64,000 bases of DNA from an archaeon 13_2_20CM_2_53_6 (lineage in GTDB: Archaea > Thermoproteota > Bathyarchaeia > 40CM-2-53-6). This document shows positions 1 to 64,000 of the stretch, one piece after another. A program made the translations under genes and the position numbers. Positions within the stretch are counted from its first letter, which is position 1, and every line of letters begins with the position of its first letter. Under the pieces are notes generated by a model. The model made no database searches. It worked only from the letters and a program-made list of their open reading frames with translations, and had not been told where the DNA came from. The stretch spans positions 1,264-65,263 of the forward strand of contig MNDT01000019.1 of the NCBI GenBank assembly GCA_001915065.1, read 5' to 3'.

Positions 1-1086
1 TCTATAGAGGAACTGCGTCGCGCTATAGTCCAGGTTTGATGATGACGGTAGGCCAGCGATGTCCGGCAGTTGGCCCCCAACGTATTGTTCGGCGCTGACG
101 AGGGGTGCGAAATACTGGCCTTGAAAGGCGTCTGGGGGTAGTGAGTCGATGGGCGAAGCAACGTATACGGCGGGATAAGTTGCCAGGGTGTTTGTCAAGG
201 TGTAGTTATCTTTGAACCGGAACTCGTACGCGACGATGTCGTCAACTTTGACCTGTGCTGTGTTGAAGGACGAGGCGGGCTGGTTTGTCTGAGAATTGTA
301 GGGCGCGTTGCCGGCCTCTACTGTCAGTTGTTTCGATGCTACTGTTAGAGTTGCATGGAGGAGTGAGAGACTCAGCCCCTGGAGTGTGACTCCTGGACTC
401 CTTGGTGGAATTAGCGTTACGTTCCCGATCTGGTAGCTGGTCTTCAGAAAGGTCGTATTTCCACTTACTGAATAATCGTAGAACATGGATACATGGTCAA
501 TCATCGCGTATGATGCCGACATTCCTCCTCCATAGCCGTAGCCTGGTTGGGTAGCGTTGATCAGAATAGCCTGAATCGAACCGTATGTAATACCCCAGCC
601 ATAGTGAGGAGTTCCGTTGATGAGGGTCTTGTTCACCGGATGAGGCGTGAATGTCTGCGAGGCGTTCATTATCAGAGTATATCTCAACTCTGTCGTGCCC
701 GAGGTGTAGTTGGCGTCAAGGTAGCCGTTATTGTTCGTGTCGTTGTAGACTTCCATCGCGAGGAGCGCGTTGCCTACGAAAGCCCTGGAACCCGAGGAAG
801 TGTTGTATGCCTGGCCGACGAACGAGAAGACTGGTGAGTCTGCCTGGTTCGAGTGTAGAGCGAGAAACATCACATGTGTACCGTTGATGTTAATCCAAGA
901 ATACCAGAGTAATAGGGTGCCGCCAGCATAATATGGCACCTGGATGTCTCCGCTCGCATATTCCTGCGATAAGGGAATCGATGAAGACTGTGCTTTAGCC
1001 AAGCCGGGTGCTTGGAGGAACACGGTTGAAAACGCCACTAATGCCAGAAGGACGACGACGAGTATTCTTGACCTTCGCAAAGGCAT
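1..1086 (-). CDS. Secreted/surface protein of unknown function; 5' end present, C-terminus runs off the left edge
   Basis: Own translation of the minus strand. ATG at 1086-1084 gives a signal peptide, MPLRRSRILVVVLLALVAFSTVFLQAPGLAKA. The frame then stays open to position 1 and carries many N-x-S/T sequons. It is absent from the ORF track because it is edge-truncated. Confidence 0.55.
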   Translation of the reverse strand, partial: MPLRRSRILVVVLLALVAFSTVFLQAPGLAKAQSSSIPLSQEYASGDIQVPYYAGGTLLLWYSWININGTHVMFLALHSNQADSPVFSFVGQAYNTSSGSRAFVGNALLAMEVYNDTNNNGYLDANYTSGTTELRYTLIMNASQTFTPHPVNKTLINGTPHYGWGITYGSIQAILINATQPGYGYGGGMSASYAMIDHVSMFYDYSVSGNTTFLKTSYQIGNVTLIPPRSPGVTLQGLSLSLLHATLTVASKQLTVEAGNAPYNSQTNQPASSFNTAQVKVDDIVAYEFRFKDNYTLTNTLATYPAVYVASPIDSLPPDAFQGQYFAPLVSAEQYVGGQLPDIAGLPSSSNLDYSATQFLYR

Positions 1087-1166
1087 CGTTATTCAATATC
1101 GACGTCCCTCCATATAGTTCGATGCTGTTGAAGCATAGTTCGAGAGTGTCATACACGATTCGCATC

Positions 1167-1610
1167 TCAATGCCCAGGGAATCTCGGCTTGATCTTCCAG
1201 TCCTGCCATGTCTCGTACCAGAAGAGACCTGCGGAAGCGGCGTTGAGTAGCAGGGCTACTACAGCGAAAGGCGATGAAAGAAACCCTACAAGCAATGTAA
1301 AGTATAGAATTAAGGCAACGGTCATGACAGACGCGTACAACAAGTGGCGGGGCACGAAGACGCCTCTAATTATGGCGAAGTTTCTAACAAGGCCCACCCG
1401 AATACGAGTCTTTACCCGATAATTACCTAACGGCTCCTTCAAGATTAGCCCAGCAGCCTCAAGTTTCTGCAGGTGGAACAAAGCAGAACTCGGGCTCGCA
1501 AAGCCCATCGCATGCTGAATCTGACGCAACTGTATGTCATCCTTTGAGTGGGACTGGATATACACGTAGATGAGCATCGCTGTGTCTGAGAGCTTCAGGC
1601 CAGGCCCCAT
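1167..1610 (-). CDS. Membrane-tethered winged-helix DNA-binding protein (wHTH N-terminus plus 2 C-terminal TM helices)
   Basis: The N-terminus (LRQIQHAMGFASPSSALFHLQKLEAAGLI) looks like a wHTH. It is followed by two hydrophobic helices. Confidence 0.65.
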   Translation of the reverse strand: MGPGLKLSDTAMLIYVYIQSHSKDDIQLRQIQHAMGFASPSSALFHLQKLEAAGLILKEPLGNYRVKTRIRVGLVRNFAIIRGVFVPRHLLYASVMTVALILYFTLLVGFLSSPFAVVALLLNAASAGLFWYETWQDWKIKPRFPGH

Positions 1611-1721
1611 CTCTCTAAGGAAACCGAATCACAAACTCATTAGGATGACTCCCTGAGTTATAGTTCGATACTATCGAACCCCGGTTCAGGAACATCGAAT
1701 GCCACTTGGAGACAATTTGGA

Positions 1722-1874
1722 TTGAACGCAATTCCTCCAACCTATGCGCCTCCTCGTCCCCCGCCTGCTGGAAAACCGCTTACTAACCGCCAGAAATTAG
1801 CCCTAGTCGCGACGATTCTAGTCATAATCTCAGTGCTCGCGTTGTTAGTGTGGCTTGCTCAACATCATCTCTAG
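1722..1874 (+). CDS. Possible small proline-rich single-TM protein (50 aa, TTG start)
   Basis: Own translation: LNAIPPTYAPPRPPPAGKPLTNRQKLALVATILVIISVLALLVWLAQHHL. It falls below the ORF-track length cut-off. No homology is recognised. Confidence 0.25.
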   Translation: MNAIPPTYAPPRPPPAGKPLTNRQKLALVATILVIISVLALLVWLAQHHL

Positions 1875-2129
1875 CCGCTGGGCCAAAACCGTTCGTGCGT
1901 TCCAGGTCGCAAGCGGGCCTGGAGGCTAGTTGCCATGTCACCGAGATGAGGCTAATTGTGCTGACTAGTGTTCGATTGTGTCTTTGTTCCCACTGTCGAT
2001 ACGTATAGTGCCGGTCGGTGTCGTCCGTGATAAGCGGTGTACATGAATGCTTTATGCACGCGTGCATGTTAGATCCTTGGATACCGATTGCAGGTCCAGA
2101 GTTCGTTAGCTGGCGAATTAGGGAAGTGT

Positions 2130-2276
2130 ATGAGATGCACACTGGTTCACAGGCCGAGCGTTGGAGTATGCCTTGTCTGTGGGATCGCATTGTGTGAGAA
2201 GCACGCGTACCAAGACGGAGAAGAGATGGTCTGTTCGGATCATGTTTCCGACACGCTTCGGCAACAGCTGAAGTGA
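2130..2276 (+). CDS. Small zinc-finger protein (resembles archaeal DUF2180 / B-box-like)
   Basis: MRCTLVHRPSVGVCLVCGIALCEKHA has a CxxC...CxxC...CxxH pattern. I prefer the internal ATG at 2130 over the track start at 2088. Confidence 0.4.
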   Translation: MRCTLVHRPSVGVCLVCGIALCEKHAYQDGEEMVCSDHVSDTLRQQLK

Positions 2277-2609
2277 AAGATCTTCGCCGCGGTTTGGACT
2301 AGGACTCTGCTGACCGCTTGGAGGATCCGCCAGAAGTATACTGGAAAGGCTGTCGAGGCCCAACGAGAAGCTCGCGATCGAAGCAAGCACACTTGATAGA
2401 ATGATTGCTCGGCCAACAGAGTCACAGGCTGTTTGTTGATCCCGAATAGCATCCAACTTTAGATTATCCGATATTCACAACGTCAGGCTTCTCCGGGACG
2501 GCCTAGGACAAGAAATGTCCAAAAACACCAGTGGACTTAGGGGCTTTCTTAGATAATGGGTCGTAAGAATTCGTGATCTGAGAATAACATAGGAGGTGAA
2601 CTCGTAGTC

Positions 2610-3062
2610 ATGTCATCTTCAAAGCCCAGCCGTAAGAAGCTCTGGATTATTTTAGCGGTCGTGGTCGTTGCTGTGATTGTCGTCGCATCGGTTGCCTTCA
2701 TCACACGCCTACCCACCTTCGCCCCACCCGCACCGAGCGGACCCAACGTGACGATCTGGAATGGCACCTTCTGTTCGGACAGTGGAAACTGTGGATACGT
2801 CCCGACCGTCAAGAACGTCACAACAGGGACCACGGTCACTTGGACGAATACTGGTGGAATGACACACACCGTGACGACGTGCGACTCGGCTCACTACAAT
2901 TCAGCAGGCTGCCCGGCGCAGGATGCCGCCGGTCTCGACAGCTTCACTTCAGGCCCAATAGATTCAGGGAAGACTTTCTCGTACACGTTCACGACGACTG
3001 GAACGTACTACTACTATTGCACACCGCACCCGTGGATGCGAGGAGAGATAATAGTTGAATGA
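2610..3062 (+). CDS. Membrane-anchored type-1 (blue) copper protein, amicyanin-like cupredoxin
   Basis: N-terminal TM anchor. Copper ligands are MTHTV ... YYCTPHPWM (C-x2-H-x2-M, as in amicyanin CTPHPFM). AGGAGGTGA lies upstream. Confidence 0.85.
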   Translation: MSSSKPSRKKLWIILAVVVVAVIVVASVAFITRLPTFAPPAPSGPNVTIWNGTFCSDSGNCGYVPTVKNVTTGTTVTWTNTGGMTHTVTTCDSAHYNSAGCPAQDAAGLDSFTSGPIDSGKTFSYTFTTTGTYYYYCTPHPWMRGEIIVE

Positions 3063-3162
3063 GTCGGACAGAGCCGGAAGAGAGTCCGGTTCATCCGTCA
3101 AGAACGAACCTACACAACCCCCTTTCCCCCGAGTTTTCAGATACCCTCGGCCTTCGAATGAT

Positions 3163-3618
3163 CTAGTCTTTCGTGTTTTGAACGTGAAGTTGCTTTCTTG
3201 GGCCTTCGGCGGCTTTTGCGATCTTGTCGAGCGCTTCCTTGGTGCCCTCTTCGAGGCGGGACCTCACAAATTCCTGCGCAAAAACAGGAATTTCGGAAAA
3301 TTGAATATCCCATGAAACCTCAATCTTCGTCTTCCTCGCTCCCAGCGGAATCAGCTCGATCTCCCTTGACCCTCGCAACGGTCCATCAATCATAATCATC
3401 TGTATCGACTCCTTCGGTACTAGCTCGATTCTCTGCGTACCTTTTCTTCCCATGAATCCAACCACGACCTCGCGCTCGACCAGATTAACCTCCTTCCGAA
3501 TGTTGCGGATCGAGGCCAACCCACTCCAATATTCAGGGTCCCGGTCCACATCAGAGACAATGTCCCATACAACATCCCGGGACGCGTCTACTTCGCGGAT
3601 ATCATTGATTGTCACCAT
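3163..3618 (-). CDS. SRPBCC / polyketide-cyclase-like (START fold) protein
   Basis: About 150 aa. The N-terminal motif (VDASRDVVWDIVSDVDRDPEYW) is typical of the family. Confidence 0.7.
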   Translation of the reverse strand: MVTINDIREVDASRDVVWDIVSDVDRDPEYWSGLASIRNIRKEVNLVEREVVVGFMGRKGTQRIELVPKESIQMIMIDGPLRGSREIELIPLGARKTKIEVSWDIQFSEIPVFAQEFVRSRLEEGTKEALDKIAKAAEGPRKQLHVQNTKD

Positions 3619-3825
3619 AGGATCGTCTCCATACCCCTAGCCGCTTCATAATATGGGCTTACGGGAGAAAGGCCACACCGTAACGGAAGTATTTGTGAAG
3701 CCAGAACACTGGCCTGCAAGCTCGAGAAGCCACAAGGTCCTCGCCGTTCCTAAGTCGATCCCCAACGACTCTCGCGTTTTTGGACATTTATAGGAAAGAG
3801 AAGGAAGTGGCCGGACTGAAGCCGC

Positions 3826-4776
3826 TTGTCGGTCCGGGACAAAGCGTACTCGGATCTCATGAGAGAGCTCTGGGGCTCGCCCGACGTCTGGAACGCTAAG
3901 AAGTCATACGTTGAAATCGCTTCGAAACTAGGCGTAGACGAGGAGACGGTCAGAAACAGGATCAAGCACCTTAGAGACAGCGGATTCCTGCTCGGCTATC
4001 GAGTCGTCCCGAACCCCGCCCTGCTCGGACGCGCGTTTGCCTCGCTTCGCATCGAGTTCAAAGACCGAGACTCTAAGCAGGCGGCAATCCCACGACTCGC
4101 CCAGACGAGTGGCGTCATCAACATCGGCAGCACCTACGACAGGAGCGTGCTGGTTACACTGTTTGCCGATGAAAACCAGGATTTCCCAAAGCTCATAGCT
4201 GATATGGGGATCAACGGCCAAATCTCATTAGTGCCCGGGCTCGGGCTTAGGACGACCAGCTTTCGCATGACCGGCCTGGACTGGGAGATAGTCCGCCTCC
4301 TGTTGAGAGACGCTGAGAGGAAGCTGGACGAGATAGCCAAGCAGCTCAATGTCTCCGCAAGGACCGTCAAACGGAGGCTCAACATGATGATGGAAGATGC
4401 GGCAATCTTTGCTATGCCCGTAGTTGATCTGAGAAAAACTGAGGGGATATCCTATCAGCTCAGGGTTCAGATTGAACCAGGTAAGAAATCCCAAGTGGAG
4501 AAACTTGTTGCCGCGAAGATAGGCAATGTTGTATTCCAAGCCTCTGATTCACAGAACGGTTCTATCTTTGGCTTTACTGGCGCAAACGTTGCTGAGGGAA
4601 ACGAGATTCTCGAATGGGTCAAAGACCAGCCCGGGGTTGAATCTGCGACTATGAATATTGCAGAGAGCGTGGTGCATGCCTTCGACTGGCTGGAAGGTGA
4701 GGTCGCTAAACGTATACCGGCTCGTCAGGTTCAGCGGAACTCTGACGGTAAGAGAGAACGGACAATAACGGTGTAG
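3826..4776 (+). CDS. Tandem (double) Lrp/AsnC-type transcription regulator
   Basis: Two HTH_AsnC-like units (IASKLGVDEETVRNRIKHLRDSGFLLGY and IAKQLNVSARTVKRRLNMMMED), each followed by a ligand-domain-like segment. TTG start. Confidence 0.8.
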   Translation: MSVRDKAYSDLMRELWGSPDVWNAKKSYVEIASKLGVDEETVRNRIKHLRDSGFLLGYRVVPNPALLGRAFASLRIEFKDRDSKQAAIPRLAQTSGVINIGSTYDRSVLVTLFADENQDFPKLIADMGINGQISLVPGLGLRTTSFRMTGLDWEIVRLLLRDAERKLDEIAKQLNVSARTVKRRLNMMMEDAAIFAMPVVDLRKTEGISYQLRVQIEPGKKSQVEKLVAAKIGNVVFQASDSQNGSIFGFTGANVAEGNEILEWVKDQPGVESATMNIAESVVHAFDWLEGEVAKRIPARQVQRNSDGKRERTITV

Positions 4777-4787
4777 TAGTCGAGGCG

Positions 4788-5186
4788 CTAGACCTGGGGT
4801 CCAGTTCCTGTAGCGGGCTGTTCTCGGGAATGGTAGTTTAATCGCATTGACATGAAGGTTCCCGAAACCACCATTCCGTAAATTCCAACAGCGACCAATA
4901 GATGGACCCACGCGACTGCTAGATTGCTAGTGTTGAGGGTGAGGAATCCGAGGATTATCTGGACCACGATCGCAAGAACCAAGCCTATCGAGAGGCCTTG
5001 CAGTGGCCTGAACGGTGGCTTCGAGGTCTGAGCAACGATTAAGGTGACTATTGCGAGTGCTAGGACTATGAACCCAGTAATTGCGTGAGGTATCCATGAG
5101 ATATAGTCGAATGTTAGGAGTCCGCCGAGCGCGATCTGGATGAATACGAGGATCATTGTCACCCGAAACAGGTCTCGAACTTTCAT
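4788..5186 (-). CDS. 4-TM COX15/CtaA-like protein (candidate compact heme A synthase)
   Basis: Four TM helices, an FIQIALGGLLT motif in TM1, and single His residues in TM2 (WIPHAITGF) and TM4 (AWVHLLVAV). This resembles half-size archaeal CtaA. Confidence 0.45.
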   Translation of the reverse strand: MKVRDLFRVTMILVFIQIALGGLLTFDYISWIPHAITGFIVLALAIVTLIVAQTSKPPFRPLQGLSIGLVLAIVVQIILGFLTLNTSNLAVAWVHLLVAVGIYGMVVSGTFMSMRLNYHSREQPATGTGPQV

Positions 5187-5419
5187 TCTGCCTGCCTTTG
5201 CCTTTTGCGCAACCAGATTTAGCTTTAACTCATCCCCTAAGCTTGTTCGCGTTCTTGGACAATTTCCTAGGAGATGTCGTCAGGGGCCTCTGATCGTCGG
5301 ATCCTGGCACTGTAGGCCCAACGCTTCCTGAGAAGCATCGAAGGGTCTCTAGCGAGCTGTCCAGAAACGCGACTAGTCTTAGGACTTCGCTTAGATAATC
5401 CAGGCTAATAGTTAGTTCC

Positions 5420-5779
5420 ATGGGAACAGAAATGGAAAATGGCGATTATCGGAGGAGTGGGCAGAGGTGGACCCTTGTCTGGGTAGGAGTCTTCTTGGTA
5501 GCCATCACAACAGTAGTCGTTGCCCGCCTGCTGGTTCAGCCTGTGGGTTATCCATGGTATCCTTTCGGCTTCGGCTGGATCTGGATCCCCTTCGCATTCT
5601 TCTTCCTCTTCTTTGTGCTAAGATGGTTCTTCTGGCCGTGGGGATGGGGCTACGGTCGTGGACACTGGACCGGTGACAATGCCTACTCCATACTGAGAGA
5701 GAGGTTCGCCCGGGGAGAGATCACCAAGGAAGAGTTCGAGCACATGACACGCAACTTGCAAGAGCACGAAGGGACATGA
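5420..5779 (+). CDS. SHOCT-domain membrane protein
   Basis: Trp/Phe-rich TM region and a C-terminal ILRERFARGEITKEEFEHM (SHOCT). Confidence 0.7.
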   Translation: MGTEMENGDYRRSGQRWTLVWVGVFLVAITTVVVARLLVQPVGYPWYPFGFGWIWIPFAFFFLFFVLRWFFWPWGWGYGRGHWTGDNAYSILRERFARGEITKEEFEHMTRNLQEHEGT

Positions 5780-6177
5780 GCGTGAATCCCAATGCCAGAG
5801 TCTTACTCACAGCAATTCTCGAACTGATAGTTGGCGGAGTCGTCGTGCTCGGCGGTGCTGCCCTGATCAGCTTCTCGGTTGATGCCACGGGCAAAGCCCT
5901 AGGGGTCATTCACGGGGCATTGGGGCTGGTGGGGCTCTCCGCAGGCGTACTACTGCTGGCAAAGAAGGGTATGGTGTGGACTCTGACTGTCTGGACTAAC
6001 GTGTTGATCATCGTGTTCAGCACTGCATCCGAAGTCGCTCTGTTCGGTGCGGGCTCTCTTCCAAGCGACCAATTTGTCGATTCGATAACTGGCACGGCCT
6101 TGGCCATTGTCATCACCGCGGTGGTCATCGTTCTACTGATGAAGCCTGATCTGAAAGTGTTCCTGCGGAAACGGTAG
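5776..6177 (+). CDS. 4-TM membrane protein, translationally coupled to the SHOCT gene
   Basis: ATGA start/stop overlap at 5776-5779. Four hydrophobic helices. Confidence 0.6.
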   Translation: MSVNPNARVLLTAILELIVGGVVVLGGAALISFSVDATGKALGVIHGALGLVGLSAGVLLLAKKGMVWTLTVWTNVLIIVFSTASEVALFGAGSLPSDQFVDSITGTALAIVITAVVIVLLMKPDLKVFLRKR

Positions 6178-6246
6178 GGAAAAGCTCCCCCTCTCTTTGA
6201 TACGAGCAAGAGATGACTGAAGTCTAGTAATAACTTGAGGATTTCT

Positions 6247-6645
6247 CTATCGGAGTGCCGGTGATCCCGAGGGGCGGATCATAGAAGCCTTGTCTGCACT
6301 GTCGGCGAAGCTGATCAGGTACGTCACGATAACGGCCAGCAGGAACGCGTTCGTAAGATGCACTACGACGATAACACCTGGCCCAAGGACAAGAGCGAAA
6401 ACCCCCAGAACTACTTGAACTACATAGTCGGCTATAGATGCTATGCCTACTCTGAACAGCGTGGATCTTGAGCCATATTCTCTCACCGCATAGACTGTCG
6501 CAACGATGAGCACTACGAATGTCAAGATTCCCCAAACTAAGTGATAGATGACCGGAAACTGCAGGACTGTAGCACTACCTCCTAGGATGACTTGGACGAA
6601 CAGCATCATCCCGACAAGGTTCGCCAAGGTCCGACTGGGCTTCAT
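6247..6645 (-). CDS. 4-TM COX15/CtaA-like protein, paralogue of 4788..5186
   Basis: Same architecture as the paralogue: FVQVILGGSAT motif, His in TM2 (VIYHLVWGI) and TM4 (VVVHLTNAF). Confidence 0.45.
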   Translation of the reverse strand: MKPSRTLANLVGMMLFVQVILGGSATVLQFPVIYHLVWGILTFVVLIVATVYAVREYGSRSTLFRVGIASIADYVVQVVLGVFALVLGPGVIVVVHLTNAFLLAVIVTYLISFADSADKASMIRPSGSPALR

Positions 6646-6851
6646 GGTCCTAAGCCTGCCTTGCGTCAGCTAATAAATTGTGACGGGTCAAGATCGGGTA
6701 TGTCCGGAAACTTCCGCCTTTCTGTCTGGTTTGGCCCGCAAACACTGATTTTTCTTCGAAGCCCGAGAACTAAGTCTTGACTTGGGTTTGTTAGCGAGAA
6801 TGGTTAATACTCGAATCTAGGCTTCGAAAGGTCGATTTCAGGCTTCGCCAG

Positions 6852-7289
6852 GTGGCTCGCGCGATATTCGTCGCAATTCGAAGATTGCAATTCACAGCTT
6901 TGCTGTCTTGGAGAGCCATCTATTCAGCGGTCAAGGACAAGGAGCAGTCGGTTCAGCCGATCTATGGCGAGAGGTATCTTAGACGGCTACTCTGGTATCT
7001 TCTGGGCGGGACCCGTGGAGGGCCAAGCAGGGCTGAGATTCTCAAAGCTCTTCGCGAAAGGCCCTTGAATGCAAACCAGCTTGCTGGGGTTGTCCGTTTG
7101 GATTACAAGACGATCGAGCATCATCTGCGGGTCCTTGAAGAGAATGGTCTGGTGACCTCTTCAGAGAAGGGGGCGTATGGCGCGGTCCTGTTTCTCACGC
7201 CAACAATTGAGCAAGCGTGGCCGCTGGTGGAGGAGATTTGGGGCAGAATTGGAAGAACCAAGATAAGAGAAGCAGAAAGGAGAGAATAG
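6852..7289 (+). CDS. ArsR-like winged-helix regulator
   Basis: RAEILKALRERPLNANQLAGVVRLDYKTIEHHLRVLEENGLV. The start codon is uncertain; the track uses GTG at 6852. Confidence 0.7.
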   Translation: MARAIFVAIRRLQFTALLSWRAIYSAVKDKEQSVQPIYGERYLRRLLWYLLGGTRGGPSRAEILKALRERPLNANQLAGVVRLDYKTIEHHLRVLEENGLVTSSEKGAYGAVLFLTPTIEQAWPLVEEIWGRIGRTKIREAERRE

Positions 7290-7301
7290 AGGAATCAGAG
7301 T

Positions 7302-7598
7302 TTGAGCTTGGCGTTGTGGCTCGCGGCCGTAGTGGCCTTTGTTAACATAGCTATGACGCTGGTCCTCCTTGGAATCTATCTGGGGACCTATAGAAAGATC
7401 AGGTCCTCTTTCACCATGGGCCTCGTCCTCTTCGGAATGTTCTTTGTTGTCCTGAACTTGGCGATTCTGGTGTTCTGGCTCTTCCTCTACCAGAACTCTG
7501 CAGTAGCTCTCGTTGACCAAGCGTCATTCTACATGCTCCTCGTCAATATTGGAGAAGCACTCGCGTTGGCAAACCTGTTAAGAGTGACCTGGAAATAG
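7302..7598 (+). CDS. 3-TM membrane protein downstream of the ArsR-like gene
   Basis: Hydrophobic 98-aa ORF with a TTG start, 12 nt after the regulator's stop and in the same frame. Confidence 0.55.
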   Translation: MSLALWLAAVVAFVNIAMTLVLLGIYLGTYRKIRSSFTMGLVLFGMFFVVLNLAILVFWLFLYQNSAVALVDQASFYMLLVNIGEALALANLLRVTWK

Positions 7599-7738
7599 AC
7601 CGGTCTGCTAGAGCTGGCGCGATACATTTAGCTCGTGCAAGCTTGATCTTTCTCTGGATAGAATCTGGAACGAAAACTGGTATGATCTGGGAAAACCGTT
7701 AAAAGCGATTTTCTTGGAACGGAGCTTCAAGATTTTTC

Positions 7739-8044
7739 TTGAAAGGAGATAAGAAGGCTGAGAAAGAGTCTGAAGCCGGACAAGACGGCATTTCTCGAAG
7801 AGAATTCCTCAAGTACGGAGCGGGAGTCGCAGTAGTCGCGGTCGGAGCCACGGCCCTGATGGGTAAGATTCCACTCCCCTCAGAACAACCCAAGAAGACC
7901 CCTCCCGCAAACGACGGTTCAGAGCCGATCGTAGCCACGGTATCGGGAGATCAGGTGACCGTGATGAATGGACAGGTCATAGTCAAGACAAAGGACTCTG
8001 GCCTGGCCGCACTCATCGCCGAAAAAGTCAACAGCGGAGACTAA
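7739..8044 (+). CDS. Small protein with twin-arginine (Tat) signal
   Basis: SRREFLKYGAGVAVVAVGATAL. It ends at a TAA that is in frame with the DUF4331 ORF 3 nt downstream. Confidence 0.55.
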   Translation: MKGDKKAEKESEAGQDGISRREFLKYGAGVAVVAVGATALMGKIPLPSEQPKKTPPANDGSEPIVATVSGDQVTVMNGQVIVKTKDSGLAALIAEKVNSGD

Positions 8045-8047
8045 CTC

Positions 8048-8704
8048 TTGACATCTCACCGAGAGGCTCCCAAGATCTCGAAGGACCCTGTGGCTGACAA
8101 TACCGACCTCTACGCCTTCGTCAGCCCAGACAAGCCCGACACCGTCACGATCCTCGCAAACTATGTGCCACTGGAGGAACCCGCGGGCGGCCCAAACTTC
8201 AACGCATTTGGAGATGATGTGCTCTACGAGATAATAATCGACAACAACGGTGATGGAATCGAGGACATCACCTACCAGTTCCGGTTCAAGACGAAGATAG
8301 GAAACCCGGACACCTTCCTCTACAACACAGGACCGATCAGCTCTCTCTCCGACTCGTCATGGAACGTCAAGCAGTTCTACTCGGTCACAAAGGTTCGCGG
8401 ACCGAGACGATCCGGCTCGTCAACCGTGCTTGGCAACAATCTCCCGACTCCACCGGTCAACATCGGACCAAGGTCAACCCCGAACTATACTGACCTAGCG
8501 AATGCGGCGGTCAATACTCTAAGCGATGGGTCGAACGTGTTCGCGGGGCAGCGAGACGAGGCGTTCTATGTCGACTTGGGGGCGAGATTTGACCTGGGGA
8601 CACTCAGACCATTCCAGACTCTTCATCTCATGCTCCGTGGTTGGGATCTGGGCGTCGGCCAGTCGACGCAAAGCGACGATTCTATCCGGCGATGGCGACG
8701 ATGA
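8048..8704 (+). CDS. DUF4331-family protein, N-terminal fragment (frame lost after about 8635)
   Basis: TSHREAPKISKDPVADNTDLYAFVSPDKPDTVTILANYVPLEEPAGGPNF ... GQRDEAFYVDLGARFDLGTLRPF is the hallmark DUF4331 N-terminus. Confidence 0.75.
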   Translation: MTSHREAPKISKDPVADNTDLYAFVSPDKPDTVTILANYVPLEEPAGGPNFNAFGDDVLYEIIIDNNGDGIEDITYQFRFKTKIGNPDTFLYNTGPISSLSDSSWNVKQFYSVTKVRGPRRSGSSTVLGNNLPTPPVNIGPRSTPNYTDLANAAVNTLSDGSNVFAGQRDEAFYVDLGARFDLGTLRPFQTLHLMLRGWDLGVGQSTQSDDSIRRWRR

Positions 8705-9359
8705 TGATGACGGTGGGCCCGACGATGATGCTTCTCCAGGATTCCAGACCGGACCCTTCACGCAGGTATCCAGGCTCGGAATGCCTCTCATCAACGAGGT
8801 AGTCATACCCCTCGGAAAGAAGGATCTCTGGAACATGGTGCATCCCCGTTTCGACTCGCAGTTCCTCGCCTACTACCAGACTCCGGAACTCCAGAAGCTC
8901 CTCCCAGTCCTCTACCCCGGGGTCTTCCTTAACCTTGCCGCCTACAGCAAGGCCAGAGCAGACCTCGTCGCGATCCTCCTAACAGGCATACCAACGGGAA
9001 TAATTTCTGGCTTCCAAAACTTCACAGGCGCACTCCAGGCCGACTATCTACGCCTCAACATGGCGATTCCACCAAACACCAGCAACCCAAGCAGGCTTGG
9101 CATCGTTGGAGGAGATCTCGCCGGATTCCCCAACGGGCGCAGGGTCCTAGACGACGTGATCGACATAGAACTCAGAGCCATCGCCGGGGCGACCCTTCCA
9201 CTGGTCGACAACGCGTTCACTCCAGACGGAGCAGCAGGCTTGGTGGCTGACGGAGTCGATTCCAACCCAGTACAATCCCCGAACTCGACACCCTTCCTGT
9301 CAACGTTCCCGTATCTGCCCCATCCAGTAGCCGGATACGAACATTCCCACGACCCGTAG
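8526..9359 (+). CDS. DUF4331-family protein, C-terminal fragment (family-like from about 8750)
   Basis: GPFTQVSRLGMPLINEVVIPLGKKDLWN ... PELQKLL ... FPNGRRVLDDVIDIELR is typical of the DUF4331 C-terminal half, in a different frame from 8048..8704. Confidence 0.75.
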   Translation: MGRTCSRGSETRRSMSTWGRDLTWGHSDHSRLFISCSVVGIWASASRRKATILSGDGDDDDDGGPDDDASPGFQTGPFTQVSRLGMPLINEVVIPLGKKDLWNMVHPRFDSQFLAYYQTPELQKLLPVLYPGVFLNLAAYSKARADLVAILLTGIPTGIISGFQNFTGALQADYLRLNMAIPPNTSNPSRLGIVGGDLAGFPNGRRVLDDVIDIELRAIAGATLPLVDNAFTPDGAAGLVADGVDSNPVQSPNSTPFLSTFPYLPHPVAGYEHSHDP

Positions 9360-9815
9360 AGCAAGAAGCATGCATCATGTGGCCGCTGACGCCACCTGAT
9401 CCGATCGTCGAAGATCACTCGCGCTTCTGAACTCGATTCGAGTGATTCTGGGGAAGCGACGCAAGTGTCGTCAGGCAGTCTTAGACGCTTAGGGAGAACC
9501 CATTGTAATGATCGAAGGATGATCCGTAATAGGTCAGTGTATCAAGCATGACTTCGGTTGAATCGTGACCGATAGTCCATGATGTTCGGGAGAGTGATTC
9601 CCGATCTTTTTTCAGCAGATGATTTTCCAAAACGAGAAAGTTCCACTTCCCACGGTCGTACAGGCCGATGATATTCCAGTGGCAGTCTGAGCAGGGCATC
9701 CTTTCGTTACGAATCTTTGACGGTTGGTCCTGGGCTAGAACCCTTCGAGGGCTGTGTTAATAGATCGCTCGGAAGTTGCTAGTTGCGGTAGATTTTGAGA
9801 CAATTCACAACGCCC

Positions 9816-10871
9816 ATGCTGGCAGTATTGCTCGTCATCGCTCTTGTCATCGGCGCTGTTGGAGGCTATCTAGTTACCACCAGTCTCAACAACAACGCCT
9901 TTTCCTCCTATAACGACAACTACGGCGGTGCTATCGATGACTCGCAGAACGGCTTTGTCACCAGCGCCCCACTCGTCGCGGGCTTCACCAGGAACCAGTC
10001 CACTGCACCCTTCACGGGACAGATAGCATGGTACTGGCTGGTTGGAGGCACCAACGCCTCCGTTAATCCGATCTACTTCTTCAACTACCAGAATGGAGCT
10101 CCAGTCCGGGGACAATATCCGATCATCGACGTAAAACCTGGCGTTACCGGTTACACTCACTTCTGGGAGATAAACAACGTCACGGTCCCGAACAACTACG
10201 CGGCTAATACGATAAAGTCGCTCACAACCCTCAACGGGGCAAGACAAGCCGGCCTCGTAACGGTCAAAGACGCCGGAAGATCCATCAACAGTCCCCTCGT
10301 CGCTCACAATATCAAGATCGCTGTCGTCAACGGCGAGCCCGAGTTCCAGTCGGTCTGGTACCGGACCGATCTAGCCACTATGGCGGTGTTTGAAACCAAC
10401 CTTCCAAACGGAGCCGTGCCTGCCATCTCAATCTGGCTCATCCAGAGAAACGGCGACTCATGTCCACTTCTGGAAGCGCTCTGCAACAGGGATCTCAACA
10501 ATGATGGTGATCTAAAGGACTCCAATGATCTCATCGACACATACCCCGGCCAGCTTGGCTATTCACCGCTCTGGGCAGTCTCGATACTCCACGTTTACAA
10601 CAATACCTATCACCCGAACGGGGGACTACCATATCCAGTATCCACCTCAGGCGGATTTCCTTCACCTTTCCCACAAGACCCGTCAGTCGCCAGCGCCAAT
10701 GGCATGTTCACATCCCTGAAACAGGCTCAGGCAGACCAGAGCAAAACAAACCCCACCTACGTCGACCTGACGTTTGCAAGCAGCAATAAGGGAGTCACGT
10801 TCACGGGAAACCTAGTTAACTGTCCCACGCTACCCTTGGGTGTAGAGCCCCCGGCCATCGCTTTCAGCTAG
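9816..10871 (+). CDS. Signal-anchored secreted protein of unknown function
   Basis: MLAVLLVIALVIGAVGGYLV anchor and many N-x-S/T sequons. I prefer ATG 9816 over the track's TTG at 9795. Confidence 0.6.
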   Translation: MLAVLLVIALVIGAVGGYLVTTSLNNNAFSSYNDNYGGAIDDSQNGFVTSAPLVAGFTRNQSTAPFTGQIAWYWLVGGTNASVNPIYFFNYQNGAPVRGQYPIIDVKPGVTGYTHFWEINNVTVPNNYAANTIKSLTTLNGARQAGLVTVKDAGRSINSPLVAHNIKIAVVNGEPEFQSVWYRTDLATMAVFETNLPNGAVPAISIWLIQRNGDSCPLLEALCNRDLNNDGDLKDSNDLIDTYPGQLGYSPLWAVSILHVYNNTYHPNGGLPYPVSTSGGFPSPFPQDPSVASANGMFTSLKQAQADQSKTNPTYVDLTFASSNKGVTFTGNLVNCPTLPLGVEPPAIAFS

Positions 10872-10955
10872 CACCCGCTGATGCAACGAGTCCTTGAATG
10901 CCTATTCTTGCCGTAGAGTCTAGACTCACAGGCCCGGAAGACTCGATAGACCTAG

Positions 10956-11210
10956 TTATCGTCCCAGAGTCAATAGTCTACCGAGAGTTGTTGCTTGGAT
11001 CATGCTCTTGCCGCGGTCTCCTCTCCTGACCTCTACGAGTCCGAGGTCAACGAGGCCCTGAGAATCTTCCGCTCCTTGAATATGATAGCTCAGCAAGGGC
11101 TTACCATAGCCGGTCAGCTCTCTGAGCTCCTCTAAGCTTTCCACTTCTCCACCCTTCTTCTGCAATGCGTTTAGGGATGTCCAGCTTTGTCTGTGAAACC
11201 AGTCTGTCAT
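10956..11210 (-). CDS. Small winged-helix protein (possible C-terminal half of a Csa3/HFX_2341-like regulator)
   Basis: LEELRELTGYGKPLLSYHIQGAEDSQGLVDLGLVEV is wHTH-like. It is in the same frame as 11220..11528, separated by one TGA plus 3 codons. Confidence 0.5.
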   Translation of the reverse strand: MTDWFHRQSWTSLNALQKKGGEVESLEELRELTGYGKPLLSYHIQGAEDSQGLVDLGLVEVRRGDRGKSMIQATTLGRLLTLGR

Positions 11211-11219
11211 AACTGAACT

Positions 11220-11528
11220 TCAGCACCGGCAACAACAGCTCTCCTTCTCTTTTCTCAGTATCCCGGCGACCCCCTCCAACACATGGGTCAGAACATCATT
11301 ATTGGGAACGGCATGGGTCTCCACCTCCACCTTCAAGACGGATGATAGGTCCGCGGTCAGCTTCTGCGCGATCTGCTTATCGGATTCTAGATGAATCAGG
11401 TAGAGCTTGTGAACAGGAAGGGTTCTAATCCCGACAAGGACTGAATCTGTGTCCGGTCCCAGAGTGGCGATCTGCAAAGTATGCTTCGGCATTAGAGATC
11501 TTAACCCAGGGCGGACCATACAACTCAC
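11220..11528 (-). CDS. Rossmann-like CARF/HFX_2341-N-like domain protein
   Basis: HTLQIATLGPDTDSVLVGIRTLPVHKLYLIH... resembles the N-terminal domain of Csa3/HFX_2341-type archaeal regulators. The likely start is the internal MPKHTL. Confidence 0.4.
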   Translation of the reverse strand: MSCMVRPGLRSLMPKHTLQIATLGPDTDSVLVGIRTLPVHKLYLIHLESDKQIAQKLTADLSSVLKVEVETHAVPNNDVLTHVLEGVAGILRKEKESCCCRC

Positions 11529-11817
11529 GATTTATCCTTACTGGGACCTCGTCCTAGATAGTCTCCGCGGCGCTCTTGATTTGTACCCTACCTCGAACGG
11601 TTGGACCTATCCCTGCATGCACTGGATCTCGTAGAGAGGCGAGTGCTCTCACAATTCGGTTCACGGGCGAATTGTTTGGCTAGTCCCGAATCGTACCCTC
11701 TACGATCCGATCCCTGCTCACTGGGAGGTTGCTTCGGCAAGCAATGGATTGACTGAGACAGACTGACTTGGCAATACCTCAAATTGACAACTCGATCAGA
11801 CATCGTCTGAACAAGCA

Positions 11818-12375
11818 TTGAAAGTTGCAAATCTCGTAGTCCCACTTGTTCTACTAGCAGCTCTATCATTGTTTGGACCCGTTTCACCGGCAGCGGCCGA
11901 CAGAGGCCCACGAATGTACCAGTTCCTGGTCGGGAGTGGCCTCCTTTGCGACCTAGCTCCGGACGCCTGCCCTGACATTTCGATGGCTTCCAACGGTGAT
12001 ACCGTCAGCGTAAGCGGTGGCGGGACCTTCAGTCTCGCTCCCTTCGGGGCCACTGGTACCGGCAGTTTCATCCACAAATCCGCCTCGGGAGACGTTAGGG
12101 CCGAAGGATCATGGGTGGTACTAAGATTGCTGGCCTTCCATTCTTTCGGTGATGCGACGCCGCAGGGACTGCCTTCCAATCTTGAGGGAGGTCAGCTTGT
12201 CCTCCTCGTTCAGCTTCAGGTCAACGGGACTCCCGTGTTTAATGCGATCCTTAATGTGGACTGCGAACTAGGAACCCCACCGCCTGGGCAGAGCGAAGGA
12301 TTTGCCCTCAGCGTTCAGAACGCTCTCAACTTCAACAAGAAACTCAGCGGCTTCACAGTCTTCATCCGAACCTAA
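11818..12375 (+). CDS. Secreted protein of unknown function
   Basis: Signal peptide KVANLVVPLVLLAALSLFGPVSPAAA. TTG start. Confidence 0.55.
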   Translation: MKVANLVVPLVLLAALSLFGPVSPAAADRGPRMYQFLVGSGLLCDLAPDACPDISMASNGDTVSVSGGGTFSLAPFGATGTGSFIHKSASGDVRAEGSWVVLRLLAFHSFGDATPQGLPSNLEGGQLVLLVQLQVNGTPVFNAILNVDCELGTPPPGQSEGFALSVQNALNFNKKLSGFTVFIRT

Positions 12376-12862
12376 GCTGTAGTGCAAGCCCACTCTAACC
12401 CCTCTTTTTTCCTTGTAAGGTAGGAGAGTAAGCGAATTAGCACAAGCGGAAAATTAACCACGCAACGACTTGCTGGCGCCGAGTGCGAGAACAGAGCCGA
12501 AATACGAAAGGCGAAGAATGAACCCCAATCGCATCTGTCGGGAGCGTCCTGTTTTGACGCTATTCTCTTCCGTGTGGTTATCGTTCCTACAACCTCTGAC
12601 CGGCGCATTCCGAGCCGCGAGCAGTCGGATCCCACAAAAACCGTTACCTGCCGAAACTCTCCGGCAAAAATCTAGAAATTGCAGATGATCCTCGCGACAA
12701 AATAGTGTTCTTTGAGGCCTAGAGGGCCTAATCCGGACTCGGAGCATTCAGATCAGTACCTTCAGCTAGCCAATCTTTGCCTGGCAAGATCTACGATCTG
12801 CTGAAGGCTCCCCTTCCACCCACTGCCGGGCTTAAATCCGAATCCGCTGATCGTGGGAGAAT

Positions 12863-13549
12863 ATGGCCTCGCTCTCGACTGCAAAGGTCCTCGGTGGAGT
12901 TGGCGGAATTTTTGCTATCATCCCCGGCATCAGTCTCGTCGGATGGATACTGATTCTCGTTGCAGTGAAAGAAGTCTCGGACGTTTCTCAAGACAGGACT
13001 ATCTTTGACGATGCTCTAATCGCGGGAATCACGGCCGTAATCGGCGCAATCACGTTCGTCGTCTTGCTCGCATCAGGCGCCTTCTGGGGGGTCATCACTC
13101 TTGGCGCGATAGATTTCGGAGTCTTCGGGGTCATGGGCGCGCTCGCGCTCCTCGGCACCTTCTGGCTCCTTCTGATAATATCATCGCTCTTTCTCAAGCG
13201 GGCCTATGACAAGATCGCCCAGCACCTCAACGTTGGCGCGTTTGCGACCGCTGGCCTCCTCTACCTGATCGGAGCCCTAACCGTGATCGTGCTTGTCGGA
13301 TTCCTAATACTACTCATAGCAATGGTCTTCCAGATCGTCGCGTACTTTTCCATCCAGGATCAACCTTCACCCATACTGTATCCTGGGTACCAGCCACCCC
13401 AGCAGATGCCGACTCCCGTCCCACAGGTCATTCAGCCACAGGCGACCCCTCCTCAGCCGGCGCCAGAGTTCAAGTTCTGCTTCAAATGCGGCACTAAGCT
13501 CCCTGCCAGCGCGGTCTACTGTACCAACTGTGGAACCAAGCAATCGTAG
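12863..13549 (+). CDS. DUF996-like polytopic membrane protein with C-terminal zinc-ribbon
   Basis: AKVLGGVGGIFAIIPGISLVGWILILVAVKEVSD is DUF996-like. It has a P/Q-rich linker and a C-terminal FKFCFKCGTKLPASAVYCTNCGTKQ. Confidence 0.65.
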   Translation: MASLSTAKVLGGVGGIFAIIPGISLVGWILILVAVKEVSDVSQDRTIFDDALIAGITAVIGAITFVVLLASGAFWGVITLGAIDFGVFGVMGALALLGTFWLLLIISSLFLKRAYDKIAQHLNVGAFATAGLLYLIGALTVIVLVGFLILLIAMVFQIVAYFSIQDQPSPILYPGYQPPQQMPTPVPQVIQPQATPPQPAPEFKFCFKCGTKLPASAVYCTNCGTKQS

Positions 13550-14019
13550 CCATCATATCATACAGGTCCCATCTCTCGTGGCCGGGGGCGCGAGACACAC
13601 AGATCAGCACAAATGCAACCACACATTTCAGACGTTTCCTCAAAATAATGAGCACTCCTGTACGTGGAGGTTATCAGCGCGGCTGTGGAATATTACGGTA
13701 GGAGGACGGAGGTAGGTTGCTACGGCGGAGAGAAGGAATATTGTCCTTGAGGTAGACCTAGCCCGACCCGTCCGGTCTGACGAGCTTGCCGAGAGGTTGT
13801 TGCGGACCGCCCTAGATCTGTCAGTGGTGATCGTGAGGACAGAGAAGGGACCTTTGCTAGGCTTTCGTCTCGGTCAGAGAACGTTCCTATACCTGGGCGA
13901 GGTCGTTGACCATCTCAAGTCGATAGAATGCGCTAGCCTGAGAGGCTAGACCCGAGGGTCTAGCGCAACATATGCGTGGGAGGGGCGTGCTTAGGCTGAG
14001 ACAGTCCTGCTTCTGGGCC

Positions 14020-14577
14020 TTAGCCTCGAGTCGGTGCTTTTCTGGTAACTTCTTTCGTAGTCTCAGGAGTCTCGGAAAACAGATCCTTCGGCATCCCCGA
14101 TAGGACGTCGGAGAACGCGTCCCTACCGGTCGATCCTGGGACTCCCGGACTGTGGGCTCTGATCCGATTGAAGAGGTCGTCTATCTTGTCAGCGGTCTTA
14201 CCCTTCTCCTTGATAGTCTCATCAAGCTCCTGACCATCAGCCTCCAACCGCTGGACCTTGGCCTGTAAACCCTCGATTCCTTTCGAGACCTCCAGCATGC
14301 CACTGACCGTTGCCAGGGACGACTTCAAGCTGGACAGCTCCTTCTGAAGTCCCTGTCGATAGCTGCCGAGCCTGTCAAGTATAGGCTGGTAGAGGCGTAG
14401 AAAGTCGCCCATCAGATTCTCGAACTGCTTAATCGCGAGTGTATACCTATCCTCCCTCTTCTTCTCCGCGAACTGCTTCGCAGTCTGGATAAGCTTCTCC
14501 CGGAGAGTCACTCTCTCAATAACATCATCCAAGACTTCTCGTATATTGTACGAGTCGTCGAACATCGTTTCCCGCAT
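14020..14577 (-). CDS. Coiled-coil protein of unknown function
   Basis: Heptad-rich, charged 185-aa ORF. No family is recognised. Confidence 0.5.
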   Translation of the reverse strand: MRETMFDDSYNIREVLDDVIERVTLREKLIQTAKQFAEKKREDRYTLAIKQFENLMGDFLRLYQPILDRLGSYRQGLQKELSSLKSSLATVSGMLEVSKGIEGLQAKVQRLEADGQELDETIKEKGKTADKIDDLFNRIRAHSPGVPGSTGRDAFSDVLSGMPKDLFSETPETTKEVTRKAPTRG

Positions 14578-14724
14578 ACGGACCGAGTAGAACGCCTGAG
14601 CGAGCCCGCCTTAAGAAATCCGTCACCAGTGGTCTAATCGGCCGGTATCTCGTGGTTCCTGAGGTCGTGTCGTTGAGGGACAGTGGCGTATATTCGTCAG
14701 TCGGCTAGTCGCTCTTGGAACGTA

Positions 14725-15159
14725 TCAGGGGGCGACGATTATTTCTGCTCTCATCCAGAGAGGATGGAAGTTACAGTGGTACTTGTAGACTCCGGGAGTG
14801 GTGAGCTGGACGAAGAAAGTATTACCGCTGTCCAGTTCTCCCGAATCAAACTTGGTCGCTCCGGGAGGGACCGATGTAGCGGTGGCAGTGTGGGGAGAGT
14901 CGTCAAGGTTCTTCCACTGGACGAAGTCACCCGGCTTGATGGTCACGTTCGACAAATGAAAGTTCAGCAAGCCGCTAACCGAGACTCCAAAAGGGATGTC
15001 CACGCAGGTGGCGGTCGGGCTTGGACAGACGATGGGCTTCGGCTTTGCAGGAAATACCAGCACGTAGAACATGGAGCCGCCGAGGGCAAGTCCTATCAGG
15101 AGGAGAGCCGAGAGGATAGCAGTGTCCGGCTGATACGCGGAGGAGGCCAATCTTCTCAC
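14725..15159 (-). CDS. Membrane-anchored type-1 copper cupredoxin, last gene of the oxidase operon
   Basis: SPHTAT ... YKYHCNFHPLWM (C-x2-H-x3-M). It abuts the subunit IV-like gene. Confidence 0.85.
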   Translation of the reverse strand: MRRLASSAYQPDTAILSALLLIGLALGGSMFYVLVFPAKPKPIVCPSPTATCVDIPFGVSVSGLLNFHLSNVTIKPGDFVQWKNLDDSPHTATATSVPPGATKFDSGELDSGNTFFVQLTTPGVYKYHCNFHPLWMRAEIIVAP

Positions 15160-15435
15160 CTAGTGTCCTATCGACCCCAAGGCAAGCACTACAGCCAGTA
15201 CTGCGAAGAAGAGCGAGGCAGCGGCGATACCGACGATTCCACGGGGCTCATACTTGAGGCGCAGGAATACCATGGCCACGGCGAGGATCTGGCTCGCAGC
15301 GAGTGCTGCGATGGCTATGTTAGCGTAGATCGTGGTTAGGCTTAGAAGGTTCTTCGCGAGCGCCCATTCCAAGAGAGATGCAGCAACCAGGTAGGACCAG
15401 ACCGCTATCGGGGTTGTGTTTTGCATTTTTCTCAC
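15160..15435 (-). CDS. Small 3-TM oxidase subunit (prokaryotic subunit IV-like)
   Basis: 91 aa with 3 TM helices. It overlaps the subunit I/III stop by 4 nt and has a QILAVAMVFLRLKYE motif. Confidence 0.55.
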   Translation of the reverse strand: MRKMQNTTPIAVWSYLVAASLLEWALAKNLLSLTTIYANIAIAALAASQILAVAMVFLRLKYEPRGIVGIAAASLFFAVLAVVLALGSIGH

Positions 15436-17759
15436 AGCAAGTAGAAGAGGGGGAAGATGAGGAGCCAGACGCTGTTCACGAAAGACCAGTATAGGTTGAA
15501 GTTCTCCACAGTCCCATAACGTTCGGCTGAGAAGCCGCCGGTTGCCGCCCTCTTCATCAGATAGATGATCAGCAAGAGTCCGGCAAGGACATGAGCGCCG
15601 TGTATCCCGGTCGTGACGAGGTAGCTGCTCACAGGTAGCCCAATTGGCGAGCCGGGCACCAAGTTAGCTATGAGACCATACCACTCGCTTCCCTTTACCC
15701 CGAGGGAAATGAGTCCCAGCAGAAAAGTCGCTCCCAGCCAGCCGATCAGGCCTCGCCTGTTACCCGCCTTTATCGATTGAAGCCCGAGATAGGCCGTCAG
15801 GCTGCTCGTGATGACGATGAGGGTGTCGACAGTTCCAAAATTGATGTCGTGAAGAACCCCCGGGGCTGGCCAGTAAGGAAAGTTGACTCTAATGAACGCG
15901 TAGCTTCCCAAGAGGACGCCGAAGAGAACCGCCTCGGACCCGAGAAAGGTCCACATGGCTAGCTTGTCCTTCGGAACCCTGCTGAAGGGCCACCGTTCTC
16001 CCTCGGGCTCTTCTGGCAGCCTGAACTTGCCGCGGTAGTCATCCCAGGCCCATCCGCCAACCCCCCAGGCGAGAACGGCGAGACCAATGATGATGACTGG
16101 AAGGCCGAATGCTAGGCCTGCCATACTGACAGCGAAGCCGAGGCAGAGAAGTATCGGGCGGGTACTGAGAGGACTAACCTCGTGAGCGGATTCGGATGCC
16201 GAGTGGGATACACCGTTGCCCAGGCCGTTGCCTAAGCCGTTTCCCAGTACACTAGTCGGACCGCCGGTCCCATGGGGCATGGTCGTCCCGCTCGTCCATT
16301 CTCTATCTGTCGAATTCCAGGGATTTGCGGGGGCAGGCGGACCCTTCAGGGTCTTTAGCATGTTGTAGACGAGGAGTATCTGGGACGGGATGAAGATGTA
16401 TGCTCCCACCGTCGCGACGAAGTTTGCCGGAGCCCACGCCGCTACGTTGTAGGTAACGATACGCCTCGGCATGTCTTCCAGATAGAACATTGGGAAGAAG
16501 ATGAGGTTGAACCCGACGAAGGAGAGTATGAAATGCGTCTTTCCAAGGGTCTCGTTATACATCCGTCCAGTCATCTTGGGCAGCCAGTAGTAAATTCCCG
16601 CGAACAGGCCGAACTCCGAGGCTCCGACCATCACGTAGTGAAAGTGTGCTACGACAAAATACGTGCCTCTGAGGGCAATGTCCAGCGCCAGTGATGAGTT
16701 GAAGACGCCTGAGAGTCCGCCGATGACGAATATGACGACGGAGCCCAGCGCGAAGAGCATCGGGGTGGTGAGTCTGATCGCTCCCCTGTACATTGTTCCT
16801 ATGAAGGACAGCATCAGAATGCCGAATGGGACTGAGATCGTCTCTGTGTTGATGGTGAAGACCTCTCGCTCTGTCAGGCTTATCCCCGTCAAGAACATGT
16901 GATGACCGTAGACCATGTAGCTCAACAGTACGACAATTCCGACGGCGGCGAACAACGGCTTCCTCGCGTAGACTGGTCGTCCGGAGAAGGTTGCGATTAT
17001 GCCGGCTACTATGCCGAACGCGGGCAGGAGGACGATGTAGACTTCGGGATGGCCAAAGAACCACCAGACGTGGTCCCAGAGGATCGAGCCTCCGGCTGTG
17101 GAGGTGAAGAAGGAGGTTCCGAGAAGCCGGTCGGCCTCGAGCATTATTAGACCTGCGATGAGGGAGGGGAAGGCCCAGAGAAACTGGAGCATCGTCCAGA
17201 AGGTGAACATTGTAAACATTGGCAGCTTGACGAAGCTGACACCGGCCGCTCTGTGCCAGAGGATTGTGACGAGTATGTTCACGGTGCCGACGGTGTTCGA
17301 TGCGGCTAGGACTATGAGGGCCGCGGCTCCCAACGTCTCGCCGGACCCGGGGCTGAACTGGAGCGAGGTGAGGGGAGAATAGTTCGTCCATCCTGAGGCC
17401 GGAGATCCTCCGGGAACGAAGAAGCTGACAAAAGCGGTTATCCCGCTGAAGACATACATCCAGTAGCTCGTAGCGTTGAGCCGGGCAAAAGCGACGTCGG
17501 CAGCCCCTATCTGGAGAGGAACGAAATAGTTTGCAAAGGCAATTCCCAATGGCGACAGGAACCAGAGTACCATGATCAGACCATGCATCGTAACCGCCTC
17601 ATTGTACTGCGGGGGCTGAAGGAAGGTCTCAGACGGGACAGCGAGCTGGGTCCGCATAAGAAAAGCGAGAATCCCTGCCAAGAAGGCGAAGTAGAACGAT
17701 GTTACCAAGTAGAGGATTCCGACCTCCTTGTGGTTGGTTGTGAAGAGCCATCTCTTCAA
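15432..17759 (-). CDS. coxAC: Heme-copper oxidase subunit I fused to subunit III (A-type)
   Basis: TNHKEVGILYL, WFFGHPEVYI (CuB His plus cross-link Tyr), HHMF, and VAHFHYVM. A (GNGL)3 linker is followed by a 5-7 TM subunit III-like C-terminus. Confidence 0.92.
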   Translation of the reverse strand: MKRWLFTTNHKEVGILYLVTSFYFAFLAGILAFLMRTQLAVPSETFLQPPQYNEAVTMHGLIMVLWFLSPLGIAFANYFVPLQIGAADVAFARLNATSYWMYVFSGITAFVSFFVPGGSPASGWTNYSPLTSLQFSPGSGETLGAAALIVLAASNTVGTVNILVTILWHRAAGVSFVKLPMFTMFTFWTMLQFLWAFPSLIAGLIMLEADRLLGTSFFTSTAGGSILWDHVWWFFGHPEVYIVLLPAFGIVAGIIATFSGRPVYARKPLFAAVGIVVLLSYMVYGHHMFLTGISLTEREVFTINTETISVPFGILMLSFIGTMYRGAIRLTTPMLFALGSVVIFVIGGLSGVFNSSLALDIALRGTYFVVAHFHYVMVGASEFGLFAGIYYWLPKMTGRMYNETLGKTHFILSFVGFNLIFFPMFYLEDMPRRIVTYNVAAWAPANFVATVGAYIFIPSQILLVYNMLKTLKGPPAPANPWNSTDREWTSGTTMPHGTGGPTSVLGNGLGNGLGNGVSHSASESAHEVSPLSTRPILLCLGFAVSMAGLAFGLPVIIIGLAVLAWGVGGWAWDDYRGKFRLPEEPEGERWPFSRVPKDKLAMWTFLGSEAVLFGVLLGSYAFIRVNFPYWPAPGVLHDINFGTVDTLIVITSSLTAYLGLQSIKAGNRRGLIGWLGATFLLGLISLGVKGSEWYGLIANLVPGSPIGLPVSSYLVTTGIHGAHVLAGLLLIIYLMKRAATGGFSAERYGTVENFNLYWSFVNSVWLLIFPLFYLL
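16213..16248 (-). repeat. 3 x 12-nt in-frame tandem repeat encoding (GNGL)3 at the subunit I / III fusion joint
   Basis: Plus strand reads CCGTTGCCCAGG CCGTTGCCTAAG CCGTTTCCCAGT. Confidence 0.8.
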
Positions 17760-17786
17760 CCAGACCGTGTTCAGAGCATACCCTCC

Positions 17787-18191
17787 TTAAGTCACGAATA
17801 GCTTCGCGATCATGAAAGCGTGCCCGTTTCCACACAGCTCATAGCATTGTATCCTACATCCTGCAGGGCTGCTACATTTGCCAGCGGGAACACTGAACCA
17901 GATGAGATTGTATCTGCCTGGGATTGCGTCTGCCTTTACCCGCAGATCCGGAATACCGAAGGAGTGGAAAACATCGATCGATGTTATGTTCAGAATCACG
18001 ATCTTGTCGTGTTGGACGGTCAGCGCGGCGGCAACACCACAACCACTGGTGCAGTTGAAGCTCCATGAGAAGCGTTGAGCAGTAACGTTGACGTGTAACG
18101 CATTCGGATTATTCCAGCCACCGGGTGGGTTGTTGTAGACGCCTATGGCCGTGAAGCTTGCATAGGCCGCGCCAGCGAGCACGGAGGCCAT
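17787..18191 (-). CDS. coxB: Heme-copper oxidase subunit II (CuA). The real N-terminus probably lies further upstream, to about 18389-18416.
   Basis: CuA site HSFG ... CYELCGNGHAFM. The in-frame upstream sequence encodes the expected TM1 but has no ATG/GTG/TTG. Confidence 0.85.
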   Translation of the reverse strand: MASVLAGAAYASFTAIGVYNNPPGGWNNPNALHVNVTAQRFSWSFNCTSGCGVAAALTVQHDKIVILNITSIDVFHSFGIPDLRVKADAIPGRYNLIWFSVPAGKCSSPAGCRIQCYELCGNGHAFMIAKLFVT

Positions 18192-18437
18192 GACTATGAC
18201 GATCAGGAGAACGGTCCGAACAGGAATCTTCCCATTCTCATCATGATGGACGGGAGCAGTACCTGGTCTAGCCCTGTACTTTGTAGCGAAGAAAACTAGC
18301 GCTCCTATCGTTATTGCGCCGGCGGCGACGGCCAGTATCCAGTACAGGTTGTACAGAGACTGCCAAGTATCAGCCGTGGGCGCTGAGATCGCCAGCAGAC
18401 CGCGCCTCAGAAGAATACTCTCCCCGCCCCGGTCGAG

Positions 18438-18443
18438 TTATAA
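18438..18443. promoter_or_regulatory. TTATAA TATA-box-like element in the divergent coxB / cupredoxin intergenic region
   Basis: It is the only AT-rich hexamer just upstream of the open coxB frame. Position-based guess only. Confidence 0.25.
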
Positions 18444-18583
18444 GCTTACTGGGATAACCGGGACTTGCTCACTGAGCTAGTACGAACGATTAAGTGATTA
18501 GACTATGACCGCTTCGATCTTGCATCGCGTGGTAGAGTGCATATACTACTTCGGGATGGAAGTCTTGAGGGGTCCGGCGAGGC

Positions 18584-19012
18584 ATGCTGACCGGCAAGGC
18601 CCTGACGATTCTCACAATTTCAATCACCGCACTCTTCGGATTCATTACATTACCGTACCTACACTTGCCCAACACAGCCTTCAACGTGTCCTTCGCACAG
18701 AGCTGTGAAAGACCCCCAGGCTACGTTCTGATGATTCTTGACGACAATGGATTCAACAACAGCCTCCACAGAGGCGAGCCAACCATCGAACTCCAACGAA
18801 ACGACACCGTTAATATTCTGGTCTGCAACCTTGACCCAGTACAGTCACACGGCTTCGCCATCGATCACTACTTTGCGGTTGGCGTGACGTTGAGACCGGG
18901 AGAAGCGTACAGGGTCTCCTTCGTCGCTAGGGACCCCGGCAGCTTCACAATGTACTGCAACGTATTCTGCACAGTCCACACATTCATGAAGGGCAGACTA
19001 GTTGTGAACTAA
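18584..19012 (+). CDS. Signal-anchored cupredoxin with a CuA-like ligand pattern
   Basis: SHGFAI - 35 aa - YCNVFCTVHTFM (H...C-x3-C-x2-H-x2-M). Confidence 0.7.
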   Translation: MLTGKALTILTISITALFGFITLPYLHLPNTAFNVSFAQSCERPPGYVLMILDDNGFNNSLHRGEPTIELQRNDTVNILVCNLDPVQSHGFAIDHYFAVGVTLRPGEAYRVSFVARDPGSFTMYCNVFCTVHTFMKGRLVVN

Positions 19013-19080
19013 CCGAAGCTTTCACCTCCCAAACATGAACTACCATTATATACTCTGAGAGTTCGGTCTCGCCTAGGAAG

Positions 19081-19806
19081 ATGTCGCAATCCCAGACAGC
19101 ATCATCTACAGGACGCACAGCTTTGGCATTAGGAGTCGTCGCACTGATCATCGGTGCCTCTGCCCTGGGCTACGCCGTGTACCTAGGTCTGAGCCAACTG
19201 CCATCCGAGCTCTCCGCGGTTACTGCAAATGTAACATGTTCGACGAGTCAGCCATGCGCAAAAAAGACCGTCAGGGTCGATTGGACGCTCGACGACAGTG
19301 GTCAGGATAGATTCAACCCGCAGTACATCACTGTGCTTCAAGGCGACAATCTGACTATCATGTTCATCACCAACGACACCACGGATGCTCACACCTTTAC
19401 CCTCTCCTTGGGACTTCGGGGTTTTTCCAGCAGCGCACTATTCCAACTGAATAATAGTTGGACGGGCTTGTCAAGCGGTGATTTCATCACGCCTGGTACG
19501 CCTGGGTACAACCTTAATTTCACAGGAAAGCCTGACGGCTGCAGAGACAATGGCGACAACCCAGTCGCATGCAACACGCAAAAGATGGATGACACAGCAA
19601 ATGGAGGCACAGGTCCTAACGGGGCCTGCAACAATACCCTTGAGAATCCTCCCACTTCAACTGCGCCGCCATGCAATCTCTGGTCCATCGGCTACCTAGG
19701 CGTCGTCACCGTTCCTGGCGTCTACGAATTCCACTGCTTCTACCACCAGAAAGGCGGCATGGTCGGCTACATCACTGTCCTACCAAACAAGGGCTTCTCC
19801 ACATAA
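19081..19806 (+). CDS. Type-1 copper protein with a large Cys-containing insertion
   Basis: N-terminal anchor. DAHTFT ... EFHCFYHQKGGM (C-x2-H-x4-M), with about 110 aa inserted between the ligand His and the Cys loop. Confidence 0.75.
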   Translation: MSQSQTASSTGRTALALGVVALIIGASALGYAVYLGLSQLPSELSAVTANVTCSTSQPCAKKTVRVDWTLDDSGQDRFNPQYITVLQGDNLTIMFITNDTTDAHTFTLSLGLRGFSSSALFQLNNSWTGLSSGDFITPGTPGYNLNFTGKPDGCRDNGDNPVACNTQKMDDTANGGTGPNGACNNTLENPPTSTAPPCNLWSIGYLGVVTVPGVYEFHCFYHQKGGMVGYITVLPNKGFST

Positions 19807-20128
19807 AACTACCTCCAATTTTTTTCGTTGCATCAAGATCATTCCGTAGCTTAACCGGGCAGCGATGAAAGCTGCCAAGCCGAACTATCCTCGGCTTGGT
19901 CAAATCTCGTTCGACATCACGACCCTTCGACTCGCGCATCTGCAATCTTTGGATCCAATTGGCAGTAGGACCCTCTCAATCATATCGTCACAAGTAACCC
20001 CGAACGAGGCTGTAAATCCATACCCTAGGGACAGCACATCATCCGACTAGGTCGTTACGAGGCACGTACCGGTCTCCTGAATAAGGCTAATCAAGCTATC
20101 CTAGTCGGACCTTCTCGTAAGGAAAAAA

Positions 20129-20710
20129 ATGCGAAGTCGCAAACTATTCGTGACTGCAGCGCTCATATTAGCTGTGTTTGCACTCGGATTACCCTCAACA
20201 ACGCCCCGCGTCTACGGGCTGGCCACGCCATGCTTGACAGCGCATCCCTGTGGGATCGCCATACTCTCACCGGGTCCTGGTGCCACTATAAACAAGAATG
20301 CGGATGTGAACCCGTCGTTTATCGTCTCCTTCTTGGTTCACAACATCACAATCGTAAATCCCGGAACAACTGGCGACGTCAACACAACGATCGGTTCTGG
20401 CACTAGTGGTCACAACGAAGGCCACATCCACGTATTCGTCGACAACGTTTACACTACTATCTGGGCGAACCTCAATGGGATTCCATTGACCCTAACTCCC
20501 GGATCCCACGCAATCCGGCTAGATCTGGTAAATGACCTTCATCAGGAATTCAGCCCTGGAATCAACGCTTCCACGACTGTGAACGTCGTCGACCCGCTCC
20601 AGAGCAACGCCAGCAACGCGATGTACTTTAGTCTCGGCGCCCTAATAGTCTCCATAATAGCCGTCATACTCGTGGCGTACGTTGCATTCAAACGCAAGCC
20701 AAAAGCGTAG
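20129..20710 (+). CDS. Secreted DUF4399-like protein with C-terminal TM anchor
   Basis: Signal peptide, a GHNEGHIHVFVD motif, and a C-terminal hydrophobic helix followed by KRKPKA. Confidence 0.55.
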   Translation: MRSRKLFVTAALILAVFALGLPSTTPRVYGLATPCLTAHPCGIAILSPGPGATINKNADVNPSFIVSFLVHNITIVNPGTTGDVNTTIGSGTSGHNEGHIHVFVDNVYTTIWANLNGIPLTLTPGSHAIRLDLVNDLHQEFSPGINASTTVNVVDPLQSNASNAMYFSLGALIVSIIAVILVAYVAFKRKPKA

Positions 20711-20746
20711 AGGTCGCCCTCGAGCGAGGGCGGACCCCGATTTTTT

Positions 20747-21286
20747 TTGAAGAATAGTCCCAAGCCAGAAACAATCTTTGTCTTACTCGTAGGATTCATG
20801 TTCCTCCAAACCATTCATTTCTCTCCACCAGTAGCCAATGCAAGCGGCTCAACGTATGCGGTTGGTATTGTCGACGACGCGTTTGAGCCTCTTCACATCA
20901 ACGTAACAACCGGAACCACAGTGACTTGGACATACGTCAGCACGGGACATGAGATTCACACCGTGACTTCACCGTACGGAACCAACCAGACTCAAACAGG
21001 CACCCCTCTCATCAACAGCGGACAACTATCCCCCGGCCAAAGCTTCAGCTATACATTCGACCAGCCTGGTTACTTTCCCTACCAATGCCAGGTTCATCCG
21101 ACAATACCTAAAATGAATGGCTGGGTAATGGTGACTGGAAATCCGGTCACTCCGCCTTCTACGAACAACGGTCCAGGCAACTCTTGGTTGTTGCCAGCAG
21201 TAATAGTGGCCCTCGCAGGAACCTTGGCTATAGTCACATGGACATTGGTCAGACACGGGCGTCACCACAAGGTCTCAAACCAGTAG
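20747..21286 (+). CDS. Plastocyanin-like type-1 copper protein with C-terminal TM anchor
   Basis: HEIHTVTS ... YQCQVHPTIPKM (C-x2-H-x5-M). It has a signal peptide and a C-terminal helix. Confidence 0.8.
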   Translation: MKNSPKPETIFVLLVGFMFLQTIHFSPPVANASGSTYAVGIVDDAFEPLHINVTTGTTVTWTYVSTGHEIHTVTSPYGTNQTQTGTPLINSGQLSPGQSFSYTFDQPGYFPYQCQVHPTIPKMNGWVMVTGNPVTPPSTNNGPGNSWLLPAVIVALAGTLAIVTWTLVRHGRHHKVSNQ

Positions 21287-21410
21287 CGATCCTCTGAAGA
21301 ACGATCCGGGCGCTCTAGTCTCAGAAAAAAAGCTCCCCGGGTTGAGGAAGAAATGTATAGCGATTGTTTATTAGAGCGGTTTTGCGCCCGCCCTCACACG
21401 TGAAGAAAAC

Positions 21411-21803
21411 ATGCACCACAGTAGGGTTGTACACTTTGAGTTACCGGCCGACAACGTAGAGCGTGCCAAGACGTTCTACAAGCAGGCCTTCGGGTGGGAT
21501 ATCAGCCAGTACCCTGGAATGGAATACCAGGGGGTAGTCACCACGGCCACTGACGACAAGACCCGGATGCCCAAGGAGCCTGGAGCCATCAACGGCGGAA
21601 TGACAAAGCGCAACAATGAGGTCAAGAACACCGTCATTACAATAGACGTTCCGGACATTGAGGCGACGTTGAAGAACGTTGAGAAGCTGGGTGGCAAGAT
21701 GGTTCAGAAGAAGCAGCCAGTTGCTGACATGGGCTTCACAGCCTACTTCAAAGACACGGAAGGAAACATCGTAGGCCTCTGGCAGAGCGCACGCCGCACG
21801 TAG
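21411..21803 (+). CDS. VOC (glyoxalase/bleomycin-resistance/dioxygenase) family protein
   Basis: VVHFELPADNVERAKTFYKQAFGW ... FKDTEGNIVGLWQ. Confidence 0.8.
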   Translation: MHHSRVVHFELPADNVERAKTFYKQAFGWDISQYPGMEYQGVVTTATDDKTRMPKEPGAINGGMTKRNNEVKNTVITIDVPDIEATLKNVEKLGGKMVQKKQPVADMGFTAYFKDTEGNIVGLWQSARRT

Positions 21804-21839
21804 ACAGATTCCTAAAGGGTCGGCCGGACCCATCTTTTT
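21786..21839 (+). repeat. Direct repeat copy 1. It covers the last 6 codons of the VOC gene, a hairpin (GGGTCGGCCGGACCC) and a T-run.
   Basis: It shares AGCGCACGCCGCA, GTAGACA and GGGT(C/T)GGCCGGACCCAT blocks with 22502..22558. Confidence 0.7.
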
Positions 21840-21952
21840 CTAGCGCCAAACTTGTCCCGTCAAAGGGTTAGTAGGCTATAATCCTATAAGCTTATAGGAG
21901 AACATCATCGTAGTAAACCTGGTGACTGTCGATCGCAAAGACGACGATACAA

Positions 21953-22129
21953 GTGGACGAGGACATAGCAAGACTCCTCGAGCATCTCAAGAGGGAGAGG
22001 GCTTTGAAGAGCTATTCAGATGCTCTTCGAGAGATCCTAAGCGAGAGCAAGACTCTGAAGAGATCTGAGCGAGGAAGCCTGCCGAGACTCAAGCCCTTCT
22101 CGAGAGAAAAAATTGACCGTTTTGATTGA
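21953..22129 (+). CDS. vapB: VapB-type (RHH-like) antitoxin
   Basis: Own translation: (IAKTTIQ)VDEDIARLLEHLKRERALKSYSDALREILSESK... It overlaps the PIN gene start. The first canonical start is GTG 21953, but the conserved N-terminus begins at ATC 21932. Confidence 0.6.
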   Translation: MDEDIARLLEHLKRERALKSYSDALREILSESKTLKRSERGSLPRLKPFSREKIDRFD

Positions 22130-22490
22130 TTCCTGGTCCTGGATAGAATATTGGAAAGGGAGCCGGTATTCCGAGAAGGCCGCCGAGTACATCGAAGGCA
22201 CAGACACGGCCGTGCTGTCAACGGTCAACTTGGCTGAAATCTACTTCTCAGTCCTAAGGGACTATGATGAGAAGAAGGCTAGAGAGAAGGCTGACACTGT
22301 CAGAAAGAGATGCTTCCTCATACCGGTAGATGAGCAGATTGCTGTTGACGCTGCACGGCTCAAGCACAGCCTCAAGCTCCCCCTAGCCGACAGTATAATC
22401 CTCGCAACCGCCAGAACCAGAAATGCGAAGATAGTCTCAGGGGATAAAGACTTCAAAGGTCTCCCAGACACACTGTTCATAGCAGATTAG
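22113..22490 (+). CDS. vapC: PIN-domain toxin VapC
   Basis: TVLIDSWSWIEY ... LSTVNLAEI ... DSIILATA ... IVSGDKDF. The acidic PIN residues are in the expected order. Confidence 0.85.
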   Translation: MTVLIDSWSWIEYWKGSRYSEKAAEYIEGTDTAVLSTVNLAEIYFSVLRDYDEKKAREKADTVRKRCFLIPVDEQIAVDAARLKHSLKLPLADSIILATARTRNAKIVSGDKDFKGLPDTLFIAD

Positions 22491-22501
22491 AACTCTAGCC
22501 T

Positions 22502-22558
22502 AGCGCACGCCGCAAGTAGACACTATTTTGATGGGTTGGCCGGACCCATTTTCTTTTT
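22502..22558 (+). repeat. Direct repeat copy 2 (degenerate copy of the VOC 3' end plus hairpin and T-run)
   Basis: See 21786..21839. It reads SARRK* where copy 1 reads SARRT*. Confidence 0.7.
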
Positions 22559-22901
22559 CGAAACATCACTCTCACATCATGAGAGAAAAATTCTTTCTGC
22601 GTTCATATTGGTAACGGCTTTGGTAAGCATGAATGATGACGCGGATGGTAACAGGTGGGTGCCTCCAAGGTTGCATATCACACGAGCGTCACCGATGACC
22701 GATCCCTGATGGATTGCTAGGGGAGGTAACCATTCGGAAGAGCAGAACTGGCCCAAGAGATGATCCAGATATTTCGAAGAATTTTCCCTCTATAGAGCTT
22801 ACCGAAGAGAAGCAAGAGATGCTGTCGTTGGCGTTCAAGTTCGTCTCGCCTGGGAAACCGCTACTCCCCGTCCGTATGACCGCGCCTGAGGTCGAGAGTA
22901 C

Positions 22902-23657
22902 TTATCGTGCGTCCGTGGTTGCAGTCTTGCGACCGGAACGGTAGAGGTACACCGAACTTGCCAAGACCCACAGAAAGAGGAGCCCAAGGTATCCGAACCC
23001 CAAACCGGGAACGACGACTCCAAAGGCGATAAGAAGCAGACCAACACAGTCGACGGCGATGAATGCAAGTCCTACGTACGTGACCCAGTTTGGAAAGACC
23101 CTGCTCTTCCACATCGAGCCACTAAAGAGCCCGATGGCAAGAGGTGCACCGATGAATAGGGCAAAGAATGCCTCCTCCTCGGCTTCCAACACCTGCTCGG
23201 AGACGAGGGCTGCGGCCTTGTCAACCGCGGTCACGGTCGAGTTGTTGTAAATACCTGCTAGGGTGGCCCTCGCATCCAATGCGATCAGGTTCACGACGAC
23301 AGGGACCATAGACGCAATTATTGAAAAAACCACTGCAGCTGTGGTCAGGACACTGTCTCTTCTCGGAAGGGCGGCACGTAGTGATAGGACGAACAATACA
23401 GCGAAGATCCCAGAAAATGTACTCACCACCCCGAAGAGGATGGCCACTCTACCGTCGTAGTTCGCGAGACTCTCTGCCGCGGTCTCGGCAGTGTCAGGTA
23501 TGAAGATCCTGGCGATGTATAAGACTGCAAAAAGCACTCCGAATAGTGCTCCGAGCCTCGACACCCGATCCTTTCCCTGACTCCCTGATGTTGTTTTCAA
23601 TATTCTCTGACCGGCTGCCCAGCGGAAGGTCCTCCGCCTGTTTGACCTTGGGGTCAA
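22902..23657 (-). CDS. Polytopic membrane protein (DUF4386-like)
   Basis: 6 predicted TM helices. The family call is from general resemblance only. Confidence 0.5.
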   Translation of the reverse strand: MTPRSNRRRTFRWAAGQRILKTTSGSQGKDRVSRLGALFGVLFAVLYIARIFIPDTAETAAESLANYDGRVAILFGVVSTFSGIFAVLFVLSLRAALPRRDSVLTTAAVVFSIIASMVPVVVNLIALDARATLAGIYNNSTVTAVDKAAALVSEQVLEAEEEAFFALFIGAPLAIGLFSGSMWKSRVFPNWVTYVGLAFIAVDCVGLLLIAFGVVVPGLGFGYLGLLFLWVLASSVYLYRSGRKTATTDAR

Positions 23658-23788
23658 GCGAGGACGTTGCGCACGGTAAATATGACTTGTTATTTTCTAA
23701 CACTTTTTGTGTGACCCTACTGGTCATAGGTCACCATTTGTACTCGGGCACTACGTCTTGCTAGATTGCGAAACGAGGAGGTTTCAGG

Positions 23789-24814
23789 TCATACAGTGCC
23801 CGCTGCTAGTGCCGGTTCGTTTAGAGTCTCCCTAATTTCGTTCCACCAATCACGAAAGTTTTGAACTGTCCCCTCTGGGTTTCCCTCGAAAGTAAAATGC
23901 CTGACCCCTGGCAGGAGGATTGTGCGGTTGTGGGGCAGTTCGTCCGCCCAGCGCATGTGCCATTGTTCCCTGGTCATAGCATCCTTCTCTCCAAACTGGA
24001 TCAGCACAGGCTTGTCCCGGAAAGCGGGGAGAACCCGGTCAAGTGCCTCTTGAGTGGCATGATCCAGGAAGCTCGCGTAGAGTTTCAAGGTCCGGTTTCT
24101 CGAGTTTCTCACTTTGAAGGGTAGAGTGTACTGGCCTCTCTCGGCCTTTGTCAGCGCTCGCGTTCCGAGGGCCATCTTTGACCCCATTGACCATGCGAGA
24201 AAGTTTGTGTATCTGTTCACAGCCCGGAAGACTCGACTGGTGAAGACGCGTAGAGGCCAGACTACCATTCTGTAGGGTTTGATAGACCAGCCGAATGTTC
24301 CTCCAACGACAAGGCCAAGAACTCGATCCGTGTGATCCGACAATGCAAGCACTACGGTGGGTCCGCCTCCATCATTCGCCCAGGCGACAATCCTCCGCAA
24401 GTCTAGAGCTTCCACAAACTGCTCCAGTACATCTGCCTGCTCCTGTAGGGTGTAGCGATAACCGTCCACTGCTTCGGAAAGACCGTAGCCTGGAAGGTCC
24501 GGCGCTACGCATCGAAACTCGTTCTTCAACTGTTGGATATGGTACCGGTAGGTGAAGCTCCATCCGGCCCCGGGGTGAACGAAGAGAAGGACCGGAGCAT
24601 CCCTAGGACCCTCGTCGACATAATGCACGCGATGACCATCCAGAATCATCCATCTATCCTCGAAAGGATACAATTGCGAGTCAACCCAATCAGGTCTACG
24701 AATATCTGTGGACCATATTTCGCCGTCCGTTTTCTTCCGGATGTCGAAGCCTGAATGACGCTTCGCCTCTCTCAACCCTGCCCGATTCAGCTGATCGGTT
24801 TGTTCCGCGTTCAT
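23789..24814 (-). CDS. Alpha/beta-fold hydrolase (haloalkane dehalogenase / epoxide hydrolase-like)
   Basis: VLLFVHPGAGWSFTYR ... CVAPDLPGYGLS ... Asp nucleophile elbow WANDGGGP. Confidence 0.75.
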   Translation of the reverse strand: MNAEQTDQLNRAGLREAKRHSGFDIRKKTDGEIWSTDIRRPDWVDSQLYPFEDRWMILDGHRVHYVDEGPRDAPVLLFVHPGAGWSFTYRYHIQQLKNEFRCVAPDLPGYGLSEAVDGYRYTLQEQADVLEQFVEALDLRRIVAWANDGGGPTVVLALSDHTDRVLGLVVGGTFGWSIKPYRMVVWPLRVFTSRVFRAVNRYTNFLAWSMGSKMALGTRALTKAERGQYTLPFKVRNSRNRTLKLYASFLDHATQEALDRVLPAFRDKPVLIQFGEKDAMTREQWHMRWADELPHNRTILLPGVRHFTFEGNPEGTVQNFRDWWNEIRETLNEPALAAGTV

Positions 24815-24961
24815 GTATGATAAGAGGACGAGACATGATTTAGTCGTGTGTTAGGCTCTGGTTTCGATTTAGGGAAGGCGCACGAGATCGGCCAAGCAAA
24901 TGAACAGCAAACTGACAGAAAAAGGGAGAGGCCTAACTTCAGAGTTAGGCCGTTCAGCTGC

Positions 24962-25423
24962 TCAGGCGTGCAGAGTCACAGAGTAGGTCCCGGTGGTGCT
25001 AGTCGGACCGGTAGCCGTGAACTGGAAGGGTCCAAAGCCATGAACGTCTTCTAAACCACCAGTCCCATTATTGACGACAAAGCCACCAGCCCCGGTTCCG
25101 CCAACACCAGTGCTATGACCCGTAACGACCAGGGATCCCGGTGCGCCGTCTAATGTTCCAGTAAACGTTCCTGTGTCGCTTGCGATGAATGAGCCGTCCG
25201 GATGAATTATCTCGGAGCCTTGTGCGATTCGCGTTCCTACGAAACTTCCCGCGAGGGTCGCCGTTTCGTTGACCGTGATGATCGTGTTGCCACCAGCGGC
25301 AGCAACGGAGAGAACCGTGAACGATGCGGTGAAGGTTCCAGTAGCGGTCCTGGGGGGACTCGCGTGCGCGAATGGTGTAAGGAATGTCAGCAGTGCGAAT
25401 GCCAATAGGAGTATTGTTTTCAT
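24962..25423 (-). CDS. Secreted Gly/Thr-rich beta protein of unknown function
   Basis: MKTILLLAFALLTFLTPFAHA signal peptide (internal ATG preferred over the track start). Confidence 0.5.
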   Translation of the reverse strand: MKTILLLAFALLTFLTPFAHASPPRTATGTFTASFTVLSVAAAGGNTIITVNETATLAGSFVGTRIAQGSEIIHPDGSFIASDTGTFTGTLDGAPGSLVVTGHSTGVGGTGAGGFVVNNGTGGLEDVHGFGPFQFTATGPTSTTGTYSVTLHA

Positions 25424-25525
25424 TTTCTTCGTCGTATGTCCTTCGAGCGGTCTCATTTACTCCCGTGTTAGGTCCGACTTTCGATTTAGGGAGGTTTTTC
25501 TATGAACACACGGCCTCGATGAGGT

Positions 25526-26398
25526 GTGGACTCGAAAGATTTTCGACTCTTAGTTGCCCTTCACGAGAATGCTCGTCAGAGCTACAGGTCCCTCGGCCAA
25601 CGCGTCTCCCTATCAGCCCCAGCAGCACGCGATCGACTGAAACGCCTCGAGAACCGTGGAATCCTACAGGGATACTGGCTATACGTGGACCCGAGCGCCT
25701 TCGATCGAGAAGAATTGATGCTTTTCTACAAGGGAGACTGGAAGCGCGAAGACGCGCTCAAAGCCCTCGCAGCAGACGATGTCGCCTTCGTTACATGGAA
25801 GCTGGACGGAGGCCTGTCTGTACAGATATGGCCACACGATCGCGGAAAAGCAGTCAAGGGTCTAACTTCTGTACTCGGAACTCGACCGTCCGGGCAGACT
25901 TTCACAGAGATTCAGCGAAAGCTTGAGATCTCGCCCGTCGACTGGCGAATCATCGATGCTCTAGTCGACAATCCGAGAATGCCCTTCGAAGCCCTCACAG
26001 AGAAGACCGGGCTGAGCCCGAAGACATTGAGGAAGCATCTCCAGTCATTGATCCGGAACGAGACCATCTTCATCATGCCATGGCTTGGCTCCCTTGCAGA
26101 CTCTGGCGAGGTCGTCTACCACCTCGCAGTCACGGGGAAGGTCAGCCTCAGCGAACTCCGACATACACTCGGTGAAGCTTTCCTGGTAGGCGACACTCAG
26201 CAGCCCCCGATGAAGTATCTGCTGTGCAGAGCCAGCGACCTGGCCGATGTCACCAGCCGGACCCAGGCCGCCAAGAAGATCCCCGGAGTCGAATCTGTAG
26301 AAGTGACCTTGAACCGAGAGCTACTTGTCGCAACCGATTTTGTCCACTCGCTCGTCCGGGAGAAGATCAGAGAATGGGAGGAAACGCGACGCCGCTAG
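25526..26398 (+). CDS. Tandem Lrp/AsnC-type regulator, paralogue of 3826..4776
   Basis: DFRLLVALHENARQSYRSLGQRVSLSAPAARDRLKRLENRGIL, plus a second unit DWRIIDALVDNPRMPFEALTEKTGLSPKTLRKHL. GTG start. Confidence 0.8.
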   Translation: MDSKDFRLLVALHENARQSYRSLGQRVSLSAPAARDRLKRLENRGILQGYWLYVDPSAFDREELMLFYKGDWKREDALKALAADDVAFVTWKLDGGLSVQIWPHDRGKAVKGLTSVLGTRPSGQTFTEIQRKLEISPVDWRIIDALVDNPRMPFEALTEKTGLSPKTLRKHLQSLIRNETIFIMPWLGSLADSGEVVYHLAVTGKVSLSELRHTLGEAFLVGDTQQPPMKYLLCRASDLADVTSRTQAAKKIPGVESVEVTLNRELLVATDFVHSLVREKIREWEETRRR

Positions 26399-26726
26399 CG
26401 CCACACATGCATGGAACCTAGTAGCGAGACGCGGCGACACCCGGAAAACAGGCCCCAGTCTCCTATGACCGACCCAGAGCCTGGGAAAACGGCTCTCCAA
26501 TAGCGTTCCAAATGCTCGTTATCCTTGCGGTTCCTGCTCGTTTCCAGCCCCTCCCAGAAGCGGTCTATCGATTCAAAACAGCCCCAAACCTGGAAACCAA
26601 GCCCAGAATCAGAAAATCTTGTCCCGGACCCCCCCTCCCCCGGGGGGGTGCATCGCGGATCACCGGGCACTCTTTGGCCTACTGGTTTCCCGGACTCTGC
26701 AACCTAAAGTTTGTAGTATCCGCTCG

Positions 26727-27779
26727 TCAGTTCAACGATTCTCCGTTGATCCTAACTCCGACCCTCTTCTCCACACTTCCAATTCTCATCGCCTCCTGTC
26801 GATGCTTCTTGAAAACACGAACAATCCGATCCGCTTGATCATCGGGGCAGATCACCACCATCCCTATTCCCATGTTGAACGTCCGATACATCTCGCGCTC
26901 CGACACTCGTCCCTCCTTCCTGATCAGCCGGAAGATTCCCGGCGGCTCCGGTAGATTGTCCAGATCGGCGCCGAGCCTGCCCAATCCCAGAACTCGTTCC
27001 AGTTTCAAGAAGGCCCCGCCGCCCGTAATGTGCGCAAGTCCATGTATCTCCGCCCTGCCCATCAGCTCTCTCACGGACTTGACATAGATCCTCGTGGGCT
27101 CCAAGAGCTCCTCTCCAACGCTCCGTTCCAGACCAGACGGCTTGTCTCTTAGACCGTGTCTCTTGAGGAGAACCTTTCGCGCAAGGCTGAGCCCGTTCGA
27201 ATGAATCCCCGAACTAGCAACACCAACCAGACAATCGCCCTCCACAACCCGGTCGCCTAGAATCAGCTCTTTCTTCTTGCAAACTCCGGCCGCAAATCCG
27301 ACAAGATCAAAACCGCCATCCTGCGCTAGTAGCTCCGGGACGATCGCTGTCTCTCCACCGACAATCGCCATTCTCGCCTCCTTGGCTCCCTTGACAAGGC
27401 CAACAGCCACTTCCTCGACAATCGAACGGTCCGGCCTACTCATCGCCATGTAGTCTAGGAAGCTTATCGGCTCCGCGCCCGTGCAGATCAGATCATTGGC
27501 GCACATCGCCACACAGTCAATCCCGATCGTATCATACTTCCCCATCAACCGTGCGACGAGAACCTTAGTCCCAACACTATCAGTATGAAGACTCAACACT
27601 CGGCCATCGCCCAGGTCCACAAGCCCTGCATAGTGGCCTATCGGAAAGAGCGGCCAACCAACCCGTCCCCTCCGGGTCTGGAAGGTTGACTCCAGCCGTC
27701 TCGCCAGAACCCGATGTGCCTCCCGGACGTGCCTCGAGTCGACCCCTGCCGTGGTGTAGGTCATCCGAGGCCGGGCCAA
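26727..27779 (-). CDS. purM: Phosphoribosylformylglycinamidine cyclo-ligase (AIR synthetase)
   Basis: LSLHTDSVGTKVLVA, DCVAMCANDLICTGAEP, GGETA, and SSGIHSNGLSL. Confidence 0.92.
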   Translation of the reverse strand: MARPRMTYTTAGVDSRHVREAHRVLARRLESTFQTRRGRVGWPLFPIGHYAGLVDLGDGRVLSLHTDSVGTKVLVARLMGKYDTIGIDCVAMCANDLICTGAEPISFLDYMAMSRPDRSIVEEVAVGLVKGAKEARMAIVGGETAIVPELLAQDGGFDLVGFAAGVCKKKELILGDRVVEGDCLVGVASSGIHSNGLSLARKVLLKRHGLRDKPSGLERSVGEELLEPTRIYVKSVRELMGRAEIHGLAHITGGGAFLKLERVLGLGRLGADLDNLPEPPGIFRLIRKEGRVSEREMYRTFNMGIGMVVICPDDQADRIVRVFKKHRQEAMRIGSVEKRVGVRINGESLN

Positions 27780-27781
27780 GT

Positions 27782-28297
27782 CTACAGCTTCAGTCCAGTC
27801 AACCGCTCATACGCGATGATGTACCGTCTGCCCGTCTCTTCGACAAGCTCCGATGGCAGATCAGGAGGCCGAGGCGTCGGCCGGCCCTCTCTCCTCGCCT
27901 CGTCAAGGGTCTTCTTGTAACCCACCTTGCCCAGCCAGTCGCGGATCACCTGCTTGTCGTAGCTCTCCTGCGTCTTTCCGGGCGCGTACTCGCTCGTCGG
28001 CCAGAGCCTGAACTCGTCCGGTCCAATAGAATCAGCCAGGACAATATTCTCCTGCTTGTCAAAACCAAACTCCAACTTCAGATCCGCGAGGATGAAACCT
28101 GCACTCTCCGCCCGCTCAGACATCCTCTTGTAAATCTCAAGAGTTCTTTTCCTAACCTCGCCCAGCTGACCAGCGTCTAGCCAGCCTTCTTCCTCGATCT
28201 GTTCCAGCGAGACCGGCTCGTCCTTCACATCTGACTTTGTGGTGGGGTCGAAATACGGCTCGGGAAGCCTCGCCGCCAGGACAGGCTCGACTGGCAA
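27782..28297 (-). CDS. purC: SAICAR synthetase, C-terminal fragment
   Basis: LPEPYFDPTTK ... ILADLKLEFGFD ... GPDEFRLWP ... ESYDKQVIRDWL. Confidence 0.8.
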   Translation of the reverse strand: MPVEPVLAARLPEPYFDPTTKSDVKDEPVSLEQIEEEGWLDAGQLGEVRKRTLEIYKRMSERAESAGFILADLKLEFGFDKQENIVLADSIGPDEFRLWPTSEYAPGKTQESYDKQVIRDWLGKVGYKKTLDEARREGRPTPRPPDLPSELVEETGRRYIIAYERLTGLKL

Positions 28298-28314
28298 TGA
28301 GATTTGTCCCTTCT

Positions 28315-28515
28315 TCAGTTGAGATAGTCAAACCAGAACGCCGCCAGCTTACACAAGACCTCGCCCTTTCTCGGGATCGTCGACGGCAACACCACATCGT
28401 ACGCGGAGACCCGGTCCGTGAAGATGAACAGCAGCTGATCATGTCCGAGGTCATAGACATCCTTGACCTTTCCACGCTTGAACGGGATTGAGGGATTCTC
28501 CATCGACTCTTGCAT
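28315..28515 (-). CDS. purC: SAICAR synthetase, N-terminal fragment
   Basis: [53 protein letters not shown]. The ATG at 28515 sits right after the purE stop. Confidence 0.75.
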
Positions 28516-28516
28516 C

Positions 28517-28951
28517 TTACAATTGTCCACTCCGATACTGTGAGAGTTTCTTCGAGACCTCAGCATCCGACAGGGCCAGAATCTCTGCCGCCAACAGTCC
28601 AGCGTTCGTTCCATTATCTAGCCCTACAGTTCCGACAGGGACCCCGGAGGGCAGCTGGACTATTGCGAGGATCGAGTCCAGATTCAACTTCCCAGAGACA
28701 GGCACACCAATGACGGGCTTTGTCGAGAGGGATGCGACGAAGCCGGAAAGAGCTGCGGAGAGCCCTGCTATAGTGATGAACACGTCAGCCTTCGAAGTCT
28801 CAACATACTTGTCAAGTTCCTTATGGTTCCTATGGCTTGACAAGACCTTGGTCTCATATGGGACTCCAAGCTTGTCAAGAACAGTCTCTGCCTTCTTGGC
28901 GATCTCACGGTCACTCTCCGACCCCATCAAGATGCTCACACTCTTAGTCAC
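28517..28951 (-). CDS. purE: N5-CAIR mutase / AIR carboxylase catalytic subunit
   Basis: [10 protein letters not shown] ... [11 protein letters not shown] ... [14 protein letters not shown] ... PVIGVPV. Confidence 0.88.
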
Positions 28952-29544
28952 TTATGGCACCGTATCACACGAGACTCTGTCACGACCATGTCCACTGGTA
29001 CATCAAACTGATCTCGCGGGACGCGGGTGATTAGCTGCAGGTTGAATGCCAAGCCGGCCGACCGCACATGCGGGGGCAGCTTCTTGATCGCCCTGTCGAA
29101 GTATCCTCTTCCCCAGCCTAGCCGGTACCCTTCCCGGTCCCAGACGATGCCCGGCACAAAGATAACGTCTACCTCGTCCAAGCTGACCGGACGGACAAAC
29201 TCCTGCTTGGGCTCGAGAATCCCAAAGGTCCCAGGGGCTAGCTCCTTTCCTAGGTCCTTGATTTCCGAGAAGAATAGTTCGACATCGCCCTTCTTGACAA
29301 CAGGGACGAGGACCCGTTTGCCCTGGTCCAGAGCAGTCCTGATCAAGACTCTGGTATCGACCTCTGTGTCCTTGTTTACATAACAAGCGATTCCTCTAGC
29401 ACGAACGTACTCGTGAAGGTGCAACACTTGATCGGTGGTGTCTTGGCTCTTCTGCTCGACTTCGCCGATTGACTGTCGATCTCTGAGACGTAGAATGTAT
29501 CGTCTCAGATTCTCCTTCTCTACGGCAGTCTGCGCCTCACCCAA
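28948..29544 (-). CDS. 5-formyltetrahydrofolate cyclo-ligase
   Basis: FGILEP ... VDVIFVPGIVWDREGYRLGWGRGYFDR. Confidence 0.8.
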   Translation of the reverse strand: MGEAQTAVEKENLRRYILRLRDRQSIGEVEQKSQDTTDQVLHLHEYVRARGIACYVNKDTEVDTRVLIRTALDQGKRVLVPVVKKGDVELFFSEIKDLGKELAPGTFGILEPKQEFVRPVSLDEVDVIFVPGIVWDREGYRLGWGRGYFDRAIKKLPPHVRSAGLAFNLQLITRVPRDQFDVPVDMVVTESRVIRCHK

Positions 29545-29600
29545 TAATAACGCACCAGTCTCTTGAACGCGGCACGATCAACGATGAATCGTCTCGCACC

Positions 29601-30503
29601 CTATAACGCCCGCTGCAGCTGAAGATACTCGCTCTCAATCTTCCCGCCCGACCCCATGTACAGTAATGCTCCCGGCGCTAGACACTCCAGATACGAGAAA
29701 GTGTACACCGTCATCTTATGCTGGCCAAGCTTCTTCGCCCAGCTTGACGCTTGGCTGATCATGGTCCGCCCGTAGCCTCTGCCTCGATATTCCGGAACGA
29801 CAAAAGTTCCCCGAAACCGGGCCTCTCCAGTCCTATAGTAGTCAGGGATCAGTCCAGTCAGTCCGACGACACTTTTTCCCACAGATCCCGAAAGCCATCG
29901 TTCGCCTTTCTTCAGCCCTTCCTTGAATTTTTGGGCAATAGCTTCTTCGCCTCCCTGCTCCTCGGTTCGCCAGTCCCAGTACGGACGGATAGATTCGACA
30001 TAGACTTTGGAGATTTCTGGAGCCGTCTTCTCGGTGACCTCCCTAATCTCGACCTGCTTGTTTTCCTTCTCAGACGTCCCTGCTAGATCCCACGTTATCC
30101 TGAAGTCTCTTCGGACGGGTCTGAACCCGAAGCTCTTGTAGACATCCACATACGGCTGCATCGAAGGCGTGGTTGCTCTGAGGAACTCAGGACTCTTTGT
30201 CTCGACATACTGGAGTGCTCTGCTGAGCAGTTTCTCAACAGCGTAGACTCGAGACAGGGCGCGCTTGGCCGAGAGGTATCTTACGACCAGCCAGTTCTTC
30301 CGGGGGAGGCTTGTGACGGCCACGCAGCCAACAATCGACCCCTTGTCTTCAGCGACAAAACAACCCATAGGGTCAAAAGAGTCAGACGTCAGAGCAATCG
30401 TCGTTCCTGCAGCTTCGATAAAGCCAGAGGTCCAATCATGCAAGTTCTTCGGCAACGCTCCAAGTTCGTCCGGCTTCACATTTCTCACGATTGACTGCGG
30501 CAA
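29601..30503 (-). CDS. Double GNAT-domain acetyltransferase
   Basis: Two acetyltransferase-like halves. The second has VVPEYRGRGYGRTMISQASSWAKKLG. Confidence 0.65.
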   Translation of the reverse strand: MPQSIVRNVKPDELGALPKNLHDWTSGFIEAAGTTIALTSDSFDPMGCFVAEDKGSIVGCVAVTSLPRKNWLVVRYLSAKRALSRVYAVEKLLSRALQYVETKSPEFLRATTPSMQPYVDVYKSFGFRPVRRDFRITWDLAGTSEKENKQVEIREVTEKTAPEISKVYVESIRPYWDWRTEEQGGEEAIAQKFKEGLKKGERWLSGSVGKSVVGLTGLIPDYYRTGEARFRGTFVVPEYRGRGYGRTMISQASSWAKKLGQHKMTVYTFSYLECLAPGALLYMGSGGKIESEYLQLQRAL

Positions 30504-30518
30504 TGCTATTCTTCCCTC

Positions 30519-31376
30519 CTATCCCCCTCTCGTCTGGATTAGCGCTGCCTGGACCGTGTTCTCGAGAAGACATGCAACTGTCATCGGGCCGACTCCTCCA
30601 GGTACGGGAGTTATGAATCCGGCAAGCCTGCTAACCTTGTCAAAGTCCACGTCGCCTCGCAACTTTCCCCCGACTCGGGCCAGCCCCACATCCGCCACAG
30701 TGGCCCCAGGCTTGATATGCTCGGGAGAGATCTGAAACTCTTCCCTTCCAACAGCACTGACCAGAATATCCGCTGTCCGCGTAGTCTCAGCGAGGTTGGC
30801 GGTCTTCGAATGGCAAACCGTCACGGTCGCGTCCCGGTTTAGGAACAGATTCGCCAATGGTCTCCCAACGAGGGTTGTGCGATTGATGATGACTGCATGC
30901 CGCCCAGCCACTGGGACCTTGTAATGCGTCAACAGCTTGACTATGCCCTTGGGTGTGCACGGGACGAGTATTTCCTTGCCAGCCGCCAGTCTTCCCGCGT
31001 TGATCGGATGTAGGCCGTCAACGTCTTTGTAGGGGATAATTCTCTCGATTATCGAATCCTCGTCAAATCCTTGAGGCAGAGGAAGCTGGACGAGTATTCC
31101 GTTCACTTTCGGGTTTGTGTTCAGCTGGCCCAAGAGTGCTTCGAGCTTGTCTTGAGCCGTGCTGGCGGAGAGATGGTGGTGTTCGGACTCTATCCCGATC
31201 TCCTCCGCAGCTCTGTGTTTGGCTTTGAGATAGCTCGTGCTTGCAGGATCATCTCCTACCTGTATGGTAGCGAGGAACGGCCGGGTCCCATGTCTCCCTA
31301 GTTGCTCTGCCTGTTCTGCGACTTGTTTCTTGACTTCCGCAGCGACCAGTTTTCCATCAAGGATTATGCCGGTCAA
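30519..31376 (-). CDS. folD: Bifunctional methylene-THF dehydrogenase / methenyl-THF cyclohydrolase
   Basis: YLKAKHRAAEEIGI, GILVQLPLP, DVDGLHP, CTPKG, INRTTLVGRPLA, and PVPGGVGPMT. Confidence 0.92.
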   Translation of the reverse strand: MTGIILDGKLVAAEVKKQVAEQAEQLGRHGTRPFLATIQVGDDPASTSYLKAKHRAAEEIGIESEHHHLSASTAQDKLEALLGQLNTNPKVNGILVQLPLPQGFDEDSIIERIIPYKDVDGLHPINAGRLAAGKEILVPCTPKGIVKLLTHYKVPVAGRHAVIINRTTLVGRPLANLFLNRDATVTVCHSKTANLAETTRTADILVSAVGREEFQISPEHIKPGATVADVGLARVGGKLRGDVDFDKVSRLAGFITPVPGGVGPMTVACLLENTVQAALIQTRGG

Positions 31377-31996
31377 GTTGCGAGGGTGACTCTCCTTCCT
31401 TCCACCTTCAGCTTCCGTTCGGTGAAGAGGCGTATTGCTTCGGGGTAGATTCTGTGTTCTTGACGCAGGATTCTCTCCGATAGCGTGTCTACCGTGTCGT
31501 CGTCTCTGACTGGGACGTGTGCTTGGAGGATTATGGGTCCCGAGTCGACGTCTTTAGCGGCAAAATGGATTGTTGCCCCTGAAACTTTCACTCCATGTTC
31601 GAGGGCTCGCTTCTGCGGCTCCAGGCCGGGAAATGATGGTAGGAGCGCAGGGTGGACGTTCATGATCCTATTCTTGTATTTCTCTACGAACTGTGAGCCT
31701 AGGATTCGGAAGTAGCCTGCGAGGGCGACGAGTCCATCTCTCGAGTTCACCCCATGAGACTCGAGGGTCGCCATCGTCTTCGCGTCATACTTGGGGTCCA
31801 TCTTCGGGAGGCCCTTGTCATCGAGTACGGCTGTCGGGACCCTGTGTTTCTTGGCGATTTCTATTGCTCCCACGCCTGGCTTGTTACTAACGACGACTCT
31901 CACTTCGCCTTTCGTGATGTACTTTCTGTCAACAGCGTCAAGGATGGCTTCGAGGTTCGAGCCTCTCCCCGAGACAAGGACCCCTATCGGCACCAA
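31373..31996 (-). CDS. purN: Phosphoribosylglycinamide formyltransferase
   Basis: IGVLVSGRGSNLEAI, LAGYFRIL, MNVHPALLP, GVKVSGATIHF, and DSGPII. Confidence 0.9.
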   Translation of the reverse strand: MVPIGVLVSGRGSNLEAILDAVDRKYITKGEVRVVVSNKPGVGAIEIAKKHRVPTAVLDDKGLPKMDPKYDAKTMATLESHGVNSRDGLVALAGYFRILGSQFVEKYKNRIMNVHPALLPSFPGLEPQKRALEHGVKVSGATIHFAAKDVDSGPIILQAHVPVRDDDTVDTLSERILRQEHRIYPEAIRLFTERKLKVEGRRVTLAT

Positions 31997-31998
31997 GA

Positions 31999-32838
31999 CT
32001 ATCTTCCTGCCCTACGCTCTCTCTTTCTAAGATGTGCGATATGCGGCTGGCGTGAGTCCCAGGTCGAGTCGAAGGCGATTATCCTGACCGATGCGAATCC
32101 GAGAAACTTTCTCGCATCTCTTCTTAGAACCGCACGGTAATCGCTAGTTTCCGTCCCGTGATAGGTTTTGATTGCTGACCGGACGACTGGTCGCCACTTC
32201 GATGGGAGTCTCTTCAAGGCCCATCTCGCCGCCCCAAGCTTCGAGACGACGATCCTTCCGTTCTCGAAACTGTAGACGAGCCTGCAGAGGTTTAGGACGG
32301 CCCACCACGAATCACTCTCGATGATCTTCCTCGCATACAGCAGTTGTCGGTAAAGGGCGCTCCTGATCGACTTCCAGTCGGCTCTCGGAAAAATGCGGCT
32401 CGCGCTGGGACCTTGAAGCCGTATGTAGGCAGAAGCATGCAAATGTTCACGGTGCAACGCCCAGGCATCATCAGAGCCTCCATGATGGATTCTCCCATGG
32501 GCGCCGTAGACGATTCCTCTGGGGATCTCAGATTTTCGCGCCTTGGCGAGCGGGATATAGAATCCGTCAAGCCTTTTGCCAAACTCGAATCTTGCCGATA
32601 GCGCTCGATGCAGATGATCCAGTCTTCTGATCTCCTCTCCCGCGAGAGGTCTGCGAATCACGACGTGGAAGTCTATGTCTCCAGCATGAGGCTCATACTC
32701 GGGGAACGCTATGGACCCGTGCAAGTATGCACCCACCAGGTTCTTCCCAAGGACTGTGGACAATTCGTCGCGAAACTCTTCCACGAGCTCACGAACCTTC
32801 GGAGGTAGCTTAGTGATTCTATTCGCGAAGGGACCCAC
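31999..32838 (-). CDS. Nucleotidyltransferase-domain protein with DUF4111-like C-terminus (ANT/AadA-like fold)
   Basis: LVGAYLHGSIAFPEYEPHAGDIDFHVVI, plus a helical C-terminal domain. Confidence 0.6.
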   Translation of the reverse strand: MGPFANRITKLPPKVRELVEEFRDELSTVLGKNLVGAYLHGSIAFPEYEPHAGDIDFHVVIRRPLAGEEIRRLDHLHRALSARFEFGKRLDGFYIPLAKARKSEIPRGIVYGAHGRIHHGGSDDAWALHREHLHASAYIRLQGPSASRIFPRADWKSIRSALYRQLLYARKIIESDSWWAVLNLCRLVYSFENGRIVVSKLGAARWALKRLPSKWRPVVRSAIKTYHGTETSDYRAVLRRDARKFLGFASVRIIAFDSTWDSRQPHIAHLRKRERRAGR

Positions 32839-33262
32839 CTAACCTTCGCTCCACTACGGACCCGAGCAACCCTTTCCTGATTGTTTCGGCGATTGTCTTC
32901 ATCTCTTCTGGCGTTATCGTCTTGACGTTCCGGCCGTCGACAAATTCTCCATGCCCATCTTTGGGAAATCGTGGGATGAGGTGGATATGAGCGTGGGCGA
33001 CGCCCATTCCCGCAACGTCGGCGGCGATCCATTCTGTCTTCATAGTTTGCTGGAGAGCCTTCGCGATTCTGGTAACCGTCTCAAAGTATCTTCCGGCCTC
33101 AGGGACATCCCAGACCCAACGGTAGTGTAACTTCGGCACGACCAGCGTATGTCCAGGATTCATCGGTCGAATATCGAGAAAAGCGATGTAATCCTCGTCT
33201 TCGAAAACCGAATAGGAGGGGAGCTCTTCTCTGATGATCTTGCAGAAGACGCAGTCCTCCAT
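32819..33262 (-). CDS. HIT-family nucleotide hydrolase/transferase
   Basis: CVFCKII ... NPGHTLVVPK ... HAHIHLIPR histidine triad. Confidence 0.88.
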   Translation of the reverse strand: MEDCVFCKIIREELPSYSVFEDEDYIAFLDIRPMNPGHTLVVPKLHYRWVWDVPEAGRYFETVTRIAKALQQTMKTEWIAADVAGMGVAHAHIHLIPRFPKDGHGEFVDGRNVKTITPEEMKTIAETIRKGLLGSVVERRLGGSLRE

Positions 33263-33268
33263 TAGGCT

Positions 33269-34558
33269 TCACGTCTGAATCTGTTCTAGCTTTCTGCGGC
33301 GTAACTGGCCGCTGCCGATATCGCGGCGGTATTGCATTCCCGGAAACTGGACAGAGCTTCCGATTGCAGAGTATGCGTCTTTACGGGCCGACTCTACATC
33401 AGGTCCCGTCGCAACGATATTGAGGACTCGACCCCCGGCCGTCACTAGCTCTCCAGTCGAGGCTATAGCCGTGCCTGCGTGGAACAATACTACATTACCT
33501 TGAGACACTTTTCGGATCGTGATCCTGTCCCCGGTTGACGGGGTTGTGGGGTATCCCTTGGACGCAAGCACCACGACCACCGATGCGGAAGAAGCGCATT
33601 CTGGCAGTGACGGTCTTTTGGAATTCTCCGCGATCTCGCGCATGTGTGTCAGTAGCCCTCCCTTGACTAATGCCGCGATGCCCTGTGCTTCGGGGTCTCC
33701 AAAGCGCGCATTGAACTCAAGCAGGCGGGGGTCCTCGGTTCCATGCTTGACTATGATGTTGAGATAGAGTACTCCTTGAAACGGAACGTTCTCCTTCGCC
33801 ATGGCCTCAACTGAGGGATCTAGAATCTTTCGTCTCACCTTGTCAACAATAGCTTCGGTTACCATCAGGACGGGCGCATAGACTCCCATCCCACCAGTGT
33901 TGGGCCCGACATCCCCGTCGAAAATCGGTTTGTAGTCCTGGAAGGCGGGAGCCAGCCATTGGGCCCGGCCTCCAGAGACTGTTGCTGTGAAGCTCGCTTC
34001 CCATCCGTCGATGAACTCTTCTATGACGATTCTTCGAGGTTCTCGTTCAAGTTCTCTCTGAATCGCGGTTTCAGCCTCTCGTCTCTCACTTGTCACGGTA
34101 GTTCCCTTGCCAGATGCAAGCCCATCGGCCTTAACCACCCAGGGTGGGCCCATCCTGTCTAGGGCTCTCTTCGCGACGGCCGCATCTGTGAAAGTCTCCC
34201 AGCGGGGTGTTGGAATTTTGTATCGTGAGCAGAGGTCTTTCGCGAAGCTCTTCGAGGTCTCGATCCGGGCTGCGCTCTTGTCTGGTCCGAAGATGGGGAG
34301 CTTCTGCTTCCGGAACGTGTCGACGATGCCAGCGCCCAGCGGAGCTTCGGGACCGACGACTGTTAGGTCGATGTGTTCTCTTAATGCGAATGAGGCGATT
34401 TCCTCTATGTTGGAGGCGTTTATCGGGACGCATGTCCCGATTTCTGCGATCCCCGGGTTGCCCGGGGCTGCATAGATCTTTGTGGCCCGTGAGTCTCTGG
34501 AGAGTGTCCAGGCTAGCGCATGTTCTCTACCACCGCTTCCGATGATGAGGATTTTCAT
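33269..34558 (-). CDS. purD: Phosphoribosylamine-glycine ligase
   Basis: MKILIIGSGGREHALAW, VVKADGLASGKG, GPNTGGMG, EFNARFGDPE, and TAGGRVL. Confidence 0.93.
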   Translation of the reverse strand: MKILIIGSGGREHALAWTLSRDSRATKIYAAPGNPGIAEIGTCVPINASNIEEIASFALREHIDLTVVGPEAPLGAGIVDTFRKQKLPIFGPDKSAARIETSKSFAKDLCSRYKIPTPRWETFTDAAVAKRALDRMGPPWVVKADGLASGKGTTVTSERREAETAIQRELEREPRRIVIEEFIDGWEASFTATVSGGRAQWLAPAFQDYKPIFDGDVGPNTGGMGVYAPVLMVTEAIVDKVRRKILDPSVEAMAKENVPFQGVLYLNIIVKHGTEDPRLLEFNARFGDPEAQGIAALVKGGLLTHMREIAENSKRPSLPECASSASVVVVLASKGYPTTPSTGDRITIRKVSQGNVVLFHAGTAIASTGELVTAGGRVLNIVATGPDVESARKDAYSAIGSSVQFPGMQYRRDIGSGQLRRRKLEQIQT

Positions 34559-34582
34559 TCGGACACGGGCCGACGCCTGGTC

Positions 34583-36013
34583 CTAGGCCTTCATCTCTTC
34601 CCGGGTCCTTACGACCGGGTCCTTCTTCAAGCCGAGATAGTTACCGGTGACACAGGCGAAGCACATCTCATCTGGCCGGAGCCCAATTCCTTTCGTGAGC
34701 CCCTCCATGTCGTTATAGCCGAGCCCGTCGACGCCTATCTCATTCGCCACCTTCTTGTTCAGCTCTGATATGGACGTGTCTTCGCCGTCGACTCTGTTTG
34801 CCAGAAGCTCTTCGCGTGTGGGGAAGTCGATGCCCATGTAGCAGGGATGGCGGATGGGAGGGAATGTTACGACCATGTAGACTTTCTTGGCGCCAGCGTC
34901 GCGCAGTGCTCGGATTATGTTCTTGCTGCTCGTCCCTCGGACGATGCTGTCGTCGACAACTATGACCCGCTTACCCTCCACTACAGGTTTTATTGTGATG
35001 ATTTCCCGGACAATCTCTTCTCTGCTCTCATCGGTGGGCTCGATGAAGCTTCGAAGGTTTCCCTTCTTTCGGTACCGGTCTTTCATCAAGCCCTCCTCCA
35101 TCGGGATGCCACTCTCCTCAGAGTAGCCGAGCGCGGCGGGCCTGGCAGAGTCTGGGACCGGGATTACAACGTCTGCGCTGAACCGGTACTTGCGAGCGAG
35201 GACTCTGCCGAGCTGTCTACGTGTCTCGTAGACATTATGGCCCTCGATGGTGGAGCTGGGGTGGGCGAAGTAGGTGTACTCAAATGGACAGTGATAGTGA
35301 CGGGGAGAGTCCGCAAAAGTGGTCACTGTAACCCCGTCCTTGTTGAGACGGACCAGTTCTCCGGGCTGCACGTCTCTGACGAAGTCAGCGTGTAGTGCTG
35401 TAAGCGCGCAGCTCTCACTGGCGAGGATGTGGGTCTTGTTTTCCTCGTCGTATCCGAGGCAGAGGGGCCTGAATCCTGCTTCGTCACGTGCCGCCAAGAC
35501 TTCGCCCTCCTTGGTCAGGATCATGAAGCAGAACGACCCGCTCAGTTCTCTAGCGAGCCTGTTGAACGCTCGTGTCCAATCATGTTCCCGTCGATAGTGC
35601 TGGAGCAGTCGGTAGCCTGCCAGTCGAGTGTCGTTTGAATCGTCGAGGATTGGAAACTCGCCGGTTACGAGCGGGTAGAGGTCCTCGGTGTTGGCAACAG
35701 TACCGTTCTGGGCGATGGAAAACTCGCCTTTGATATCCATGGGACTCGCGTTCTCTAAGGTGGTTCGTCCTCGTGTAGAATATCGGACGTGCCCAATACC
35801 ACGATTGCCGGCGAGCCGAAGGATCTTCCTGGCGTTGGCAGCGGCTCCCACGCCGATTAGTCCGAGGCCCTTGACGATCGGCTCGCCGGGAATGGCTATG
35901 CCCCATGACTCTTGTCCTCTATGCTGTAACGCAGAGAGTCCCTTGACGATCCGTTCCGCGACAGGCTCTCCCTTCAGCGAGTAGATTCCTACAATCCCAC
36001 AATGCTCCTTCAC
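34583..36013 (-). CDS. purF: Amidophosphoribosyltransferase
   Basis: The catalytic Cys follows a short propeptide (VKEH-CGIVGI). Also RGQESWGI, VVIPVPDSA, and VVDDSIVRGTS. GTG 36013 is preferred over the track start at 36175. Confidence 0.88.
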   Translation of the reverse strand: MKEHCGIVGIYSLKGEPVAERIVKGLSALQHRGQESWGIAIPGEPIVKGLGLIGVGAAANARKILRLAGNRGIGHVRYSTRGRTTLENASPMDIKGEFSIAQNGTVANTEDLYPLVTGEFPILDDSNDTRLAGYRLLQHYRREHDWTRAFNRLARELSGSFCFMILTKEGEVLAARDEAGFRPLCLGYDEENKTHILASESCALTALHADFVRDVQPGELVRLNKDGVTVTTFADSPRHYHCPFEYTYFAHPSSTIEGHNVYETRRQLGRVLARKYRFSADVVIPVPDSARPAALGYSEESGIPMEEGLMKDRYRKKGNLRSFIEPTDESREEIVREIITIKPVVEGKRVIVVDDSIVRGTSSKNIIRALRDAGAKKVYMVVTFPPIRHPCYMGIDFPTREELLANRVDGEDTSISELNKKVANEIGVDGLGYNDMEGLTKGIGLRPDEMCFACVTGNYLGLKKDPVVRTREEMKA

Positions 36014-36321
36014 AGCCTCACGTCCCGCTTGGGGGTCTAAGCGTGGCGTGTGGATTGTCTTGGAGCGAGTCAGAACCCGGTTTTTCGCTCCAACTGCAGG
36101 ATTGACATTGAGGCTCTTCGCGCTCAAATACAAACATGAATCAATTCCAGGCGGTGTATAGCTCTTTCTTGACACAATCGTCTAAATAGAGCCGAGAGCT
36201 ACCTCTCTGGAAATATTCTCAGGGTTTTATTTGGAGTGCGCTTCTCGCTCTCTATGAACTCGAGTGCAGGTTCTGAGAAACCCGAATATGGCAAGCCTGC
36301 GGAAAGGATTCCAGCCTCCTT

Positions 36322-36627
36322 TCATTGTAAAGTAGCCGAAGGACGCCACTTGAGGAATGCCAACCTCGTACCAGAAATTACTGCTAATCCCACTACCACC
36401 CAGAAAACAAGGTCAAGGCTTATTGCGATTGGATCTATCGTGAACCCACACCCATTAAACGGATTGCCATTGTAACACGGTGAAACCGCATGGGTATAAC
36501 TCCAGGGAAACCCCCGAGTATTTCCGTCTGGAGAATTGGAACGAAGACTCGTTATTCCAACTAGAGTTAAGCCTACGACTAGTGCCAATACTCCTCTTCG
36601 AAGAATTCGCCGACTAAAACTAACCAT
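36322..36627 (-). CDS. Small 2-TM protein with GFPW loop motif
   Basis: TM, then RGFPWSY...C..., then TM. It is a paralogue-like match to 52739..53083. Confidence 0.45.
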   Translation of the reverse strand: MVSFSRRILRRGVLALVVGLTLVGITSLRSNSPDGNTRGFPWSYTHAVSPCYNGNPFNGCGFTIDPIAISLDLVFWVVVGLAVISGTRLAFLKWRPSATLQ

Positions 36628-36676
36628 TTTATGTTATGTGGGGTGGTTCACCCTAAATTGGTTTTTTAGGGCCGGC

Positions 36677-37837
36677 TCACGGAGCGACCTGCATCGTCTT
36701 CTCCAGTGTTCGCGACCATGAATCGGCTACGACGTTCAGAGGAGTCGTTATCATAGGGTCTGACTTTTGTGCGAATTCCACTCTGCTTCCTTCGACTAGG
36801 CCAATCTTCGCAGCCGGAATTCTAGCCGTTCTCATCCGTCGAAGGATCCGGCTGGTGTTTTTCTGTCTCGATTCGAGGATGAATCTTGGCTTCGATTCGG
36901 AGAATAGTAGCTGATCGATTCTGTCTGTCTTGGCTGGGATATCATCTAGGCTGACAGTGAAGCCCTTCTGGCCCTGGATGGCCATCTCTGCGAGGCTGAC
37001 AGCCAGCCCACCCTTTGAAATATCGTGAGCGGCCTCGACGAGACCCGCTTTAACGATTCGGGTCATGGTGCGCATGATCGTCCGCTCCGTTCTCAGATTG
37101 ACTCTTGGGACCTGACCTCCCACCAGTCCATGGACGCTTTCGTAATATTCGCTGCCGCCGAGTCCTGGGAGCACTGTTCCGACAATGAGAAGGTCATCGC
37201 CTTCGCTTTGTAGAGCCGAGTCTATCTTTGGGGTCCTAGCATCTCGTAGTCCGAGCGCGGATATTACTGGAGAGGGTTTGATGGCGGTCCTATTCTCACT
37301 GTCTTCGTTGTAGAAGCTGACCTTGCCACCGACGCATGGGACTCGAACAGCATTCAGGTAGTCTCGCATTGCATGGATTGCTTCCTTGAATGTCCAGTAG
37401 ACTTCAGGGTTGCCGGGGTCTCCGTACTGGAGATGGTCTACAATGGCGACTGGCTCAGCGCCCGATGCGACGAGGTTGGAGAAGGCTTCACTGAGAATCC
37501 CGACCGTTCCCCAGTAGGGGTCAAGGTAGGCTTGCTTGCTATTGCCGTCGGTCGTGATTGCCAAGGTCTTACCGTTGGGTAGACGAAGCACGGCGCTGTC
37601 TCCTTGTCCCGGTTTGATGATGGTTCTGATTCCGACCTCGAAATCGTACTGGCGGTAGATCCATTCCCTGCTGCAAACGTTCGGGCTAGAGAGCAGTGCG
37701 AGTAGTGTCTCATTGAGATCTTCGGGAACCGGCGGCTCGGGAGCCCTAGCCAGCCCATCGAGGTAGGCTGGTTTCCTGCTCGAACGAGCGGCGAGTGGTG
37801 CTTCGGCCACAAATCTTGCCGGAGCCTTCGCAATCAC
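36677..37837 (-). CDS. purL: FGAM synthase II, C-terminal part
   Basis: The second PurM-like half: DPYWGTVGILSEAFSNLVASGAEP, VGGKVSFYNE, and AAHDISKGGLAVSLAEM. The in-frame upstream codons KLTRILDKWELGYSRIGRV also belong to PurL. Confidence 0.88.
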   Translation of the reverse strand: MIAKAPARFVAEAPLAARSSRKPAYLDGLARAPEPPVPEDLNETLLALLSSPNVCSREWIYRQYDFEVGIRTIIKPGQGDSAVLRLPNGKTLAITTDGNSKQAYLDPYWGTVGILSEAFSNLVASGAEPVAIVDHLQYGDPGNPEVYWTFKEAIHAMRDYLNAVRVPCVGGKVSFYNEDSENRTAIKPSPVISALGLRDARTPKIDSALQSEGDDLLIVGTVLPGLGGSEYYESVHGLVGGQVPRVNLRTERTIMRTMTRIVKAGLVEAAHDISKGGLAVSLAEMAIQGQKGFTVSLDDIPAKTDRIDQLLFSESKPRFILESRQKNTSRILRRMRTARIPAAKIGLVEGSRVEFAQKSDPMITTPLNVVADSWSRTLEKTMQVAP

Positions 37838-37933
37838 TTCTTGTCCGCGCCTGATGAGTAATATCCCGTCTCTAGTGACGCGTCCGATGCGAGAGTAGCC
37901 GAGCTCCCACTTGTCAAGAATCCGCGTGAGCTT

Positions 37934-38656
37934 TTACTCGTCGGCGGCTCGGACAACGAGTATCATTCTCTCCTGGGACTCGCTAATCATGACCTCAGAG
38001 GGGGGCATCCCTGGCTCACGAGTCCGCAGATTGTCCAAGTCGATCTCCACGCCTGTTCCTCCCTTGGCCGCCATCTCCGACAGTCCACATGTTAGACCTC
38101 CACCGCCGAGGTCTTTCATTCCCTGAACAAGGCCCGCGTCAACGGCCTCGAGGACCGCTTCAATGATCAGTTTCTTGATGAACGGATCAGGAACCTGGAC
38201 AGCGGATCTCTCGGTGTCCGACTTTTCGCTCAGGGTTCGACTGGCGAAGCTGGCCCCGCGAATCCCATCGCGACCCGTGCTGCCACCGACAACATAAACT
38301 GAATCGCCAGGGTGACGGGCTTCTGCAAGGACAAGCTTGTTCTTGCGGCCGAGTCCGAGGCAGACGACATCCACCAGACAGTTCCTCTCGAAGGACTGGT
38401 CGAATTCCAATTCTCCTCCAACGGTTGGAACCCCTATGCAGTTTCCATAATCGCCTATTCCCCGGACGACATTGTCGAAGAGCCAGCGGCTGTGGCTGCT
38501 GTTGAGGCTGCCGAATCGTAGAGGGTCGAGTAGCGCGATGGGCCGAGTTCCTAGCGCGAGAATGTCTCTAACGACACCTCCAACGCCGGTGGCGGCACCG
38601 CCGTAGGGGTCTATGGCGCTGGGGTGATTGTGAGACTCGATGTGTAGTGTTGCCAC
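37934..38656 (-). CDS. purL: FGAM synthase II, N-terminal/central part
   Basis: [73 protein letters not shown], and [12 protein letters not shown]. It ends at a TAA in frame with 36677..37837. Confidence 0.88.
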
Positions 38657-38777
38657 CCAGCCGTTGCCGAGGTTGATGACTCCGGCATCATATCCGGGTC
38701 CGACAAGGACCCTAGCTTCTTGACGGCGTAACGAATCTCCTCGTCGGTCAGATTCGGCTTTTGAACTTGGACGACGG

Positions 38778-38981
38778 TCACTCCGTCTCCTCCCGTGCCT
38801 TGAACATCAGTAGGACGGTTCGCGAGCCTACTATGGCTCCGGCGATGAATCCGATTACGAATCCGAGAATGCTCGCAAACAACCAGCTGATGTAACCTGC
38901 CGCGACTCCGGCGATCAGTCCGGCAAGGATGGCTCGTGGCATCGGGCTGGGCTTTCGGATCTCGCTGTTTGAATCGCTCAT
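38778..38981 (-). CDS. Tiny 2-TM protein (67 aa) inside the pur operon
   Basis: 4-nt overlaps with both neighbours. Confidence 0.5.
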
Positions 38982-39172
38982 TCCTTCACATCCTTCTTGA
39001 GGATGAGCGAGAGACCGAGGGCTATCATGACTGCACCGTAACCTGCTGGCCCGAAGGCGCCTATCCCAAAATAGAAGCTGGTGACGGGAAGACTGATCAG
39101 CGATACTACGCCGAGGGTTATGGCAAAAACGCCGAGAACTATGCGCTTTTTGGAACGAGAGGGCTGGCTCAT
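38978..39172 (-). CDS. Tiny 2-TM protein (64 aa) inside the pur operon
   Basis: ATGA overlaps with both neighbours. Confidence 0.5.
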   Translation of the reverse strand: MSQPSRSKKRIVLGVFAITLGVVSLISLPVTSFYFGIGAFGPAGYGAVMIALGLSLILKKDVKE

Positions 39173-39426
39173 CTTGCGGGTCGACTCTTCTCGATTCTGA
39201 AGAAGTAGAGGGTTACTGTGATTAGTGCTCCTCCAGCGAATCCCAGGAAGAAGCCTTGTGTTGTGTTGGGGCTTGTTATGAGACCAACTATCAGTCCTGC
39301 GATTAGTCCCACGACGATGATTCCGAATATCGATACGCGAGGCCTCTGACTACTTCCTCCAAGAGCTTTCTCCTGGATCTCAGCGAGAAGCGTCTTGTCC
39401 AAGTAACTAGTCAGCGCTTTACGCAC
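39169..39426 (-). CDS. Small 2-TM protein (85 aa) inside the pur operon
   Basis: It overlaps the purQ stop by 8 nt and the next ORF by 4 nt. Confidence 0.5.
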   Translation of the reverse strand: MRKALTSYLDKTLLAEIQEKALGGSSQRPRVSIFGIIVVGLIAGLIVGLITSPNTTQGFFLGFAGGALITVTLYFFRIEKSRPAR

Positions 39427-40132
39427 CGGCCGGGTTCAGTGTTCTCATCACGGAGTCAAAGATCATTCTGCCATCGTCTCGACCGTCTGGTGAAAGAACG
39501 CGGAGCGAGGCTCTCTCCGGATGAGGCATGAGTCCCATGACATTTCCTTTCTCATTGCATATTCCAGCAATGTTGTCTATCGACCCGTTGGGGTTGGCAT
39601 CTTCGGTGGGCTCGTTCGCTTCGTTCACGTATCTCATTACGATCTGCGCGTTCCTCTCTAGCTCGCGAATCTCGTTACTGTCAAGATAGTATCGTCCCTC
39701 GTTGTGAGCGATCGGGATCCTTAGCGTCTGTCCTTTCTGGGCTAGAGTGGTGAAGGGCGTTCGAGTGGTTTCGACTCTCAACCGGGTCCAGGTGCAGACG
39801 AAGCGCAGTCCGCTGTTGCGCAAGACTGCTCCGGGTAGTAGTCCCGCCTCTACAAGTATCTGGAGTCCGTTGCATATTCCTAGAACGGGTTTGTTCTGTT
39901 CCACGGCTTCTCGTATGATTTTGAGGCTCGGGCTTGTGGCGGCAATAGCGCCAGCGCGGAGATAGTCGCCGTAGCTGAAGCCACCCGGCAAGACGTACGC
40001 ATCATAGTCGTCCGCTTTGAGATCCTTGTGCCAGACTAGCTCCGCCTTTGTCTTCTCTACTTTCTGGAGAACTTCTAGGGCGTCTAGGTCGCAGTTACTT
40101 CCCGGGTATTGTATTACTGCGACCCTGCTCAT
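39419..40132 (-). CDS. purQ: FGAM synthase glutaminase subunit
   Basis: VIQYPGSNCD, GGFSYGDYLRAG, GICNGLQIL, AHNEGRY, and MPHPER. Confidence 0.92.
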   Translation of the reverse strand: MSRVAVIQYPGSNCDLDALEVLQKVEKTKAELVWHKDLKADDYDAYVLPGGFSYGDYLRAGAIAATSPSLKIIREAVEQNKPVLGICNGLQILVEAGLLPGAVLRNSGLRFVCTWTRLRVETTRTPFTTLAQKGQTLRIPIAHNEGRYYLDSNEIRELERNAQIVMRYVNEANEPTEDANPNGSIDNIAGICNEKGNVMGLMPHPERASLRVLSPDGRDDGRMIFDSVMRTLNPAGA

Positions 40133-40139
40133 GAGTCTG

Positions 40140-40409
40140 TTATCCTACGTTTCTGACTTGGCAGGTATGAGCGGCAGGGTTGTATATCCGTAAATCATCG
40201 CAGAGTCTCTTGACCAGATCGCGTGCCTGATCAGGAGAACTGGCTTCGACGCTCATCCGAAGCAGTTTGCCGGCACGTACGTTTGTGACTTGGTTGTAGC
40301 CGCCCTTAATGATCAGGTTATGGTGTATCGTTTCGCCTTCAGGGTCTCGAGCTAGGGGCTTGTTCTCAACGATGACTTCGATTACGTAGGTGCGATTGGA
40401 CATTCGCAA
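40140..40409 (-). CDS. purS: FGAM synthase PurS subunit
   Basis: About 85 aa with DPEGETI and RAGKLLRM motifs, directly upstream of purQ. Confidence 0.85.
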   Translation of the reverse strand: MRMSNRTYVIEVIVENKPLARDPEGETIHHNLIIKGGYNQVTNVRAGKLLRMSVEASSPDQARDLVKRLCDDLRIYNPAAHTCQVRNVG

Positions 40410-40462
40410 GTACGATTAAATCCCGAGCGGTATTAAGCCCTTTTTTGACTGGTTTGTGCCAA

Positions 40463-41404
40463 CTAGCTCCGAACGATTGAAGGTCTAAGTTCTTCCTTTC
40501 GGAAGATGAGGCAGTACTGGTGGTGTCTGTTTCCAACCCAGGCGTTGTAGACTCCCAGCGGGAGGAGAGTCTTGTCGTCTTGACACCAAACCTTCTCGTC
40601 CTTTGGAGTCCAGGCATGCGGCTCTTGAGAAAGAGTCGAGACGGTGTCGAAGGCTAACGGGTACATTCTACCTTGAGCGAAGACGTTGTTGGTGATCACG
40701 GTCAAGTAACCGTTGGGCTTCATCACCTTGTAGACCTCGTCAAAATGTAGCTTCATTGCATTCATGAAGCCTCGGTAGTCTTCAATGTTGCCGATCTCTT
40801 CGGGATTATCGCTGTAATCTGTGTCAAGACCCTTCTCCACCCGTCCCTTCTGACGGATACTGTTCCTCTTGAGCTGGTTCCAGTACGGAGGAGAGGTGAT
40901 GCAATAATCGGCGGGCGGAAATCGCTTCTCCTTCCAAGTCTCTGAGAGTTTCTTTGAATCGGCTTGAATCACTTCGGCCCAACACGTTTTCTTTCTCGCG
41001 GGACCGTCTCCACCTCGCTTCCCGTTCAACGCGTCGGCAACGCGTCTCTTTGATATCTCAGCGAATTTACCTACAATCTCAAATCCTACTCCTGATCTGC
41101 CTGCCTCAACGGCCGCTACGAGGCTGCTTCCGGTTCCCAGAAACGGGTCAATGACTATCTCTCCTCTCTTGGTGAAGAAGAGGATAAACTCACGAACCAG
41201 GGATTCTGGAAAGGAGGCGGGATGCCGAAGCTTCTGGTCGCCTCGGGGTTTGGGTCGATGGACAAACCATGATTTTGTGAACTTGATCCAGTCCTTACCG
41301 GATAATTCGTTGAGCTTGTTTTCTCGAGCCCATGATCTTGCCTTCTCTCCAGATGCCACGCGAGCTTCGACCGTTGGAAGCAGTTCGATCTTCTGCGTCT
41401 TCAA
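40463..41404 (-). CDS. DNA amino-methyltransferase, motif order X/I before IV (SPPY, N4-C or N6-A type)
   Basis: HPASFPESLVREFILFFTKRGEIVIDPFLGTGSSLVAAVEAGRSGVGFEI, then DYCITSPPYWN. Confidence 0.8.
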   Translation of the reverse strand: MKTQKIELLPTVEARVASGEKARSWARENKLNELSGKDWIKFTKSWFVHRPKPRGDQKLRHPASFPESLVREFILFFTKRGEIVIDPFLGTGSSLVAAVEAGRSGVGFEIVGKFAEISKRRVADALNGKRGGDGPARKKTCWAEVIQADSKKLSETWKEKRFPPADYCITSPPYWNQLKRNSIRQKGRVEKGLDTDYSDNPEEIGNIEDYRGFMNAMKLHFDEVYKVMKPNGYLTVITNNVFAQGRMYPLAFDTVSTLSQEPHAWTPKDEKVWCQDDKTLLPLGVYNAWVGNRHHQYCLIFRKEELRPSIVRS

Positions 41405-41886
41405 AGGTCGAGTAAGTCTCCTCTGATCTCGCTATCCACTGTCAATATTCCGTAACTTTTCTTGAGGGCGGGGAATTTGCCCGTAGCGCTTCCGGGATTG
41501 AACCAGAGAACGCCTTCCTTCACTGCGTTCTTGGTCCTATGGCTGTGACCATGAACGATCGCCTGGACATTCTGGAATTTTCGTCGAATCCTCTGTTCGA
41601 TATTGGTGGGCGGTCCACCCTCAGCGGGATGATTCACTCCTATCCTAAAACCTCCAGCCTCAATCGTATCGATCTCTGGAAGCTCGCGCCTGATGTCGGG
41701 TCCATCGATGTTCCCATAGACGCCCCTGAATTTGCCTATCTTGCGTAGATCGTCGAGGAGCTGCTTGCCGGTGAAATCGCCTGCGTGAATTATCAGGTCT
41801 GCATCTGAGAGCTCATCTACGAGTTTGTCTGACAGAGAATCTATCGAATCGGTGTGAGTGTCAGAGATGACTATGATCCGGGTCAA
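41401..41886 (-). CDS. MJ0936/YfcE-type metallophosphoesterase
   Basis: IIVISDTHTD, HAGDF, GNIDG, HGHSH, and NPGS. There is a 4-nt overlap with the methyltransferase start. Confidence 0.85.
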   Translation of the reverse strand: MTRIIVISDTHTDSIDSLSDKLVDELSDADLIIHAGDFTGKQLLDDLRKIGKFRGVYGNIDGPDIRRELPEIDTIEAGGFRIGVNHPAEGGPPTNIEQRIRRKFQNVQAIVHGHSHRTKNAVKEGVLWFNPGSATGKFPALKKSYGILTVDSEIRGDLLDL

Positions 41887-41898
41887 GGGTAGGCTGTC

Positions 41899-42413
41899 TT
41901 ACGAAACAGAGATCTGTCTCCTTCCTCCGAACTCAGGATAGAGATGTTCCGATGCAGTTATACCTTGAATCGTCTCGACCTCTGCGTTTCCCAACCCTTC
42001 CCTCTTGGCTTCGAGTAGGCTTCTGTGGAGTAGTTTCGATCCGATTCCTTGTCTCTGCTCCTCAGGAGCCACAACTACACCTGTGAAAAACCTGGCAACT
42101 CCAGATTTCCTTTCGAAAATGATACCGTTCATCCCAACGATCTTTCCGTCTTTTTCGACCACTAACATACGTCCGTCGGAACGTCTTGTACATGCATCGC
42201 GAAACCAGGTAGCGGCGCCACGTGGGGTCCATCGTTTCAGATACTCCGTCCAGGGAGATCCTGGCTGAGGCCTCGGTGCCAGACCTCTGCGACCATATCG
42301 AATTCACTCTCCTTTGCAACTCTGACCTGCAAGGATTCTAGTTTGTACTCGGTATCCGGAACGCTTGATAGGTCCCACTTGAACACGCAATAGAACAGCC
42401 CGAAAGGAGTCAT
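41899..42413 (-). pseudogene. GNAT acetyltransferase interrupted by a frameshift near 42250-42262
   Basis: The track ORF 41899..42168 holds the Q/R-x-x-G-x-G core (EEQRQGIGSKLL). Own translation shows the N-terminal part (ATG 42413 ... LQVRVAKESEFDMVAEVWHRGLSQDLP) in another frame. Confidence 0.6.
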
Positions 42414-42548
42414 CTCTTATCGTACGCTCCTCAATGATGTCTAAAGGCCTATCTGCTCTGATTATGGCCGGTTGTTAACGGAACATCTGCATATCTCGGG
42501 CTAGGAAAAAAAAGGGGTGTTTAGGCTCGTTGCCTGCGAGCCCTAGAA

Positions 42549-42998
42549 CTACTTCTTGGGTTTGGTGAAGGCAGTGGCGACGGCGATGACAACCGCGATC
42601 AGGAAGAGGGCGCCGCCGATTATCAGTGATGCTGCTTGAGAGAGTGTCTGGTCTGCGGGTAGTGTTGCCGTCTCAATGTTCAGCAGGAAGTATCCGACGG
42701 CGTAGAATACGCCTGCGACTATGAAGCCCTTGAAATTGTTGATGACTCCTGGAAGGCTCTCTGGTAGGGGGCTGTGGTCTGAGAGTGTTGAGAGTCCCAG
42801 GTAGAGCGCTGATGCAAAGGCGTAGCCTGCGATGATTAGCATTGCCCATCCCTGAAGCTGTGTCGTGGTATTGGTGACGAAGCTCTTGGCGCTGATCGTG
42901 AGGTAGGCGCTGAAGGCCATGAGCACTGTGCCCACAGCCAGGTTCTGCCAGTGCTTGAAGGCAACCGTCAGCGACTCAGGTCCAATCTGTTTCAACAT
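42549..42998 (-). CDS. 4-TM membrane protein
   Basis: Hydrophobic 149-aa ORF. Confidence 0.55.
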   Translation of the reverse strand: MLKQIGPESLTVAFKHWQNLAVGTVLMAFSAYLTISAKSFVTNTTTQLQGWAMLIIAGYAFASALYLGLSTLSDHSPLPESLPGVINNFKGFIVAGVFYAVGYFLLNIETATLPADQTLSQAASLIIGGALFLIAVVIAVATAFTKPKK

Positions 42999-43298
42999 TT
43001 TTCTTCGAAAGTCCTGACTTCGGTTCCGGGTCTAAAAACCCGTTCTTGATCAAAAATTGGACAGCGAATATCGAACATTCTCGCCGTTCACAACCAATTT
43101 TCGCCGAACAAATCACAACGCTGGGTCATGTTTGCAATGAGTGCATATGATTGACGAAGCGAAAGACTGAGAGCAGACGCCGGCTATCCTGAGATATAGC
43201 TCGGAGGTTTAGCGAAACATGAATCGGGTGAAGGTCAAAGTGAAAGAAAGGAAAGATGGTAGAGAAAAGATTGTGGAGGGTTTAAACTCTGGTCTTGG

Positions 43299-43499
43299 CT
43301 AGCGCCTCTTGAGTCCATCGTCGATTATGATCCTATCACGGAACTCCACTGGGTAGATCCACAGCTGTTTTCGAATCATGAACACTCGAATGCACTCTTC
43401 GCAGAGGAACCCTCCTGTCACCCTCGTTCCTGGCGCGATTCTCCCGCACTTAGCACAGAGGCCCTTTTCTACTCCTCGTTGAAGTGTTCGGTTTGGCAT
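43299..43499 (-). CDS. Small zinc-ribbon protein
   Basis: CAKCG ... CEEC pairs in 66 aa. Confidence 0.5.
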   Translation of the reverse strand: MPNRTLQRGVEKGLCAKCGRIAPGTRVTGGFLCEECIRVFMIRKQLWIYPVEFRDRIIIDDGLKRR

Positions 43500-43731
43500 T
43501 TTTGCTCAGAATTCTGATCGCCGGTCGTTTTGCTCGATAAATGTCTGTCGTTGTTCAGGCAATTGAAACGCTCTGATCACGAATCTTTCGCGATCTGAAG
43601 ATATCTCCAGTGCGATTCGCGAATATCGTTACATTGCCTAGCCTAGTGTGTCATCCAGGAACCAAATCTTGCGCCAACTTATTAGCCTAGAACGATGCTG
43701 GCAAGGTGGTCGGGACCTGGGGCTCGTGAAG

Positions 43732-44392
43732 ATGGTCAAGGCGCCTGATACCGAGGCTGATGGTGACTTGACCACCAAGGGAGCTAGGGACGTTGGTTGG
43801 ACGGAGGTTGGGCTATTCCTGCTAATCACGTCCATTATCCCCACCATAATCTTCGGTCTGTTCTGGCTTAACCGTTATTTTGATTATTTTCCAATCCTCG
43901 GATACCTCGGATTCTTTTGGTTCATTGCTGGGTCGTCGTTCATTGTTCTGGGGCGCAAGTCTTTCGGTGCTAAGCATTCCAACTACGCAATTTTTCTCCA
44001 TCTCCGTCATAGCCATCGTTGATCTTCTACTGGAAACGGGTAATTTTAATTTCAACTTGCCGCTCGTCCCAGCTGGGACCGTGTTTGTCATACTGACGGC
44101 AGTGCAAGGCATCCCGTCAGTTCTCTTGACTTATGGATTGCAAGGTAGGGGAGGCCGCGCTCTGTTGTGGGGGGCGTACGGGGGCGGCATAGTTTGGTCT
44201 GCTACTCTCGTGTATGAGGGCTGGAGAGGGCCTTTTGGATTTCTTGCAGGCCCCATCAGCATACTCCTAACTCTTGCTCCTTCGGGAATCTTCACGGTAG
44301 CCTTCTGCTTGGCGTTTTATCGTCTCAGGAAGAGAGTGATTCCCGCTAGCTTGTTTAGGGCCGGAGCAGCAAGTAGATTATTGTCAAGCTGA
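43732..44392 (+). pseudogene. Polytopic membrane protein apparently split by a frameshift at a T5 run (about 43991-43995)
   Basis: Track ORFs 43648..44022 and 43880..44392 are both hydrophobic and overlap. Joining them at the T-run gives a continuous TM protein. Confidence 0.4.
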
Positions 44393-44570
44393 TCGGAATG
44401 GCCGCAATCGTTTCGGTGAAAGAGGCACGATCCTCTCGGTCGTTACATGATTCCTTCGGCTGGCATAGAGGGGTTACATCATTCCATTATTCGGCCGAGA
44501 TTCCATGCGACAATAGAACCGAGCATTGGCCCCGAGGAGACCCTCCCATCCGGCTAGAACTGTCCATTCT

Positions 44571-46037
44571 ATGGTAGACGAGGAATTGAGGGTCTACACT
44601 CACAAGAGCATCATCAAAACCCTCGGACGCCAGTATGCTGACGCTGCTCAGTTCTTCGTGGAGCTCGTCGTCAACTCGTGGATGTGGGGCGAGTCGACCA
44701 AGGTCGAGATTCGCATTCCAGAGAACGGGTCCACCATCGAGTATGAGGAATGGGGGAACGGCATGGACCTCGTAGGGTTGCGAGAGTTTCTCACCAAAGG
44801 GAAGTTGACTGACGAGGGCTTCTCGCCCAAGTACAAGCGTCCGATACGTGAATCGTACGGTATGGGTAGTCTTGCCTGGCTTACTGTTGGTAAGGAGTTG
44901 GAGCTTCAGGTTCACAGAGGCCGTTTTGATCGCACGATTACTCTGACGGAGAACCTCATCGACAAATACTGGGACGCTATAGACCAGTCGACTTGGAGAC
45001 CGCTTCGACTCGTCCAAGCGCCTCTGAATCATGATGGTTTGAGAATTCGCATTCGTTCACTCATCAAGAAACCTGATCCTGCAGATGTCCGGAGAGCTCT
45101 GCTGGCCCGGGCCAACGTTCTTGCGCTTCGAGGATACGGACCCTTCGAGGTCACTGTCAATGGAGAGCAGGTGAAGCCTGAGGAGTTGAGAGGGTCGACG
45201 CTGCTTCCGGTCAACATTGCAACAGAATACGGAAGGATAACGGGCGAGATCATGATAATGCCGATATCGAAGGTCCGAGCCGGAATATCAGAGGCAGGAA
45301 TAAGCGTTCAACAGAAACACATCACCTGTCTCCAACACCAGTTCTTCGGTCTAGACCAGTACCGGACCCATGGCCTGTCCCGAATCCAGGGCTGGGTCAA
45401 CGCCGACTTCCTACGACGACTTCCCGGAGGAAACGATTTCGAACATGACAGTCCACAGTGGAGAGTCTTCGAGAAGGCATTACGAGGATTCGTGAGGAAC
45501 AAGGTCTACAAGTCTCTGAGACAATCAGCCAGTCGAAGAGAGCTCAGAAGCATCCAGTATCTTAATCACGAGATCGCCGAAAGGCTTCGACGAAGTTTCA
45601 AACGAAACATACAGATTCTCTCGAAGGCAATGGTGAAGGCAAAGACAGTTCCGAAGATAAACGCGGTACCTGGCAAGACACGGAAGGAAATTGTTCTCGG
45701 AGAAAGGAAACGCCGGAGAGGAAAGAAGCACGATCGGGAAGCTACTCGAAGCGTAATCCATCTCAAGGACCAGATCCTGGCGTTCGATGTTGCTCACGGT
45801 GGAGACCGGGGCCAAGCGTACGTCGAGACGGACAAGAGCGGTGTCCGGACGGTCTACGTGAACATGGATCATCCGATGTGGGACGTGGAATCGAACCTGA
45901 CGCCCACGAAGCTCCGATACTGTATAAGACAGATTCTTGAAAGGTCCATAACCGAAGAGATCCTGCCAGTCAATCCTTCCACGCCCGAAGAGACCTTTTC
46001 GACTCTCGATGCTCTATACAATGATGCCCTAAACTAG
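44571..46037 (+). CDS. GHKL-superfamily (HATPase_c_3 / MORC-like) ATPase with an uncharacterised C-terminal region
   Basis: N-box-like FVELVVNSWMWG, G1 EWGNGMD, and G2 ESYGMGSLAW. A basic stretch (GERKRRRGKKH) is followed by a conserved-looking tail. I prefer ATG 44571 over TTG 44526. Confidence 0.65.
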   Translation: MVDEELRVYTHKSIIKTLGRQYADAAQFFVELVVNSWMWGESTKVEIRIPENGSTIEYEEWGNGMDLVGLREFLTKGKLTDEGFSPKYKRPIRESYGMGSLAWLTVGKELELQVHRGRFDRTITLTENLIDKYWDAIDQSTWRPLRLVQAPLNHDGLRIRIRSLIKKPDPADVRRALLARANVLALRGYGPFEVTVNGEQVKPEELRGSTLLPVNIATEYGRITGEIMIMPISKVRAGISEAGISVQQKHITCLQHQFFGLDQYRTHGLSRIQGWVNADFLRRLPGGNDFEHDSPQWRVFEKALRGFVRNKVYKSLRQSASRRELRSIQYLNHEIAERLRRSFKRNIQILSKAMVKAKTVPKINAVPGKTRKEIVLGERKRRRGKKHDREATRSVIHLKDQILAFDVAHGGDRGQAYVETDKSGVRTVYVNMDHPMWDVESNLTPTKLRYCIRQILERSITEEILPVNPSTPEETFSTLDALYNDALN

Positions 46038-46091
46038 GGTTACCGTGAGAAGGCGTTCGCGCATATTAGCGGCTACACAGTCCTAGGCCAC

Positions 46092-46952
46092 ATGGGCGAA
46101 CCTCCGAGAGACTTTACACCAGACCTTCGTCGCTTGAAAGTCTGGCCCACCATGGAGAGCAGCCCATGGAGGCAACCCTACCTCGCAGACTTGACCTATG
46201 GAGAGATGTATCGCCTAGCTAACGCATTTGTCCCTGGCCGCAAAGTGAGGATTCTCGAAGTGGGCTGCGGTCAAGGTTTCCTCAGCCTCGAACTCGCTCG
46301 CAAAGGTCATGACGTATTAGGGATCGACGTAGATGAGAAAGTGGTCAAGACAGCAAGACGAGTGATGAAGTCTGACGCTTACAAGTCCAACCGAGGAACT
46401 CTAGAATACCAAGTGTCAGACTTCTCGTCTTGGAATAATTTAGGGAAATTGTATGATCTCGTGATTTTCAATCGAGTCTTACATCATATTCCTCGACCCA
46501 ACAAGGCGGTAGACAAAGTCAAACATCTGCTCACATCCCGAGGCCGCATAATTTGTATCGAATACGCGTATGATCGATTTGAACGCCGGTCCGCGACCTG
46601 GTTCTATCACATTCGTAGGGTCCTGGAACAGGCGGGATGGTTTGCATCCTACAAACGGCTTTCTGACAATATCCAGGTGTCGGTCAATCGGATTATGAAA
46701 GATTGGCACGGTCACGGCAGAAAGGAACGCTTGAATCGATTCAAAGAGATGCATGAGCCGCTGAGAAAACTATTTCGGGAAAGGCACTTTTCCTGGGAGC
46801 CTTACATTTTCTGGGACATTTTCATGGGCCTGCGGATCCCATCTGTCGAAACGGAAATCGGTTTCGCTCGCTCTCTCAAAGCTATGGAGAAGGCTCTCAT
46901 TGAGAAAGCGGCCATAAGTCCGATTCTGTTCTGTTTCGTTGGAGATGTGTAA
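46092..46952 (+). CDS. Class I SAM-dependent methyltransferase
   Basis: ILEVGCGQGFLSLELARKGHDVLGIDVDE ... DLVIFNRVLHHI. Confidence 0.8.
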   Translation: MGEPPRDFTPDLRRLKVWPTMESSPWRQPYLADLTYGEMYRLANAFVPGRKVRILEVGCGQGFLSLELARKGHDVLGIDVDEKVVKTARRVMKSDAYKSNRGTLEYQVSDFSSWNNLGKLYDLVIFNRVLHHIPRPNKAVDKVKHLLTSRGRIICIEYAYDRFERRSATWFYHIRRVLEQAGWFASYKRLSDNIQVSVNRIMKDWHGHGRKERLNRFKEMHEPLRKLFRERHFSWEPYIFWDIFMGLRIPSVETEIGFARSLKAMEKALIEKAAISPILFCFVGDV

Positions 46953-47071
46953 AGTGGGAAGCACCTCTGAACAAGACTCTTGCAAGATTGGGCAGAGTCA
47001 TCGGGAAGAGGTCCGAATGAGCTATCTTCAGCGGAGTCTTGAAAGGAAGTAGCGCTTGGCGATGCGGGAAC

Positions 47072-47356
47072 ATGGCAAGACCTACATTCAAAGCGTATGC
47101 GGAAAACATTGAAGCGAAGAGCGGGAAAACTCTGGAAGATTTCTGGAGACTAGCTAATAGGAAGGGCTTCGTAAAACGTGGCCATGTTGTCGCAAAACAC
47201 GGTGAGATGCTTGCATGGTTCAAGTCAGATATGAGACTGGGACATGTGCATGCGAATTTCATCATCCTATTTCTAAGACTACGCGCAAATGATCAGAAAG
47301 TTAGTGCTCAAGCAAGAGAGTGGGCCTTTGCCACGGGATTTCAGAAATCAGAATAG
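47072..47356 (+). CDS. DUF4287-like protein
   Basis: YAENIEAKSGKTLEDFW ... HGEMLAWFKSDMRLGHVHANFI. Confidence 0.6.
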   Translation: MARPTFKAYAENIEAKSGKTLEDFWRLANRKGFVKRGHVVAKHGEMLAWFKSDMRLGHVHANFIILFLRLRANDQKVSAQAREWAFATGFQKSE

Positions 47357-47415
47357 GCCATAGACTCAATCAATATATTAGTGAAGAGAATCCTTGGAAT
47401 AGTCGAGGATGCCAT

Positions 47416-47826
47416 ATGTTCTCTGAAGCTGAAGTTCGATACTTGAAATCTCAACGTTTGGCAAGAATTGCAACCGTATCCAGAAAAGGTCAGCCAGACG
47501 TGGTCCCTGTCGGCTTCGAGTTCGACGGGAAATACTTCTGGGTGGGCAGTCACAGCCAAGACATTTTCCTAAAGACCTGGAAATACCACAATGTCAAGAA
47601 CGGGAACAAACGAGTCGCTCTGACAATTGACGACCTAGAATCCGTAGACCCGTGGAAACCACGGGCGATCAAGGTCTACGGTACTGCAGAGGTCACCGAT
47701 CACAAGGGACAATTTGGTTCAGGGAAGTATCTTCGTATTGCTCCGAAGGTCTCATGGAGCTTCGGCATACCAGGATTGAAGCATGAAGGACCCGGTTGGA
47801 GCAGGGTCAAGACAGTGCATGAATAG
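47416..47826 (+). CDS. PPOX-class (pyridoxamine 5'-phosphate oxidase-like, probably F420/FMN-binding) protein
   Basis: MFSEAEVRYLKSQRLARIATVSRKGQPDVVPVGFEFDG. Confidence 0.75.
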   Translation: MFSEAEVRYLKSQRLARIATVSRKGQPDVVPVGFEFDGKYFWVGSHSQDIFLKTWKYHNVKNGNKRVALTIDDLESVDPWKPRAIKVYGTAEVTDHKGQFGSGKYLRIAPKVSWSFGIPGLKHEGPGWSRVKTVHE

Positions 47827-47979
47827 CTTCGTGTCCAGCTTCCCAGCCTAGGTCCGAAGTTCAGCCAGGCCTCCGCCCAGGCTTACTCGTCGTGATGACT
47901 TGGACCGTTGAGCCTGTAGGATGGATCGCGAAGATCTATGAAGAAAAGATGGGAGTTTTCGACGGGGACCAAGAGTTCT

Positions 47980-48489
47980 CTAGGCTCCCGTGAGAGGCAC
48001 TATCAGCACTCGTACGCACGTCGTACTGGACGAGAGGCTGCCAGAGCCAACGAGGCTTACGCTGACCGTTGCTGGGCTGGTCCATCCCGCCGAGACCGTG
48101 TTGCTTCCGCTGAGTCCTGGCGCAACAACGACTATCGTCGCCGCGGGTGTGCTTCCTGTGCCTGTGTAGGAGAGGGTCAGAGATAGGTGGCTGCTGTCGA
48201 CGACACTGAAGCTAGTGACGCTGACATTGGCGATGGTGCTCGCGGCTCTGAAGGACGTGAAGGTCCCGTTGCGGTCATGCCAGACTAGTGGCCCGGGTCC
48301 CCTCCAGCCGAGCCACTGTCCATTGTATGTTGTGAGATTGTTCTGCGATTGATTTGGGGTCAGTGCCGAAGTGGTGGCGAAGGCGTATGCTGCGGCGCCT
48401 GCGCCAAGACCGACTATCACTAGGAGCAGTACGACAGAGCGCGTTGCAATTCCTCGTTTGACTGTTGGTTGAGTTTCTGTCTGAGACAT
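47980..48489 (-). CDS. Signal-anchored Ser/Thr-rich surface protein
   Basis: N-terminal anchor VVLLLVIVGLGAGAAAYAFATT. Confidence 0.5.
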   Translation of the reverse strand: MSQTETQPTVKRGIATRSVVLLLVIVGLGAGAAAYAFATTSALTPNQSQNNLTTYNGQWLGWRGPGPLVWHDRNGTFTSFRAASTIANVSVTSFSVVDSSHLSLTLSYTGTGSTPAATIVVVAPGLSGSNTVSAGWTSPATVSVSLVGSGSLSSSTTCVRVLIVPLTGA

Positions 48490-48607
48490 TTTTCTCGACA
48501 GTACGGACTAGGCCGGGTGGAGATGGCTATTCTCCTAGGAATCTGCTTAAATCCTCAAAAACCCACGACCGAAGATGGTCCCTTCGTAGGGAGACAGAGC
48601 ATAACCC

Positions 48608-48943
48608 ATGTCTTCTGTTGAAGATCCACTCCTGAAGGAACTGCTCGCCGCGCTTAGGGCGGACACTCAACGAATGGCCTCGGACATCCTGAGTGTTATC
48701 ACGACACAAGCTCTGATTGCAGTCTTCGCCCTCTTTCTTGCGGTGGCCTCGCTTGTCAGGATAATCCTCGAAGGGCTAATCCCGTTCAGAATGGGACCGG
48801 GGCCAGGTCTTGTCCAAAATCTGTTCGAGGCCGCACTGACCTTCGTCCTATTCGCCCTCTCGGTAGTCTCCATCTACAACCTACTAAAACTACGCGAGAG
48901 ATACGCCAGACTCCAAGCTCTAGCGGAAAAACTCGGCCGATAG
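48608..48943 (+). CDS. 2-TM membrane protein
   Basis: Hydrophobic 111-aa ORF. Confidence 0.5.
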   Translation: MSSVEDPLLKELLAALRADTQRMASDILSVITTQALIAVFALFLAVASLVRIILEGLIPFRMGPGPGLVQNLFEAALTFVLFALSVVSIYNLLKLRERYARLQALAEKLGR

Positions 48944-48997
48944 CCGTTGCCGCTATCCCCAGACTCCAGGAAGGAGGCAGAGAAGAGACTGACAGTC

Positions 48998-49258
48998 ATG
49001 AAGATGATAGAGGTCTTTGCCGACAAGTGTCCAAAGAGCACGCCGCTCAATGGACCGTTCGGCGGCGACGATAGGGCCTTCGACCGGCTACTGGGACCCG
49101 CCGGGATACTGACGCGAACGACTCTCGTGACGGCGACGATGGATGGGAGGGTCACATATTACGGCCGGACCGACGCGGGAAGAGTCTACCAGCAGGTCCT
49201 GGACATGCAGCTGAACTTTCTCGACCCCTATACAGGCGGCGAGGTCTGGAAGAAATAA
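48998..49258 (+). CDS. Hypothetical soluble protein
   Basis: ORF only. I prefer the internal ATG 48998. Confidence 0.4.
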   Translation: MKMIEVFADKCPKSTPLNGPFGGDDRAFDRLLGPAGILTRTTLVTATMDGRVTYYGRTDAGRVYQQVLDMQLNFLDPYTGGEVWKK

Positions 49259-49331
49259 TTTGGCAGACTTGAAGCATGATCTTTCAGGCTCAAGGAAAAA
49301 GGGGAGTTTGAAGAAGTCCAGCACTTGTGCT

Positions 49332-49505
49332 CTAGCTTGAGGTCAGGGTGCAATTATGAGCCGTGGTAGTCGTGCCCGCTGTAGTGGCGGTGCTCTGTTG
49401 AGACGTTCCGATTGTCGCAGAGCCGTTGGTGGTTGCAAAGGCGGAGCCGAGAACGTAGGCGGTGGCACCTGCGCCGAAGCCCACTAGCAGCGTGATCTTG
49501 ACCAT
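49332..49505 (-). CDS. Small anchored Thr-rich protein
   Basis: The MVKITLLVGFGAGATAYVLGSAFATT anchor resembles that of 47980..48489. Confidence 0.35.
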   Translation of the reverse strand: MVKITLLVGFGAGATAYVLGSAFATTNGSATIGTSQQSTATTAGTTTTAHNCTLTSS

Positions 49506-49626
49506 TCTCCTAGGAATCCGTTTAAATGAAGAAGGCCCAGTGGTGGACCAGCAAACCGCTCTCCATCGCCGCTTGACAGAGACGGACTGGACGGCCTCCG
49601 TCCATAGTTCCATAGGTCGGTGTTGC

Positions 49627-50067
49627 TTAGTAGGCTCCTTCTCTAAGGTTGATTCCGTGTTCGAGATATGCCTTCAAGCAGCACAGCATCTCCGTCCATC
49701 CTTCGCAGTTTCCGTACGAATTTTCGAGATCTTTCTGGTTCTCTCGCCAGACGCCCTCGGAGATCTTGACAAGAGTTGACGATGGTCCCAAGGATTCGAA
49801 GACCATCTCCACTCGCGTCTTGAGATCTTCCATAGCTTCCCATTCGAAGACTATGAGTTTGTTTTCAACGACCTTCATCACATGGACAGGGAACGGGGCG
49901 ACAGCAGGCTCTTTGAAACTCCAGTTTACAGTCGCTCCCTCTTTCAGAGGTCCGCTCGCTCCGCCAGTCGTGAAGTATTTGCTCAACTTGGCCGGGTTGC
50001 GTACACCGTCGAATACCTCGCCTATCGGCTTTCCAATCTTGGTATGAACCTGGAACCTGAATTTCAT
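49627..50067 (-). CDS. SRPBCC / AHSA1-like protein
   Basis: Size and motifs (KPIGEVFDGVRNPAKLSKYF, EGWTEMLCCLKAYLEHG). It is divergent from an ArsR gene, which is the usual pairing. Confidence 0.75.
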   Translation of the reverse strand: MKFRFQVHTKIGKPIGEVFDGVRNPAKLSKYFTTGGASGPLKEGATVNWSFKEPAVAPFPVHVMKVVENKLIVFEWEAMEDLKTRVEMVFESLGPSSTLVKISEGVWRENQKDLENSYGNCEGWTEMLCCLKAYLEHGINLREGAY

Positions 50068-50140
50068 GATTGCCTAGCTACCTGCCGAGTCGGCAGGACA
50101 GGGGCGTATTTATATGTTATAGTTTTATAACATATCAGCA

Positions 50141-50470
50141 ATGAGGAAAGACGCCGGACAGGAGCTTGTATTCAAGGCACTAGCGGATCATCGAAGACGC
50201 GACATGTTGGATCTGCTGAAAGAGCAGCCCCGGACGACGGGAGAATTGTGCGCGCGCTTCAAAGGCCTTGACCGTTGCACGGTCATGCAGCATCTCCGGG
50301 TGCTTGAGAAGGCTGACCTAATTATCGTCAAGAGAGAAGGGAGACTGCGGTGGAACTACCTCAACGCTGTTCCGATAAAGAAGATCTTCGACAGGTGGAT
50401 TGGACAGTATGCCTCCCAAGCCGTTGAGCTGCTAGCTAGGATGAAGAGTGAGATGGAGGGGACGAAGTGA
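50141..50470 (+). CDS. ArsR/SmtB-family regulator
   Basis: FKALADHRRRDMLDLLKEQPRTTGELCARFKGLDRCTVMQHLRVLEKADLI. Confidence 0.85.
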   Translation: MRKDAGQELVFKALADHRRRDMLDLLKEQPRTTGELCARFKGLDRCTVMQHLRVLEKADLIIVKREGRLRWNYLNAVPIKKIFDRWIGQYASQAVELLARMKSEMEGTK

Positions 50471-50495
50471 GGATCGTTTCTCGATGTGGGGGTGC

Positions 50496-52226
50496 CTAGT
50501 TCGGGATTAGTATCTTGCGGAGTTCGCGGGCATAGGGCTCAATGGTTTTAGGACCGAAATCGAATGGAACACCGGCTGCTTGGAAAAGCATCGGCAACGG
50601 CTTGGACCCTCCCAAGCTCAGAGCGTCCAGGTATGCTTTGACACCCTTTGCGGCATCTTTCCTGAAATTGTACCAGACACCAAACGCTCCGAGCAGCGAG
50701 ATACCGTATTCAATGTAGTAGAAAGGGTAGAGGTACAGGTGTAGCTGTCGCTGCCACCGGGACCTCCAGTATTGCTCATAGTCTTCCCAGCTGTCGCCTC
50801 CGCCGAAGCGTTCCTTCAGCTTGACCCAGTAGTTTTCCCGGTCGGCGACTGAATGTCCAGGGTGTGTGTAGACCCAGTGCTGAAACGCGTCGATAGTCGC
50901 GACCCAAGGTAGCAGTCTTACCAGGCTTGTCAAATGCTCGCGTTTCGAGCGGACAGCGTCTGCATGGTTGTAGAAGACGCCTTCCAAGTGCTCTCCCGCG
51001 AGAAGCTCCATCGCCTGCGACGCGACCTCGGCGAACTCTGAAGGAATGTTTTCGCCTCGTAGCTGGAAGTGGAGGTTGCGGTCTCTGGTTGCGAATACGT
51101 GGAATGCGTGGCCTGATTCGTGGAGTAGTGTTCGCATGTCGCCCTCTCGGCCGACGCTGTTCATGAAGATGAACGGCAACCGGACCTCCGTCAGCTCATA
51201 GTTGTAGCCTCCGGGCGCCTTTCCCTTCCTGCTGTCCAAGTCTAACAGATTGAGCCGGGTCATGCGGCGGAAGTTCTTCCCGAGCTCCTGATGTAGCTTG
51301 TCAAAGACAGTTGCCGACTTTTCCAGAAGGTCATGGCTGTCCTTGAACGGTCGTAATGGAGGTAGACTGTCAGGGTCCACTTGCATATCCCAAGGACGAA
51401 GAACTTCGACCCCGAGTTTTCGTTTCCTCTCTTCGTCTAGTTCTCGCGCGAGCGGGACGATGTGTTTTTCGACGGCTTCGTGAAACCGGACGCAATCCTC
51501 GGGCGTATAGTCGAACCGGTAGAGTTTTCGAAACATGTAATCCCGATAGTTGTCGAAGCCGGCGTTCTTGGAGATCCTAGCCCGGGTTTCTAACAACTCA
51601 TCGTAGATCTGGTTCAGGGCTTGGTGGTCTTTGAAACGCCGCTCTTCAGAGAGGAGCCAGGTTTTCTCTCGGACCGCTCGGTCCGGTTCTTCCAGGAACT
51701 TGTTCATCTGTTGCATCGTCCGCTCCTCACCGTTGTAGAAGACGCTCATTGCTCCGGTGATCTTCTGATACTTCTGGCCAAGCTTCGCGTCCTCCTTCTC
51801 CAAAACGACGTTCTCTTCGCGAAAGATTGAGACGCCATTCTCCTTTCGACGGTCGAGAACAGAAAACCGGTCCGGCTCCAACTCCTTCCGGCCAGGCGAC
51901 GCCAGGTATTTCCGGTCAAGCTGGAAGGATCGCAGCTTCACTTCAGGCTCCACGTGCTCGATGAAGTCGAGGTGAGCCTTCTCCCGGACGGGATCGTCAG
52001 TCTGACACGTCATTCGAATATAGCGTAGATACTGCTCCTCGGTGACTGCAGAGAGGAGTTCAGACTCGTGTTCGAGCCATTTCTCAAGCTCGCCCCGCGA
52101 CCTGGTGGGTTTCTCCTCGAGCTGGTCAAAGAGACTTTTCAACTGGACAGTATCAGCGAGGTCCACCTTTGCGGGAAGATAATGGCGGGGATAATCTCGT
52201 GGCAGTGAGGAGTGATCGAACGACAA
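50496..52226 (-). CDS. pepF: M3B oligoendopeptidase F-like metallopeptidase
   Basis: HESGHAFH zinc motif. The size (576 aa) and overall layout fit. Confidence 0.85.
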   Translation of the reverse strand: MSFDHSSLPRDYPRHYLPAKVDLADTVQLKSLFDQLEEKPTRSRGELEKWLEHESELLSAVTEEQYLRYIRMTCQTDDPVREKAHLDFIEHVEPEVKLRSFQLDRKYLASPGRKELEPDRFSVLDRRKENGVSIFREENVVLEKEDAKLGQKYQKITGAMSVFYNGEERTMQQMNKFLEEPDRAVREKTWLLSEERRFKDHQALNQIYDELLETRARISKNAGFDNYRDYMFRKLYRFDYTPEDCVRFHEAVEKHIVPLARELDEERKRKLGVEVLRPWDMQVDPDSLPPLRPFKDSHDLLEKSATVFDKLHQELGKNFRRMTRLNLLDLDSRKGKAPGGYNYELTEVRLPFIFMNSVGREGDMRTLLHESGHAFHVFATRDRNLHFQLRGENIPSEFAEVASQAMELLAGEHLEGVFYNHADAVRSKREHLTSLVRLLPWVATIDAFQHWVYTHPGHSVADRENYWVKLKERFGGGDSWEDYEQYWRSRWQRQLHLYLYPFYYIEYGISLLGAFGVWYNFRKDAAKGVKAYLDALSLGGSKPLPMLFQAAGVPFDFGPKTIEPYARELRKILIPN

Positions 52227-52324
52227 GACTCTAACGACAGTCAGTCATGATGTTTGACACACTAAAAGATTGCCGCTCTCTGCCTATTATCGTGGACAGG
52301 GGAGAACACCGCCAGTTTGCCGAC

Positions 52325-52609
52325 TCACGGTAGCTTCCCGAGGAGAATCTCCCAAGGATAGATTTCGATGGTGCGGAGCACTCCAGTGCGCATCCAAGGA
52401 TCTTCGCCGAGCCGCGTGCGGAGGACTTGTTCGTTGGCCGCACTGATGATCAGCAACGCCCTATGTTTGGAGTAGTTTCCTAGGGGACCGCCCAATACGA
52501 CAAAGCGCTCGTTGACGAGGGCATCCATGAACACGGCATGTTCAGTCCAACCTTTCTGATCTCGCATCGAGCATTTGTCGTCCCATTGCGGACCCTGCTC
52601 CTCAATCAC
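52325..52609 (-). CDS. YciI-like protein (the N-terminus probably starts 5 codons upstream at ATC 52624)
   Basis: (IAHFV)VIEEQGPQWD ... HAVFMDALVNERFVVLGGPLG ... DPW. Confidence 0.65.
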   Translation of the reverse strand: MIEEQGPQWDDKCSMRDQKGWTEHAVFMDALVNERFVVLGGPLGNYSKHRALLIISAANEQVLRTRLGEDPWMRTGVLRTIEIYPWEILLGKLP

Positions 52610-52738
52610 TACGAAATGTGCGATTTTCTCTCACTTCCTTCCATAGATCCTGTACCTGAGCTCGAGCCGCCAGTAAAAGGTGTGGAGCGCACTTAGCGAG
52701 ATTCCAAGGAGAACGAGCTGTGATCAGACACTTCCCAT

Positions 52739-53083
52739 TCAGCCCCGGATTGGAAGATGTAGGGTCCTCCAAGAAACTGATTTCGCTATGGTTCTACGAC
52801 CTGCGACAACCAATGCGTAGCTCAAGGTCAAGTAGAACGCAGTGTCAAGAACGAAGAAGGGCCAGTCATACTGTGGCCACAGGCGAACCATACAGGCGAT
52901 CAACAACGGGCCTCGGGGACACCCCTCCGTTCCTAGGACTAGGGTTTTCCAAGGAAGAGGAAAACCGTACTCCAAGGAGGATGTTTCGATGAAGCCGGAT
53001 AGCCATGCTGCGAGAAGCGCAAGAGCTGGGACCACGGCGTAGACGAAAACCCGCCAACGGGACCCTTCACCCGCCAAAAACAA
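52739..53083 (-). CDS. Small membrane protein with GFPLPW loop motif
   Basis: TM, then YGFPLPWKT...C..., then TM. It resembles 36322..36627. Confidence 0.45.
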   Translation of the reverse strand: MFLAGEGSRWRVFVYAVVPALALLAAWLSGFIETSSLEYGFPLPWKTLVLGTEGCPRGPLLIACMVRLWPQYDWPFFVLDTAFYLTLSYALVVAGRRTIAKSVSWRTLHLPIRG

Positions 53084-54366
53084 ACACTGCTCATCACCAA
53101 TATTGCTAACGCGGCTCTTAATGCCACGGATTAGAACCGAGTGTTCTGAAAACTGTACGATTCGCGTAAGTTACTCTTCAATCAATTGTGGATTAGCGTT
53201 TAGACGATGTCTATTTGGATGCTGAGAGTGACCTCGTTGTACTGGTCCATGCAGATCCCCATGACGCGGGGTATGCAGGCGGCGTCTCCATCGATCACGA
53301 GGGCCGGCGGAAGCTCAAACGCTCCTCCGTACCGGTCCTTGGTCTCGGGTGCCTTGGAATCCCAGCCGCTGCCTATCTCGCGTTTGCAGGAGTAGGCCCG
53401 AGGAAGAGGTCACTACATTTTCTGTGTGATTAGTCTGCTCCCGAGGATCGGCGGGTTTTCCACATTCAGGAAATCGCGGGATCCCGGGCTTGTGTATGAC
53501 ACTCCGTTCGGGAGGGACCCTTCTGCTTCGATGGTCCCAACGGGTCTGTGGCGGCTCTCTTCTCGAGGCTCTCGCAGGTCCAGTAGCCACGTGTCTGCTA
53601 TCCGGTTCAACATTCCTGGCACTACGTCCCTGACCCTAACAGCTGGAGAATTTTCTCTCCACAATCCTGACAGACCAGTACTTTACCGACAAACGTGTTG
53701 TCGGACCGGTATCGGATCTCGTGATAGGTGGGTTCCCGGCATTGCTGGGAGAAGATTCGTTATTCTAAGCTCTGCATGGGACCCGCTAGTGGTGTCCCGA
53801 AGGAGATGTGTTAGAGAGTAATCCCGACAAGTAGGTGCCTGTTAGCCCCCTTGAAAACCCCTTAGAAACGGCCTAGGAGATTTCTGTGGCTTCAAACCAT
53901 CAAACAGATGCTAGGTTCTACAAGGACCCGATATCTAGCCCGAGGCCGAGAATTGAGCTGAACCTGCTAAAATCCTGAAAAAAAGGTATAGCATCTGTCT
54001 TCGCGTCACAGAACCGGCGAATCCAGAGGATCCAAGAAATCTTGCTCTTCTTTGCAATCTTTTCTTTTCTTGCTAACCATTCTTTTTCTGCCATCTTTTC
54101 TCGACCCCCCCGGGGGCATCTGAATACTCCAGAAACTCTTCACAATCTGCGCAACGCCCATTTGCTGAAAGGGACGTACCGATACTATCTTTAGCGGACC
54201 GTCTAGACCCATTTCTACGATTATCGTCCGTATCCGTCGATCCGGCCAGTGCGGCACATGGAGACCAATGCCAACCGGCCACACTGCGCCGGCTCCAACC
54301 ATTGAGCAGTTACATGACCCGTAAGCCCGCAGTCAGCCTAGCAGCCTGTAGGAGAATGCGGGAACC

Positions 54367-55464
54367 ATGGTATACACCAGTCTCATCCATCTCAAGACCC
54401 TCCTCATGATACTAACAGCCGCGGGAGGAACCGTAACCGGCGGCGTGTTAGCCAACTCCTACGCGAACTCGGCCAACAAGGACCCCGGATCATTCCTCAT
54501 CATGTTGAATCCCTCCACGATGTGGACCGTCCAAGCGGCATCATCAACCTCCGCAATCACAGTCACAAGCATCAACAGCTTCTCGGGAACCGTCACACTC
54601 TCACTATACTTCCCCAGCACAACATTCACGGCGTCGATCAGCCCAACAAGCGTAAGCGTCCCCAGCAACAGCATCGCAAAATCAACACTGTCCGTCACAG
54701 CCCCCGACACGCCCGGAAGCTACACCGTCGTGGTCATCGGAGTCTCTAGCAGCCACGGAAAGACCAGCTACTCCTCGTCCATGCTCACCGTTCAAGTAGC
54801 CTCCAGCCAAGACTTCACAATAACAAGCATGCCCAACAGCATCACCACTACAAACGGAGCCACCAACACAACAACAATCACCGAAACAAGCATGAATGGC
54901 TACACCGGAAACGTCAGTCTAACACTCACCGCACCCTTCGGCTACATAACCGTGACCGGCGGACAAAACCCGCTAATGATAGTTCCAGCCGGTGCCGCTA
55001 GCAGCACTCTTGAGATAACCACCAGCACCAACACGACTGACGGAAACTACAGCATAATGGTAACCGGCTCAGATGGCTCCCGCTCTCACTCGACAACGAT
55101 CCTCCTCCAAGTAGTAGACCCGGTCTCGGTCATCCTCGAATCACTGGTTCTCAACAGCTATCATTTCAATAACAGCACGAGCCTCACACTCTTCCTCCAG
55201 AACACGGGCAACGGAACAATCACACTGCCGTCCTACGTCATACGAGACTCCTCGGGAAACGCGTGGAGTCTCACAAGCTGGACCGGACCCACCATCGAAG
55301 TCAACGGAGTCGGCTCAGCGAATATTCTGATCGGCTCTAGCTGCCCTGGCTGCATATACAGCGGAATAGCCGGACTATTCCTACAGTTCCAACCCGGCCA
55401 GACCTACACGGTCACGGTGACGACTGCCAGAGACAACCAGTTTACGTTCACGGTGACAGACTAG
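54367..55464 (+). CDS. Signal-anchored surface protein with repeated Ig-like (CARDB/NEW3-like) Ser/Thr-rich domains
   Basis: Repeated pattern: ...SFSGTVTLSL...SVSVPSNSIAKSTLSVTAP...GSYTVVV and ...GYTGNVSLTL...GAASSTLEITTS...GNYSIMV. Confidence 0.6.
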   Translation: MVYTSLIHLKTLLMILTAAGGTVTGGVLANSYANSANKDPGSFLIMLNPSTMWTVQAASSTSAITVTSINSFSGTVTLSLYFPSTTFTASISPTSVSVPSNSIAKSTLSVTAPDTPGSYTVVVIGVSSSHGKTSYSSSMLTVQVASSQDFTITSMPNSITTTNGATNTTTITETSMNGYTGNVSLTLTAPFGYITVTGGQNPLMIVPAGAASSTLEITTSTNTTDGNYSIMVTGSDGSRSHSTTILLQVVDPVSVILESLVLNSYHFNNSTSLTLFLQNTGNGTITLPSYVIRDSSGNAWSLTSWTGPTIEVNGVGSANILIGSSCPGCIYSGIAGLFLQFQPGQTYTVTVTTARDNQFTFTVTD

Positions 55465-55492
55465 ACGGCACCCGAGCTTTGAAGAGTGAGAC

Positions 55493-55720
55493 TCAGCCCG
55501 CCAACGGTTTCGAGTGTCGCTCATCGGGGCATATCCAGACAATCTCGCCGCCAAACGTCCGGCCGCCTCGATAACACTGTCTGCCGTGTGTGACGCAGAA
55601 CATTCGACCTCTGAGAATCTCCGGCAGCATCGCCTCCGGCAAGCCCGTAGCTTCTGGGGAGTCGGCGGATTCAGAGTCCGGGTCTGGCTCAGCAAACGGG
55701 TTGTCCAGAGGCCTACTCAT
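55493..55720 (-). CDS. Possible small Cys/His protein
   Basis: ORF only. Acidic N-terminus followed by FCVTHGRQC...WICPDERH. Confidence 0.3.
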   Translation of the reverse strand: MSRPLDNPFAEPDPDSESADSPEATGLPEAMLPEILRGRMFCVTHGRQCYRGGRTFGGEIVWICPDERHSKPLAG

Positions 55721-56121
55721 TGGCGAACTGTGAGAGATTTCTGTGATCGTCCCATTAAGCGTAGCTTCGCATCTTCAACCCGGCTATACCAGGATACGGA
55801 CCGTTTATGCCTGCGGATTTCTGGGGAATGCTTCGGGTCGGCCAAAAATTGGGCAAAGCCGTTCATGCGGGCGACACTAGCCTGTGCCCTACCAGTCGCT
55901 GATCAGCGACCACATACGTCCTGTCGCAAGCAGACCACTGTTATCTCAGACTCGCCTCGTGCGAGAACCGGTTCAAATCGTCGTATGGGCTGAATTGAGC
56001 CTATTTTCGGCTTCTATTGACCGAACTTCTTTTATGGTGATGCCTGCGCGGGCGAGTGCCGAGAGTTACCATGCCTAAGAAATCCAAGAAGGCTAAGAAG
56101 TCGAAACCTAAGAAAGCGAAA

Positions 56122-56628
56122 ATGGATCCGATTCCGAAAGGCTTCGGGACAGTAACCCCCTATCTATCGCTTGATCGGGCGGCCGAAGCACTTGAATGGT
56201 ACAAGAAAGCGTTCGGCGCCAAGGAGCTTGACAGAGAAACCGTGCCGGGCGGTAAGATCATGCATGCCAGAATTCGAATCGGCGATTCGATAATAATGCT
56301 GAGCGACGTCTTTCCTGGGGCGGACACGCAGGCACCGAGTGTTCTGGGAAACACGACAACGACGATGCACGTCTACACGAAGAATGTTGACAAGCTCTGG
56401 CAGCAAGCTGTTGACGCTGGAGCAAAAGTCAGCATGCCCTTGGACAACCAGTTCTGGGGCGAGCGCTACGGGAAGTTGAAAGACCCGTTCGGCCACAACT
56501 GGTCCCTGTCACAGCGTATCCCGATGACCAAGGCGGAGATGAAGGAGAAGCAAGAGCAGGCTATGGCCATGTTCTCCCAGGGCCAGCATCCAGGGGCAGA
56601 AGAACAGGCTCCACTGGCCCAACAATAG
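56122..56628 (+). CDS. VOC-family protein (PhnB-like)
   Basis: VTPYLSLDRAAEALEWYKKAFGA ... IMHARIRIGDSIIMLSD ... QFWGERYGKLKDPFGHNWSL. The track start 56056 adds a Lys-rich leader. Confidence 0.8.
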   Translation: MDPIPKGFGTVTPYLSLDRAAEALEWYKKAFGAKELDRETVPGGKIMHARIRIGDSIIMLSDVFPGADTQAPSVLGNTTTTMHVYTKNVDKLWQQAVDAGAKVSMPLDNQFWGERYGKLKDPFGHNWSLSQRIPMTKAEMKEKQEQAMAMFSQGQHPGAEEQAPLAQQ

Positions 56629-56844
56629 CGGAAACTAGGGATACTCATTTCAGCAGATCGGAAAACAAGCCATTCGACCATAGGTTCGGTAGGTAGGAGG
56701 GCTGTCTCTCCGAACGCCAAACCTCAGTCTCACTCTTCAGCGCTTGCGTGATCGGAGATATTTGTCCTGTGACTGCGAAGAATGGATGCTACGCAGTCGG
56801 TTAGATAAAAAAGGAGAAGTTTGGAGCTAGGCTCTTCGGGTCTG

Positions 56845-57279
56845 TTACTTCTTGGCGTAGATCTTGCCGTGGCTTTCGCCGGTGGCCATGTTGCCCTGGC
56901 CTTCGGCCCAGCCGGTGGAGTTGTTGAGCCAAGATAGTTTAGGTGATTGTGTCATGAAGTGTAGTTCGCCTTCCCAGCTGCCTGTCGTAGGACCGCTCAT
57001 GCGGCCTTTTCCGCTTCCCCAGACTACTACCATGTCTCCGTCCTTGGTGTTCATGATCGACTTGAGTTGCCATTCGTTGGTGCCGTCGGTCTTCTGGTTG
57101 ACAGTGACCGTGTCGATGTGGTTGCCGTGGAGTTTACCGCTGAACTCTCCCCGGTCGTTCATCTCTAGCTGAATCCCGTTGGGGCTGATGTCTTTGATGG
57201 TGGTGCTTACGTTCTTGGCGTGTAGCTCGTAGAGTAACTCGCCCTTCTGCATCGAGGCTTGAGCTTGCATGCTTCTCAA
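56845..57279 (-). CDS. Hypothetical beta-rich protein
   Basis: ORF with good coding character. No family is recognised. Confidence 0.5.
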   Translation of the reverse strand: MRSMQAQASMQKGELLYELHAKNVSTTIKDISPNGIQLEMNDRGEFSGKLHGNHIDTVTVNQKTDGTNEWQLKSIMNTKDGDMVVVWGSGKGRMSGPTTGSWEGELHFMTQSPKLSWLNNSTGWAEGQGNMATGESHGKIYAKK

Positions 57280-58204
57280 TCGCGCGACTGCGATAGTAGC
57301 TATATCAACGTTCCCGGCGCATGAAACGTGAAACTACTCCGGAACCATGGGAAGAAGAGGCGTAGCCTGTCAGCTGTCTAGCGGGGGGAGTTATTACGAT
57401 GAAGACTGTAGGGGGCCGCAGCCTCCATCTCTTCCCAAGAAGGCACTTTTGTGTCGCGAGGAGCAACTGCTTTTCAGAATTTCAGGAGGGGGGTCCGGCC
57501 AGTTGAACCCGATCTGGGCTTAAACTCCGGCTTGTCGCGTAGAATGGGCGAGTCGGGTGTTTTGGATATCTTGATTTAAGCGCAGGGATCAGAGTGAGAA
57601 TGCTGCGATGTCAGATCGACCGCCCAGATTTGTGATCAGGGCTTGTTCTGCGTTCGTCTCGCTGAAAAAATGGAGAGTCTACGGATTCTTAGCGCACCCT
57701 CCGTGTCTGCTTGAAATCGGACATAGGTTCGGCCGGGATCTGTCACGCGAGGAGCATGCGGTTTCAAAAGTACTCTAGATTTCCGGGCACGGCGAGTCTT
57801 AGCAGGGAAATGCTACAGTTGATAGCTGGGCTATGATTGCAGGGTAGAGAGGATTAGCGTGATCGAGGACAGTTCCTTGGTTCTAAGGGGATTTCGGGGC
57901 GTTTTGCAGGGGACTATCAGGACCCGCGCCTGAGGATTGGCTCCCAAGTAGAAGGCTTTGACCCACCAATAGTGAGTCTCGAAACTTTGTGTTTGCGCGC
58001 TGGCAAGAGAGTCTCATCGAGTTCGCATTCCGGCTCGAGAACGTCGATACTCTACTATTGACCTCGCCGGCGAGGGCCGGCATGGTTTCATTCTGGGCAA
58101 GGGCTTCGGTCCTGAAGTCGACGCACATGGAATGCAGAAGTTCTCACATGCATGATTTATCAGTGGACGTTGTGGTTTGTAGGGACTGAGAAGAAGATCT
58201 CGGC

Positions 58205-59161
58205 TTGTCGGTCGCAAAGGCCACAACCGTCCGTGCCAAGTCTCGCGGTAGAGACTCGAAGGTTACGCTGTCAAAGTATTCGTTTCGAGTGAAATATCTC
58301 CGCAAGAGTCGGGAGATACTGCGGCGTTTCAACGAAACGAAGCCCTGGCTTGACCAGCTCTACACGACATTTCTCGGTTTGAGACCGGGAATGACGATGG
58401 TGGACGTGGGATGTGGAACGGGAGATTTCACACGACGCTTAGCTACACTCTCGAAAGGGAGGAGCGAGGTTATTGGAATCGATTCTAATGCTGATGGTAT
58501 TGCTGCTGCCGTCGCCGACACCAACCACAACCGCCTCTCGAAGATGATATCCTACAGGGTTGGAGACGCGTACAAGATTCCCCTCGACGACGAGTATGCA
58601 GACCTTACTTGTTGCCGCAGTCTACTGATCCATCTAACTGATCCCTTGAAGGCGGTAAAGGAGATGGTGCGCGTTACAAAGAATCATGGATCGGTTGCTG
58701 CTCTAGAGAGTGGAAGGATGAGCGTGTTCTTCGACCCGAACGACGAGAGCTACAGTGAACTCTTCGACCAAGTGCAGGATGCCTTGTTTGACGGGATCAG
58801 AAAGCTTGAGGGAAAACATATCAGAATCGGCGATAGACTACCAGGAATCTTCCAGGCAGCTGGTCTCACCGGTATCAAAGCAGAAATCCAGGCGGACGGC
58901 TGGCTGTACACGGACCCTAGAAGAAGACTGGCCGATCTCAGACAACAATTGAGGTTTGATCTCTCAATGCTCGAGGCGAGATCCAAGATCGATAGGAAAT
59001 ACTTGATCGCAGGAGGAATGACAGACGCTAGAATCAACGCGTACAATCGGCAAACCATGGCAAAGACGAAAATGCTATTGTCCGACGACAAGAAGCTTCG
59101 GAATGATCCAAGCCTTTACGCAGCAAGCCTCTTCCTTGTCTCAGGAACAAAGATAGCCTAG
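58205..59161 (+). CDS. Class I SAM-dependent methyltransferase
   Basis: MVDVGCGTGDFTRRLA ... VIGIDSN ... DLTCCRSLLIHL. Confidence 0.8.
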   Translation: MSVAKATTVRAKSRGRDSKVTLSKYSFRVKYLRKSREILRRFNETKPWLDQLYTTFLGLRPGMTMVDVGCGTGDFTRRLATLSKGRSEVIGIDSNADGIAAAVADTNHNRLSKMISYRVGDAYKIPLDDEYADLTCCRSLLIHLTDPLKAVKEMVRVTKNHGSVAALESGRMSVFFDPNDESYSELFDQVQDALFDGIRKLEGKHIRIGDRLPGIFQAAGLTGIKAEIQADGWLYTDPRRRLADLRQQLRFDLSMLEARSKIDRKYLIAGGMTDARINAYNRQTMAKTKMLLSDDKKLRNDPSLYAASLFLVSGTKIA

Positions 59162-59546
59162 ACATAACGTCGCCTTTTCGGACCCGATAATGTCTATGCT
59201 GCGGGTCTCTGGACAGCCCGGGTGACAGGGAATTCTGAAAACACCCCGACAACAGTCTACTACCATATCGTTGCGCTAGGAAGCACGCGACCAGTAATAT
59301 CGTCCACCAGGTCGGTCGTCTTCACTGACAGATACCAGGCGTATGGACAGGACAACTCAGCGTCAGGAACCGATACCTGCCGGTTCACCAACAAACATGT
59401 TAGCCAACACATCTTAATGACCGCATCGCCTGTCTCACACTTGCCCGACACTCTCGACGCAAATATCGTTAAATATTCAGCGGCTGGCTAACCCGTTAGC
59501 TGGCTTTGTTCGTCATCATGTTCCTCAAGGTTAGCGAGATCTTGTT

Positions 59547-60143
59547 GTGATCTGCCGAGAAAAACGCGTACGGTTGGCCCTTCCGGGCCGTAGAGCCAGA
59601 GTAGCATCAAGGGTTTCAAAGGGACTCTTATTCACTCTCCTAACACTCCTAAGCATCGTGCCCGGACTTCCCGCAATTGCAGGAAACACTTCCGCTTCAG
59701 GCCAGATCAATCCGATTCGAGGTACACTCGGCCTAGGAGGCCAATCACAAGGTCCTCTGAAGGTTGGATCTAATCCCGTAACTAGCCTTTCCCTTCCGGG
59801 GAACGTGCTTTCTACCGTCGCCGCCTCAAGCGCTGCAGCAACGGTCCTACAATCGTCACCCAGCAACCTTACTCTAGAAACTCGGGGCTTGGTGTTAAGG
59901 CTGCTAGGTGGCAGCGCTCCGCATGATGAGCTACTGAATCGAAACCATGAGATTCTCAGTTCTTGGTCTACTTGGCGTGTGGAAGCTCAAACGGCTGGCT
60001 CCTGGATTCCTCTAGAGCCAAGGCTGACCAATTTTACGGTGCTCGGAGCTAATGCTAATGATACATACGTGATCAGAACAATGCAGGTAGGGTCTCCGGC
60101 ACAATCTGGGAGAATTGAGGATATTCTACAAGGTGATGCCTGA
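59547..60143 (+). CDS. Signal-peptide-bearing protein. It is either a separate leader gene or the out-of-frame N-terminus of the RHS protein.
   Basis: KGLLFTLLTLLSIVPGLPAIAG signal peptide. Its stop overlaps the ATG of the next ORF. Confidence 0.5.
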   Translation: MICREKRVRLALPGRRARVASRVSKGLLFTLLTLLSIVPGLPAIAGNTSASGQINPIRGTLGLGGQSQGPLKVGSNPVTSLSLPGNVLSTVAASSAAATVLQSSPSNLTLETRGLVLRLLGGSAPHDELLNRNHEILSSWSTWRVEAQTAGSWIPLEPRLTNFTVLGANANDTYVIRTMQVGSPAQSGRIEDILQGDA

Positions 60144-63100
60144 CGGTTCTTTGAAATGGGATCTGCAGTTTGACAGTAGAAGTGCGGGTTTTTATCGCCT
60201 TGTCTATGAGTGGCGAAATGTCACGAGCAATCGCCAGCTGAACGAGCCGTTGAAGAGGTTGCGAGTAAATTACGCTGGCTCAAACTTTACCTTTTCTTGG
60301 GCAGATATTCCCAGAGGATTTGATGTGACCTCAAGCATCTTTCACGACCAGTTTATTCTTTCTGTAAACCTCGGAGGATTGGCACCCGGTGTTCCGGTTG
60401 AGGTCGATCCTTACCTTGTGGGAAGCAGTAGTTTCTATTGGGCGACATCTACTTCTCAGCGAAGGGTCTTCTACGATCCGATCGGGGGTTACTATTGGGT
60501 CTTCTACGATGATGGGTCGGGGTTGACCTATCGATACTCTTCCGATGGGAAGAGCTGGAATCAGGGATGCGACATCCTTGGATGTGGTTGTAGTGGATAT
60601 CAATCGTGCGTACCCGGCACTTTCAATAATGATTCGGACATCTCCGTTTTCGGCCAGAATGTAATTGTTGCGAAAGGGGGACAGGCAACTGTCAGCTCAT
60701 ACCCAGGGGACGTTAAACAGTTCCTATACCTATCGTTATCTGTTAGCTACTTGATCGGGACGATATCTGGCTCCAATATTTCCTGGAGTTCACTTCAAGC
60801 TGCGGGCCGAGAAATCGTTTTCTGTCTACCGAACTGCTACTCGCTCGGAGCTGGAATAAGAGATGTTTCCGTCTATGTCGCTCCTACGGGCCGGCCATTG
60901 TTTTCTTACAACTTGTGGTACAACTATTACCCTTCGAACGACACTGACACATGCCCGCAGGGTGGCTCGACTACCTACTCCTACAGCGCCCTCAAGGTCT
61001 CCTATGTCAACGGTACAGGGTATTGGAAAAACAAAGAGATATTCAATGACAATAACGCACCCCTACCCAGTGGGCAGGAAGGATACTGCTACAGGTTCGA
61101 CCAGAACGATATTGCGAGGTCCATAATCCTCCCCTCAGATTCTCAAGGCGGATTTCGAGTCTTATACCAACAGCCGACTCATACGTACGGTAGTAGCGCG
61201 CCTTACAGTGTAAGCAACAGCTGGGTCCAGTTGGAATCTTATCTCAACGCAACGGGTTCCGTAGAGACCATCCCTGGAAACATCTACAATCTTGGAGCGA
61301 GTACCAGCCCTCCAGGAGGGCTAGGCAGCCCCGAGTTCTCAGCTGTTGCAGACGGAGACTATGGTACCCACGTCGTCTACCGGGCCTCCTCCGGGACGGT
61401 GACCTACCAGTATCGTCCTGTATCAGGCTCTTGGACCGGTTCGACTGATCTGTTCACGGGTCAGGCGTCGGACCCAACTATCTCTGTGGACTACTCTAAC
61501 AATGACGTGTACGCTTTCGCCCTGCAAGGCTCCGCGATAACAATGAGGGTGAAGCGGTCGGGCCAGTCATGGACGACCCAAACCCTTCCCGTAACCGGTA
61601 GGACGAATAATCCTCAATATCTCGGCTCCAGCTACTCCGCAGCCAGCGGGACCGCTTCAGGTCGTATATCACTGGTATGGACTGAGACGAACCCGTCTGC
61701 ATACTCGGTGGAATACGCGGGCATCCCCATCATGTCAGCATGGTCCCCATTTGCCTCCCCCACTGACCCTTGGGACGGCAATGGCATAGTTCCTTTCGGA
61801 GAGTATTTTGCTAATCTCGGCGAGTCCGTGTCGCCCAGTAACGGCATGCTGACTCTTAGCCAGACAGATCTCAGCGTTCCCGGTCGCGGCCTCAGCCTTG
61901 AAATTACAAGGAATTATGTTGAGCCTTACAGCCTCTGGAAGGGAAACCCGTACAATTACGAGAGCTATCCATGGGCCCCACTAGGCAATGGTTGGCAGCT
62001 CAACTTTCCTTGGCTAAATTACTCCAGTCCTCTCTATATCCATCTGTGGAATGGCGAGGGATACCGGATACCAGCGAGCTTCTGGAATGGCGGCTCAGGA
62101 ACCTTTGAAAACCATCAGGGAGAAAGCTTTCTCGCTACGAGGAACGCTGGCGGAATATTTCTTAATACTACTTCTGCAATCACCTACAGATTCGATCCAA
62201 ACAACTACAGGCTCACAAGCATCACGGATTCCACGGGTAATCGGATCCAACTTTACTACAATGTCAGCAATCAGATTGGTTGTGTGTTAGATACCCTGGG
62301 CAGGGGATTCAACTTCAGCTATTCGAACGGGCTACTCCAGAGCATTGGCGAGTACTCGGGTTGCCATAGCAGTAGCCTTGTAAGAACGGTTCTCTACAAC
62401 TACTCTGGGCAAAATCTCGTCTCCGTCACCGATCCTGCCGGGAGAATTACTAGCTATCTCTACCAGGCAGGCCCCTGGCTTCTGACCAGAGTCACATACC
62501 CTACTGGCTGGTATACGAACTTTACTTTTGCTCCCTTCAGGCTCGGAACAGAAGACCTTGTCTACTCCTGGAGGGTCTCCCACCAGACCGTCCTTGCCTC
62601 AACAGTATCCCAGATACGCCGTTTCGACTATAGTTATACCCAGGGTACCGGCGACGAAGTAACATCATCTGAGGTCAAGACCTACAATGGGACCAGCTTG
62701 ACTGGCTATACGGACTATGCTTTCTCGTACGCAGGCATGGTGCGGAATGTATCAGACGCCAACCATTCACTCGTGAGCGGTGTCCAACGCCTTTTCGACG
62801 GTCGTGGAGAAGTTATCACGGAGACATTTTTGGTGACCGACGGGGGCTCGCCACCTAAGATTGGAAGCTACACCAACACTTATCGCTACGACCTCTGGGG
62901 TAATCGCATCTACAGCCATACAATAATAAATCCCACTACAAACGTGTATCATGACAGCTTTGGCGCATTCTACAACGATAAGCTTCCTCTAGGCTTCTAC
63001 TACTTCGCTGATACCTTTAGTGACCGTAATGGTCAGGCGACGGACAACGCGGGATGGACAATGAGATCCTTCTGCCTTCCATGTCCAGCTCAAAATCCTG

Positions 63101-64000
63101 TTCAGACCATGAATGCGACAAATGGCTGGTTGCACTTTCATGTTATCGGGACTCTAGGCTTCAATTTTTACAGTCCCCAGCTTCCCATAGCTGGTAGCTA
63201 TTCTCACTGGAATGTAGCCTTCAACTGGAAGGCCGGCTCTGACGTTGCAAACTCTACAGTGCCTAACCTCATCTTCTCTCTCCAAACAAACCATGTAAGT
63301 CTCGAAATCAGTCCACTGGCTCGGCCTGGCATGGGCACAAGCCAGGCGGGTTCGTATTCGGCGGATCTCGCTTCAACTATCAACTCTCTCATCAATCCTC
63401 CGTATAACGCCACATGGGTCGAGTTGAACTGGAACATAAAAGGCGAATCCTTCAACAATGGACAAACGGGCGATCTAGCCAACGTAATGGTCTCCACGGG
63501 GACCAACTTCTCCAACGCTTTCTTGAATGGTAGCCCAGGACCCAGTATTCACCGAGCTTTGGCTGGGGCGGTTGAGTACCAGAATGGGACTGGCACGCTG
63601 CCCATTGAGACTTACTGCAACTACTCCTCCTGGGGCGGACTTCTCTCAATCAAGCAGCGCTATGACACGTCCAGCGGCACTCAGTGGCCTGCCATCTCTT
63701 ACACGTATGACCAGTTCGGCAACCCATCGTCCGTCACCAATACGGAGGGAAACCGAACCTACTTCACGTACTCCTCAAGATACCAGAACGCCTATCTAAC
63801 AAACGTCACTCAACGGGTAATCCCGGGGAACGTTCAGACTACAAGACTGTACAACTACGACGTCTACACTGGCAACAAACTGTCCCAAGCGGACCCCAAC
63901 GGTTCAAACACCACCTACAAGTACGATGTCCTGGGTCGAGTCACCAGAGTGGTGTATCCTCTCAGCCTAGGCTACGTCAACTTCACCTACAACGACTCTG
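60136..64000 (+). CDS. Very large BNR/sialidase-like propeller + RHS/YD-repeat protein; 3' end beyond the window
   Basis: Own translation of frame 1 is open from 60091 to 64000. It shows BNR-like SSDGKSW and KRSGQSW, the RHS core entry motif SVSPSNGMLTLSQTDLSVPGRGLSLEITRNY (about 61825), and YD repeats such as YRFDPNNYRLTSITDSTGNRIQLYY and YKYDVLGRVTRVVYP. It is not in the ORF track because it is edge-truncated. Confidence 0.85.
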   Translation, partial: MPDGSLKWDLQFDSRSAGFYRLVYEWRNVTSNRQLNEPLKRLRVNYAGSNFTFSWADIPRGFDVTSSIFHDQFILSVNLGGLAPGVPVEVDPYLVGSSSFYWATSTSQRRVFYDPIGGYYWVFYDDGSGLTYRYSSDGKSWNQGCDILGCGCSGYQSCVPGTFNNDSDISVFGQNVIVAKGGQATVSSYPGDVKQFLYLSLSVSYLIGTISGSNISWSSLQAAGREIVFCLPNCYSLGAGIRDVSVYVAPTGRPLFSYNLWYNYYPSNDTDTCPQGGSTTYSYSALKVSYVNGTGYWKNKEIFNDNNAPLPSGQEGYCYRFDQNDIARSIILPSDSQGGFRVLYQQPTHTYGSSAPYSVSNSWVQLESYLNATGSVETIPGNIYNLGASTSPPGGLGSPEFSAVADGDYGTHVVYRASSGTVTYQYRPVSGSWTGSTDLFTGQASDPTISVDYSNNDVYAFALQGSAITMRVKRSGQSWTTQTLPVTGRTNNPQYLGSSYSAASGTASGRISLVWTETNPSAYSVEYAGIPIMSAWSPFASPTDPWDGNGIVPFGEYFANLGESVSPSNGMLTLSQTDLSVPGRGLSLEITRNYVEPYSLWKGNPYNYESYPWAPLGNGWQLNFPWLNYSSPLYIHLWNGEGYRIPASFWNGGSGTFENHQGESFLATRNAGGIFLNTTSAITYRFDPNNYRLTSITDSTGNRIQLYYNVSNQIGCVLDTLGRGFNFSYSNGLLQSIGEYSGCHSSSLVRTVLYNYSGQNLVSVTDPAGRITSYLYQAGPWLLTRVTYPTGWYTNFTFAPFRLGTEDLVYSWRVSHQTVLASTVSQIRRFDYSYTQGTGDEVTSSEVKTYNGTSLTGYTDYAFSYAGMVRNVSDANHSLVSGVQRLFDGRGEVITETFLVTDGGSPPKIGSYTNTYRYDLWGNRIYSHTIINPTTNVYHDSFGAFYNDKLPLGFYYFADTFSDRNGQATDNAGWTMRSFCLPCPAQNPVQTMNATNGWLHFHVIGTLGFNFYSPQLPIAGSYSHWNVAFNWKAGSDVANSTVPNLIFSLQTNHVSLEISPLARPGMGTSQAGSYSADLASTINSLINPPYNATWVELNWNIKGESFNNGQTGDLANVMVSTGTNFSNAFLNGSPGPSIHRALAGAVEYQNGTGTLPIETYCNYSSWGGLLSIKQRYDTSSGTQWPAISYTYDQFGNPSSVTNTEGNRTYFTYSSRYQNAYLTNVTQRVIPGNVQTTRLYNYDVYTGNKLSQADPNGSNTTYKYDVLGRVTRVVYPLSLGYVNFTYNDS

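What the first reader, a model, noticed from the sequence alone, without database searches (positions are those of the whole stretch)
36677..38781. purL carries an in-frame TAA and a 5' deletion/frameshift, in an otherwise intact pur operon
Two separate lesions are visible.
1. ORFs 37934..38656 and 36677..37837 are in the same frame. Together they read collinearly as FGAM synthase II, but a single TAA (37934-37936) sits inside the conserved linker: ...[36 protein letters not shown]....
2. A GTG at 38781 overlaps the stop of the upstream tiny ORF (GTGA) and opens the expected PurL N-terminus, [24 protein letters not shown]. After KKLG the frame is lost. The block that normally follows (about 35-40 aa including WSEHCxYK) is missing, and the protein resumes in another frame at (R)[14 protein letters not shown].

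The options are early pseudogenisation, stop read-through plus a truncated enzyme, or assembly error.
Basis: partly seen in the sequence, partly recalled or inferred. Interest (0 to 1): 0.6.

Follow-up and report, generated by a model that had tools for sequence, protein, structure and literature searches.

The report
Broken purL is an assembly artefact
The stop codon and the missing piece in this soil archaeon's purine-synthesis gene purL are really in this record, but other assemblies of the same population have an intact gene, and the missing piece is one of five similar gaps left where contigs were stitched together, so this is a data-quality problem and not gene decay.

Summary
Both lesions are in the window as described. 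An in-frame TAA sits at 37934-37936. At 38711/38712, 112 nt are missing, which removes PurL residues 25-61 (including WSEHCSYK) and shifts the frame.

Neither lesion is the state of the organism, a soil Bathyarchaeia archaeon.
- **The 112-nt block:** 13 contigs from other assemblies and Logan contigs of 11 soil runs, about 99.9% identical to the window, all carry it. None has the deletion junction.
- **The stop codon:** 6 contigs and 10 runs read GAA (Glu) where the window reads TAA. The intact gene encodes a 738-aa PurL (TIGR01736, 891 bits).
- **Other private lesions:** the window also has deletions of 125, 115, 118 (in purC) and 108 nt, and two extra G's, in unrelated genes.
- **Contig ends:** the purC junction falls exactly on the first base of a MEGAHIT contig from ENA assembly ERZ27291636. 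That contig is 100% identical to the window and shares one of its private SNPs. The neighbouring contig of that assembly still holds both "deleted" blocks.

The deletions are therefore contig-join artefacts. The TAA occurs only in that same assembly. It is either a low-coverage error or a rare allele, not recoding.

The parts
36677..38781 (-). purL (FGAM synthase II) as it stands in this record: three pieces in two frames
   Evidence: The fragments score 424 and 366 bits to TIGR01736 and align collinearly (profile 51-309 and 313-718).
38712..38781 (-). True purL start (GTG, overlapping the upstream ORF's stop) and codons 1-24, up to the deletion junction
   Evidence: Identical to residues 1-24 of the intact 738-aa alleles P0002-P0004.
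38711..38712 (.). Junction of the record-private 112-nt deletion (2-nt GG microhomology). It removes PurL residues 25-61, which are most of the FGAR-AT linker domain and include WSEHCSYK.
   Evidence: the block is present in 14 loci (13 contigs); present in 11 Logan runs. The junction is absent from JGI metagenome contigs and the SRA word index.
37934..37936 (-). In-frame TAA where the population has GAA (Glu320). One base differs: + strand A here, C elsewhere.
   Evidence: C in 10 runs, A in none. GAA in 7 loci, TAA only in L084 (ENA ERZ27291636). TAA allele not found elsewhere.
36677..37933 (-). C-terminal half of purL (second AIRS/AIRS_C pair), undamaged
   Evidence: Identical to the intact alleles.
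28318..28319 (.). Junction of a private 118-nt deletion and frameshift in purC (SAICAR synthase). Window position 28318 is exactly the first base of contig ERZ27291636:k141_1473694.
   Evidence: 118 letters between in 4 runs. L109 is 100.000% identical over 5592 nt, starts at 28318, and shares private SNP 27675.
8582..8632 (.). Private 125-nt deletion at 8631/8632 in a DUF4331 gene, preceded by 6 private mismatches within 50 nt (looks like a noisy contig end)
   Evidence: All 6 covering loci have the block and an intact 478-aa gene.
11174..11240 (.). Private extra G at 11174 (GG to GGG) and private 115-nt deletion at 11239/11240, in an HFX_2341_N-domain gene
   Evidence: 7 of 7 loci and 4 runs differ from the window.
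49491..49492 (.). Private 108-nt deletion
   Evidence: split pieces in X1 and X3; 8 of 8 loci carry the block.
60108..60110 (.). Private extra G (GG to GGG) that splits the RHS/YD-repeat gene
Evidence: absent in 4 runs.
38778..39426 (-). Three overlapping small membrane-protein ORFs (85, 64 and 67 aa) between purQ and purL. They are part of the real operon.
   Evidence: Conserved upstream of purL in at least 11 related Bathyarchaeia loci.

Best explanation
The organism, a soil Bathyarchaeia archaeon of the '13_1_20CM_2_53_14' type, has an ordinary intact purL. It encodes a 738-aa FGAM synthase II, inside a purS-purQ-(three small membrane ORFs)-purL-purF-purD...purN-folD-purE-purC-purM cluster.

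The window is a stitched sequence made from short-read contigs of one low-coverage sample, the one behind ENA assembly ERZ27291636. At each join about 108-125 nt were lost without any N being left. The purL frameshift and deletion at 38711/38712 is one of at least five such joins in 64 kb.

The TAA is a single-base difference carried by that sample's contigs only. It is either an error fixed at low coverage or a rare nonsense allele. It is not the population's sequence and it is not recoded.

Shown: the lesions are private to this record, one junction coincides with a contig end, and the blocks are present in the sister contig. Inferred: which program or step dropped the bases, and that coverage was low.
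For: 1. Intact alleles. Four 100%-identical full-length PurL proteins come from NCBI, ENA and JGI. TIGR01736 scores 891 bits against a cut-off of 526.
2. The 112-nt block is present in 14 loci, and the deletion junction in none. Logan contigs of X1, X3, X4, X5, X7, X8, X9, X14, X16 and X17 show it directly, as contigs split at the junction or loose ends that read into the block; an X6 contig also runs on for 206 letters past the junction.
3. The window carries five private deletions of 125, 115, 118, 112 and 108 nt. Microhomology at the junctions is 0, 0, 0, 2 and 1 nt. They lie in unrelated genes (DUF4331, an HFX_2341_N gene, purC, purL, an unnamed ORF). There are also two private +G insertions.
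4. L109 (ERZ27291636:k141_1473694) is 100.000% identical to window 28318-22727. It shares the private SNP at 27675, which 10 other loci lack, and its first base is the purC junction.
5. L084 (ERZ27291636:k141_1915519) carries the TAA, yet it contains both the 112-nt and the 118-nt blocks and ends 3 nt past the latter.
6. Six private mismatches lie in the 50 nt before the 8631 junction. One SNP and one indel lie within 65 nt of the 11239 junction. This is a contig-end noise pattern.
7. No SRA run or JGI contig holds the junction or the noisy stretch.
8. TAA is a normal stop codon here, ending 5 of 34 long ORFs.
9. Another MAG (GCA_005883755.1, L111) has a different private 209-nt collapse in the same gene.
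10. As leads only: earlier notes on other windows of this genome report many frame breaks and a ~40-aa hole in Cdc48.
Against: - No raw reads of the window's own sample could be laid. All runs were available only as Logan contigs, which drop rare variants, so the lesions' absence from the source reads is inferred, not seen.
- The contig upstream of the purL junction in ERZ27291636 was not retrieved. The contig-end coincidence is therefore shown for the purC junction only.
- The exact trimming arithmetic is not explained by a simple k-1 overlap rule (L084 loses 235 nt at one end and 121 nt at the other).
- The TAA is reproduced by a second assembler's contig (L084).
- The identity and assembly method of the window's record are unknown to me.
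Confidence: 0.87

Rival explanations
1. The deletion is an artefact, but the TAA is a real nonsense allele in a sub-population. Some cells of this Bathyarchaeia population carry a purL-null allele (Glu320 to stop). They would live as purine auxotrophs on salvaged purines or beside purL+ neighbours.
For: - The TAA is in a MEGAHIT contig (L084) that otherwise looks clean and holds both blocks.
- L084 and L109 share the window's other private alleles at 37376 and 27675, so a distinct strain or sample exists.
- The window's other isolated private SNPs look like natural variation: three checked are synonymous and most are transitions.
Against: - GAA is the only allele in 10 runs and 6 other contigs.
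- The TAA is absent from JGI contigs and the SRA word index.
- L084 has a second odd change, G332D, 37 nt away that the window lacks. That fits noisy low-coverage reads.
- L084 and the window probably derive from the same reads, so they are not independent.
- G-to-T is the typical oxidative-damage artefact (general knowledge).
Confidence: 0.3
2. All the lesions are real. This strain is undergoing rapid gene decay, including purL and purC, so the purine pathway is being lost.
For: - Three disabling lesions fall in pur genes.
- Lesions are reported throughout the genome (unchecked notes).
Against: - Five deletions in a narrow 108-125 nt band without repeat-mediated junctions, beside only about 8 isolated SNPs in 54 kb, is not a natural mutation spectrum.
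- Contigs of the same sample contain the deleted blocks, and one junction is a contig end.
- The lesions hit unrelated genes, not specifically purine genes.
- No junction is found in any other data set.
Confidence: 0.04
3. Programmed recoding: the TAA is read through or reassigned, and the 5' frame change is a programmed frameshift or a spliced element.
For: Only that the frame is otherwise open and the gene is otherwise perfectly conserved.
Against: - The stop and the shift are absent from every near-identical and more distant relative. All encode 738 aa with GAA.
- 37 conserved codons are physically missing, not shifted.
- TAA terminates ordinary genes in the window.
Confidence: 0.01

Closest known systems
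Small PurL (FGAM synthase II, TIGR01736 / PRK01213) of the PurS-PurQ-PurL complex, as solved for Thermotoga maritima and Bacillus subtilis
   Same: The intact allele matches the model end to end at 891 bits. It has an FGAR-AT linker plus two AIRS/AIRS_C pairs, and it sits next to purS and purQ.
   Different: In this record the gene lacks residues 25-61 and has one stop codon, and both are specific to the record. Three small membrane ORFs lie between purQ and purL, which is not the textbook arrangement.
Scaffold-join or gap-collapse misassemblies in short-read metagenome-assembled genomes
   Same: - The deletions are private to one record.
- Their sizes fall in a narrow band below read length.
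- There is no junction microhomology.
- Sequence is noisy next to the junctions.
- One junction coincides with a contig end of the same sample's assembly.
   Different: No N run marks the joins. The tool or step that produced them is unknown. A different MAG of the same species shows a 209-nt collapse in the same gene.
Recent pseudogenes in genome-reducing symbionts or auxotrophic lineages
   Same: A nonsense codon plus frameshifting deletions in biosynthetic genes.
   Different: Flanking sequence is about 99.98% identical to intact alleles. The lesions are absent from all other samples, and contigs from the same sample still hold the missing blocks.

Membership tests
PurL, FGAM synthase II (NCBIfam TIGR01736 equivalog) | Full-length match above the curated cut-off (525.75 bits) | tested here: met
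   The intact allele P0002 scores 891.2 bits over profile 1-718. The window's two fragments score 424 and 366 bits, each below the cut-off, because the gene is cut in this record.
PurL, FGAM synthase II (NCBIfam TIGR01736 equivalog) | N-terminal FGAR-AT linker (PF18072) with the WSEHC motif, followed by two AIRS/AIRS_C pairs | tested here: met
   Pfam finds the linker in P0002 at residues 10-46 and reports two matched stretches each of AIRS and AIRS_C. In the window the linker and WSEHCSYK are deleted.
PurL, FGAM synthase II (NCBIfam TIGR01736 equivalog) | Genomic partnership with purS and purQ | tested here: met
   purS lies at 40140-40409 and purQ at 39419-40132, upstream on the same strand. 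The order is the same in L001 and L111-L120.
PurL, FGAM synthase II (NCBIfam TIGR01736 equivalog) | Enzymatic conversion of FGAR to FGAM | not testable with these tools
Genuine pseudogene of the lineage | The lesions are present in independent samples or assemblies of the same lineage | tested here: not met
   The deletion junction is in 0 of 14 loci and in none of the Logan runs laid (X1, X3-X9, X11, X12, X14, X16, X17). The TAA is in 1 of 8 loci, from the window's own source sample, and in 0 of 10 runs.
Programmed stop-codon read-through or reassignment | The in-frame stop is conserved in relatives, and the codon is depleted as a terminator | tested here: not met
   Relatives have GAA. TAA ends 5 of 34 long ORFs in the window.
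Contig-join misassembly | The junction coincides with a contig end in the primary assembly of the same sample, and the missing sequence is present in that sample | tested here: met
   Shown for the purC junction. L109 starts at window 28318, is 100% identical and shares the private SNP at 27675, and L084 contains the 118-nt block. For the purL junction only the second half is shown: L084 contains the 112-nt block. The upstream contig was not retrieved.
Contig-join misassembly | No source read spans the junction | not testable with these tools
The SRA word index finds no holder of the junction, but this is weak because only 2 words were sampled.

The most novel reading that the evidence does not exclude
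The GAA-to-TAA change is a genuine nonsense allele carried by a minority strain of this soil Bathyarchaeia population. That strain would be a naturally occurring purL-null purine auxotroph coexisting with purL+ kin, which is Black-Queen-type dependency caught at its first mutation.
Probability: 0.25. Interest if true: 0.3.

Novelty: not a real feature. Interest (0 to 1): 0.08.

Why it matters
- **For biology:** it matters little. The organism has a normal purL and a complete de novo purine gene cluster.
- **For anyone using this genome:** it matters a good deal. About one hidden 108-125-nt hole occurs per 10-15 kb, with no N to flag it, along with occasional extra bases. These create false pseudogenes (purL, purC, DUF4331, the RHS toxin gene and, by earlier notes, Cdc48). 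They would mislead metabolic reconstructions, for example by predicting purine auxotrophy, and they would inflate pseudogene counts.
- **For this scan:** other "broken gene" findings from this genome should be checked against sister assemblies before they are interpreted.

Tried and rejected
- A second purL copy, salvage genes and the whole-genome lesion rate could not be checked.

**Searches that found nothing**
- SRA word searches returned no run for the purL junction (2 words), the TAA allele (4 words) or the noisy stretch and junction at 8556-8662 (8 words). These are weak negatives.
- Exact-pattern scans of JGI metagenome contigs found no hit for the junction or the TAA allele.
- Exact-product look-ups found nothing on record for window-specific truncated ORFs: the 240-aa PurL fragment, the 84-aa and 198-aa fragments, the 365-aa E-variant and the 103-aa P-variant.
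- The look-up meant to fetch the ERZ27291636 contig upstream of the purL junction did not list it.
- The search for related loci in genome contigs did not return the window's own record, so its name and assembly method remain unknown.

**Ideas considered and rejected**
- Slippage between direct repeats: the junctions have only 0-2 nt of homology.
- An excised mobile element or intron in the window: the missing blocks are conserved coding sequence.
- Stripped N runs as the sole cause: this cannot be excluded, but it does not explain the noisy bases beside the junctions.
- A long-read consensus error: the window matches k141 short-read contigs exactly.

Full report
**1.

On the minus strand a single reading frame runs from 38779 to the stop at 36677. 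It is interrupted once, by TAA at 37934-37936 (...VVRAADE*KLTRILDKW...). The GTG at 38781 overlaps the stop of the upstream 67-aa ORF. It opens [24 protein letters not shown] in another frame, which then runs into nonsense.

NCBIfam TIGR01736 (PurL) aligns to the two main pieces collinearly. They cover profile positions 51-309 and 313-718, at 424 and 366 bits.

**2. What the population carries**

A protein search with the frame read through the TAA returned four full-length PurL proteins. They are 100% identical over the query and come from NCBI (a MAG named Crenarchaeota archaeon 13_1_20CM_2_53_14), ENA and JGI. Hundreds of 738-aa relatives from soil Bathyarchaeia followed. The intact allele scores 891 bits to TIGR01736 against a cut-off of 526. 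It has the FGAR-AT linker plus two AIRS/AIRS_C pairs.

DNA of three intact loci (L001-L003) aligns to the window at 99.3-99.9% identity. The one structural difference at purL is that the window lacks 112 nt between 38712 and 38711, with 2 nt (GG) of microhomology. The lost block encodes [37 protein letters not shown]. The codon at the TAA site is GAA (Glu320).

**3. Independent read sets**

Twenty soil-metagenome runs hold this stretch. I laid Logan contigs of 13 of them on the window.
- At 37936, every run that covers the site reads C, which gives GAA (X1, X3, X4, X6, X7, X8, X11, X12, X14, X16). None reads the window's A.
- At 38711/38712, contigs of ten runs (X1, X3, X4, X5, X7, X8, X9, X14, X16, X17) carry about 112 extra letters, or end in loose ends that read straight into the missing block. 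A contig of an eleventh run, X6, also runs on for 206 letters beyond the junction. None spans the junction as the window does.
- Among all fetched loci, 14 (13 distinct contigs) contain the block and none contains the junction. Seven have GAA and one has TAA.
- Exact-pattern scans of JGI metagenome contigs found neither the junction nor the TAA allele.

The caveat is that these are other samples' contigs, not the source sample's raw reads.

**4. The purL lesions are part of a window-wide pattern**

I laid the same runs on the rest of the window and aligned 20 near-identical loci to it. The table lists lesions found in the window and in no other data set.

| Position | Private lesion in the window | Gene hit |
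|---|---|---|
| 8631/2 | 125-nt deletion | DUF4331 gene, intact at 478 aa elsewhere |
| 11239/40 | 115-nt deletion | HFX_2341_N-domain gene |
| 28318/9 | 118-nt deletion | purC |
| 38711/2 | 112-nt deletion | purL |
| 49491 | 108-nt deletion | unnamed ORF |
| 11174 | extra G (GG to GGG) | HFX_2341_N-domain gene |
| 60108 | extra G (GG to GGG) | RHS gene, which it splits (also noted by e1-3521820) |

Junction microhomology is 0, 0, 0, 2 and 1 nt, which is about the chance level. Apart from these lesions, only about eight isolated private SNPs occur in 54 kb. Of the three I checked in genes I could place, all are synonymous (22436, 27675, 37376). Five deletions confined to 108-125 nt, beside so little point divergence, is not a natural mutation spectrum.

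The 50 nt before the 8631 junction hold six private mismatches. The 11239 junction has a private SNP at its edge and the extra G 65 nt away. Sequence beside the junctions therefore looks like error-laden contig ends.

**5. Direct evidence that the junctions are contig joins**

The 386-aa C-terminal fragment created by the TAA is on record in exactly one other place. That is contig k141_1915519 of ENA assembly ERZ27291636 (L084). This contig carries the TAA, but it also contains both the 112-nt and the 118-nt blocks. It ends 3 nt beyond the latter.

A second contig of the same assembly, k141_1473694 (L109), gives three matching results.
- It is 100.000% identical to the window over 5592 nt.
- It shares the window-private base at 27675, which ten other loci lack.
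- Its first base is exactly window position 28318, the purC junction.

The window was therefore built from contigs of this sample, or of the same reads. At least this junction is the place where two contigs were abutted, with about 118 nt lost. The purL junction lies 123 nt inside the other end of L084. Two different samples' contigs (L002 and L084) both terminate at that end, at window 38833, and Logan contigs are heavily fragmented across 37300-38700 by strain variants. It is an assembly break-point region.

I could not retrieve the upstream ERZ27291636 contig. For the purL junction itself the contig-end coincidence is therefore inferred by analogy. What is shown directly is that the 112-nt block is present in that sample's own contig.

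A different MAG of this species (GCA_005883755.1, L111) has its own private 209-nt collapse and frameshift in purL, equivalent to window 38307-38515. Hidden collapses in this gene recur in these soil MAGs.

**6. The TAA**

The TAA is 775 nt from the nearest junction and is reproduced in L084. It is therefore in the reads of that sample, or in at least two k-mer observations. Two readings remain.
- **Error fixed at low coverage.** G-to-T is the classic oxidative-damage change (general knowledge). L084 has a second odd change, G332D, 37 nt away that the window lacks. The two contigs of this sample overlap by only 3 nt at the purC join, which suggests sparse reads there.
- **Rare real nonsense allele.**

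I put about 0.3 on the second reading. Recoding is excluded for three reasons: relatives have GAA, TAA ends 5 of 34 long ORFs in the window, and nothing conserved surrounds it.

**7. What the locus really is**

It is a standard archaeal de novo purine cluster on the minus strand. The order is purS (40140-40409), purQ (39419-40132), three overlapping small membrane ORFs (38778-39426), purL, purF (34583-36175), purD (33269-34558), a HIT protein, a gene Pfam labels AadA_C, purN, folD, a GNAT, MTHFS, purE, purC and purM (gene tables). PurL works as the ATP-dependent FGAR-to-FGAM amidotransferase subunit with PurS and PurQ. That is established knowledge of the family and was not tested here.

**8. 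Limits**

I could not look for a second purL or salvage genes, and I could not measure the lesion rate genome-wide. Notes from earlier readers of other windows of this genome report many frame breaks, a ~40-aa hole in Cdc48/VAT and another in-frame TAA. I treat these as leads that fit the picture, not as evidence. No raw reads of the source sample were available.

**9. Verdict**

The biological interpretations are not supported: the deletion is an assembly or stitching artefact (about 0.9), and the stop codon is not the population's state. Interest is low, apart from the warning about this record's quality.

Two side observations may deserve their own look: a LAGLIDADG intein in purL of a sister clade, and the conserved small membrane ORFs inside the purQ-purL operon.

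Noticed in passing
L016:8540-10003, L018:8534-10003, L059:5288-6757 (related Bathyarchaeia MAGs BA_19, BA_24, 13_1_40CM_3_52_17): purL of a sister clade (about 66% identical) carries an in-frame intein of about 488 aa at the conserved ...DYGN|C(VSGEDLV)...(IITHN)|CIGVPT... site. Pfam finds Intein_splicing and LAGLIDADG_3. The three inteins are only 55-57% identical to each other, so the insertion is old. Two full-text searches found no paper linking inteins with PurL.
   Followed up: partly
window 38778-39426 (- strand): Three overlapping small ORFs (85, 64 and 67 aa) lie between purQ and purL. Each has predicted membrane-spanning stretches, and they are chained by overlapping stop and start codons. 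The 64- and 67-aa ORFs are conserved directly upstream of purL in at least 11 Bathyarchaeia loci, down to about 40-45% identity. Their function is unknown, and small membrane proteins are unusual inside a purine operon.
   Followed up: partly
window 28318/28319 (purC), 8631/8632 (DUF4331), 11174 and 11239/11240 (HFX_2341_N gene), 49491, 60108 (RHS gene): Private deletions of 118, 125, 115 and 108 nt and two private extra G's. All are absent from every other assembly of this population. They create false pseudogenes throughout the window.
   Followed up: yes
L111:4729/4730 (GCA_005883755.1, VBBI01000023.1): A different public MAG of the same species has its own private 209-nt deletion and frameshift in purL, equivalent to window 38307-38515. 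It falls inside the stretch where the population has several haplotypes and Logan contigs fragment.
   Followed up: partly
window 38288-38443 and 37880-37925: purL is strongly strain-polymorphic here. At least three haplotypes coexist in single soil runs, and the window is a mosaic of them (private combination at 38324, 38329, 38342 and 38366).
   Followed up: no
window 40463-41404 (- strand): An N6/N4 DNA methyltransferase gene (PF01555), with no obvious restriction partner, sits directly upstream of purS. It overlaps a metallophosphoesterase gene. The arrangement is conserved in all near-identical loci.
   Followed up: no

Follow-up and report, generated by a model that had tools for sequence, protein, structure and literature searches.

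The window analysed, a 64,000-nucleotide stretch of contig MNDT01000019.1, ends inside an RHS gene on the forward strand, of which the 5' ~60% lies within the window and which encodes ~2,530 residues in full. The main body of the gene (60112..64000, +) lies in the frame noted in the preliminary description, runs past the window edge and corresponds to an intact ortholog of 2,533 aa. Read as an ORF from 60136, this frame meets no stop in the 1,288 codons before the window ends, in agreement with the more than 1,280 codons reported earlier, and all of the peptides quoted at that time were found. The beginning of the gene had also been placed at 60136, and this claim did not hold. Judged by sequence comparison, 60136 is not the gene start, and the real start is GTG 59547 or TTG 59574, ~560–590 nt upstream. 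The ORF at 59547–60143 (198 aa), whose N-terminus is hydrophobic, aligns colinearly with the start of homologous proteins; the sole separator between it and the big ORF is one extra G at 60108–60110, which breaks the frame in this assembly. The apparent ATG start at 60136 and the stop at 60141–60143 arise because of this extra G.

The true 5' part of the gene (59547..60110, +) specifies a charged n-region, then a hydrophobic segment (~59622–59684), then the start of an N-terminal domain whose fold is unassigned. This part aligns colinearly with the N-terminal ends of the homologs P0001, P0002, P0003 and L003, and is joined in-frame to the big ORF in nine intact assemblies. The frameshift site (60108..60110, +) reads GGG in the window and GG in all other assemblies: TCTGGAGAATTG is present in all 12 of the other same-species assemblies, and the window has TCTGGGAGAATTG. 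Across 59101–64000 the extra G is the only difference between the window and the assembly L012, and residues 179–1475 of the L012 protein showed 100% identity to the window by tblastn. A single ORF of 2,505–2,542 aa, followed by a 341-aa ORF, is found in 9 of the 12 other assemblies (~99.95% identical). Three other assemblies share a 5' indel, a +GG allele at the equivalent of 59584. An error of assembly or consensus, or else a rare allele, is the likeliest explanation of the extra G, which does not belong to the gene as such; with the +GG or +G alleles, some cells may make no exported toxin.

The region 60448..61605 (+) probably encodes a beta-propeller with about six blades of four strands each, a possible target-binding module that is confined to this archaeal family. 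In the AF2 model this region was all-beta (pLDDT 53, pTM 0.60). In a Foldseek search of the PDB, the best 50 of 71 matches at E≤0.001 were all propellers, with PLL/PHL lectins (5e-8), GH43 enzymes and sialidases among those listed, at TM-scores of only 0.17–0.48. A BNR/Asp-box propeller had been proposed here from the sequence. The low-confidence model is what makes a generic beta-propeller fold plausible, but the BNR/Asp-box label was not supported, as the ORF gave no Pfam BNR match at E≤0.1 and contains no canonical Asp-box (S-x-D-x-G-x-T-W), only SSDGKSW, which is one residue short, and SGQSW.

Profile searches bore out the earlier RHS/YD-repeat call. In the window ORF, the Pfam profile PF05593 (RHS_repeat) matched at 4.8e-12 (46 bits against a cutoff of 22) and TIGR01643, likewise above cutoff, at 4.8e-12; the corresponding values for the intact ortholog were 1.5e-42, in eight stretches, and 1.8e-32. 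Solved bacterial Rhs structures matched a near-identical full-length ortholog with E 6e-33 to 1e-13. The peptide previously read as the shell entry is DUF6531 (PF20148), which precedes the YD repeats (61819..62007, +; ORF residues 562–624; 2.7e-5, 24.9 bits with the cutoff at 24.1; SVSPSNGMLTLSQTDLSVPGRG...). The first stretch of the YD-repeat shell (62008..63047, +) is colinear with homologs and has RHS_repeat and YD_repeat matches. It is followed by a variable domain inside the shell (63048..63451, +), seen as a tblastn alignment break between L003 residues 1195 and 1359; this insert has no Pfam match and no sequence kinship to the insert of L003, P0001 and P0003 at the same position. The shell resumes at 63452..64000 (+), with repeats at ORF residues 1187–1275, and extends ~3.2 kb past the window (~1,060 more codons in the intact ortholog), where it holds a Hint-like insert.

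The core plug, the variable toxin and a small ORF behind it, all predicted to lie past the window edge, were recovered there. Like PF05593, the core profile TIGR03696 (Rhs_assc_core) matched significantly (6e-18, 65 bits with the cutoff at 32.5, profile positions 1–76 of 76). The RHS-associated core ends in DPSGM, next to which comes a hydrophobic pre-toxin module, and the spacing of the two DP motifs is 22 residues, not 17. Read from the sequence, the order of domains is a signal-peptide-like segment, the N-terminal domain, the probable propeller, DUF6531, the YD shell with its inserts, the core, the pre-toxin module and the tip. The tip is a putative PD-(D/E)xK nuclease resembling Tox-REase-7, and all four signature motifs of that family (GxxxE, IxD, ExK and Q) are present. 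PF15649 matched four homologs (4e-5, 0.023, 0.026 and 0.071) in overlapping stretches of its C-terminal part, ~positions 13–84, and even the best score (24.2) stayed under the curated cutoff of 25 bits. AF2 gave no usable model of the tip (pLDDT 45). In five related species the shell and core are common and the C-terminal tips after DP[ST]G[ML] are unrelated; one pre-toxin module is common to at least three tips, and L001 and L003 contain orphan core and tip cassettes. The spacer that separates the RHS gene from the methyltransferase gene holds a decayed RHS C-terminal shell/core fragment (59186..59407, +); this fragment has 51% identity over 75 aa to full-length residues 2176–2245 (tblastn, E 1e-12) and is conserved in sister assemblies.

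The 341-aa ORF overlaps the stop of the RHS gene by 4 nt, and its protein ends in a CxxC...CxxC zinc ribbon in this species. At three loci with a REase-like tip the next ORF belongs to the same family (7e-13, 4e-22 and 6e-10), and among the five related species unrelated ORFs take its place where the tip is of another type. The 341-aa ORF is taken to encode a candidate cognate immunity protein.

Hydropathy analysis placed a peak at residues 13–37 of the full-length protein. This segment is kept in distant homologs, and the 2,533 aa contain just one other hydrophobic segment (residues 2344–2381, directly after DPSGM). Some gene callers put the ORF start downstream of the N-terminal hydrophobic segment. 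In Pfam and NCBIfam, neither the full-length protein nor its N-terminal 187 aa gave a match to PAAR, VgrG, LXG or WXG; these 187 aa had no Pfam match at all, and the protein and its flanking genes were without PAAR, VgrG or EagR-type matches in Pfam and NCBIfam. Our reading is that the signal-peptide-like segment would direct Sec-type, T6SS-independent export.

The source organism is a soil Bathyarchaeota MAG. Exact protein matches were to MAGs named archaeon 13_2_20CM_2_53_6, Crenarchaeota and Candidatus Bathyarchaeota, and the closest homologs are located in Bathyarchaeia contigs, consistent with the archaeal genome assumed at the outset. We consider it quite probable that a single gene at this locus encodes an RHS polymorphic toxin of ~2,530 aa with Sec-type export, its secretion, cleavage, nuclease activity and immunity being proposed on the model of Rhs and WapA proteins that have been characterised. 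On this analogy, Sec would export the protein, the shell would enclose the C-terminal toxin, and the aspartyl-protease core would make its cut at the end of DPSGM. The propeller and the inserted domain could bind a neighbouring cell, the hydrophobic module may help the nuclease across the target membrane, and the immunity protein would shield sibling cells.

It is also conceivable, if rather unlikely, that the gene is a true pseudogene in this genome, a real extra G uncoupling the signal peptide from the 2,345-aa remainder so that no toxin is exported and only immunity is kept. The extra G does stand in the deposited sequence, and since the +GG allele was found in three assemblies of different samples and assemblers, loss-of-export alleles seem to segregate; moreover, a 1-nt homopolymer deletion is present in each of the distant homologs L001, L002 and L004, and split ORFs occur on single contigs in other clusters. 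However, +G was found in only 1 of 13 assemblies, and at every other position the ORF agrees with the intact allele. The purL gene of the same contig has unique defects as well, namely a nonsense change at 37936 (G in six sister assemblies) and the loss of ~100 nt near 38715, whereas two sister assemblies that span the whole gene have an intact 738-aa purL. These defects point to consensus errors in this MAG.

The remaining alternatives concern function and origin. Teneurins use YD shells in adhesion and signalling, the propeller followed by a YD shell recalls their layout, and no known toxin family scored above its Pfam cutoff; it is nevertheless very improbable that this is a surface protein without toxicity, either an adhesin or a YD shell of the teneurin type, whose C-terminal region has no part in killing, given the complete aspartyl-protease core, the hypervariable tips that swap after DPxG[LM] with a co-varying next ORF, the orphan cassettes and the PD-(D/E)xK signature residues of the tip. 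Still less probable is a Tc-toxin-like TcB/TcC cocoon that requires a TcA translocator and acts on eukaryotic targets. Such a cocoon would share the YD repeats, propeller and aspartyl-protease core, and salivary-gland SGS proteins were among the weak PDB matches, but no TcA-like Pfam domain was found in the gene calls, which reached up to ~2.4 kb upstream and 10 kb downstream, at any of the 12 sister loci, the protein is a single polypeptide with its own N-terminal signal, and the pairing of a nuclease tip with a neighbouring immunity gene is typical of inter-microbial toxins. Least probable of all is bacterial DNA misjoined to the archaeal contig or transferred very recently. Zhang et al. derive archaeal polymorphic toxins from bacteria, a tyrosine recombinase gene lies just downstream, and the GC3 of the toxin tip (0.49) is below that of every background ORF. 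Yet the gene order methyltransferase, RHS, 341-aa ORF, recombinase recurs in independent assemblies, followed by purH where the contig reaches, and a comparison of composition put the shell (GC 0.51–0.52, GC3 0.58, codon-usage distance) inside the contig's range; together these argue against chimerism or recent transfer. Furthermore, all organism-named clusters among the 143 representative clusters that match the N-terminal module at E≤1e-3 are Bathyarchaeota, and the homologs in five archaeal species are only 38–45% identical, which indicates long residence.

The exported toxin favoured here can be compared with several known systems. Its shell and core are homologous by sequence, with E 6e-33 to 2e-13, to T6SS Rhs proteins (P. 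laumondii Rhs1/Tre23, 7pq5; P. aeruginosa Tse5, 8cp6; Tse15; Vibrio Rhs, 8h8a), with which it has the DPxG[LM] aspartyl-protease boundary ahead of the variable toxin in common. Unlike in these proteins, the N-terminal autocleavage motif (D-P-V...G-E) is not kept, the archaeal sequence being E-S-V-S-P-S-N-G, and the protein is ~1,000 residues longer (2,533 aa versus 1,065–1,879 for the matched PDB chains) because of its N-terminal modules and shell inserts. Tox-REase-7, whose motifs the tip shares at sub-cutoff scores, likewise occurs on RHS proteins, but its partner immunities ImmHEAT, Imm23 and Imm54 are replaced here by an unrelated family of 260–340 aa.

Teneurins and TcB carry beta-propellers, and teneurins and TcB-TcC likewise combine propeller and YD-repeat cocoon. 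In the archaeal protein, however, the propeller precedes DUF6531, a predicted nuclease with an immunity gene serves as cargo, and there is no TcA partner among the flanking genes and no teneurin-type transmembrane anchor. Archaeal polymorphic toxin systems were reportedly catalogued by Makarova et al. in 2019. The RHS 'toxin in a cage' is a familiar bacterial weapon, and such toxins are rare in archaea, where, according to a 2021 paper, they are only predicted and have not been characterised by experiment. The preliminary description was right to that extent, but the class is not new, as RHS polymorphic toxins have been described in Methanosarcina acetivorans (Zhang et al. 2012); the present one belongs to another phylum (Bathyarchaeota, soil). 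Our literature search found no paper linking Bathyarchaeota with RHS toxins, and at NCBI a homolog is named 'RHS repeat domain-containing protein [Candidatus Bathyarchaeia archaeon]'.

WapA of Bacillus subtilis is a Sec-dependent, T6SS-independent RHS/YD-repeat antibacterial toxin. It likewise has an N-terminal Sec-type signal instead of PAAR/VgrG, a YD-repeat shell and RHS core, and a polymorphic C-terminal nuclease with the immunity gene directly downstream. WapA also carries repeats that bind the cell wall and suit that of a Gram-positive host, whereas the archaeal protein has an unassigned domain and the probable propeller, both without a Pfam match, in their place. In addition, the host is an archaeon, the shell contains extra inserted domains, and the tip resembles Tox-REase-7, while that of WapA is a tRNase. 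We regard the protein as a Bathyarchaeota-specific form of a kind already known, the Sec-type, T6SS-independent RHS polymorphic toxin.

The frame beginning at 60136 is open over all 1,288 of its 1,288 codons up to the window edge, and an open frame of this length at ~51% G+C excludes a chance origin. Both the long frame running past the edge and every peptide quoted in the preliminary description were recovered. Pfam matched RHS_repeat (PF05593) in this frame at 4.8e-12 (46 bits against a cutoff of 22) and NCBIfam matched TIGR01643 YD_repeat at 4.8e-12, while the peptide previously read as the RHS shell entry was covered by Pfam DUF6531, which scored 24.9 bits (cutoff 24.1). The proposed shell entry and YD repeats were thus borne out by profiles scoring above cutoff, and the multiple YD/RHS repeats (PF05593 and TIGR01643) are those of an RHS/YD-repeat polymorphic toxin. 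In L012, an intact and near-identical full-length ortholog from the same species, RHS_repeat reached 1.5e-42 over eight stretches and YD_repeat 1.8e-32, and the protein matched solved bacterial Rhs proteins at 6e-33 to 2e-13, among them 8h8a, 8qja, 7q97, Tse5, Tre23, and Tse15.

When first described, the gene was taken to begin at 60136, where an ATG lies. Immediately 5' of this codon, on the same strand, lies an ORF of 198 aa (59547–60143) that opens with charged residues and then turns hydrophobic, and its stop codon overlaps the ATG. The nearest homologs (39–43% identity) were colinear across both ORFs, and removal of one base at TCTGGGAGAA fuses the two frames. Using the 341-aa ORF directly downstream of the RHS gene as the query, we obtained another 17 loci belonging to this species, drawn from NCBI, ENA, and JGI; these loci were ~99.95% identical to the window. 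All 12 loci covering the site of the extra G read TCTGGAGAATTG, with GG against the GGG of the window; nine of the 12 contain a single uninterrupted ORF, whose length varies with the start codon called (2,505–2,542 aa), and across 59101–64000 the extra G was the sole difference between the window and L012. Since all 12 covering loci read GG, it is a 1-nt insertion that creates the apparent start at 60136, and the true start of the gene is GTG 59547 or TTG 59574. Programmed frameshifting or recoding at 60108 was ruled out, as the 12 other assemblies lack the G and the frame is read straight through.

The purL gene on the same contig (36680–38806, minus strand) has defects unique to this assembly, which we counted in favor of an error. 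It contains an in-frame TAA at 37936–37934, where six sister assemblies read GAA, and near 38711–38720 it lacks ~100 nt and carries small indels; in the two sister assemblies that span the gene from end to end, PurL is intact, with 738 aa. As purL is broken in this assembly only, consensus errors in the MAG are suggested, and the extra G is probably an artefact or a rare allele. The rival reading, that the G is real and the strain carries a true pseudogene, appears rather unlikely to us; what counts for real variation is a second 5' indel common to three same-species loci (L009, L014, and L015) that come from different samples and two assemblers. In these loci GGG is expanded to GGGGG (+2) at the equivalent of window position 59584, within the part of the RHS gene that codes for the signal-peptide-like segment. 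The +2 allele removes all start codons upstream of the hydrophobic segment, and may represent a natural export-null allele. Among the more distant homologs, three are each split by a 1-nt deletion, at differing positions (L001 8126–8135, L002 13921–13927, and L004 15004–15010) and in homopolymer runs of A4, T4, or G5, and these splits represent either errors or frequent inactivation; L003 is intact, with 2,581 aa. ORFs split on single contigs were also seen in other clusters.

A JGI contig found by an exact-match scan (Ga0209056_10008115; L005) shares the final 301 nt of the window without a mismatch. It lacks two stretches that are present in all other assemblies, 165 nt in frame at extended coordinate ~64449 and ~197 nt out of frame at ~64750, both within the YD and Hint-like region; either repeats have collapsed in this contig or the deletions are genuine variation. 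The apparent second frameshift at ~64750 was dismissed as a defect of L005 alone, outside the window. Because of the two internal deletions, L012 (GCA_001920575.1; 2,533 aa), whose residues 179–1475 show 100% identity to the window, was taken as the full-length reference. The RHS-associated core (TIGR03696 Rhs_assc_core) was matched there at residues 2220–2299 over the full profile (6e-18; 65.1 bits against a cutoff of 32.5). It ends ...WYDPTIGRFISQDPDPG...TGITDPSGM, and the same sequence is present on the contig that continues the window. This end corresponds to the paired DPxGL aspartyl-protease motifs, which in characterised Rhs proteins precede the cleavage site, although the DP motifs are spaced by 22 residues in L012 and by 17 in characterised Rhs proteins. 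The C-terminal plug predicted to lie past the window was therefore found, as a TIGR03696 core ending in DPSGM in orthologous contigs of ~99.95% identity. The full protein has only two hydrophobic segments, at residues 13–37 and, just past the cleavage motif, at residues 2344–2381.

The YD shell also contains a Hint-like insert of ~150 aa, located ~0.8 kb past the window end (L012 7605–8102; residues ~1735–1900). A phmmer search of the PDB matched it to 4o1r_A ('Replicative DNA helicase', 142 aa; E 0.0058 over 129 residues), which we take to be a DnaB mini-intein, and weakly to a bacterial intein-like (BIL) domain (E 1.2); there was no match in Pfam. When compared by eye with an intein consensus, Ser1 is present, TxxH is replaced by DxxP and HN by PD, and the catalytic blocks look degenerate. 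The tblastn alignment with L003 breaks at this insert, and nothing similar was seen there in L003.

Past DP[ST]G[ML], the tips of five species are unrelated to each other, which is consistent with the earlier expectation of a variable toxin domain just beyond the window; their toxicity is predicted. In the environmental relatives, a single conserved pre-toxin module (...AWNGLTTAGTDIQNGWNSLSPEEQQG followed by hydrophobic helices) precedes tips of at least three kinds, and the alternative tips had no match in Pfam. In the last ~110 residues of the tip of this species we observed GLAFE, IPD, EAK, and RQI. The Tox-REase-7 signature given by Zhang et al. consists of GxxxE, IxD, ExK, and Q; all four elements are present in the tip and are conserved in three relatives (P0148, P0150, and P0152). 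PF15649 was the top or only Pfam match of four homologous tips, with overlapping C-terminal parts of the profile (~positions 13–84) aligned: L003 (E 4e-5; 24.2 bits), P0150 (E 0.023; 15.4 bits), P0152 (E 0.026; 15.2 bits), and this species (E 0.071; 13.8 bits). All four tips fall below the gathering threshold of 25 bits, and we therefore describe the tip as resembling Tox-REase-7 and claim no membership. A PDB sequence search with the tip gave matches at chance level only, and its AF2 model (pLDDT 45) was excluded from the fold search.

A small downstream immunity ORF had also been anticipated. An adjacent ORF was present in all cases, that of 341 aa overlapping the RHS stop by 4 nt in every assembly, whereas its immunity role is that of a candidate: searches gave no family match and no known Imm family, only a weak C-terminal zinc ribbon, and matches in a PDB sequence search were at chance level. 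The alternative downstream ORFs had no match in Pfam. The family of the downstream ORF co-varied with the family of the tip in 3 + 3 loci. In L003 the tip is homologous to that of this species (5e-8) and the downstream ORF is homologous to the 341-aa protein (7e-13); the main tip of L001 and the tips of L002 and L004 are unrelated to the REase-like tips, and an unrelated small ORF follows each of them. In L004, a glycine-rich membrane-like tip is paired with a multi-pass membrane protein.

Downstream of its main gene, L001 carries an orphan core/tip cassette with an in-frame stop (10901–11749 and 11773–12669). The ORF that follows this cassette is homologous to the 341-aa protein (4e-22), and the orphan tip shows weak similarity to the L003 tip (6e-4) and no significant similarity to the tip of this species. 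An RHS-core remnant lies downstream of the main gene of L003 (17917–18123), and a decayed RHS core fragment with 51% identity to residues 2176–2245 of the full protein lies just upstream of the RHS gene in the window (59186–59407, plus strand); the latter appears to be what is left of a former RHS copy, or a cassette that has been displaced. L001, L003, and the window thus each have an orphan toxin/immunity cassette or a core remnant, a feature by which RHS toxin loci are recognized. Co-varying tips and ORFs, a shared pre-toxin module, orphan cassettes, and core remnants are hallmarks of Rhs loci, and the comparative pattern of tips and ORFs is the strongest evidence for the predicted toxin–immunity pair.

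A tyrosine recombinase gene (L012 11048–12157, minus strand, ~3.7 kb past the window end; Phage_integrase 3.9e-6 and a weak XerA_Arch match) directly follows the RHS gene and its candidate immunity ORF and is convergent to them. At two loci of the species (L019 and L020), a 231-aa and a 62-aa ORF are called where the other loci have a recombinase of 320–369 aa.

The N-terminal part of the protein had been read as a BNR beta-propeller. An AF2 model of residues 1–560 of the window ORF, built from six sequences (pLDDT 53; pTM 0.60), was all-beta, with ~24 strands between residues 110 and 485. When this model was compared with the PDB by Foldseek, the best 50 of 71 matches (E ≤ 0.001) were all beta-propellers (TM-scores 0.17–0.48), and the types among the matches listed were PLL/PHL lectins (5e-8), fucose lectins, GH43 arabinanases, and sialidases. 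The best matches of the low-confidence model (pLDDT 53) were seven-bladed PLL/PHL lectins and GH43 enzymes; sialidases were found from rank 16 on, with target-normalised TM-scores of 0.25–0.37 to this low-confidence model. Pfam detected no BNR family in the window ORF at E ≤ 0.1, and a motif scan for the Asp-box S-x-D-x-G-x-T-W gave zero canonical or relaxed occurrences (SSDGKSW, one residue short, and SGQSW). The BNR assignment was dropped, as both Pfam and the motif scan were negative, whereas the low-confidence model suggests that the module is likely a beta-propeller.

Comparison of the N-terminal alignment profile with PDB sequences gave no meaningful match. An exhaustive HMMER search found the module in 143 representative clusters, with E ≤ 1e-30 for 47. 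Among the best-matching cluster proteins, many have 2,100–2,830 aa and carry the module at the same N-terminal position, and the named organism of the cluster members was Candidatus Bathyarchaeota in every case. An insert in the shell (63048–63451, plus strand) is unrelated to the inserts at the same position in L003 and in two further homologs (P0001 and P0003). The shell inserts had no match in Pfam, save a weak PA14 match (0.002) in a further insert of P0001. On sequence comparison, the shell insert is a second variable region besides the tip and may contribute to target recognition.

Pfam and NCBIfam gave no match to PAAR/prePAAR, VgrG, Hcp, or EagR in the protein or its flanking genes; with neither an N-terminal PAAR/prePAAR nor linkage to vgrG, hcp, or eagR found, the protein does not have the marks of a T6SS-delivered Rhs effector. 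A Tc toxin (TcB/TcC) is likewise improbable, since no TcA-like Pfam domain was found among the called flanking genes (up to ~2.4 kb on the upstream and 10 kb on the downstream side). These analyses establish how the domains are ordered, that a protease core is present, that the tips are polymorphic and the neighbouring ORF co-varies with them, and that PAAR, VgrG, and TcA are absent.

Exact protein matches lie in MAGs named archaeon 13_2_20CM_2_53_6, Crenarchaeota archaeon, and Candidatus Bathyarchaeota archaeon. In Bathyarchaeia contigs of 0.26–1.05 Mb, homologs adjoin eIF-5/eIF-2B and DUF424 genes, which we read as archaeal-type neighbours. The gene order methyltransferase–RHS–341-aa ORF–tyrosine recombinase, followed by purH where the contig reaches that far, recurs across independent assemblies. 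The RHS gene has a GC content of 0.51–0.52, compared with 0.544 ± 0.025 for 41 background ORFs, a GC3 of 0.58, compared with 0.615 ± 0.048, and a codon-usage distance of 0.38–0.50, compared with a mean of 0.79 for 14 background ORFs of more than 300 aa. The tip alone has a low GC3 of 0.49, as Rhs C-terminal tips usually do. Given the archaeal names and neighbours, the conserved order, and the composition, a chimera or a recent transfer is unlikely; the genome is archaeal as it had seemed to be, and in the GC and codon-usage comparison then proposed the gene falls within the range of the contig. An ancient bacterial origin is plausible. The window also encodes a 775-aa ORF (15432–17759, minus strand) in which COX1 (3e-126) is fused with subunit III-like and IV-like regions, and this heme-copper oxidase subunit I fusion implies that the soil Bathyarchaeota lineage respires aerobically.

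By analogy with characterised Rhs proteins and WapA, the protein would be exported through Sec, its YD cocoon would encapsulate the tip, and autocleavage would occur after DPSGM. The propeller or the shell insert would bind the target, the hydrophobic module would aid membrane passage, the PD-(D/E)xK tip would cleave DNA, and the 341-aa protein would protect the producer. Tentatively, soil Bathyarchaeota might own a lineage-specific, secretion-system-independent platform for archaeon-to-archaeon or archaeon-to-bacterium killing, in which a Sec-exported RHS cocoon carries new modules (an N-terminal propeller and a swappable shell insert for receptor binding, and a pre-toxin module for membrane translocation) together with a new immunity family, and in which some cells of a population would lose export through frameshift alleles that recur in 5' G runs.

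To our knowledge, little has been documented of antagonism by archaea. A computational study of 2012 reported archaeal RHS polymorphic toxins, in Methanosarcina, and archaeal polymorphic toxins were, according to papers citing that work, catalogued by Makarova et al. (2019); a 2021 paper stated that they had not been experimentally characterised as of then. NCBI already labels one homolog as an RHS protein of Bathyarchaeia, and a literature search for Bathyarchaeota and RHS toxins found no paper linking the two. The N-terminal modules have no family assignment, and neither have the pre-toxin module and the candidate immunity family. In a soil lineage that is abundant but uncultured, the locus is a compact system, complete and open to testing: its RHS shell is predicted to be secreted, the boundary for autoproteolysis is clear, the tip is small and nuclease-like, an immunity gene is at hand as a candidate, and other tips occur in natural variants. 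It could reveal how a toxin is delivered from an S-layered cell without a T6SS, and it extends the catalogue by new modules of the toxin, immunity, and pre-toxin kinds. Since its architecture is that of the bacterial Rhs and WapA toxins, the locus represents a principle already established for these systems and not a new one.
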